A DNA stretch of 11,231 nucleotides from Thermodesulfobacteriota bacterium. GTDB taxonomy: Bacteria; Desulfobacterota_D; UBA1144; Nemesobacterales; N074bin48. Made by a program: the position numbers and the translations under genes. A model generated the notes under the pieces. That model worked only from the letters and a program-made list of their open reading frames with translations, did not search any database and was not told the origin of the DNA. How positions within the stretch are numbered: the stretch's first letter is position 1; each line of letters starts with the position of its first letter. Positions 1-11,231 of the stretch are shown one piece after another. Location: positions 1-11,231 of the forward strand of contig JBFFSH010000083.1 in assembly GCA_041572575.1 (NCBI GenBank). The letters run 5' to 3'.

Positions 1-141
1 GTAAGGAGGGTTTTAATATGCCTAGTCATTTAAATGTCCCCACGAAATATTGGGAACTCACAAAGGAGGTTCCACCTCCTCCTATAGAGAGAGACATAAA
101 ATCCTGGATTATTGCTAATCCATCAGATCCACTATGGGATA
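1..141. repeat. Terminal direct repeat, copy 1 (circularisation overlap)
   Basis: Identical to 11091-11231 (GTAAGGAGGG...ACTATGGGATA), 141 bp. Confidence 0.97.
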
Positions 142-995
142 TCGATGTTCTTCCTCTCACATATACAGACAGCCGTTGGTCAGCTTTTGTTGTCAGGGTT
201 GATGAGCCTACAAGAAGGCGTCTAGTACCTGATCCACCTCTCGATCTATGGGATGGAGAAAACGCAGACTTAGTTGAATACTGGTATGTAGACCACAAGA
301 ACACAATGCTTGGTCCATATCTCGAATTTGGTGTAACAGTTTCAACCAGCTATAAAGATCCTAAAGGTAATGTGTGGAGAGCTGGTTATTATCCATATAT
401 GTATCTTACTGGTGATGCACCAGTAGATGCTGGTCGTGTACTCGGATTTCCAAAGAAAATGTCATATATCAGATGCACAGTTCACGGTGGAGAAAAAGGA
501 ACCGACTTTTTTGGCTTTGCAATGTCCCGTAACGGATATTTACTACACAGTGCTACAGGTCAGTTCGACGATAAGCAGGTAACCCCTCCATATTTCTATG
601 GAAAGACCGATTGGGGTAAATTTAACATGAAGGTTATCACAAGACCAGACGTATCTAGCTCCGAATGGCAGCTAACATACCTACCTTCAGAGCTTCCTGG
701 TGCTATGAAGGAAATGATTCAGGGTCACCGTTTTAAAATTAAACCTGAACATACCCGTACAGCTTCTGGCGATGCTATTAACTGGTTTGCTCAGGCAACA
801 CCTTTTGATAACATGGGTGCAGAGATCAAGATTCAGGAAGTTACAGGTCTTATTTCATTTGTATTTGATCTAGTTATTCCTCCAGCAGTTGTTCTTTGGA
901 CAGAGACATATGAGCGTCCAGCCAGCTATAGAGGATATGCAACACCATACAAGTATGGACTACGTCAGCAGTTCCCAATCAGTCAGGGATCATAA
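18..995 (+). CDS. Acetoacetate decarboxylase-like superfamily protein (paralogue 1)
   Basis: 325 aa ORF with RBS AAGGAGG at 3-9. Contains the family motifs GPYLEFG and GRVLGFPKK (Schiff-base Lys), plus an N-terminal extension. Confidence 0.85.
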   Translation: MPSHLNVPTKYWELTKEVPPPPIERDIKSWIIANPSDPLWDIDVLPLTYTDSRWSAFVVRVDEPTRRRLVPDPPLDLWDGENADLVEYWYVDHKNTMLGPYLEFGVTVSTSYKDPKGNVWRAGYYPYMYLTGDAPVDAGRVLGFPKKMSYIRCTVHGGEKGTDFFGFAMSRNGYLLHSATGQFDDKQVTPPYFYGKTDWGKFNMKVITRPDVSSSEWQLTYLPSELPGAMKEMIQGHRFKIKPEHTRTASGDAINWFAQATPFDNMGAEIKIQEVTGLISFVFDLVIPPAVVLWTETYERPASYRGYATPYKYGLRQQFPISQGS

Positions 996-1052
996 TAGTA
1001 GTTTCTTGTATAAACATAAATATCGAAAAAAAAGATTCAGGAGGTTATAACA

Positions 1053-2024
1053 ATGGGTTTACATGCTAATGAATATAGTTATCCATGGTTGGCAGAAGGT
1101 GAAGTTCCACCTCTACCAATGGATAGAGACAGAATACACATCATAAGTCAGGGTGTTATCGACCCAGTATTTGACTATGATATTATTCCATTGACTTATA
1201 CAGAAAGCCGCTGGATGGCATATTGTATCAGAGCTGATATAAATGCTATGAAAGCTATCGTTCCAGAACCAATCGAAGTACAAGACGATGTAATCGAGTT
1301 CTGGTATGTAATTCACAGAAACACAATGCTTGGACCATACATGGAATTTGGTGTAACTTTTTCAGCTACAGTAGATGATGGTTCAGGACATATTTACAAA
1401 GCTGGTTATTATCCATATATGTATCTCTCAAATGACTCACCAATCTTTGCAGGTAAAGAGCCATTTGGATTTCCAAAGAAAGCAGCTTATATCGCTGGTT
1501 TCGAGCATGGAACAAACAATAACTACTTCAACCATCTAATGGAACGTCGTGGTTATATACTACATACAGCGAATGGTCGCTATTCAGACAAACCACTTTC
1601 AGTTAAACCTACATTTTATGGCAAAACTGACTGGGGTAGAATGAACTATCGTATTACCACAAGACCAGATGTATCAAATAGTATCCATGAAGTAACATAT
1701 CTCCCATCTGAGCTGCCTCCAGGATTTGGAACAGGACATAGATTCCAGTTAGATCCTCAGAGTATCCGTACAGCTACAGGCGATGATATTCGTTCTTGGT
1801 ACATGTCAGGTACTCCATTTGACTTCATGGGTGGTCAGATACCTGCAACAGAGATTGTTGGTCTTATCAGTTTTACATTTAACTTGATCATTCCACCAGC
1901 TGCTACAATCTGGACAAGAACTGTAGAAAGAGGCGAAGCAGATTTCGGACAGATTCTATATTCAAAACCATTTGAATATACAATGCGTCATCGTTTCTTA
2001 CTACCACAGTACAGCCAGGCTTAA
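1053..2024 (+). CDS. Acetoacetate decarboxylase-like superfamily protein (paralogue 2)
   Basis: 323 aa ORF with RBS AGGAGG upstream. Motifs GPYMEFG and GKEPFGFPKK. Shares NTMLGPY, AGYYPYMYL, FYGKTDWG, TRPDVS and TYLPSELP with paralogue 1. Confidence 0.85.
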   Translation: MGLHANEYSYPWLAEGEVPPLPMDRDRIHIISQGVIDPVFDYDIIPLTYTESRWMAYCIRADINAMKAIVPEPIEVQDDVIEFWYVIHRNTMLGPYMEFGVTFSATVDDGSGHIYKAGYYPYMYLSNDSPIFAGKEPFGFPKKAAYIAGFEHGTNNNYFNHLMERRGYILHTANGRYSDKPLSVKPTFYGKTDWGRMNYRITTRPDVSNSIHEVTYLPSELPPGFGTGHRFQLDPQSIRTATGDDIRSWYMSGTPFDFMGGQIPATEIVGLISFTFNLIIPPAATIWTRTVERGEADFGQILYSKPFEYTMRHRFLLPQYSQA

Positions 2025-2040
2025 TTAATTGAAAACAACG

Positions 2041-2071
2041 GATAGAAGCACTAATAGTGCTTCTATCTTTT
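2041..2071 (+). terminator. Rho-independent terminator of the adc-like pair
   Basis: GATAGAAGCACT-AAT-AGTGCTTCTATC, a perfect 12-bp stem followed by TTTT, 16 nt after the stop codon. Confidence 0.85.
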
Positions 2072-2115
2072 AATTATTTGTCTGGATAGTAATTAAAACA
2101 GGTAGTTAAAAAATT

Positions 2116-2153
2116 AACCCCATTAGAACTATATAGCTCTAATGGGGTTTTTT
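2116..2153 (+). terminator. Second terminator-like hairpin
   Basis: AACCCCATTAGA-N10-TCTAATGGGGTT followed by a T run and preceded by an A run. Confidence 0.75.
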
Positions 2154-2284
2154 ATTGGTAAATACTAATTTCTATGTGCTAACCTCTTATCAACTCAATA
2201 AACAGCGTTAAAATAGCTTAAAATGAATCATTTGATATAGTTTTATATTATTTCTATCATATCGCGAACACAAGGAGTACATAT

Positions 2285-2497
2285 ATGAAAGTTGTAAGTC
2301 CAGCAGGGGATTTTGAGATAACAATAGAGGATTCTTCAGTAGAACAGGATTCTATTGTGTTAAAAGGGCAAATGGGGGTATGGGATTCCAAGATTTACCT
2401 AAAGCCAAGCGACCTATTTATATTCGCATCGATGTTAATAAGACCTGCTATTATAGTATTTTTATTAAAATATCCGTTTAAACAGATCTTTAAATAA
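2285..2497 (+). CDS. Small hypothetical protein with a hydrophobic C-terminal segment
   Basis: 70 aa ORF with RBS AAGGAG at 2272-2277. Fills the intergenic gap and is followed by a terminator. Confidence 0.7.
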   Translation: MKVVSPAGDFEITIEDSSVEQDSIVLKGQMGVWDSKIYLKPSDLFIFASMLIRPAIIVFLLKYPFKQIFK

Positions 2498-2544
2498 AGG
2501 GGTGTTTTAAGTATAGGTCAAACAATAAATCTTTAATAGGAATA

Positions 2545-2573
2545 AAAAAAGGGGCATATAATGCCCCTTTTTT
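2545..2573. terminator. Bidirectional terminator between convergent genes
   Basis: AAAAAAGGGGCAT-ATA-ATGCCCCTTTTTT. Confidence 0.85.
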
Positions 2574-2617
2574 GGTTAAAACTTATATAAAAATAGTTTG
2601 ATATTATAAACTATATA

Positions 2618-3142
2618 TTATCCTGGTACTCCACCAAGTGGATTCCATTTTTCTGTGAGTAACAACATTCCTGGAATAAGAAGTGTTACTATGGACTCTA
2701 TAAGGAATAAATAAGCAACAAGTGTTGCTGTTCCTTTTCCTAGAGCAAGTGCTGTCCAAGCAAAGAAAACTAAAACAGCCCATGCAACAGAGAAACCAGC
2801 CATATAGTTAAGCCCTAATGAGCTGAAATGTGATGCGTACCATAGAAATACTATAGTAGCGAATAGGCAATACCAGCCTAAACCCTTACCATCGTGGCCG
2901 TGAATGAAAATTCCGGCTACCATAAAATAAATCAGTGCAAATACAGATACTAAAGCGGTAGCGGCTGTTAAACCGAGACCATGTAGCTGCCATGCAGCTA
3001 TTGAAATAATAATACCTACGCCAAGGTTTAATACACCAATCTCCTTAGCACCGGTTTTACCAAGAAGGGTCATCCCGTTTCCAAAGAAAACGAACCCTAC
3101 CAATAATAACACTAAACCAAGTAAAGCCTCTACAGGAACCAT
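2618..3142 (-). CDS. AmiS/UreI family membrane channel (urea or short-chain amide)
   Basis: 174 aa with about six hydrophobic helices. Family-like segments include LGLVLLLVGFVFFGNG, DGKGLGWYCLF, WAVL and TLLIPG. GGAG RBS upstream. Confidence 0.85.
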   Translation of the reverse strand: MVPVEALLGLVLLLVGFVFFGNGMTLLGKTGAKEIGVLNLGVGIIISIAAWQLHGLGLTAATALVSVFALIYFMVAGIFIHGHDGKGLGWYCLFATIVFLWYASHFSSLGLNYMAGFSVAWAVLVFFAWTALALGKGTATLVAYLFLIESIVTLLIPGMLLLTEKWNPLGGVPG

Positions 3143-3229
3143 ATCTCTCCATACCTCCTTTATTTATTTTCTTATGGTTTATAAGAGTTGTATGGTCACA
3201 AAAAGATACACTATAACCATTACTAGTAG

Positions 3230-3259
3230 CTTTTAGCACATTTCATATATAAATGTCAA
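3230..3259 (-). promoter_or_regulatory. Candidate sigma70 promoter of the AmiS/UreI gene
   Basis: Minus strand TTGACA (3259-3254), 18 bp spacer ending in TGC, then TAAAAG (imperfect extended -10). Confidence 0.4.
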
Positions 3260-3328
3260 GATGTTTTTTACTGTATATAGGAATTTGGGGTTGGAAAAAT
3301 TAAACTTAGTTTATATAAACAATGGAAG

Positions 3329-3365
3329 AAGTAACCAAGGAGTTCTAAAAGCTCCTTGGTTACTT
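3329..3365 (-). terminator. Hairpin terminator after the thiolase-DUF35-MaoC operon
   Basis: AAGTAACCAAGGAG (3329-3342) and CTCCTTGGTTACTT (3352-3365) form a perfect 14-bp inverted repeat just past the MaoC stop. Confidence 0.8.
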
Positions 3366-3380
3366 TAAAATATATAGTTT

Positions 3381-3833
3381 TTAAGATGATTCTTTTCTAT
3401 TTACCAAAATTACCCACTTACCTTTCTGTACTACTTCGTCTTTTTGGTTATGTACATTAACTTCAAAGATAAAAAATCCCATATTGGGGCGTTTATGTTC
3501 CCTCTTTTCTACTAATTTGCGCGTTATATGGATAGTATCTCCTGGGAATACGGCACCTGAGAAACGCCAGTCTTCGAGTCCCATAAAGGCCACTGTTGCA
3601 AGCCTTGGCATTGTAAACCAAAGACCAGTTGCAATAGAAGTTACCAGCATTCCATGGGCTACACGAGTTTTAAATACTGTCTTTTTAGCAAACTCTTCAT
3701 CTATGTGCATGTTATTATAATCTGCAGAAAGGCCCGCAAAATTAACAACATCTGCTTCGGTAACTGTTCTGCCGGAGCTTTTATGCTCAGCATCTACTTC
3801 TAAATCTTCATATAGAATACGATCTTGCGCCAT
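3381..3833 (-). CDS. MaoC-like (hot-dog fold) enoyl-CoA hydratase/dehydratase
   Basis: Motif FAGLSADYNNMHIDEEFAK...AHGML, with the catalytic Asp/His retained. Start moved from 3851 to the ATG at 3833 because RBS AAGGAG lies at 3848-3843 (150 aa). Confidence 0.88.
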   Translation of the reverse strand: MAQDRILYEDLEVDAEHKSSGRTVTEADVVNFAGLSADYNNMHIDEEFAKKTVFKTRVAHGMLVTSIATGLWFTMPRLATVAFMGLEDWRFSGAVFPGDTIHITRKLVEKREHKRPNMGFFIFEVNVHNQKDEVVQKGKWVILVNRKESS

Positions 3834-3858
3834 TACAATTATCTCCTTCAAGTATTAG

Positions 3859-4278
3859 TTATGCAGCAGGTTTAAACTTTGGAAGTGTAACTTCATCTGT
3901 TACATCATCAAATACAACCTCTACATCCATTCCCATATGAACATCGTTAGGATCACAATCAACTATATTTGTCATCATTTTTACACCTTCTTCTGTTTCA
4001 ACCAGTGCAACTACATATGGTCCATCACCTTTATAAGCCTTTGTTGGGCCCATATGATGAATTGAAAATGTCCAAACCTTTGCTTTTCCGCTTGCTTTAC
4101 TCCATTCTACCTCTGCCATATCATCTCCTGGAGAAAAAGCCCTGGGGTAGAAAAAGAATTTGTTAGTTTCTTTTGATTTTGGGAGCATTAATTCATGGTT
4201 TTTACATGCATCCCAAAAAGGTTTAGTTTCGGGTCGAAACTCTGGAAGTGGTTTATTGTATTTATTTTCTTCTGACAT
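3859..4278 (-). CDS. DUF35 (Zn-ribbon/OB-fold, acyl-CoA-binding) protein
   Basis: ETKPFWDA...FFYPR...SGKAKVWTFS...PYVVALVETEEG.KMMTNIV...GMDVEVVF. Lies directly downstream of the thiolase-fold gene, with AGGAGG RBS. Confidence 0.9.
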   Translation of the reverse strand: MSEENKYNKPLPEFRPETKPFWDACKNHELMLPKSKETNKFFFYPRAFSPGDDMAEVEWSKASGKAKVWTFSIHHMGPTKAYKGDGPYVVALVETEEGVKMMTNIVDCDPNDVHMGMDVEVVFDDVTDEVTLPKFKPAA

Positions 4279-4299
4279 ATTTAATTTCCTCCTAAATGA

Positions 4300-5511
4300 T
4301 TAAGAAAGCGCTTGGTTTCCAAGCAGTATGGTGCTGTGAGCAGAAACAATTCCTCCGTTTCCATGAACAAGGGCAACTTCGGCATTATCAACCTGTCTTG
4401 GTCCTGCCTCACCTCTAAGTTGTAGTGTAGCTTCTATTACGTGGTGCATCCCTCCTAAATGAGCTTGTGACAGTAGCCCTCCATTTGTATTCACAGGCAT
4501 ATCTTTTCCAATTTCCATGCGGCCTTCTAGTGCGAATGGTCCTGCTTCACCCTTACCAACAAACCCGAGACCTTCCATCTCTAGGGCAACTGTTATGGTA
4601 AAACAGTCATAAAGATATGCCAGGTTTATATCTTTTGGACCTATTCCCGCTGTATCGTATGCTTTCTTCCCAGATCTTTCTACTGCATTGTATATCTGGT
4701 CTAAATCTTGTAGTGTAGTTAGATACTGATGTGAATAGCCCTGTCCCATACCCCATAGGTATGCAAGTGGTTTTTCTATTCCAAGCTGTTTTGCTTTTTC
4801 TTCCGTTGTAACTATAAAAGCAGCACCACCATCGGAAATAATTGAACAATCATATTTGTGTAATGGTTCTGCGATAACCCTGGAGCTAAGAACATCATCT
4901 ATAGTAAGAGGCTCTTTATTCATAGCATTTTCTTTCAAAGCTGCATGCTTACGCATTGTTACTGCAATAGCTGCCAGGTGCTCTGAGGTTGCTCCATACT
5001 CATGCAGATACCTCTGTGCAGCAAGTGCATAACCACCTGGTGTTGTAAGTCCATATGGATACTCAAACTCTGCATGGCACATCTCTCTAATAAGCGCCAC
5101 CATACCGGAGGATGATATTCCTGAGAGTGTATTATCTCCTCTCACACAAAGCACAGCCTCGGCCTGTCCGGTAGCGATAGCCATAGCAGCCTCTGCTGCC
5201 ATCCACACTGCCGTAGAACCACCAATTGCTATAGATGAAAAGAATTTGGGGTTTAGTCCAAAATAATCTGCAAATGTAGTACAGTGCATGAATGTATGTT
5301 CAACAAGTGAAAATGCTGTTACTAGTCCGTCTACATCGGTCTTTTTAATTCCTGCATCTTCTATTGCAAGCTTTGATGCTTCGGAGAGGAAGTGAAATGA
5401 GCTTTTATTAGGGATCTTGCCCTGTTCGGTCTCACCTACTCCTGCAATAACGATTTTATTTTTTTTAAGTATTTCTCTGGCATCTTTAATGCCCGGGATT
5501 GTACTTGCCAT
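4300..5511 (-). CDS. Thiolase-superfamily protein, SCP-x/Ltp2-like (probable acyl-CoA aldolase)
   Basis: 403 aa with IAGVGET, DCSIISDGGAAFIVT, LYDCFT, VNTNGGLLSQAH and QLRGEAGPRQV. The nucleophile position reads IGGST, with no Cys. Confidence 0.88.
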   Translation of the reverse strand: MASTIPGIKDAREILKKNKIVIAGVGETEQGKIPNKSSFHFLSEASKLAIEDAGIKKTDVDGLVTAFSLVEHTFMHCTTFADYFGLNPKFFSSIAIGGSTAVWMAAEAAMAIATGQAEAVLCVRGDNTLSGISSSGMVALIREMCHAEFEYPYGLTTPGGYALAAQRYLHEYGATSEHLAAIAVTMRKHAALKENAMNKEPLTIDDVLSSRVIAEPLHKYDCSIISDGGAAFIVTTEEKAKQLGIEKPLAYLWGMGQGYSHQYLTTLQDLDQIYNAVERSGKKAYDTAGIGPKDINLAYLYDCFTITVALEMEGLGFVGKGEAGPFALEGRMEIGKDMPVNTNGGLLSQAHLGGMHHVIEATLQLRGEAGPRQVDNAEVALVHGNGGIVSAHSTILLGNQALS

Positions 5512-5557
5512 TACTACTACCCCCTTATCATATAGGATTTAATTTTCAAAGGCTCTT

Positions 5558-5585
5558 ATATTAAATTGACCTTTACAAAAGTCAA
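5558..5585 (-). promoter_or_regulatory. Candidate promoter with overlapping palindromic operator
   Basis: Minus strand TTGACT-16 bp-TAATAT. The inverted repeat TTGACCTTT-AC-AAAAGTCAA (5566-5585) covers the -35 element. Confidence 0.45.
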
Positions 5586-5655
5586 CCTTATCAGCTACTT
5601 AAGACACAATTGTATAAATTATACTTTTTGATGCATTCTAAAACAATACGAAGCT

Positions 5656-6798
5656 CTATATACCAAGTTCTCTTGAGATAACTATCCTCTGAACCTCTGA
5701 TGTGCCTTCAGTTAAAGATGCAAGCTTGGCGTCTCTATAATACCTCTCTACAGGGTACTCCACTCCATAACCATAACCCCCTAAAACCTGTACAGCCTCT
5801 GTAGCCACTTCCTGTACCACTTCTGCCGCGTAAAGCTTAGCCATGGATGCTTCTTTTATGCATTTTTTATCATTACTGTAAAGCCATGCAGCCTTATACA
5901 CCATAAGCCTAGCAGACTCTACCTTTACAGCCATATCTGCTAGTTTAAAGCTTATAGCCTGAAACTTGGAAATTGGTCTTCCAAACGCTTCTCTTTCTTT
6001 TGAATACTGCAGAGCATAATCAAGTGCCGCCTGAGCTATTCCCACCGATTTAGCAGCGTGAGTGATTCTTGCTCCAAGGAGAGTTCCCATAGCTCCACCA
6101 AATCCTCCTTGTCCTACCAAAAGATTCTCTTCGGGAACTTCACAGTTTTCAAATATTAGTTCTCCAGTGTCTGCAGCCTTATGGCCCAATTTATGTATTT
6201 TTGCCCCCACTTGGAAACCTGGCGAGTCCTTATCCACTATAAAAAGGCTTATACCCTCTCCTTTTTTTGTTTTATCTGTATATGCTGCCACTATTGCATA
6301 ATCACACATATTTCCATTAGTAATCCAGGTCTTTGTACCATTTAATATGTACTTGTCTCCCTCTTTTACAGCCTGTGTGCGTATACTTCTTGCATCAGAA
6401 CCTGCATTTGGCTCTGTAAGCCCCAAGGATCCTATGATCTTTCCCTCTATGCCTGGAATAAGATATTTTTCTTTTTGTGCATCTGTACCAAATTTATATA
6501 TTGGGAACATTGAAAGCCCAACATGTGCATTAATACACATGGTCATACCGGCATTTACCTTTCCCATTTCTTCAGAGAATATGCAGTCAGTAATCTTATC
6601 CATTCCTACTCCACCATACTCTTCTGGAAACACTATCCCCAAAAACCCCATTTCCCCCAACTTGGGAAATAGTTCTTTTGGAAAATCCTCTTTAGCTTCA
6701 TATTCTTCTATAAGAGGCTCCACCTCATTTGCAGCAAAATCCCTAATAGTATCCCTGAACATCTCTTGTTCTTCTGTAAATTCAAAATTGAGTGACAC
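5656..6798 (-). CDS. Acyl-CoA dehydrogenase
   Basis: 380 aa, GTG start with AGGAGG RBS. Motifs LTEPNAGSD, LNGTKTWITNG, REAFGRPI..FQ, QVLGGYGY and LTEGTSEVQR (catalytic Glu). Confidence 0.96.
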   Translation of the reverse strand: MSLNFEFTEEQEMFRDTIRDFAANEVEPLIEEYEAKEDFPKELFPKLGEMGFLGIVFPEEYGGVGMDKITDCIFSEEMGKVNAGMTMCINAHVGLSMFPIYKFGTDAQKEKYLIPGIEGKIIGSLGLTEPNAGSDARSIRTQAVKEGDKYILNGTKTWITNGNMCDYAIVAAYTDKTKKGEGISLFIVDKDSPGFQVGAKIHKLGHKAADTGELIFENCEVPEENLLVGQGGFGGAMGTLLGARITHAAKSVGIAQAALDYALQYSKEREAFGRPISKFQAISFKLADMAVKVESARLMVYKAAWLYSNDKKCIKEASMAKLYAAEVVQEVATEAVQVLGGYGYGVEYPVERYYRDAKLASLTEGTSEVQRIVISRELGI

Positions 6799-6940
6799 GG
6801 TTGTCCTCCTATTGTAATAAAGATTTAATTTGGCGGCTTGATTATATCACGTTTGTATAGACTGTGTAAATAGTACAGAAAATGTTATATAGTACCGTAT
6901 TTCGTAAATTCCGAGAAGTATATATAATTAAGCTGTATAT

Positions 6941-6968
6941 AATACCGTCTTTATACAAATATGGTATT
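6941..6968. other. Candidate tyrosine-recombinase crossover (resolution) site
   Basis: AATACCGTCTT-TATACA-AATATGGTATT: 11-bp inverted arms (9/11 match) around a 6-bp spacer, 15 bp upstream of the recombinase start. Confidence 0.5.
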
Positions 6969-6983
6969 CTTCAGTGAAAACCT

Positions 6984-7559
6984 ATGGCACAAAATTTACC
7001 GGAAACATTAAACTATCAAGAAAGGGAATTGCTACTTTCTCAGCCAAACCAAAAAGCCCCTACTGGCCTGAGAGATCTTGCCATGATAAGACTTATGATA
7101 AATGCTGGTCTGCGTTCTTGTGAAGTATTAAAAATGTTTATTGAAGATATAGACTGGATAAGTGGAAAACTTCACATAAAACAGGGAAAAGGTAAGAAGG
7201 ATAGAATAATATGGGTTAATGAAGAGGATTTAAACGTAATAAAAAAATGGAAAGAAATAAAGCCTAAAAGTCCTGTTTTGTTTACCACATTAAAAGGAGG
7301 ATGTATAAATGACAGATATTTGAGGGCTATGGTAAAAAGAAGAGCGCAAAATGCTGGAATCACTAAAAACGTGCACCCTCACTTACTGCGCCATACATTT
7401 GCAACCGATCTTTTAAGGTCTACAAAAAATATAAGGCTTGTTCAAAAAGCCCTTGGGCATGCAAACCTGTCATCGACCATGATTTATACCCATGTGTATG
7501 ATGAAGAGCTTGAAAGCGCATTAAAATCATTTAGGAATAGTAATTACCGCGGTAGTTAG
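6984..7559 (+). CDS. Tyrosine recombinase, catalytic domain only (probable plasmid resolvase)
   Basis: 191 aa with the full catalytic set: GLR (R), GKGKK (K), HLLRH (HxxR), LGH (H) and TMIYTH (Y). No N-terminal core-binding domain. Confidence 0.93.
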   Translation: MAQNLPETLNYQERELLLSQPNQKAPTGLRDLAMIRLMINAGLRSCEVLKMFIEDIDWISGKLHIKQGKGKKDRIIWVNEEDLNVIKKWKEIKPKSPVLFTTLKGGCINDRYLRAMVKRRAQNAGITKNVHPHLLRHTFATDLLRSTKNIRLVQKALGHANLSSTMIYTHVYDEELESALKSFRNSNYRGS

Positions 7560-7578
7560 TGCGGTAGCTACCTCGGTA
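7545..7578. repeat. Array of three 10-bp palindromes, 12-bp period (parS-like site 1)
   Basis: TACCGCGGTA (7545), TAGTGCGGTA (7557), TACCTCGGTA (7569). Confidence 0.8.
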
Positions 7579-8191
7579 ATATATGCTTGCTAGCCCAATC
7601 TATTTGTACTCCGTGCTCCAACCTCTCCTTAACCACTTCAGATGATTCTGGTAAAAAGTACTGTCTACCATACACCCCTTGGGAAGGCTTTGTGATAACA
7701 ATACTTTTCTTATGTTCCAATGATTTGATAGCAACCCTTATTGTTTTGTCAGAAAGGCCTGTGAGTTCGCGTATTCTTGTAATACCTATTCTGACCTCCT
7801 GAGAACCGCTTTTTATCAATTCGCTTTTTATAGCATTATAGATTTTATTTTCGGAATTTGTATGTGTAGCACTTAGACTATTTTGCTCTATGGGCTTTGT
7901 GGTTATATTTTTGTTAGTTACCGCGGTATCTACCTTAGTATGTACTGCAGTAGTTACCGCACTATCTACCGCGGTAGGATGTTTGGTAACCCCTTGTATA
8001 TGTTCGCTTAATTGTGGTTTATCTATATTTCGCTCTGACCTAAAAGAGCTGAAATATTTCGTAGCTACCTTATGTGTGGTAAGTGGATCAGACCGTTTGT
8101 TCATGGACTCAATCATCCCATCCAGGCGGCCCTTTTTCTTCTGTTTATTAGAGGCTTCTACTGAGGTATTGTCTTCCTTCTTTTTGCTCAT
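7568..8191 (-). CDS. ParA partner protein with C-terminal winged HTH (candidate centromere-binding protein)
   Basis: 207 aa, overlapping the parA 3' end by 44 nt. Basic N-terminal KKKGRLDGMI, a low-complexity linker, and HTH-like IGITRIRELTGLSDKTIRVAIKSLEHKKSI followed by a wing. Confidence 0.7.
   Translation of the reverse strand: MSKKKEDNTSVEASNKQKKKGRLDGMIESMNKRSDPLTTHKVATKYFSSFRSERNIDKPQLSEHIQGVTKHPTAVDSAVTTAVHTKVDTAVTNKNITTKPIEQNSLSATHTNSENKIYNAIKSELIKSGSQEVRIGITRIRELTGLSDKTIRVAIKSLEHKKSIVITKPSQGVYGRQYFLPESSEVVKERLEHGVQIDWASKHILPR
7919..7976. repeat. Array of five 10-bp palindromes, 12-bp period (parS-like site 2), inside the wHTH gene
   Basis: TACCGCGGTA (7919), TACCTTAGTA (7931), TACTGCAGTA (7943), TACCGCACTA (7955), TACCGCGGTA (7967). 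Confidence 0.85.
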
Positions 8192-8954
8192 CCTGATATA
8201 TCCTTATTATCTCTTTTGCTACTCTTCTGTAGTCCATAGCGCCCGAGCACAGGGGGTCGTACTCTAAAATATGTTTGCCAAAACCACTAGCTTCTTTAAG
8301 CCTTACATTGTTGTGTATGGCAGGGAGCGTCTGTGGCCCGAATTTTTTTTCAATTGCATCGATTACCGTTTTGCTTACATTTGTAAGTTTGTCATGCATA
8401 GTGGGAAGCCCATATGGAACTATCGGATAATCTGTCCTGGATGAATATATTTCATATAGCGTTTCATCTATCATTTTTACAGCATCAAGGGCCATTGGCT
8501 GTGTCTGTATTGTGATTATCACATCGTCCGCTGCAAAAAATGCGTTTATAGTAAGTGTTGCAAGGGAAGGTGGGCAATCGATTATAACAAAATCTGTTTT
8601 ATGTTTAACTTTATTTAATGATTTCTGCAATTTATGATCTTTTTCTATCAAAGAAGACATACTTAGATCTGCTCTGCTCATAGATAGGTTTGCCGGTATA
8701 AAACTTATTCCATCATCCCTTTTAATTATCACATTGTTTATATCAATACTGCCTCTTGTATCCAACAGCACGTCGTTTATGGTAAGCTCAAAATCATTTG
8801 GGTTATATCCCAAGTGCGAAGTAGCGTTTCCCTGGGGATCTAAATCCACAAGGAGCACTCTTTGTTCTTTTTCCGCTAGACACGCTGCCAAGTTCACGGC
8901 TGTCGTTGTCTTCCCTACACCCCCTTTGTGGTTTGCTATGGCTAATATTTTCAT
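8148..8954 (-). CDS. parA: ParA/Soj family partition ATPase
   Basis: Deviant Walker A KGGVGKTT, A' VDLDPQGNAT, Walker B IIDCPP. No N-terminal HTH. AAGGGGG RBS. Confidence 0.95.
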   Translation of the reverse strand: MKILAIANHKGGVGKTTTAVNLAACLAEKEQRVLLVDLDPQGNATSHLGYNPNDFELTINDVLLDTRGSIDINNVIIKRDDGISFIPANLSMSRADLSMSSLIEKDHKLQKSLNKVKHKTDFVIIDCPPSLATLTINAFFAADDVIITIQTQPMALDAVKMIDETLYEIYSSRTDYPIVPYGLPTMHDKLTNVSKTVIDAIEKKFGPQTLPAIHNNVRLKEASGFGKHILEYDPLCSGAMDYRRVAKEIIRIYQDEQKEGRQYLSRSL

Positions 8955-8974
8955 GCTTCCCCCTTCGTTTTTTC

Positions 8975-9889
8975 TTAGCTGCCTTCTGCCTTTAGATAGA
9001 TATTATCTATAACCATATCGCAAAGCATTTCTACAAAAAATTTTCTGGCTTTTTCTGACTCGTTTGGTAATTCGTCGTAAGGAAAATCTGTTTTTACTAG
9101 ATTTGCTATCGAGTCGATATCAATTTCCGGATTTTCCTCCGATAACTCAGTCATTCTGTTTACCATTATTTCTTTAATTGTCTTATAAGCTCCTTCCTCT
9201 ACCACATCCTCTAGCGGTTTTACCCCGTTCAAATTGTCATATATTTCGTATAATCGGGTTTTAAAAATGCCATTTTTTAAATTTGTATGCACCTTTTTTT
9301 CGTTTTTATGCGTTTTTACACTATAGGTTCTTTTATTTATTTGTGTCTTATTTATATATGAGTATTCTTTGGGTGACATTTTTGTCACCCCCCCCCGTGA
9401 TAATTTTGTCACCCCCCCCGTGACATTTTTGTCACCCCCCCCCATGACAATTCTGTCATCCCCCTTAGAATCCAAGTCTTCTGTATCTTTGTCGGTTATT
9501 TCTTCATTATAATCTGCTCTCAGCATCTCTTCTGTGAGTTTCTTTACCAGGGGTCTAAAATCAAAAATTGTTGTTATCTGAGCCCCTGTATGCTCGTTAA
9601 AACGCGGTTCTTTTATAAGCAGATGAAGTTCTTCTAAGTCCTGGGTGATTCTTTTTATGCTTCTTTCTTCAACTCCAGCCCTTTTTGCAAGTGTGGAGTA
9701 GCTTGGAAACGGACTGTATCTATCCCACTTAAAAGACATGATATCTATTATAAGTGTTAAGTGTTTTGGTTTAATTCCGAGGGCAGAACGGTAGCGAAGT
9801 AAGAGGTTTGGGACGCTAGTAAAGCCTTCGTCAAGTATATCGCCCCATATTTGTACTATTCTGGTTTTATCTTGTTTGTTTGTAGGCAA
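8975..9889 (-). CDS. Replication initiator protein with N-terminal HTH (phage/plasmid replisome-organiser type)
   Basis: 304 aa, TTG start with GGAAGG RBS. GFTSVPNLLL...FPSYSTLAKRAGVEERSIKRITQDLEE HTH. Central Gly/Thr/Lys linker is encoded by DNA iterons. First gene of the operon containing parA. Confidence 0.8.
   Translation of the reverse strand: MPTNKQDKTRIVQIWGDILDEGFTSVPNLLLRYRSALGIKPKHLTLIIDIMSFKWDRYSPFPSYSTLAKRAGVEERSIKRITQDLEELHLLIKEPRFNEHTGAQITTIFDFRPLVKKLTEEMLRADYNEEITDKDTEDLDSKGDDRIVMGGGDKNVTGGVTKLSRGGVTKMSPKEYSYINKTQINKRTYSVKTHKNEKKVHTNLKNGIFKTRLYEIYDNLNGVKPLEDVVEEGAYKTIKEIMVNRMTELSEENPEIDIDSIANLVKTDFPYDELPNESEKARKFFVEMLCDMVIDNIYLKAEGS
9270..9370. other. AT-rich tract beside the iterons (candidate DNA unwinding element)
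   Basis: Strand-biased T-rich sequence (TTTTTTAAATTTG...TTTTATTTATTTG...TATTTATATATG) immediately flanking the iterons. Confidence 0.5.
9373..9464. repeat. Four palindromic iterons with C-tract spacers (putative oriV)
   Basis: GTGACATTTTTGTCAC (9373), GTGATAATTTTGTCAC (9397), GTGACATTTTTGTCAC (9420), ATGACAATTCTGTCAT (9444). Periods are 24, 23 and 24 bp. Confidence 0.88.
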
Positions 9890-9927
9890 ATTTACCTTCC
9901 TAAATTTATCTTAAATAAATTAAGGTC

Positions 9928-9957
9928 TTGACATTGCTTTTTATGGGAAGGTATCAT
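9928..9957 (+). promoter_or_regulatory. Sigma70 promoter of the antisense RNA
   Basis: TTGACA (9928-9933), 18 bp spacer, TATCAT (9952-9957). Fires opposite to rep, within the rep leader. Confidence 0.7.
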
Positions 9958-9963
9958 TTAGAT

Positions 9964-10024
9964 GTTCCACCTTCCGGTTGCCGCCGTTGTTTTTGTTTTC
10001 TCCACAAACATCGGCGGCTTTCTT
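9964..10024 (+). ncRNA. Putative ~60-nt counter-transcribed RNA (ctRNA) against the rep leader
   Basis: Bounded by the promoter above and the terminator hairpin GCCGCCG (9980-9986) / CGGCGGC (10012-10018) plus TTTCTT. Ends are approximate. Confidence 0.65.
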
Positions 10025-10030
10025 ATATTT

Positions 10031-10059
10031 ATTATATTATAATTACCGATTTAAATCAA
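10031..10059 (-). promoter_or_regulatory. Promoter of the rep-parA-wHTH operon
   Basis: Minus strand TTGATT (10059-10054), 17 bp spacer, TATAAT (10036-10031). Predicts a leader of about 135 nt. Confidence 0.65.
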
Positions 10060-10118
10060 AGATTGATATATAACACTAGAGCAATTAATAATACAAAAAA
10101 CTTTTCTGAGAACAACCA

Positions 10119-10898
10119 ATGGACAGAAATGAAAAATTGGCAAGAGATTTTTTAGATCTAATACAAAATTGCAAACATGCTGTAGCGCTAACAGGTGCTG
10201 GTATAAGCACGGAGTCCGGAATACCAGATTACCGTTCACCGGATACGGGCCTTTGGGAAAATACCGATATGTCTGTGGTTTCTCTAGATGGTTTTTTAGC
10301 AGACCCTTCAAAATATTACAAATACTCACTTAAGCTTTATCCGGTAAGAAGCGCTGCAAAGCCAAATCCTGCGCATTATCTTCTAGCCTCGTTAGAAAAA
10401 CTCGGATTTTTAAAAGGTGTTATTACGCAGAATGTAGATGGTTTGCATTACAAAGCCGGTTCTGAAACCGTTCATGAACTTCACGGATCTCTTAGGCAGA
10501 CAGTCTGTCTTGGCTGCAACTTGTTGTTTCCCATGGAAGAAATTATGCAAAGGGTAGTTTCTGGGGAAAATCCGCCGTACTGTCAGGAGTGTGGAGCTGT
10601 TTTGAAGCCAAACGCCATATTTTTTGGTGAAGCTCTACCGCAAATACCTTGGAAAGAATCAGTTAAGCTTTGTGAAAACGCTGACTTGTTCATTGTAATA
10701 GGCTCATCACTACAAGTCTCACCCGCAAATATACTACCTGATATGACTATCAAAAAAGGCGCAAAACTTGTTATATGCAATATTCAGGCTACCCCTTTTG
10801 ATACAGATGCAACGCTTATTGTTCGGGAAAAGATAGGTGGGTTTGCTTCCTTAGTGGCGAGCTTGTTGGAAAGTAATATCACTGATACTGAAAGCTAG
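10119..10898 (+). CDS. cobB: NAD-dependent protein deacylase, Sir2/CobB family
   Basis: GAGISTESGIPDYRS, ITQNVDGLH, ELHGS, CxxC...CxxC zinc site, LKPNAIFFGE and GSSLQVSPA. Confidence 0.93.
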   Translation: MDRNEKLARDFLDLIQNCKHAVALTGAGISTESGIPDYRSPDTGLWENTDMSVVSLDGFLADPSKYYKYSLKLYPVRSAAKPNPAHYLLASLEKLGFLKGVITQNVDGLHYKAGSETVHELHGSLRQTVCLGCNLLFPMEEIMQRVVSGENPPYCQECGAVLKPNAIFFGEALPQIPWKESVKLCENADLFIVIGSSLQVSPANILPDMTIKKGAKLVICNIQATPFDTDATLIVREKIGGFASLVASLLESNITDTES

Positions 10899-10974
10899 AT
10901 AAGCCAATATAGCACTTATTTTTTGCATTTTAAGGCTTTTACTTAAACTTTTTTTGAATATATGAAAAAAGTAC

Positions 10975-11004
10975 TTGACAAAGGGCTTGTAATTTTGATA
11001 TAAC
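10975..11004 (+). promoter_or_regulatory. Sigma70 promoter of the adc-like pair
   Basis: TTGACA (10975-10980), 18 bp spacer, extended -10 TGaTATAAC (10996-11004). About 100 nt upstream of the ATG at 11108 (= position 18). Confidence 0.65.
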
Positions 11005-11090
11005 AATGTCGTTGGGGTATAGAAACGCGCGGTTTGCGTGCATTCGATGCTCAGCGGGGATTTTTTTAATCCTGTTTTAAAAAATATTTA

Positions 11091-11231
11091 GTAAGGAGGG
11101 TTTTAATATGCCTAGTCATTTAAATGTCCCCACGAAATATTGGGAACTCACAAAGGAGGTTCCACCTCCTCCTATAGAGAGAGACATAAAATCCTGGATT
11201 ATTGCTAATCCATCAGATCCACTATGGGATA
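11091..11231. repeat. Terminal direct repeat, copy 2 (redundant overlap with 1-141)
   Basis: Exact match to 1-141. Contains the RBS and first codons of the 18..995 gene. Confidence 0.97.

Follow-up and report, generated by a model that had tools for sequence, protein, structure and literature searches.

The 11,231-nt stretch of DNA analysed here (the window) is confirmed as a real, free, circular plasmid-type replicon that is actively partitioned and in which no mobility genes were found. We consider it rather probable that it represents a vertically kept, chromid-like mini-replicon of an uncultured Candidatus Dadabacteria bacterium, in which a minimal replicon is combined with a complete nine-gene cluster; on this reading the element behaves more like a tiny extra chromosome than like an optional accessory.

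Results

Closure of the circle

Bases 1-141 of the window match bases 11091-11231 exactly, which leaves a unit of 11,090 bp; 141 is also the default largest k of MEGAHIT. Among the 137 contigs of the source genome (G000) the window is the only one with a terminal overlap of this kind. The joint between positions 11090 and 1 is bridged by independent contigs in four of four public runs from four studies, which are possibly not independent of one another or of the source, and in none of these runs were loose ends or contigs continuing into other sequence found; two of them contain the element as a single contig of 11,120 nt (11,090 + 30). Once permuted circularly, the window is collinear with the contig of a relative, L031, within which the window's closure junction is contiguous. 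The circular 11,090-bp replicon proposed in the initial annotation is thus confirmed by overlap, closure and permutation: contigs span the point at which a check with reads had been suggested, and in these runs the ends do not run on into other sequence.

Table 1. Features of the window and the evidence for each
Feature	Position	Strand	Evidence or remark
Terminal overlap, copy 1	1..141		Marks where the 11,090-bp circle closes
ADC1, acetoacetate-decarboxylase-family, 325 aa (long)	18..995	+	Pfam ADC 69.2 bits
ADC2, paralogue of ADC1 (47% identity)	1053..2024	+	FPKK also present
Two strong hairpin terminators, readable on both strands	2040..2149		Stems of 13 and 15 pairs
70-aa ORF	2285..2497	+	Same position in some chromosomal clusters
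AmiS/UreI-family channel, small neutral solute	2618..3142	-	Pfam AmiS_UreI 95 bits
MaoC-type (R)-specific enoyl-CoA hydratase	3381..3851	-	Pfam MaoC_dehydratas 100.7 bits
DUF35/ChsH2-C OB-fold protein	3859..4278	-	Pfam OB_ChsH2_C 78.7 bits
Thiolase-fold protein, Ltp2-aldolase-like	4300..5511	-	PDB 4u4e (3.4e-79), 6ok1 (1.2e-67)
Acyl-CoA dehydrogenase (ACAD), short-chain (Bcd/AcrC-like)	5656..6798	-	Three ACAD Pfam domains
Short tyrosine recombinase, 191 aa	6984..7559	+	Pfam Phage_integrase 134 bits
Centromere-like array 2, 3 x palindrome TACCGCGGTA, 12-bp spacing	7545..7578		Repeat search
Putative ParB-like adaptor, 207 aa	7568..8191	-	Winged-helix model; family alignment A2
Centromere-like array 1, TACCGCGGTA repeats, 12-bp period	7919..7976		TRF 4.8 copies
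ParA partition ATPase, 268 aa, no N-terminal HTH	8148..8954	-	Pfam AAA_31 177.5 bits
Rep initiator	8975..9889	-	Pfam HTH_36 38.2 bits, DnaD_N 31.5 bits
AT-rich tract, candidate unwinding element	9261..9372		Beside iterons, within rep ORF
Candidate origin iterons, 4 x 23-24 bp	9373..9464		GTGACA-TTTT-TGTCAC + C run, within rep ORF
Sir2/CobB-type NAD-dependent protein deacylase	10119..10898	+	Pfam SIR2 170.8 bits
Terminal overlap, copy 2	11091..11231		Assembly duplicate, no extra DNA

Replication, partition and dimer resolution

The backbone genes (recombinase, 207-aa protein, ParA and Rep) occupy 2,906 bp, which the flanking spacers extend to about 3.3 kb. The Rep/iteron/ParA/recombinase backbone of about 3.2 kb described initially therefore holds as far as its genes are concerned; the iteron site had to be revised, as the repeats lie inside the rep ORF (covering Rep residues ~142-172) and not beside it. 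As modelled, Rep is tripartite: a winged-helix N-terminal domain of DnaD-N-like type is joined through a disordered linker (pLDDT below 50 for residues 130-196) to a helical C-terminal domain. N-terminal domains of DnaD are among the best fold matches (e.g. 2v79, E 6.4e-4). At least three iteron copies are present within rep in 70 of the 77 relative loci in which rep is covered end to end, and the peptide that they encode is conserved in alignment A1. The adjoining tract has a G+C content of 23.2%, among the lowest 0.6% of the unit's 112-nt windows. According to a published account, plasmid pSK41 has four Rep boxes placed centrally in rep, the central Rep domain being a linker (PMC5703833), and RepA_N iterons are described in another as inverted repeats that converge on an A tract (PMC7145576). 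The architecture of the window suggests a replication origin inside rep as in pSK41. On this arrangement, the winged-helix domain of Rep would bind the four semi-palindromic iterons, the AT-rich tract next to them would melt, and the C-terminal domain would recruit replisome proteins of the host; replication would then be of the theta type, like that of pSK41-type (RepA_N) plasmids.

ParA scores 108.4 bits with the NCBIfam model ParA_partition, under its cut-off of 180. Its putative partner, the 207-aa protein, consists of a basic conserved N-terminus, a disordered region of T-A-V repeats and a C-terminal winged helix: in the AlphaFold model pLDDT is at least 90 per block of ten for residues 111-200 and below 50 for residues 62-100, and the top Foldseek matches are all winged-helix DNA binders (best E 4.6e-3). 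Array 1 sits within the ORF of this protein and encodes the T-A-V repeats; array 2 directly follows its stop codon. The window contains 11 matches to TACCGCGGTA versus 1.78 expected, a count reached in 0 of 200 shuffles, and arrays of this motif recur in sister elements with the same type of partner. A complex prediction for ParA and the partner's N-terminus scored 0.55 (best control, 0.03) and was graded weak: of 157 solved complexes 116 attain the mark, as do 2 of 215 mismatched pairs, and scores up to 0.60 are found in only 18 of the 157 solved complexes plus both passing mismatches. At least 65% of the contacts agree between runs, with partner pLDDT of at least 43, and the prediction gives weak support to an interaction of ParA with the partner's N-terminus. 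The basic N-terminus would then stimulate ParA, and the 207-aa protein would bind the two arrays, in and just 3' of its own gene.

The recombinase is limited to the catalytic domain (Pfam Phage_integrase profile positions 3-171 of 172), with in-frame stop codons upstream of its ORF, and its relatives were found only in the nearest sister contigs (L030, L031, L032, L079, L081). It is likely a multimer resolvase, by which plasmid dimers would be resolved. As stated in the initial annotation, relaxase, T4SS, transposase (IS), capsid and toxin-antitoxin families are absent from the 15 window ORFs in Pfam and NCBIfam scans; no relaxase or T4SS was detected in the two larger relatives scanned, and the window has no detected tRNA and no Rfam family at gathering score.

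The nine-gene cargo

The cargo consists of Sir2, ADC1, ADC2, the 70-aa ORF, AmiS, MaoC, DUF35, the thiolase-like protein and ACAD. ADC1 keeps the Lys-Lys dyad (FPKK, K146-K147, aligned to chain residues 115/116 of 3bh2), and the hairpin terminators are located 3' of the ADC pair. The 70-aa ORF has no family match; G002, G004 and G013 carry homologues of it between ADC2 and AmiS, and a paralogue (38.6%) is found on contig C8. DUF35/ChsH2-C OB-fold proteins are the usual partners of SCP2-type thiolase-fold enzymes. The best NCBIfam match of ACAD is AcrC (422.5 bits, under its cut-off of 640); Sir2 matches PRK00481.1-3 with 257 bits, over the cut-off of 243. Sir2 adjoins ADC1 across the closure point, and the two genes are also adjacent in G002, G004, G006, G019, G021 and G107. 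The idea that the nine genes have their own promoters and terminators is borne out for the ORFs and for the terminators, which are enriched (20 sites versus 7.3 expected), but not for the promoters, as promoter-like sites are not enriched (27 versus 35.7 expected). Nor is a near-complete module of acyl-CoA catabolism supported: a 3-hydroxyacyl-CoA dehydrogenase, a CoA ligase and a CoA transferase are absent, and the thiolase-like protein resembles the Ltp2 aldolase and lacks the nucleophilic cysteine (IAIGGS; the Cys of 7yvy and 7pxp_C is aligned to a non-Cys residue).

The cluster is very strongly conserved across the group and chromosomal in other families. To call it chromosome-like understates the case, since families f4, f7 and f9 have this very cluster, its gene order unchanged, on their chromosomes; in f6 the ADC pair alone is chromosomal. 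ADC1 is present at 72-94% identity in 85 of 120 group genomes, the 35 with no ADC1 match including many fragmented assemblies; RpoB identity outside the genus is 58-76%. Third-position identity at conserved four-fold codons relative to G048 is 0.25, indicating synonymous saturation. Because synonymous sites are saturated between families while the proteins are ~90% identical, the spread of the cluster is not recent. Within G000, which is 96% complete, the ADC pair, AmiS, MaoC and DUF35 occur only on the window contig.

Sister elements and inheritance

Relatives of Rep were found in 29 of the 120 genomes. Of 100 Rep-relative loci, 71 carry one or more cargo genes with an identity of 60% or higher. 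Among the 59 loci that are 8 kb or longer this holds for 51; the remaining eight all end inside rep or within 350 nt of it. The relatives thus do not bear out what was first suggested, a family in which one backbone is combined with varying cargo: the cargo is the same, and is more conserved among the relatives (ADC 84-94%, thiolase-like 83-87%) than Rep itself (~52%). Closed sister circles include those of G071 (28,951 nt, overlap 127), G097 (25,120, overlap 141) and G069 (28,389, overlap 99), as well as L059 (overlap 60), L072 and L073 (both overlap 123). The long-read assembly G078 contains the element as a contig of 34,878 nt, whose terminal self-repeat of 12,061 nt gives a 22,820-bp unit. 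The larger sister circles (22.8-28.8 kb) bear the only full-length uvrC; in each of the four f8 genomes tested, the Rep contig holds the sole uvrC match above the family cut-off.

All sampled Rep-linked genomes belong to a single clade of the RpoB tree, f1+f2+f5+f8 (SH-aLRT 96). The Rep tree recovers 3 of 3 multi-member genera as monophyletic groups (98-100) and shares with the RpoB tree g21 as its first branch. Monophyly at genus level could also come from transfer restricted to close hosts. The G+C content of Rep contigs follows that of the rpoB region in their hosts (r = 0.97, n = 15), an agreement that is partly circular as binning uses composition. Between the window and L031, nucleotide identity is 94-100% in most windows of the cargo versus 72-91% in recombinase, ParA, Rep and Sir2, and synonymous third-position identity is 0.97 for ADC1 versus 0.45 for ParA; recombination occurs, and the element is thus made up of parts that differ in history. 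The ADC1+ADC2 tree groups G000 with f4 and f7 rather than f2. In an AU test, a G000+f2 grouping has p = 0.030 and the f1+f2+f5+f8 clade p = 0.073, so that the cargo need not have co-diverged strictly.

Discussion

Terminal overlap alone does not distinguish a circle from a tandem repeat, and the cluster is chromosomal in G089 as well as in the four families named above; a tandem chromosomal repeat or integrated element wrongly closed by the assembler is nonetheless very improbable, given the self-closing graph in all four runs, the intact Rep, ParA and iterons, the lack of window-like sequence on any other G000 contig, and the separation of the G078 element from its 2,667,483-nt chromosome contig. 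Still smaller is the chance of a phage-plasmid or phage satellite, for which one could invoke the tyrosine recombinase and the RepA_N-type initiators that one report places in satellites such as PLE (PMC7145576): capsid, terminase and other phage families are absent among the 15 ORFs scanned, and a viral contig collection returned a single weak match, to the Rep N-terminal domain (33% identity). The circle might instead belong to another organism or another Dadabacteria strain and have been binned by composition. Plasmids are often mis-binned, the tetranucleotide correlation of the window with the remainder of the genome is the fourth lowest of 33 similar-size contigs, and the same-genus genome G030, though only 74% complete, lacks Rep and ADC. 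We hold this to be improbable in view of the occurrence of Rep relatives within the group, of the named records, mostly Dadabacteria or Thermodesulfobacteriota (the NCBI phylum for Dadabacteria), of a cargo that is a Dadabacteria-wide cluster otherwise missing from G000, and of a G+C content of 38.4% against 37.2% in the other contigs.

More weight, on a reading that we still find unlikely, goes to a plasmid of the ordinary, dispensable kind that acquired the cluster and spreads horizontally among Dadabacteria, the cluster being adaptive rather than core; possible routes of transfer are mobilisation in trans, transformation and vesicles. The mosaic histories relative to L031 and the mild conflict between the ADC and RpoB trees are in its favour, as are near-identical copies (at least 0.98 of sampled words) in 18 runs from ~9 studies with sediment, soil and marine labels, and the integrase and transposase genes flanking the cluster in G006. 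Relatives also turn up in bins that carry the labels Ruegeria, Spirochaetia, Bacteroidota and Bathyarchaeota, which we read as probable mis-binning. Against it are the lack of relaxase and T4SS in the window and the two larger relatives, a Rep tree that mirrors host genera, the absence of a second cluster copy in G000, the synonymous saturation between families, and the uvrC of the f8 relatives.

The evidence favours a chromid-like replicon and, with it, the alternative raised at the outset of a part of a multipartite genome. The element has no transfer genes. It appears to be inherited together with its host, and it is probably kept because the cell has no other copy of this strongly selected enzyme system, the dosage of which may be raised by its location on a plasmid.

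A closed circular element

Bases 1-141 of the window recur exactly at 11091-11231, and because the two 141-nt ends are identical the unit is 11,090 bp long. The window is contig C83 of genome G000 (137 contigs, 2.6 Mb, 96% complete), and among these 137 contigs it is the only one with a terminal overlap. The initial annotation had taken it for a complete circular replicon of 11,090 bp with an exact 141-bp overlap. The identity of the ends bears this out, as does the junction from base 11090 to base 1, which is bridged by contigs in four of four public sequencing runs (from four studies, whose independence from each other or from the source is not assured). Two of these runs contain one 11,120-nt contig, corresponding to the unit plus a 30-nt overlap, while the other two contain a 2,452-nt contig that covers 9964-11090 and then 1-1325; neither loose ends nor continuation into foreign sequence were reported for the contigs of the four runs. 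At position 2808, within the AmiS gene, the window has a T and all four runs have a G.

A metagenome contig of 11,099 nt (L031) aligns collinearly with the entire window, though in circular permutation, and it spans the point of closure of the window. Sister elements in other Dadabacteria genomes also close on themselves (G071, 28,951 nt with an overlap of 127; G097, 25,120 nt with 141; G069, 28,389 nt with 99), as do the related loci L059 (overlap 60) and L072 and L073 (123). In the long-read genome G078 the chromosome is a single contig of 2,667,483 nt and the element lies on a separate contig of 34,878 nt, whose first 12,061 nt recur at its end with 99.9% identity; this terminal repeat implies a circle of 22,820 bp. 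A tandem repeat in the chromosome, in place of a free circle, is unlikely because of the bridging in the runs, the permutation of L031, the self-closing sisters and the separate element of G078. The assembled sequences argue, with high confidence, for an autonomous circular plasmid that is physically apart from the chromosome.

Gene content and signals

According to the ORF listing and the Pfam/NCBIfam scans, the unit holds 13 genes and is 86.5% coding; a backbone and a cargo can be distinguished. For the ORFs of the window these scans returned no family of relaxases, T4SS components, transposases, capsids or toxin-antitoxin systems, in agreement with the earlier claim that mobility genes are absent. 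A tRNA search of the window found none, and an Rfam scan gave nothing at the gathering score, the sub-threshold matches being only terminator-like. The cargo genes had also been credited with their own promoters and terminators: terminator-like sites are indeed enriched (20 vs 7.3 expected), but promoter-like sites are not (27 vs 35.7 expected), so that only the second half of this description stands. DnaA boxes are likewise not enriched in the window (4 vs 4.08 expected).

Features of the element and of its larger sister circles
Feature	Position	Remark
Backbone: 191-aa tyrosine recombinase, 207-aa protein without family, ParA, Rep	6984-9889	
Cargo, nine ORFs: two ADC-family paralogues, 70-aa ORF, AmiS/UreI, MaoC, DUF35, thiolase-fold protein, ACAD, Sir2		
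Iterons, four of 23-24 bp: GTGACA-TTTT-TGTCAC, then C run	9373-9464	inside the rep ORF, residues about 142-172
TACCGCGGTA array 1, 12-bp period, perfect palindrome	7919-7976	encodes the T-A-V repeats of the 207-aa protein
TACCGCGGTA array 2, three copies	7545-7578	after the stop codon of the 207-aa gene
Sister circles of 23-29 kb with the only above-cut-off uvrC	G097:C22, G071:C10, G069:C54, G078:C2	

In PLSDB, a near search with the whole unit gave no match, and a protein search with Rep gave 235 plasmid records that match the N-terminal domain alone at 28-37% identity, none of the 235 covering 80% of Rep; a viral contig collection gave a single weak match, to the same domain. The tyrosine recombinase consists of the catalytic domain alone, with in-frame stop codons upstream, and its relatives are confined to the closest relatives of the element (L030, L031, L032, L079, L081). 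Its role would be the resolution of plasmid dimers. An invertible segment between 7545-7578 and 7943-7976, flanked by an inverted repeat and driven by the recombinase, was considered and rejected: the TACCGCGGTA unit is itself palindromic, so that its arrays read as both direct and inverted repeats, and the same arrays occur in relatives without the recombinase.

The same cargo on all relatives

The protein search returned 215 relatives of Rep, several of the closest being on contigs of ~11 kb; those in genome contigs were recovered with an alignment query, since a query with the single Rep sequence matched nothing. Of the 100 loci with a Rep relative that were compared, 71 carry one or more cargo genes with an identity of at least 60%. 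When only the 59 loci of at least 8 kb are counted, the cargo is present in 51, and in the remaining 8 rep is either truncated by the contig end or no more than 350 nt from it. Typical identities to the window among relatives are 84-94% for ADC1 and ADC2, 83-87% for the thiolase-like protein, ~80% for MaoC, ~77% for DUF35, ~72% for ParA, ~70% for AmiS, ~65% for Sir2 and ~52% for Rep. These counts and identities refute the earlier proposal of a family in which one backbone is combined with differing cargo: the cargo is the same, and it is better conserved than the initiator. Six relatives (L002, L003, L006, L015, L016, L019) are filed in Ruegeria, Spirochaetia, Bacteroidota and Bathyarchaeota bins; these foreign-phylum labels are probably the result of mis-binning.

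A core cluster, on plasmid or chromosome

NCBI treats the Dadabacteria as a class of Thermodesulfobacteriota. Rep is present in 29 of 120 species genomes of this group, namely in 24 of 33 from family f8, 3 of 15 from f2, 1 of 2 from f3, and G000; it was found in none of the 37 f7, 19 f9, 6 f6 and 5 f4 genomes. ADC1 is more widespread (85 of 120 genomes, 72-94% identity), while the RpoB of G000 has only 58-76% identity to sequences outside its genus. Between the window and genome G048 the ADC1 proteins are 94% identical, with a third-position identity of 0.25 at conserved four-fold codons and a GC3 of 0.31 (window) vs 0.57 (G048). The combination of high protein identity and low third-position identity points to long purifying selection rather than recent transfer.

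On large chromosomal contigs of G048, G060, G089, G107 and G117 the same genes occur in the same order (Sir2, ADC1, ADC2, in some cases the 70-aa ORF, AmiS, MaoC, DUF35, thiolase-like, ACAD), without Rep or ParA and with ordinary flanking genes; the ADC pair is chromosomal also in G019 and G026. The window is exactly this cluster, with Rep, ParA, the 207-aa partner and the recombinase closing it to a ring. No further copy of the ADC pair, AmiS, MaoC or DUF35 is present in G000 beyond the window. The Pfam scans of the larger circles show additional genes: uvrC, purK, an ECF sigma factor, Lhr and a second thiolase in G097; HerA, AhpC, Lhr and a second thiolase in G078. The second thiolase of both circles (G097:C22, G078:C2) is of the Cys-bearing type. 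In four of four f8 genomes tested, the Rep contig carries the sole uvrC match above the family cut-off; the uvrC of G000 lies on contig C4.

A pair of ADC1-ADC2 genes is found twice on the large chromosomal contigs of G048 (L110, L111), G060 (L117, L118) and G089 (L112, L113). The two copies, ~130 kb apart in G048 and G060 and ~400 kb apart in G089, have 99.5-99.9% nucleotide identity, and four matches are seen in 24 of the 27 f7 genomes that have any match. This pattern suggests gene conversion together with selection for dosage. The cluster also occurs in the f2 and f5 genomes G002, G004, G006, G013 and G023, on contigs that may be plasmid or chromosome; in G006, of f2, a tyrosine integrase and a Mutator-family transposase adjoin it (L162:11022-13918).

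Inheritance and recombination

In an RpoB tree of 30 genomes, all sampled Rep-linked genomes fall in one clade, f1+f2+f5+f8 (SH-aLRT 96), and f9, f6, f7 and f4, in which the genes are chromosomal, are outside it; G089 is a chromosomal exception within f8. In the Rep tree the three genera with multiple members are all monophyletic (98-100), and genus g21 is the first to branch within f8, matching the RpoB tree. The G+C content of the Rep contigs tracks that of the host rpoB region (r = 0.97, n = 15), a correlation that is biased by composition binning. The window has 38.4% G+C vs 37.2% for the rest of G000, and a tetranucleotide correlation of 0.945 vs a median of 0.980.

Other observations count against strict co-divergence of element and host. 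The ADC1+ADC2 tree is shallow and places G000 beside f4 and f7; the AU test for these genes gives p = 0.030 against the grouping G000+f2 and p = 0.073 against the f1+f2+f5+f8 clade. Nearly identical copies of the window are present in 18 runs from ~9 studies. The comparison with L031 also belongs here, as a mosaic: at the nucleotide level most windows of the cargo show 94-100% identity, against 72-91% for the recombinase, ParA, Rep and Sir2, and the synonymous third-position identity is 0.97 for ADC1 vs 0.45 for ParA and 0.46 for Sir2. The transition is sharp, with ~96% nucleotide identity over 1-6500 and ~78% over 6750-10750 (backbone plus Sir2). This mosaic of identity and synonymous divergence shows recombination between plasmid lineages, and implies that diverged backbones have recently exchanged the cargo segment. 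We hold with moderate confidence that the element is obligate and vertically inherited.

Replication initiator and origin

Rep (304 aa) has matches to HTH_36 and DnaD_N within its first 125 residues (DnaD_N at 31.5 bits vs a cut-off of 27). The AlphaFold model, built with 34 relatives, consists of a winged-helix N-terminal domain (pLDDT of only 65-88), a disordered segment at 130-196 and a helical C-terminal domain. The best Foldseek matches include the DnaD N-terminal domains 2v79 (E 6.4e-4, TM 0.67 on target) and 2vn2; solved RepA_N N-terminal domains are absent among the 50 fold matches listed. The iterons lie inside the rep ORF, adjoined by an AT-rich tract of 112 nt, also within the ORF, whose G+C content (23.2%) is in the lowest 0.6% of windows of the same size. 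The peptide encoded by the iterons (GDKNVTGGVTK...) is conserved across the Rep family, and TGACA-N4-TGTCA occurs in at least three copies within rep in 70 of the 77 relatives whose rep is covered end to end, four copies being the commonest number. Antisense RNA control of rep was not found. The contigs of many relatives stop inside rep, at or near the iteron and homopolymer region (L018, L020, L022, L023, L089, L091, L092, L101 and many short loci); with assemblies breaking at this point, plasmids of this kind frequently end up in fragments and drop out of bins.

This arrangement can be compared with that of the pSK41-type replicons. For pSK41, a 319-aa Rep is described whose N-terminal 120 residues bind four Rep boxes central in rep and whose C-terminal domain binds DnaG; between the two, the origin encodes a linker domain that is dispensable (PMC5703833). 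The same literature describes the pPR9 initiator as a PF13730 (HTH_36) N-terminal domain joined to a pSK41 C-terminal domain (PMC5703833, PMC7145576), and the RepA_N iterons as inverted repeats converging on an A tract (PMC7145576). The window Rep shares with these theta replicons a three-part initiator of ~300 aa with a DnaD-N-like winged-helix N-terminal domain, four repeats in the middle of rep whose encoded segment is a linker (disordered in our model), iterons inverted around an A/T tract, and a separate C-terminal module. It differs from them in its host, Dadabacteria rather than Firmicutes, and in having no match to the Pfam RepA_N profile (PF06970) at E <= 0.01, only HTH_36 and DnaD_N being returned. 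Given this missing profile match, Rep is described as probably working like the RepA_N family rather than as a member of it. For the mechanism, the pSK41-type replicons are the closest analogue.

The chromosome of G089 has a 390-aa gene (L116:5767-6939) in which the C-terminal domain of Rep is attached to an unrelated N-terminus. The sharing of this domain fits a modular, host-specific C-terminal domain; the gene may encode the initiator of some other element, or be a relic of the cluster's return to the chromosome.

Partition system

ParA (268 aa) is a Walker-type ATPase, and the gene of its 207-aa partner overlaps the 3' end of parA. In the alignment of the partner family (A2), a basic, conserved N-terminus is followed by the T-A-V repeat region and a C-terminal winged helix. 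In the AlphaFold model residues 111-200 have a pLDDT of at least 90 in every ten-residue block; a Foldseek search with the model gave nothing at E <= 0.001, returning only generic winged helices. The TACCGCGGTA motif is found 11 times in the window with at most two mismatches (1.78 expected), and its arrays recur in sister elements with the same type of partner. In L059 and L072, which have a different ParA (38-43% identity), there are no TACCGCGGTA arrays. More generally, a second group of ~10-kb circles (L059, L072, L073, L074, L065, L034, L003) has the same cargo, including ACAD, with a ParA 38-43% identical, and lacks both the 207-aa partner and the arrays.

A complex prediction of ParA with partner residues 1-60 scored 0.55 vs 0.03 for the best control, in a range where scores are often wrong; the runs agree in at least 65% of contacts, and the pLDDT of the partner is at least 43. 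ParA, the winged-helix partner and the repeat arrays together match the layout of a type I (Walker ParA) partition system, with binding predicted. A type Ib system has a small RHH ParB adaptor; this assignment was rejected, as the partner model is a winged helix and not RHH. Overall, the element appears to carry its own initiator, a cognate repeated origin and a partition system. On contig G083:C6, the ends 1-1619 and 19026-20622 repeat the ParA-partner region with only 80.8% identity, which may mean that the assembly joined two variants of the plasmid, or that the region is truly duplicated.

Biochemistry of the cargo

The initial annotation had described the cargo as a near-complete module for acyl-CoA catabolism. 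That description does not hold: the Pfam/NCBIfam scans of the window found no gene for a 3-hydroxyacyl-CoA dehydrogenase or a CoA-activating enzyme, and the thiolase-like protein has no nucleophile, its 'SSIAIGGS' segment placing Ile or Ala where 7yvy_A and 7pxp_C have Cys. A Claisen-type thiolase (EC 2.3.1.9/16) was rejected for want of this nucleophilic cysteine, and a complete beta-oxidation cycle was rejected on the same ground together with the absent dehydrogenase. The nearest structures to the thiolase-fold protein (4u4e, the Ltp2 aldolase 6ok1, and 9myr) all lack that Cys.

The components of an Ltp2-type set are present, i.e. a Cys-less thiolase fold, a DUF35 partner and a MaoC hydratase; together with ACAD they resemble a module of dehydrogenase, hydratase and retro-aldolase. 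One of the two aligned Ltp2 tyrosines, which we take to be catalytic, is conserved as Tyr ('LYD'), and the other is replaced by His ('AHLGG' vs 'AYIHG'). The ChsH1-ChsH2-Ltp2 system of steroid side-chain degradation (6ok1) likewise combines a Cys-less thiolase fold with DUF35, MaoC and ACAD and has no 3-hydroxyacyl-CoA dehydrogenase, but the window encodes DUF35 as a protein of its own and MaoC in a single gene, and here the module has two ADC-like genes, an AmiS channel and Sir2 linked to it.

K146-K147 of ADC1 align with residues 115-116 of 3bh2, the Schiff-base Lys-Lys dyad, and ADC2 keeps FPKK. The pair scores only 29 and 53.9 bits against NCBIfam NF002614 (cut-off 150), both proteins are ~80 residues longer than 3bh2, and a protein atlas search with ADC1 returned ADC-family clusters only. 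A literature search found no paper joining acetoacetate decarboxylase with DUF35 and MaoC, nor with Dadabacteria. The pathway might form or cleave a small ketone or aldehyde that passes through the AmiS channel, and Sir2 may service the reactive lysines. Near the chromosomal cluster of G048 there is an aldehyde dehydrogenase (L110:3180-4574), with a SelR-domain gene between it and AmiS, an arrangement that would be in keeping with release of an aldehyde by the aldolase-like enzyme.

Comparison with chromids and with pLeu

A chromid, as reportedly defined by Harrison and co-workers in 2010, is a secondary replicon with plasmid-type maintenance and core genes; in size it is well above the co-resident plasmids. 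The element has plasmid-type replication and partition genes, a composition near that of the chromosome (to which the binning bias applies), and genes that are chromosomal in relatives and present as the sole copy in G000; at 11,090 bp it falls short of chromid size. The family as a whole shares with chromids the plasmid-type maintenance, the chromosome-like composition, the genes that are chromosomal in relatives and, in the f8 relatives, the sole above-cut-off uvrC, and we know of no described chromid as small as 11 kb (the window) or 23-29 kb (its relatives). We regard the element as a member of a small, non-mobile, chromid-like plasmid family.

pLeu of Buchnera aphidicola is described as a replicon of 6.5-8.5 kb that carries a replicase and one metabolic cluster, has no transfer functions and passes on together with its host; some lineages have the cluster on the plasmid and others on the chromosome, dosage is discussed as a rationale, and back-transfers to the chromosome are reported (PMC3229713). 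Like pLeu (and pTrp), the window is a small replicon with one metabolic cluster that is on plasmid or chromosome by lineage; it too has no transfer genes among its scanned ORFs and appears to be inherited with its host. The host of pLeu, however, is an obligate endosymbiont, while that of the window belongs to a free-living sediment and marine lineage; pLeu replicates with an IncFII RepA, whereas the window has ParA partition and a pSK41-like Rep; and the cargo is an amino-acid pathway in one case and an uncharacterised aldolase/ADC-like system in the other. The direction of transfer also differs, the back-transfers of pLeu being from plasmid to chromosome and the window cluster having presumably moved from chromosome to plasmid. 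The closest counterparts are Buchnera pLeu for the biology and chromids for the concept.

We tentatively suggest, as a reading that falls somewhat short of being probable, that the window and its 23-29-kb relatives are obligate mini-chromids, inherited vertically since the ancestor of f1, f2, f5 and f8, in which the most strongly conserved enzyme cluster of the group moved from the chromosome to a pSK41-like replicon, probably for dosage, f7 having achieved the same with two gene-converted chromosomal copies. If so, no smaller replicons of chromid type would be known from free-living bacteria, and Buchnera pLeu would have a counterpart outside endosymbiosis, one in which both cis sites, origin and centromere, lie within the genes for the proteins that bind them.

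Small circular metagenome contigs are usually regarded as dispensable extras, and binning often misses them. A literature search found no Dadabacteria plasmid in the titles and abstracts listed. Here, such a circle holds the only G000 copy of a cluster whose conservation exceeds that of RpoB throughout a lineage of class rank. Because of this sole copy, and of the sole above-cut-off uvrC on the larger relatives, metabolic reconstructions of Dadabacteria that ignore the circle would be wrong. The element is notable because it is so small, because its cargo is extremely conserved, and because plasmid and chromosomal locations of that cargo form a natural contrast. It supplies a defined replicon and a candidate centromere motif in a phylum for which we know of no genetic tools, and it marks out the ADC-like and aldolase system for early biochemical study. 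With the cluster on a plasmid, on the chromosome, or twice on the chromosome depending on the family, the group offers a natural comparison for why core genes move to small replicons.

Follow-up and report, generated by a model that had tools for sequence, protein, structure and literature searches.

A winged-helix gene beside parA with 12-bp-phased arrays and initiator-like relatives: a candidate CTP-independent ParA partner

The plasmid and its parA-adjacent gene

The window (the whole stretch of DNA analysed, 11,231 nucleotides) is one complete circular plasmid of 11,090 bp (1..11090), as seen from a 141-nt terminal repeat (11091-11231 repeats 1-141) and the joint 11090 -> 1, which was present in contigs from two of the four runs compared, three of which may themselves be sources of window DNA. 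It is the only circular contig among 137 in its source genome (G000), and the uncultured host belongs to the class holding Ca. Dadabacteria. The plasmid carries rep, parA, a gene for a 207-aa winged-helix (wHTH) protein, a recombinase gene, and lipid-catabolism cargo. We found that parA (8148..8954, minus strand) encodes a 268-aa Walker-type ATPase (PF13614, E 3e-52; PHROG ParA-like, E 8e-63) with its Walker A motif, KGGVGKTT, at residues 10-17. This is the size of a type Ib ParA, and, with Walker A starting at residue 10, the N-terminal HTH extension of type Ia is absent. The plasmid ParA is 36% identical to the ParA homologue of contig C100, which is also where the host's own parB sits, rather than on the plasmid.

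Only 20 nt upstream of parA, rep (8975..9889, minus strand) encodes a separate replication initiator with an HTH_36/DnaD_N-like wHTH (PF13730, E 1e-9; PF21984, E 2e-7) that matches PHROG replication-initiation families. The gene contains four 24-bp iteron-like repeats (9373..9464), which are unrelated to the 12-bp arrays described below; their motif recurs in five of six relative contigs scanned, with no match listed for the sister circle G001:C61. The 207-aa gene, the proposed ParA adaptor (7568..8191, minus strand), overlaps the end of parA by 44 nt and converges with a gene for a 191-aa tyrosine recombinase that consists of the catalytic domain only (6984..7559, plus strand; PF00589, E 5e-39). 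On the complete circle, neither the ORF list nor a Pfam search turned up a further ParB candidate. Promoter-like sites in the window were at chance level (12 vs 11.0), and an Rfam search gave no match. Contigs of an RNA run span the 207-aa gene, although transcription cannot be read from contigs.

No Pfam or NCBIfam family reached its cut-off with the 207-aa protein. The original prediction had described a basic KKKGRLDGMI segment, a linker and a C-terminal wHTH without the GxRR motif of ParB, all encoded by the gene overlapping parA, and each of these features was confirmed. A ParB_N CTPase domain is absent by three measures: no PF02195 match at E 0.05, no GxxRxxA motif, and no such domain in the AF2 model. 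The one confidently modelled domain is the wHTH (about residues 105-205, pLDDT mostly >90; 7577..7879, minus strand), which agrees with the earlier statement that this is not a ParG-type ribbon-helix-helix (RHH) protein. Its recognition helix begins at residue 147 (about 7712-7753), the protein terminates just past the domain, and linker residues 63-103 are disordered in the model. The N-terminal 55 codons (8027..8191, minus strand) encode a basic tail and two helices predicted by AF2 (residues 22-34 and 36-53), and in the family alignment this two-helix segment (residues 22-53) is the conserved part, with R22, L23 and M26 almost invariant among near relatives. The N-terminus loosely resembles the LG(R/K)GL-like peptide of ParZ, a ParA partner discussed below. 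Comparative evidence supports the 207-aa protein as the putative ParA partner of the plasmid, neither a ParB CTPase nor an RHH protein. Complex prediction with two ParA chains, partner residues 12-58, ATP and Mg scored 0.01, which is uninformative either way.

We found 169 homologues, and the family as a whole comprises 232 clusters at 50% identity and has no existing name. Among 73 short homologues, 66 differ in length by 4-aa steps, which corresponds to gain or loss of linker units; DNA of short-form relatives was recovered for L111 only. Since PLSDB (three queries) and IMG/VR (three scans) gave no match, no cultured plasmid with the system was found. Sequence searches of the PDB returned nothing useful, Foldseek returned nothing at E 0.001, and TubR, AspA and ParB were not among the matches listed. 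Literature searches, whose coverage stopped short of subscription papers and supplements (which could hold ParZ or ParT homologue tables), gave no description of the family.

Phased arrays and the ATPase neighbour

Array 1 (7919..7976) consists of five TAC-N4-GTA units in the linker-coding region (starts 7919, 7931, 7943, 7955 and 7967), and array 2 (7545..7578) of three units over the two convergent stop codons (starts 7545, 7557 and 7569), where the final recombinase codons enter it. The arrays lie about 340 bp apart, on either side of the wHTH-coding part. The original prediction of eight 10-bp units at exact 12-bp spacing was reproduced in every position, as was the variant shared in inverted form (7955 and 7557). 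On the other hand, the units are not eight copies of one palindrome, since only three match TACCGCGGTA exactly, while one has one mismatch, three have two and one has three. That the motif occurs nowhere else in the window holds for the exact 10-mer, but four isolated, unphased matches with two mismatches exist (2002, 2951, 4645 and 8159), and loose matches are frequent by chance (mean 19.9 at 3 mismatches). In the 2,598,674-base genome the exact 10-mer occurs three times, always inside the arrays. The longest 12-bp-phased run with up to 3 mismatches is five in the plasmid, compared to one or two in each of the other 136 contigs. Both arrays were identical, without a differing letter or gap, in contigs from all four runs compared.

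In the window, array 2 provides the wHTH gene's own ending and is read off-frame; another frame reads TEVATALTTAV. Long relatives carry array 2 in frame, ahead of a C-terminal domain, and in L111, whose recombinase homologue ends ahead of the array, its second unit is non-coding. Across 22 f1/f8 loci, which are related genomes and not independent, valine is encoded by GTA in 152/153 array codons compared to 128/557 control codons, and the base preceding the Thr/Ser/Asn of a unit is T in 143/153 cases compared to 309/1307. Units occur in both orientations, including reverse-complement units within arrays. The two arrays of one locus share 17.1 7-mers, compared to 5.8 with wHTH-coding DNA and 5.4 with other loci (36 loci). 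These comparisons support the arrays as probable DNA-level sites that accompany the wHTH and show constraint at silent positions. In five f8 genomes the exact site was found at 25 positions, some of them duplicated through contig overlap, of which 24 lie on the module's contig; the reversed control gave 5. Across whole genomes the f2 motif is not rare, with control counts at a similar level, but its copies are concentrated on the contig of the module in G002, G004 and G012.

The original prediction asked whether homologues have internal arrays that co-vary with the recognition helix and recur after the gene. The array motif changes together with the helix across loci, but this relation is confounded with ancestry to a large extent, with few close contrasts (L089/L100, L116), and the inner four bases of the unit vary among proteins with an identical helix start. 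Individual loci depart from the common layout: the consensus units of L130 differ between its two arrays, L034 is missing array 1 from its gene, and G012 has two units 12 bp apart upstream of the operon with none placed in the linker.

In every one of the 65 loci whose upstream DNA was long enough, the wHTH gene comes directly after an ATPase gene, encoding ParA in 47 and an ExeA-like AAA+ protein in 18. Such a gene lies directly upstream in 40 of 49 metagenome loci (22 ParA, 18 ExeA-like; in the remaining nine, at most 628 nt of upstream DNA precede the domain) and in 25 of 27 genome loci, the other two being cut by contig ends. N-terminal residues 18-50 tracked the ATPase (r 0.66; 0/5000 permutations) more closely than the wHTH (r 0.18), and the nearest neighbour by N-terminus was that by ATPase in 16/24 cases and that by wHTH in 5/24, in a comparison that omits most f8 loci and L134. 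The tree and its correlations kept 33 of 62 loci, near-identical ones having been removed. The clade test omits L130, L134 and the f1/f8 rows, and the ExeA group was named only after the first tree had been seen. The N-terminal coding sequence shares DNA with the ATPase gene and is linked to it, so block exchange, and not contact, may account for this co-variation. On the sister circle G001:C61, Rep (51%) and cargo are the same as on the window plasmid, but ParA is a different one (37%) and is paired with a 128-aa protein, whose nearest named cluster, PF18064 at 0.86, is a lead only. The family gene and its sites are absent there, though Rep and recombinase are present, so the window's Rep type exists without the wHTH gene and the slot after parA accepts another small partner. 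In addition, G002:C20 carries a second ParA with a PrgO-like partner.

Relation to replication initiators

The best structural match of the wHTH was the N-terminal domain of PLE RepA (4ro3; Z 8.4, rmsd 2.9, 95 aligned), but LexA and pSK41 RepA (4pta) scored within 1 Z of it, so that non-initiator wHTHs are among the ties. The 207-aa protein matched PHROG O-like profiles at E 4e-4 to 9e-4 and TIGR01610 below its curated cut-off, and O-like or DnaD-like PHROG matches were found in up to 8/62 members per family. A DnaD-like C-domain is present in 59/150 family representatives, while 35/150 end within 25 residues of the wHTH, some of these possibly cut by contig ends. In long relatives this domain matched 2zc2 (Z 6.5, rmsd 2.9, 71/75 residues) and 2i5u (Z 5.7), and three of 35 matched the PHROG DnaD-like family (E 6e-4); Z-scores of 8.4 and 6.5 fall in the range reached by common folds. 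The repeats that follow the wHTH have a best lag of 4 or 8 residues in 80/100 representatives. Lambda O and RepA_N origins lie within their own genes, and array 2 has the same initiator-type placement, with repeats inside the gene after the wHTH. Judged from sequence and fold matches, the long relatives appear to have a phage-O/RepA_N-like initiator layout of wHTH, internal repeats and DnaD-like C-domain. The 207-aa protein, in which the C-domain is absent, appears to be a truncated member of this initiator-like family, the window form stopping at array 2. It has no significant similarity to the plasmid's Rep, so its origin by recent duplication of that gene was rejected.

The window-type Rep was not found in G002, G003, G004 or G012, which have the intact long form. 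On the complete circle G012:C9 we found no separate Rep, and the long relative was the one initiator-like protein to be found there. Given their initiator-like layout, the main job of the family elsewhere may be replication. Around 27 distant loci, none of the 70 neighbouring ORFs scanned (of 156) belonged to a Rep family; a primase-type Rep gene lies upstream in two distant loci (L103, DUF3854; L122, RepB_primase).

Proposed role, alternatives and known systems

From the arrays, their DNA-level constraint, helix/motif co-variation, ATPase adjacency, domain layout and replicon context, all of them observed, we infer array binding, ParA stimulation, partition and a direction of evolution: the 207-aa protein is probably an adaptor for ParA that needs no CTP and descends from an initiator, former iterons serving as its centromere. 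On both arrays, dimers of the wHTH would sit next to one another on the TAC-N4-GTA units, one every 12 bp, which would give a high local concentration of N-terminal tails. These tails would bind and stimulate nucleoid-bound ParA, and a diffusion ratchet would then move the plasmid. The ancestor may have been a phage-O/RepA_N/DnaD-type initiator that acquired an ATPase-binding N-terminus, with array 2 at the position where such initiators carry intragenic iterons. Replication of the window plasmid would be run by a second Rep that has 24-bp iterons of its own, and a frame change at array 2 would have removed the DnaD-like C-domain.

A bolder extension, which we regard as tentative and rather doubtful, is that full-length members are single-chain initiator and partition proteins whose own-gene arrays, bound by one wHTH, act as both origin and centromere, the DnaD-like C-domain starting replication and the N-tail engaging the motor. 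The ATPase gene and N-tail would then form an exchangeable motor block, including the ExeA/TnsC-like AAA+ found in 18/40 informative metagenome loci, and the window plasmid would represent the last stage, in which another Rep had taken over and the adaptor was left with partition as its one task. If true, this would add an AAA+ segregation motor that belongs to none of the Walker-ParA, actin and tubulin classes.

Three other explanations were weighed. Soj regulates DnaA, and by analogy the protein could still be a replication factor that ParA regulates, either as an additional or accessory initiator or by controlling copy number through its own iterons, with partition not its main role. The RepA-type fold and O-like/DnaD-like matches fit this explanation, as do the C-domain in over a third of representatives, the four genomes with the long form in which no window-type Rep was found, the second ParA with its PrgO-like partner on G002:C20, and the neighbourhoods without a Rep family. 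We nevertheless consider it unlikely, given that the window form lacks the C-domain beside a separate Rep with its own iterons, that the complete circle G001:C61 has this Rep type and no wHTH gene, that L103 and L122 carry primase-type Rep genes, and that 35/150 representatives, some of them possibly cut by contig ends, stop soon after the wHTH. Alternatively, the arrays could be operators or roadblocks through which the protein represses rep-parA read-through and convergent recombinase transcription, ParA being an orphan or working with a host partner. The position of array 2 at convergent gene ends and the paired units upstream of the G012 operon would suit such a repressor, but the arrays are found 1-1.4 kb downstream from where parA starts, no site is close to a predicted promoter in the window, and a pure repressor leaves both the ATPase-tracking N-terminus and the ATPase adjacency in all 65 informative loci unexplained, which makes this quite improbable.

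It is very improbable, finally, that the repeats are just a low-complexity Thr/Ala/Val linker, or recombinase or Rep sites, unconnected to the wHTH. The linker is indeed disordered and its units are freely gained and lost in 4-aa steps, and tyrosine recombinases are close to several distant loci; however, silent positions are fixed, reverse-complement units occur inside arrays, and array 2 is retained off-frame or non-coding. Binding by recombinase or Rep, which the original prediction had named among the outcomes that would count against it, is also disfavoured by f8 circles that have arrays and no recombinase homologue (complete circles G071:C10 and G097:C22) and by G001:C61, which has both genes and no arrays.

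The original prediction of a CTP-independent wHTH partner with sites in its own gene is thus partly supported, with comparative evidence for the partner, the sites and their co-variation, while binding, ATPase stimulation and partition follow as inference. The claim that the concept is new did not survive, since the available parts of two reports already describe ParZ and ParT as CTP-independent ParA partners with own-gene sites (PMC9712426; PMC12260392). According to the accessible text on Borrelia burgdorferi ParZ, its gene adjoins parA, its N-terminal peptide controls ParA, it binds the region encoding it, and no CTPase role is shown for it (PMC9712426). ParZ is chromosomal and, in that same text, has no defined phased array, whereas the window system is on a plasmid and has two visible 12-bp arrays; the 207-aa family also has full-length initiator-like relatives. 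In ParATS of the Streptomyces plasmid SCP2, as far as the available account goes, ParT is a CTP-independent ParA partner with a basic N-terminal peptide and with parS inside the partner gene; it is a truncated ParB, with a ParB-like HTH domain and a C-terminal dimerisation domain, that slides from a single 18-bp inverted repeat (PMC12260392). In contrast, the window protein has what appears to be an initiator-type wHTH and 12-bp-phased arrays of 10-mers, and no ParB-type structure was among the matches listed for it.

The system resembles type Ib (ParF/ParG, delta/omega) in its short ParA without HTH, arrayed candidate centromere and small downstream partner gene, but unlike RHH adaptors its proposed adaptor is a wHTH protein with arrays inside and at the end of its gene. 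It shares with TubRZC a wHTH protein and 12-bp repeats in two sets, although the TubRZC motor is the GTPase TubZ and the window family is partnered by ParA or AAA_22, with no tubulin/FtsZ-like GTPase. tubC is located upstream of its operon, and TubR was not among the structure matches listed. For TubR/tubC of pBtoxis, the consulted portions of the sources describe a wHTH centromere binder and 12-bp repeats in two sets (10.1101/2022.04.29.490116; PMC9178275). The wHTH fold and semi-palindromic direct repeats recall RepA_N, phage O and DnaD-like initiators (PLE RepA 4RO3, pSK41 RepA), to the extent that the source covers them (PMC7145576), and the long relatives further share the DnaD-like C-domain after the repeats. 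Unlike those initiators, the family has an ATPase-tracking N-terminal segment, an extra upstream array and a fixed upstream ATPase, and the window's form is without the C-domain.

Since own-gene sites are known from Borrelia ParZ and Streptomyces ParT, the window system is a further variant and not a new principle; the new elements are the family itself, its probable origin from an initiator, a possible dual Rep/Par form and the ParA/AAA+ swap. A large unnamed family would thereby join the short list of ParA partners needing no CTP, and it would provide a sequence record of a route only guessed for Borrelia ParZ, in which a protein of replication type, binding its own gene, is fused to an ATPase-binding tail. 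The swap also makes DNA segregation by an AAA+ ATPase a testable question. As the probable sites come with every gene, the family offers ready helix/site pairs with which a wHTH recognition code could be tested and orthogonal plasmid tools built.

The module is also present on 20-33-kb replicons, several of them shown to be circular. These hold the only uvrC found in their genomes, and in some cases the only uvrB, so the module may maintain very small chromids.

Phased arrays around the wHTH-coding region

Two arrays flank the wHTH-coding part of the 207-aa gene (7568..8191, minus strand), five units in its linker-coding region (7919-7976) and three over the convergent stop codons (7545-7578), with the positions and 12-bp spacing of the original prediction. 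The eight palindrome copies that it described are all present and in phase, but only three are exact; of the other five, one departs from the motif at a single base, three at two and one at three. In the 2.6-Mb genome the exact 10-mer is confined to its three copies in the arrays, and the phased run of five is unique there, the remaining 136 contigs reaching one or two. Units stand in both orientations, and the arrays are identical in contigs of four public runs.

Across 22 loci of families f1 and f8, which come from related genomes but span a GC range of 38-54%, GTA encodes 152 of the 153 Val residues within units versus 128 of 557 in the parA and wHTH sequences, and T is the silent base preceding a unit 143 times out of 153, versus 309 of 1307 in the control. 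Of 73 short homologues, 66 have linker lengths in a single modulo-4 class, and the best repeat lag family-wide is 4 or 8 residues (94/114 upstream and 80/100 downstream segments). Over 36 loci, the two arrays of one locus share 17.1 7-mers compared with 5.8 and 5.4 for the controls, and at locus L111 array 2 has its second unit outside coding sequence. To judge from sequence, the arrays appear to be DNA-level sites rather than a peptide feature alone. Arrays are present on complete circles without a recombinase homologue and absent from a 15.3-kb circle of another genome (G001:C61), which carries a recombinase, the same Rep and cargo as the window and another ParA whose partner has 128 aa, and on which neither a family gene nor array sites were found. 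Since silent positions are constrained and the arrays are distributed in this way, it is very improbable that the repeats are peptide repeats or the sites of another protein. Binding by the recombinase or Rep, an outcome that the original prediction had named as refuting it, is likewise disfavoured, as the distribution on complete circles suggests that neither enzyme is the likely binder.

The array motif appears to follow the recognition helix: SD[KR]T helices go with TAC-N4-GTA, GDHT with GAC-N4-GTC and [SA]KNT with TGA-N4-TCA, and SRNT, SHVT, STNT, SDNT, AENT and AQQT are each paired with a different word. The expectation of internal arrays that co-vary with the helix and recur after the gene was borne out in part, but shared ancestry accounts for much of the pattern, and there are exceptions in L130, whose two arrays are unlike each other, and L034, which lacks array 1 and instead has two units 12 bp apart 5' of the operon.

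A search of five f8 genomes for the exact site gave 25 positions, 24 of them on the contig that carries the module and some duplicated through contig overlap, against 5 for the reversed control. Single exact sites beyond the arrays on f8 replicons (L002:10804, L005:2786, L007:3708, L008:4158, G071:C10:1754 and 22676, G078:C2:21071) fall in uvrC, an lhr-like gene or parA, with almost none in the rest of those genomes, and are possible auxiliary sites.

The protein family and its partner ATPases

The 207-aa protein matches no Pfam or NCBIfam family at cut-off. Its AF2 model has two helices (22-53), a disordered linker (63-103) and a confident wHTH (about 105-205), whose top structural match is 4ro3 (Z 8.4, rmsd 2.9, 95 aligned), the N-terminal domain of the RepA_N initiator PLE RepA according to excerpts of PMC7145576. 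Since LexA and pSK41 RepA tie within one Z unit, this likeness to a RepA_N-type initiator wHTH is suggestive only.

A profile search gave 232 clusters at 50% identity, and the nearest Atlas clusters are mostly from Acidobacteriota. Among 150 representatives, 59 match a C-domain profile, 35 have another long C-domain, 35 stop at most 25 residues past the wHTH (in some of them probably because the contig ends), 10 carry a tail of medium length and the last 11 are incomplete. The first matches of the C-domain model (pLDDT 88) are DnaD-like (2zc2, Z 6.5, rmsd 2.9, 71/75 residues; 2i5u, Z 5.7), and the same is hinted at by weak PHROG matches to families of the O-like and DnaD-like kind, each seen in at most 8 of 62 members. 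The predicted order of this long form, N-tail, array 1, wHTH, array 2 and DnaD-like domain, would thus be an initiator layout with an added front part. The window's short form ends at array 2, which in another frame reads TEVATALTTAV; 70 of 73 short homologues terminate in IPR, LPR or LLR, which is the palindrome read off-frame in the two checked at DNA level. The window's truncation has a parallel in f8, where a change of frame separates wHTH from array 2 in a long-form gene (G093:C19:31179-32235), and the form in G078, 245 aa long, lacks the C-domain.

At 40 of the 49 metagenome loci and 25 of the 27 loci from genomes, the family gene lies directly 3' of an ATPase gene, and all 11 loci where no ATPase was seen have at most 628 nt upstream of the domain. 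ParA is replaced in 18 loci by an AAA_22 protein nearest TIGR03015, here called ExeA-like. This protein (L089:5070-5891, L101:5162-5962, L110:3834-4709 and 15 further loci) has a TIGR03015 E of about 1e-44, under cut-off, and a weak Orc1/Cdc6 match, often with a tyrosine recombinase near. Sister wHTHs with different ATPases (L098/L105 and L089/L100) are both well supported. A single clade of AAA-partnered wHTHs was rejected (p-AU 0.007) with a quick tree of 23 rows and an AAA group named after the first tree.

Similarity of the N-terminus correlates with that of the ATPase (r 0.82) versus 0.19 for the wHTH in 33 loci, and the values are 0.66 and 0.18 in 24 loci with residues 1-17 and most f8 loci dropped. 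Locus L116 shows plainly that the N-terminus goes with the ATPase: its ParA is 76% identical to the window's and its N-tail is window-like, yet helix and array motif differ. These observations suggest that the module consists of one block with the ATPase and N-tail and another with array 1, wHTH and array 2, although linkage alone could yield the pattern.

Candidate roles of the 207-aa protein

We consider the 207-aa protein probably a ParA adaptor. Its wHTH dimers would coat both arrays in 12-bp steps and their N-tails would stimulate nucleoid-bound ParA, as with arrayed centromeres of other type-I systems, while a separate Rep would take care of replication. A role in replication or copy control is unlikely. 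It would fit the intact long form in four genomes (G002, G003, G004, G012), where no window-type Rep was found with the window's Rep as query, and the second ParA beside a PrgO-like partner on G002:C20, which would leave the long protein as initiator only. On the other hand, the circle G001:C61 has the window's Rep type without a family gene, which suggests that this Rep does not need the wHTH and that the slot after parA takes another small partner. A repressor or roadblock we hold to be quite unlikely.

A dual initiator/adaptor with an AAA+ motor seems possible but rather doubtful. On the complete 61.5-kb circle G012:C9, which carries the long form, a scan of 45 of the 59 ORFs found no Rep or ParB family, the remaining 14 being ParA and ORFs metabolic or regulatory by eye, so that the long protein is the only candidate found there for both jobs. 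No Rep family was found among 70 of 156 neighbouring ORFs scanned at 27 distant loci. Two distant loci with a primase-type Rep upstream count against the dual role, as does the second ParA of G002:C20.

The adaptor reading has precedents. ParZ of Borrelia burgdorferi binds within the gene that encodes it (excerpts of PMC9712426), ParT is CTP-independent and has parS inside parT (excerpts of PMC12260392), and TubR is a wHTH protein binding seven 12-bp repeats in two sets (excerpts of 10.1101/2022.04.29.490116 and PMC9178275), with TubZ as its motor. The own-gene-site principle is thus already known. By the features tested, the 207-aa protein appears not to be a ParB, RHH adaptor or TubZ partner (ParZ was compared by description only); no description of its family was found in the literature listings searched or in excerpts of PMC5352709 and 10.1101/2024.09.03.610885.

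Plasmid, cargo and sister replicons

The window, contig C83, is the sole contig with a terminal repeat among 137, and base 11090 is joined to base 1 in contigs from two of four public runs, making it an 11,090-bp circle. It carries parA (8148..8954, minus strand), the 207-aa gene, a tyrosine recombinase and rep, which has HTH_36 and DnaD_N matches. Four iteron-like 24-bp repeats inside rep (9373-9464), with poly-C spacers and kept in relatives, are the probable origin. Lipid-catabolism cargo and a sirtuin gene occupy 18-6798 and 10119-10898 (two ADC-family genes, AmiS/UreI transporter, MaoC dehydratase, ChsH2 OB-fold, thiolase, acyl-CoA dehydrogenase, sirtuin). Throughout the class the cargo shows 62-92% identity on replicons whose rep/par modules differ, and its ADC, AmiS, MaoC and OB-fold genes have no second copy in the genome. 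A terminator-like 24-bp inverted repeat lies 3' of the second ADC gene (2109-2156), and position 2808, outside the finding, is T in the window and G in all four public runs.

Relatives occur in Ca. Dadabacteria and Thermodesulfobacteriota records. Of 120 genomes of the class, 27 have the 207-aa gene, among them 21 of 33 in f8 and 5 of 15 in f2. The f8 copies of this rep, parA and wHTH module are carried by 20-33-kb contigs, with terminal repeats on G071:C10 and G097:C22 and a repeated 22.8-kb unit in G078:C2. All five hosts tested also have a ParB on a separate contig.

Sister replicons carry other ParA cassettes (L144:9781-11137 on G001:C61, L143:3399-4767, L137:6642-7687), in which ParA is accompanied by a small HTH_17 gene and an unnamed partner of 128-132 aa, or in G002 by a 91-aa PrgO-like partner. 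A near-unchanged stretch in three genomes (L137:10073-10264, L144:9120-9500, L143:2677-3057), near the gene for an acyl-CoA dehydrogenase or a recombinase, may represent a structured RNA or a small gene and not the ORF called there. Module replicons of 23-29 kb (G071:C10, G097:C22, G078:C2, G087:C7; L039-L047) hold the only full-length uvrC found in all four f8 genomes tested and the only uvrB of G071 and G097, that of G078 being chromosomal; in the window's genome both genes lie on other contigs. With lhr-like and nfo-like genes also present, judged by eye, these f8 replicons look like very small chromids with DNA-repair genes.

Follow-up and report, generated by a model that had tools for sequence, protein, structure and literature searches.

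The window, i.e., the whole stretch of 11,231 nucleotides that was analyzed, represents an entire circular plasmid of 11,090 bp from an uncultured Dadabacteria-type bacterium. The plasmid carries an integrase gene and a cargo cluster of thiolase, MaoC, and ADC-like genes, which are accompanied by an acyl-CoA dehydrogenase gene both in the window and at the chromosomal loci. The cluster is located on a mini-replicon of 11–23 kb in some families and on the chromosome in others. The mini-replicons of the lineage, whose metabolic genes are highly conserved, are seemingly near-fixed in some families. A blastn search of the PLSDB plasmids with positions 8900–10130 gave no match, and a literature search for "Dadabacteria" and "plasmid" yielded no such plasmid in the titles and abstract beginnings of the matches listed. 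The replication region contains the following features.

8975..9889, minus strand: rep, a 304-aa ORF with a TTG start at 9889–9887 and Pfam matches to HTH_36 and DnaD_N
9373..9464, no strand assigned: a set of four ~23-bp repeats, consisting of GTGACAnnTTTGTCAC and a C run, found in the sequence inside rep
9890..10024, minus strand: rep mRNA leader, its start near 10024 placed from the promoter position
9892..9957, minus strand: leader ORF of 21 codons (MIPSHKKQCQDLNLFKINLGR), AUG at 9957–9955, stop codon UAA at 9894–9892
9893..9900, minus strand: element 3, GGAAGGTA, the rep Shine-Dalgarno (SD) region
9899..9925, minus strand: hairpin III, local and A/U-rich (CCU.UAAUUUAU...AUAAAUUU.AGG), in minimum-free-energy (MFE) and suboptimal folds
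9928..9957, plus strand: promoter of the antisense RNA, −35 TTGACA at 9928–9933, 18-nt spacer, −10 TATCAT at 9952–9957 (11/12 consensus matches)
9946..9953, minus strand: element 2, TACCTTCC, whose partner in MFE folds is either element 1 (hairpin II) or the rep SD
9964..9977, minus strand: element 1, CCGGAAGGTGGAAC, SD-like, including GGAAGGT at 9975–9969, predicted target of the RNA tail
9964..10024, plus strand: antisense small RNA of about 58–61 nt, with a 5′ tail (9964–9979), a hairpin (9980–10018), and a U-rich tract from 10019
10018–9980, minus strand: hairpin I of the rep leader, complement of the RNA terminator, its base invariant in 21/21 leaders
10031..10059, minus strand: rep promoter, −35 TTGATT at 10059–10054, 17-nt spacer, −10 TATAAT at 10036–10031 (10/12 matches)

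The original prediction had named GGAAGGT, TACCTTCC, GGAAGGTA, and the TTG start, and all of them lie on the minus strand at the positions it gave (9975–9969, 9953–9946, and 9900–9893 for the first three). The convergent promoter (TTGACA-18-TATCAT) and GC-rich terminator that it described are also present and are conserved in relatives, and the leader start that it put near 10024 agrees with the position of TTGATT-17-TATAAT. It did not include the 21-codon leader ORF, the complementarity of the RNA tail to the rep SD, or the occurrence of the RNA gene on chromosomes without rep.

The TTG start codon of rep aligns with the ATG of the homologues and is kept in all six nearest relatives. Rep is composed of a DnaD-like winged-helix N-terminal domain, a disordered linker, and a helical C-terminal domain; residues 127–195 were disordered in the AlphaFold model. 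The repeats inside rep encode conserved linker repeats (GDKNVT/GGVTK) and are likely, as putative sites, to be the origin or Rep-binding sites. The fold matches of Rep were DnaD and MarR-type winged helices only, with the pSK41 RepA chain absent from the top 50, and a sequence search of the PDB also returned DnaD and not RepA. Pfam RepA_N had no match in Rep. A Rep-only search of genome contigs gave no confirmed related locus, and related loci were gathered by DNA motif scans in its place.

The antisense RNA gene has its own promoter and intrinsic terminator and lies opposite the region encoding the 5′ part of the rep mRNA, and the hairpin followed by a T tract is found on the plus strand only. 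Its 5′ tail consists of 16 single-stranded nucleotides (GUUCCACCUUCCGGUU), followed by the terminator arms GCCGCCG (9980–9986) and CGGCGGC (10012–10018) and then TTTCTTATATTTATT. The hairpin of an RNA of 58–71 nt folds at −21.3 kcal/mol (ViennaRNA). A simple terminator scan returned no site at this hairpin because its loop rule was 3–8 nt. All 34 unique RNA sequences have one hairpin, without the two stem-loops of the pSK41 type, and covariance model R1 matched 9964–10024 at 74.6 bits. Promoter-likeness alone was within chance (4 sites versus 2.3 ± 1.5 in shuffles); both promoters are credible because they are conserved in relatives. A search of Rfam gave no match in 9887–10059 at E ≤ 1, including ctRNA_pGA1, ctRNA_pND324, ctRNA_pT181, ctRNA_p42d, CopA, and RNAI, and 10 chromosomal loci of the RNA gene yielded nothing at the gathering score. 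The 16-nt RNA motif, in DNA or RNA letters, was found in no paper in the literature search. Six public RNA-labelled runs contain the stretch; the four that were examined consist of contigs without ends, strand, or level, in which DNA carry-over is possible. The contigs of one RNA run end at 9991 and restart at 10005 within the hairpin loop, which was not counted as evidence.

The distribution of the RNA gene was examined with covariance model R1 and with an exact 21-mer covering the tail and the stem base. The model found the gene in 61 of the 101 genomes of the order, almost always as one copy each. The 21-mer occurred in 57 stretches of the one-genome-per-species contigs, 55 of which had the hairpin, and in 106 metagenome stretches. 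Promoter, tail, and terminator were kept in more than 100 loci. Among the unique contexts, the −35 was TTGACA in 54/55 and the spacer was 18 nt in 52/55, while the −10 was variable but valid and lay at a fixed distance of 7–8 nt from the conserved block. Nucleotides 2–23 of the RNA, i.e., 22 nt of its 5′ part, were invariant in the 34 unique RNAs; the upper stem varied, with three of its pairs changed on both sides, and the T run followed the hairpin always on one strand only. The tail is invariant although the Rep proteins are only about 52% identical, and complementarity alone would not demand invariance.

Two settings of the gene were observed. A common layout was shared by 80 unique rep-linked leaders, which form clusters of related sequences, so that their counts overstate independence. 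In one genus, the RNA gene lies on the chromosome between ADC-like and acyl-CoA dehydrogenase genes, without rep or the sense promoter (24 unique contexts). The rep promoter (10/12 consensus, TTGATT-17-TATAAT in most) was present in 23/26 rep-linked and 0/24 chromosomal unique contexts, and the −10 variant TATCAT in 23/26 and 1/24, respectively. From these observations, an RNA gene extending from 9964 to about 10024 on the plus strand is very probably real. The anatomy, the conservation, and the predicted folds are shown by the analysis, whereas the transcription of the RNA, the repression of rep, and the route of repression considered below are inferred.

In the rep leader, element 1 is invariant in all loci and occurs once in the genome, and element 2 overlaps the antisense promoter at its spacer and −10. 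When homologous leaders were checked for covariation, as had been proposed, hairpin II had 85% of the cells paired in 21 leaders, but no two-sided change supported it; none is possible in these leaders because its 5′ arm is invariant. The heptamer of element 3 stands at the SD position of only about 14 ORFs of at least 100 aa in the genome, and GGAAGGTA was kept at the SD in four of the six nearest relatives and lost in two. According to the folds, hairpin III partly covers the rep SD already in the free leader. GGAAGGT is present in five copies on both strands of the window versus 1.2 expected, a count of five being reached in 1 of 200 shuffles. Three of the five fall within 9894–9975, and three GGAAGGT-type copies in 82 nt exceed chance. 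The 8-bp complementarity of TACCTTCC and GGAAGGTA was reached in none of 300 shuffles of the middle segment. As a separate candidate, a transcription attenuator was rejected: the terminator scan of 9600–10400 gave no terminator-like site for the rep strand, the window folds contained no hairpin followed by a U run, and the only U5 run of the relatives follows a stem of 4–5 bp.

Cofolding of the leader and the RNA gave a full duplex of 58 bp (ddG −66.4 kcal/mol). The original prediction was that binding of the RNA frees an anti-SD to sequester the RBS, and the remainder of the leader in the cofold indeed refolded exactly into the predicted UACCUUCC:GGAAGGUA pairing of the OFF state. However, the energy modelled for opening the rep RBS in the window barely changed, being 8.97 kcal/mol without and 9.38 kcal/mol with the RNA; shuffling of the middle segment gave a change of +0.34 ± 1.05, with 33% of the shuffles reaching the observed change, and the local A/U-rich hairpins already close the RBS. 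The match between the middle element and the SD was significant in only 2/21 and 4/18 leader types in two tests, the latter against shuffled RBS regions, and was lost in two of the six closest relatives. The predicted anti-SD switch has only partial support.

The RNA tail is also complementary to the rep SD, through an identical ACCUUCC with a 7-nt match. In the window, the pairing of the tail with the rep RBS amounted to −11.8 kcal/mol (p = 0.003). Tail pairing exceeded that with shuffled RBS regions in 7/18 leader types, with a maximum of a 15-bp duplex at −27.7 kcal/mol in L150. Neither this signal nor the middle:SD signal was present in the three largest leader types (49 of the 80 leaders). 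The tail paired with the RBSs of all 12 plasmid genes at −3 to −12 kcal/mol, many SD regions giving −9 to −12; the tail:SD pairing is therefore not specific. When the RNA target was masked, the RBS opening energy rose by a mean of 1.47 kcal/mol in the 18 leader types versus 0.50 in the shuffled controls, and in six of these types, at most 10% of the shuffles reached the observed RBS value.

These results suggest that the RNA probably represses rep. RNA from TTGACA-18-TATCAT would converge on the rep promoter and pair with the first ~60 nt of the rep mRNA, lowering Rep synthesis post-transcriptionally; it would thus be the copy-number sensor of the plasmid. The most likely effector step would be occlusion of the rep RBS by the pyrimidine-rich ACCUUCC elements. 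The duplex would take the SD-like decoy CCGGAAGGUGGAAC out of hairpin II and so leave UACCUUCC free for the rep SD GGAAGGUA, and in further RNA molecules the ACCUUCC of the tail could pair directly with the rep SD. Taken as a whole, a countertranscript lowering Rep via RBS occlusion by the ACCUUCC elements is the explanation toward which we lean slightly. Of its parts, RBS occlusion as the route of repression is plausible without quite reaching probability, and release of the anti-SD as the main route is doubtful.

Repression could also proceed without a dedicated RBS switch, for example if RNase III cuts the duplex, if removal of the protective 5′ hairpin leads to mRNA decay, or if there is interference between the two promoters, which face each other at a distance of about 60 bp; the GGAAGGT-type elements would then be side effects of the SD-like invariant tail. 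The predicted duplex is a perfect one of 58 bp, the convergent promoters overlap in rep-linked loci (rep promoter found in 23/26), the largest leader types show no consistent RBS effect, the accessibility of the RBS in the window is unchanged, and an element that pairs with an SD-like one will always be anti-SD-like, all of which are consistent with this explanation. On the other hand, the triple motif in the window exceeds chance, and SD regions nearly copying element 1 recur in separate leader types (7/18). RNase III cleavage is usually dispensable in the countertranscript systems studied, which also argues against repression of this kind. We consider it unlikely.

The leader ORF offers another route, in which the RNA would cover the SD of the ORF (GGAAGGUGG), and translation of the ORF would melt the closed rep RBS and permit reinitiation at the weak TTG, as in R1 and IncB. 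The AUG of the ORF is located 9 nt after GGUGG and its UAA 2 nt before the rep TTG. With modelled ribosome traffic over the ORF, the opening energy of the rep RBS in the window fell from 8.97 to 4.92 kcal/mol, with a mean change of −0.87 in 18 leaders. The AUG, which is the complement of the antisense −10 TATCAT, is present in 64/80 leaders, and the TATCAT that creates it is concentrated in rep-linked contexts (23/26 versus 1/24 chromosomal); in R1, repA is coupled to tap, and it is by blocking tap that CopA acts (excerpt of PMC5717011). However, the association of TATCAT follows clades, and the conserved letters of the leader "peptide" are in any case determined by the −10 and −35 boxes of the opposite strand. 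ATA replaces ATG in three of the six nearest relatives, so that only three retain the AUG. In only 9 of the 64 leaders does the stop codon come within 5 nt of the rep start; usually it is 38–51 nt upstream, and the SD and codons 2–4 of the ORF are locked in hairpin II with a modelled opening energy of 10.18 kcal/mol. Such control by a leader peptide is quite improbable.

The RNA might instead serve chiefly to regulate host or cargo genes in trans, with its overlap with the rep leader being secondary and its tail kept for other targets. In the 26 aligned sequences of the chromosomal genus, the RNA, the −35, and the −10 are invariant or nearly so and both flanks vary; on the basis of this alignment, the chromosomal RNA gene is apparently under purifying selection. 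The gene is kept where rep is absent, and rep control is therefore not its only constraint. The 24 unique chromosomal contexts without rep, the near-invariance of the RNA and its promoter between variable flanks, and a tail that is invariant despite a Rep identity of about 52% would all fit a trans-acting role. No specific target was found, however, in the own genome: 32 loci had complementarity of at least 10 nt, compared with 33 for the reversed control and 10–63 for shuffles, which is chance level. In addition, pairing of the tail with SD regions is generic, the cargo genes are present without the RNA in all six genomes of another family, and a trans-acting role is in any case compatible with rep control. 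As the main function, it is very unlikely. An 11-nt match of the RNA was observed in the 3′ end of the 16S rRNA (helix 45 region); 11-mers are expected by chance.

A broader version, which we regard as tentative and somewhat unlikely, is that the RNA is an order-wide single-copy sRNA, linked everywhere to the cargo cluster and kept intact where the cluster has become chromosomal and rep has gone, with an invariant 22-nt 5′ end resembling the ribosomal anti-Shine-Dalgarno and a second job in trans on GGAAGGUGG-like RBSs of cargo or host genes, the rep RBS (a near copy in several lineages) being wired into the same regulator. If so, copy number would be coupled to a cellular signal. It is hardly credible that there is no RNA and that the conserved block is a DNA site for protein binding or recombination, or a mere terminator that shields rep and Sir2. 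In favor of such a site, the DNA of the block is invariant and common to plasmid and chromosomal forms, and the plasmid has an integrase gene, but the perfect −35, the fixed 18-nt spacing, the variable but valid −10, and the fixed distance of 7–8 nt fit the needs of a promoter and not of a binding site, and pairing is kept via two-sided changes, always with the T run on a single strand.

That plasmids control their replication by antisense RNA is textbook knowledge, and countertranscripts are taken to drift freely with their targets. Two features run against this picture, namely, the strictly invariant tail across half-identical initiators and the presence of the RNA gene on chromosomes without rep. 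If explained, both would show a copy-control RNA tied to, or recruited for, another function. To our knowledge, nearly all the studied cases of antisense copy control are from Proteobacteria and Firmicutes. The preferred reading, a countertranscript acting on the rep leader, would give, for the small circular replicons found in an uncultured lineage (Dadabacteria/Thermodesulfobacteriota MAGs), a replication-control module that is defined and can be tested, and this module, comprising the promoter pair, the 60-nt RNA, and the iterons inside rep, could be a start for genetic tools in the lineage.

The locus shares single traits with several known systems. With pT181 RNAI and pIP501 RNAIII it shares pre-emptor logic, in which a middle element, otherwise free to pair downstream, is kept occupied by a 5′ element (excerpt of PMC5703833); the induced pairing here, however, encloses an interior of 45 nt and is followed by AAAUUUG instead of a U run. 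The CopA/tap/repA arrangement of R1, also found in IncB and IncI-alpha, has a target upstream of a short leader ORF whose stop abuts the rep start, together with a closed rep RBS, and its control is indirect, via the leader peptide (excerpt of PMC5717011). In contrast, the leader ORF here appears poorly conserved, being absent in three of the six nearest relatives and uncoupled in most other leaders, with its SD buried, and neither CopB nor a two-hairpin CopA is present. The RNA resembles pMV158 RNAII in being a short countertranscript (48 nt in pMV158) composed of a single-stranded 5′ tail and one terminator hairpin; pairing of RNAII begins at the tail, and translation of the initiator is inhibited (excerpt of PMC5703833). 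RNAII, however, pairs directly upstream of the repB RBS, in a rolling-circle plasmid with a CopG repressor, whereas the fully complementary target here (10024–9964) lies at least 75 nt upstream of the TTG, with only the 7-nt match at the SD. No Cop-like gene was seen here.

In its organization the locus is like pSK41, one of the analogues that had been proposed, and one that proved good for the whole replicon (excerpt of PMC5703833). The initiator there is RepA_N, unlike Rep, which has no Pfam RepA_N match; the host is a Firmicute instead of a Dadabacteria-type bacterium; and RNAI is about 83 nt long with two stem-loops, important loops, and a dispensable tail, whereas the RNA here has one hairpin and an invariant tail. 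Of the RBS effect expected from the pSK41 model, the cofold of this plasmid has the pairing, but the modelled change in opening energy stays within the null; the effect is present in 6/18 leader types. According to the excerpt of PMC5703833, both pSK41 RNAI and pMV158 RNAII work via antisense inhibition of rep translation, and the proposal for pSK41 is that RNAI binding hides the RBS in an induced stem-loop and does not produce a terminator. The target in the leader is distant from the start codon in both replicons, about 100 nt in pSK41 (excerpt of PMC5703833) and 75–135 nt upstream of the TTG here. The Rep of pSK41 is DnaD-like and comprises an N-terminal domain that binds DNA, a linker that is dispensable and is encoded by the origin repeats in rep, and a C-terminal domain (excerpt of PMC5703833), and a three-part DnaD-like Rep with rep-internal repeats is thus common to both. 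Since pSK41 also has its origin inside rep (excerpt of PMC5703833), the combination of antisense control with iterons inside rep is not unusual, contrary to what had been suggested. Judged from its sequence features, the RNA would belong to an undescribed family, without an Rfam match, of the plasmid countertranscript kind, with a pSK41-like organization.

Both strands of the window were read around rep, and the elements named in the original prediction were present at the rep leader:

10059-10031, minus strand: predicted rep promoter, TTGATT-17-TATAAT, upstream of the leader start
9980-10018, plus strand: GC-rich terminator, GCCGCCG...CGGCGGC, followed by a T-rich tract
9975-9969, minus strand: GGAAGGT, within element 1 (SD-like)
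9953-9946, minus strand: TACCTTCC, the middle element
9928-9957, plus strand: convergent promoter, TTGACA-18-TATCAT, 11/12 consensus matches
9900-9893, minus strand: GGAAGGTA, the rep SD
9889, minus strand: TTG start of rep, a 304-aa ORF with an N-terminal HTH_36/DnaD_N domain

The minus-strand promoter places the start of the rep mRNA, as an inferred position, near 10024. GGAAGGT occurred five times in the window, compared with 1.2 expected (1/200 shuffles reached five), and three copies fell inside 82 nt. Few ORFs in this genome (about 14) have the rep SD heptamer at an SD position.

Because both ends of the contig share an exact 141-nt direct repeat (1-141 = 11091-11231), the contig is a closed circle, a complete small plasmid of 11,090 bp. 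Its gene content comprises rep-parA-orf207, a short integrase gene, a metabolic operon (acyl-CoA dehydrogenase, thiolase, OB-fold, MaoC, and AmiS genes), two ADC-like genes, and Sir2. The ParA gene and then a 207-aa ORF (orf207), for which no Pfam or NCBIfam match was obtained, lie downstream of rep, and the Sir2 gene diverges upstream. Direct and inverted repeats of the TAGTTACCGCGGTA type cluster at 7540-7579 and 7915-7990, flanking orf207 downstream of parA, and are candidate partition (centromere) sites. The tyrosine-recombinase gene (6984-7559) separates the partition genes from the metabolic operon, is on the opposite strand, and encodes only 191 aa, the catalytic domain alone. Sub-threshold Rfam matches to SraG, sraA, and STnc40 in the interval separating AmiS from the second ADC gene (2504-2660) all mapped to a single GGGGCAUnAUAUGCCCC hairpin flanked on both sides by U tracts and were rejected in favor of a two-way terminator.

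The plasmid of a relative, a 22,817-bp circle (overlap identical at 9,061/9,061 bases) belonging to another family, carried this cargo as well, with proteins 62-88% identical in amino-acid sequence, but had a Rep just 52% identical. In a comparison that drew on loci L021 and L091/L092, the cargo in 18-6798 (two ADC-like, thiolase, OB-fold, MaoC, and AmiS genes) showed 62-93% identity across the window, the 22.8-kb plasmid, and the chromosomal loci of a third family; Sir2, compared between the two plasmids, and acyl-CoA dehydrogenase, compared only between the window and the chromosomal loci, fell within the same range. ADC1 was 84-94% identical in 63/101 genomes of the order. The cargo resembles a core gene cluster carried in some lineages on a mini-replicon. 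Every sampled word of 8975-10120 was present in runs of several separate studies, whose metagenomes are labelled as marine, seawater, sediment, marine sediment, or soil; 20 runs from 10 studies contained such words, 16 of them at a share of 1.00. The plasmid is either unusually widespread or clonal.

Rep homologues were found in 12 of 41 genomes, and the rep-upstream regions of relatives contained one block, much better conserved than the Rep protein, in which the hairpin base and AACCGGAAGGTGGAAC are accompanied by sequences complementary to a -10 box and to TTGACA. A 21-mer scan with one genome per species yielded 57 stretches, 55 of which had the hairpin; the remaining two were chance matches within coding sequence. 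A metagenome scan for the RNA gene located 106 stretches, and 80 of these were retrieved. Among 55 unique contexts, the -35 was TTGACA in 54, the spacer was 18 nt in 52, and variation in the -10 was confined to TAnnAT-like words. Of 39 unique RNAs found, 34 were aligned (four were dropped to limit redundancy and one, L049, by oversight); nucleotides 2-23 were invariant across these 34, and the upper stem of the hairpin varied, with three pairs changing on both sides. A covariance model detected the RNA in 61/101 genomes of the order, nearly always once per genome, and a pattern search concurred. No Rfam family matched the leader region or the chromosomal RNA loci tested, and a search of the published literature for the motif retrieved no paper containing it. 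Judged from this conservation, it is highly probable that the antisense RNA gene is real.

Among all the loci collected, 80 unique leaders shared one layout: rep promoter, hairpin I (10018-9980, the complement of the RNA terminator), element 1, the RNA-promoter complement, a variable spacer, and rep. A promoter matching 10 of 12 consensus positions, mostly TTGATT-17-TATAAT, was located upstream in 23/26 rep-linked contexts versus 0/24 chromosomal ones. The rep message is therefore predicted always to begin by reading through the RNA gene, and this predicted arrangement is the defining one of countertranscript control.

The original prediction held that binding of the RNA frees the middle element, an anti-SD, from element 1 to sequester the rep RBS. 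The free leader folded into hairpin I, hairpin II (GGAAGGUG with UACCUUCC), and two local A/U-rich hairpins that already covered the rep SD. Cofolding with the RNA gave a 58-bp duplex (ddG -66.4 kcal/mol); the rest of the leader refolded to the predicted UACCUUCC:GGAAGGUA pairing, in agreement with the masked fold, but the energy required to open rep -14..+5 rose only from 8.97 kcal/mol in the free leader to 9.38 kcal/mol with the RNA target masked. Shuffling the leader middle changed this energy by +0.34 ± 1.05, and a third of the shuffles matched the observed change. Since the opening energies lie within the shuffle null, equilibrium modelling predicts no switch in this plasmid.

In a first set of 21 leaders, pairing of element 1 with the middle element exceeded shuffles in eight and middle:SD pairing in two; 85% of the cells were compatible with hairpin II, but covariation was not possible because one arm never changes. 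When 80 leaders were grouped into 18 types by a simple 80% similarity rule, middle:SD pairing was significant in four types, and masking the RNA target raised the mean opening energy by 1.47 kcal/mol versus a null of 0.50, with 6/18 types clearly above their own shuffles. Such locus counts overstate independence because the loci are related. Of the window's six closest relatives, all had the TTG start and TACCTTCC, but only four had GGAAGGTA at the SD. As an interpretation of the three motifs in this plasmid, the switch is fair and plausible, though not energetically demonstrated and neither constant nor general in the family; all statements on mechanism derive from sequence, conservation, and equilibrium folding modelled at 37°C.

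The RNA tail and the middle element both contain ACCUUCC, so direct pairing of the tail with the rep SD is possible, a match missed by the original prediction. In the window this pairing amounted to -11.8 kcal/mol (p=0.003), and the tail match at the rep RBS, as a second target, was significant in 7/18 leader types. The SD region of some types is approximately a copy of element 1, with pairing of 12-15 bp (-21.8 and -27.7 kcal/mol). At loci L150, L093, L155, and L108, the rep SD region near-copies the invariant element 1 (e.g., AACCGGGAGGTGGAG), and the tail duplexes, about 12 to 17 bp at -20 to -28 kcal/mol, were contiguous in L093 and L150 and interrupted in L108 and L155. Neither a middle:SD nor a tail:RBS signal was seen in the three largest leader types. 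With seven types against four, direct RBS occlusion is supported by comparison at least as well as anti-SD release.

A leader AUG, which the original prediction did not mention, is the complement of TATCAT and lies 9 nt past GGUGG; the leader ORF has 21 codons, and its UAA ends 2 nt upstream of the rep TTG. This invites a reading by analogy with R1, for which passages of PMC5717011 give the model of coupling rep to a leader ORF. Modelled ribosome traffic over the ORF lowered the rep RBS cost to 4.92 kcal/mol, but the ORF's own SD is locked within hairpin II (10.18 kcal/mol), ATA replaces ATG in three of the six nearest relatives, and the ORF stop lies near the rep start in just 9/64 leaders.

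For 35 of the 57 species-level RNA matches, no Rep match was found in the fetched locus. Of these 35 loci, 28 adjoin an ADC-like and/or acyl-CoA dehydrogenase gene, the dehydrogenase being present in 26; many of the 28 lie on chromosomes of 1.5-2.4 Mb, and flanking proteins shared 93% and 80% identity with their plasmid counterparts. One genus has mainly the chromosomal form (30/36 genomes), and a Rep match was found there in 0/8 genomes; the rep-linked form was found in other families. Across 26 aligned sequences from this genus, the RNA, -35, and -10 were invariant or nearly so, both flanks were variable, and no sense promoter was found before the chromosomal RNA gene. Another family had the cargo genes in 6/6 and the RNA in 0/6. 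In the genus with the orphan RNA (G052-G076), most complete chromosomes carry two equal-scoring ADC1 copies, usually 100-155 kb apart (a few up to ~650 kb) and mostly in the same orientation, one copy of each pair adjoining the RNA gene.

The RNA tail is invariant while the Rep proteins have half-diverged; with RNA and target encoded by one and the same DNA, complementarity alone cannot account for this. The conservation indicates a sequence-specific constraint of some kind on the RNA itself. Neither genome complementarity nor the SD regions of plasmid genes revealed a specific trans target, so a second function of the RNA is hypothetical. Eleven nucleotides of element 1, ACCGGAAGGTG (9966-9976), recur in the helix 45 loop region, close to the 16S rRNA 3′ end:

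Genome G000, contig C100, near 5961, minus strand: 16S rRNA match to element 1, 11 nt identical

The RNA tail could therefore pair with 16S rRNA there; 11-nt matches occur at chance level in this genome (seven found, controls similar).

Four repeats of ~23 bp (GTGACAnnTTTGTCAC plus a C run) lie in tandem within the rep coding region (9373-9464); the conserved GDKNVT/GGVTK repeat linker they encode is predicted by AlphaFold to be disordered. The repeats are likely the origin, as in pSK41. The Rep N-terminal domain is DnaD-like in sequence and fold matches. As described in passages of PMC5703833, pSK41 shares the DnaD-like N-terminal domain, the repeat-encoded linker, and the origin inside rep, and its antisense RNA acts ~100 nt upstream of the rep start; an iteron origin combined with antisense control is thus not the unusual pairing it seemed in the original prediction, since pSK41 Rep has the same organization plus an antisense RNA. 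In contrast to pSK41, the window Rep falls outside RepA_N in Pfam, and the resemblance is one of design. The same source describes for pMV158 RNAII a free 5′ tail and one terminator hairpin, as in the RNA, whose tail is 16 nt. Our verdict from the sequence comparisons is that the RNA represents a new, uncatalogued plasmid countertranscript in a pSK41-like replicon design.
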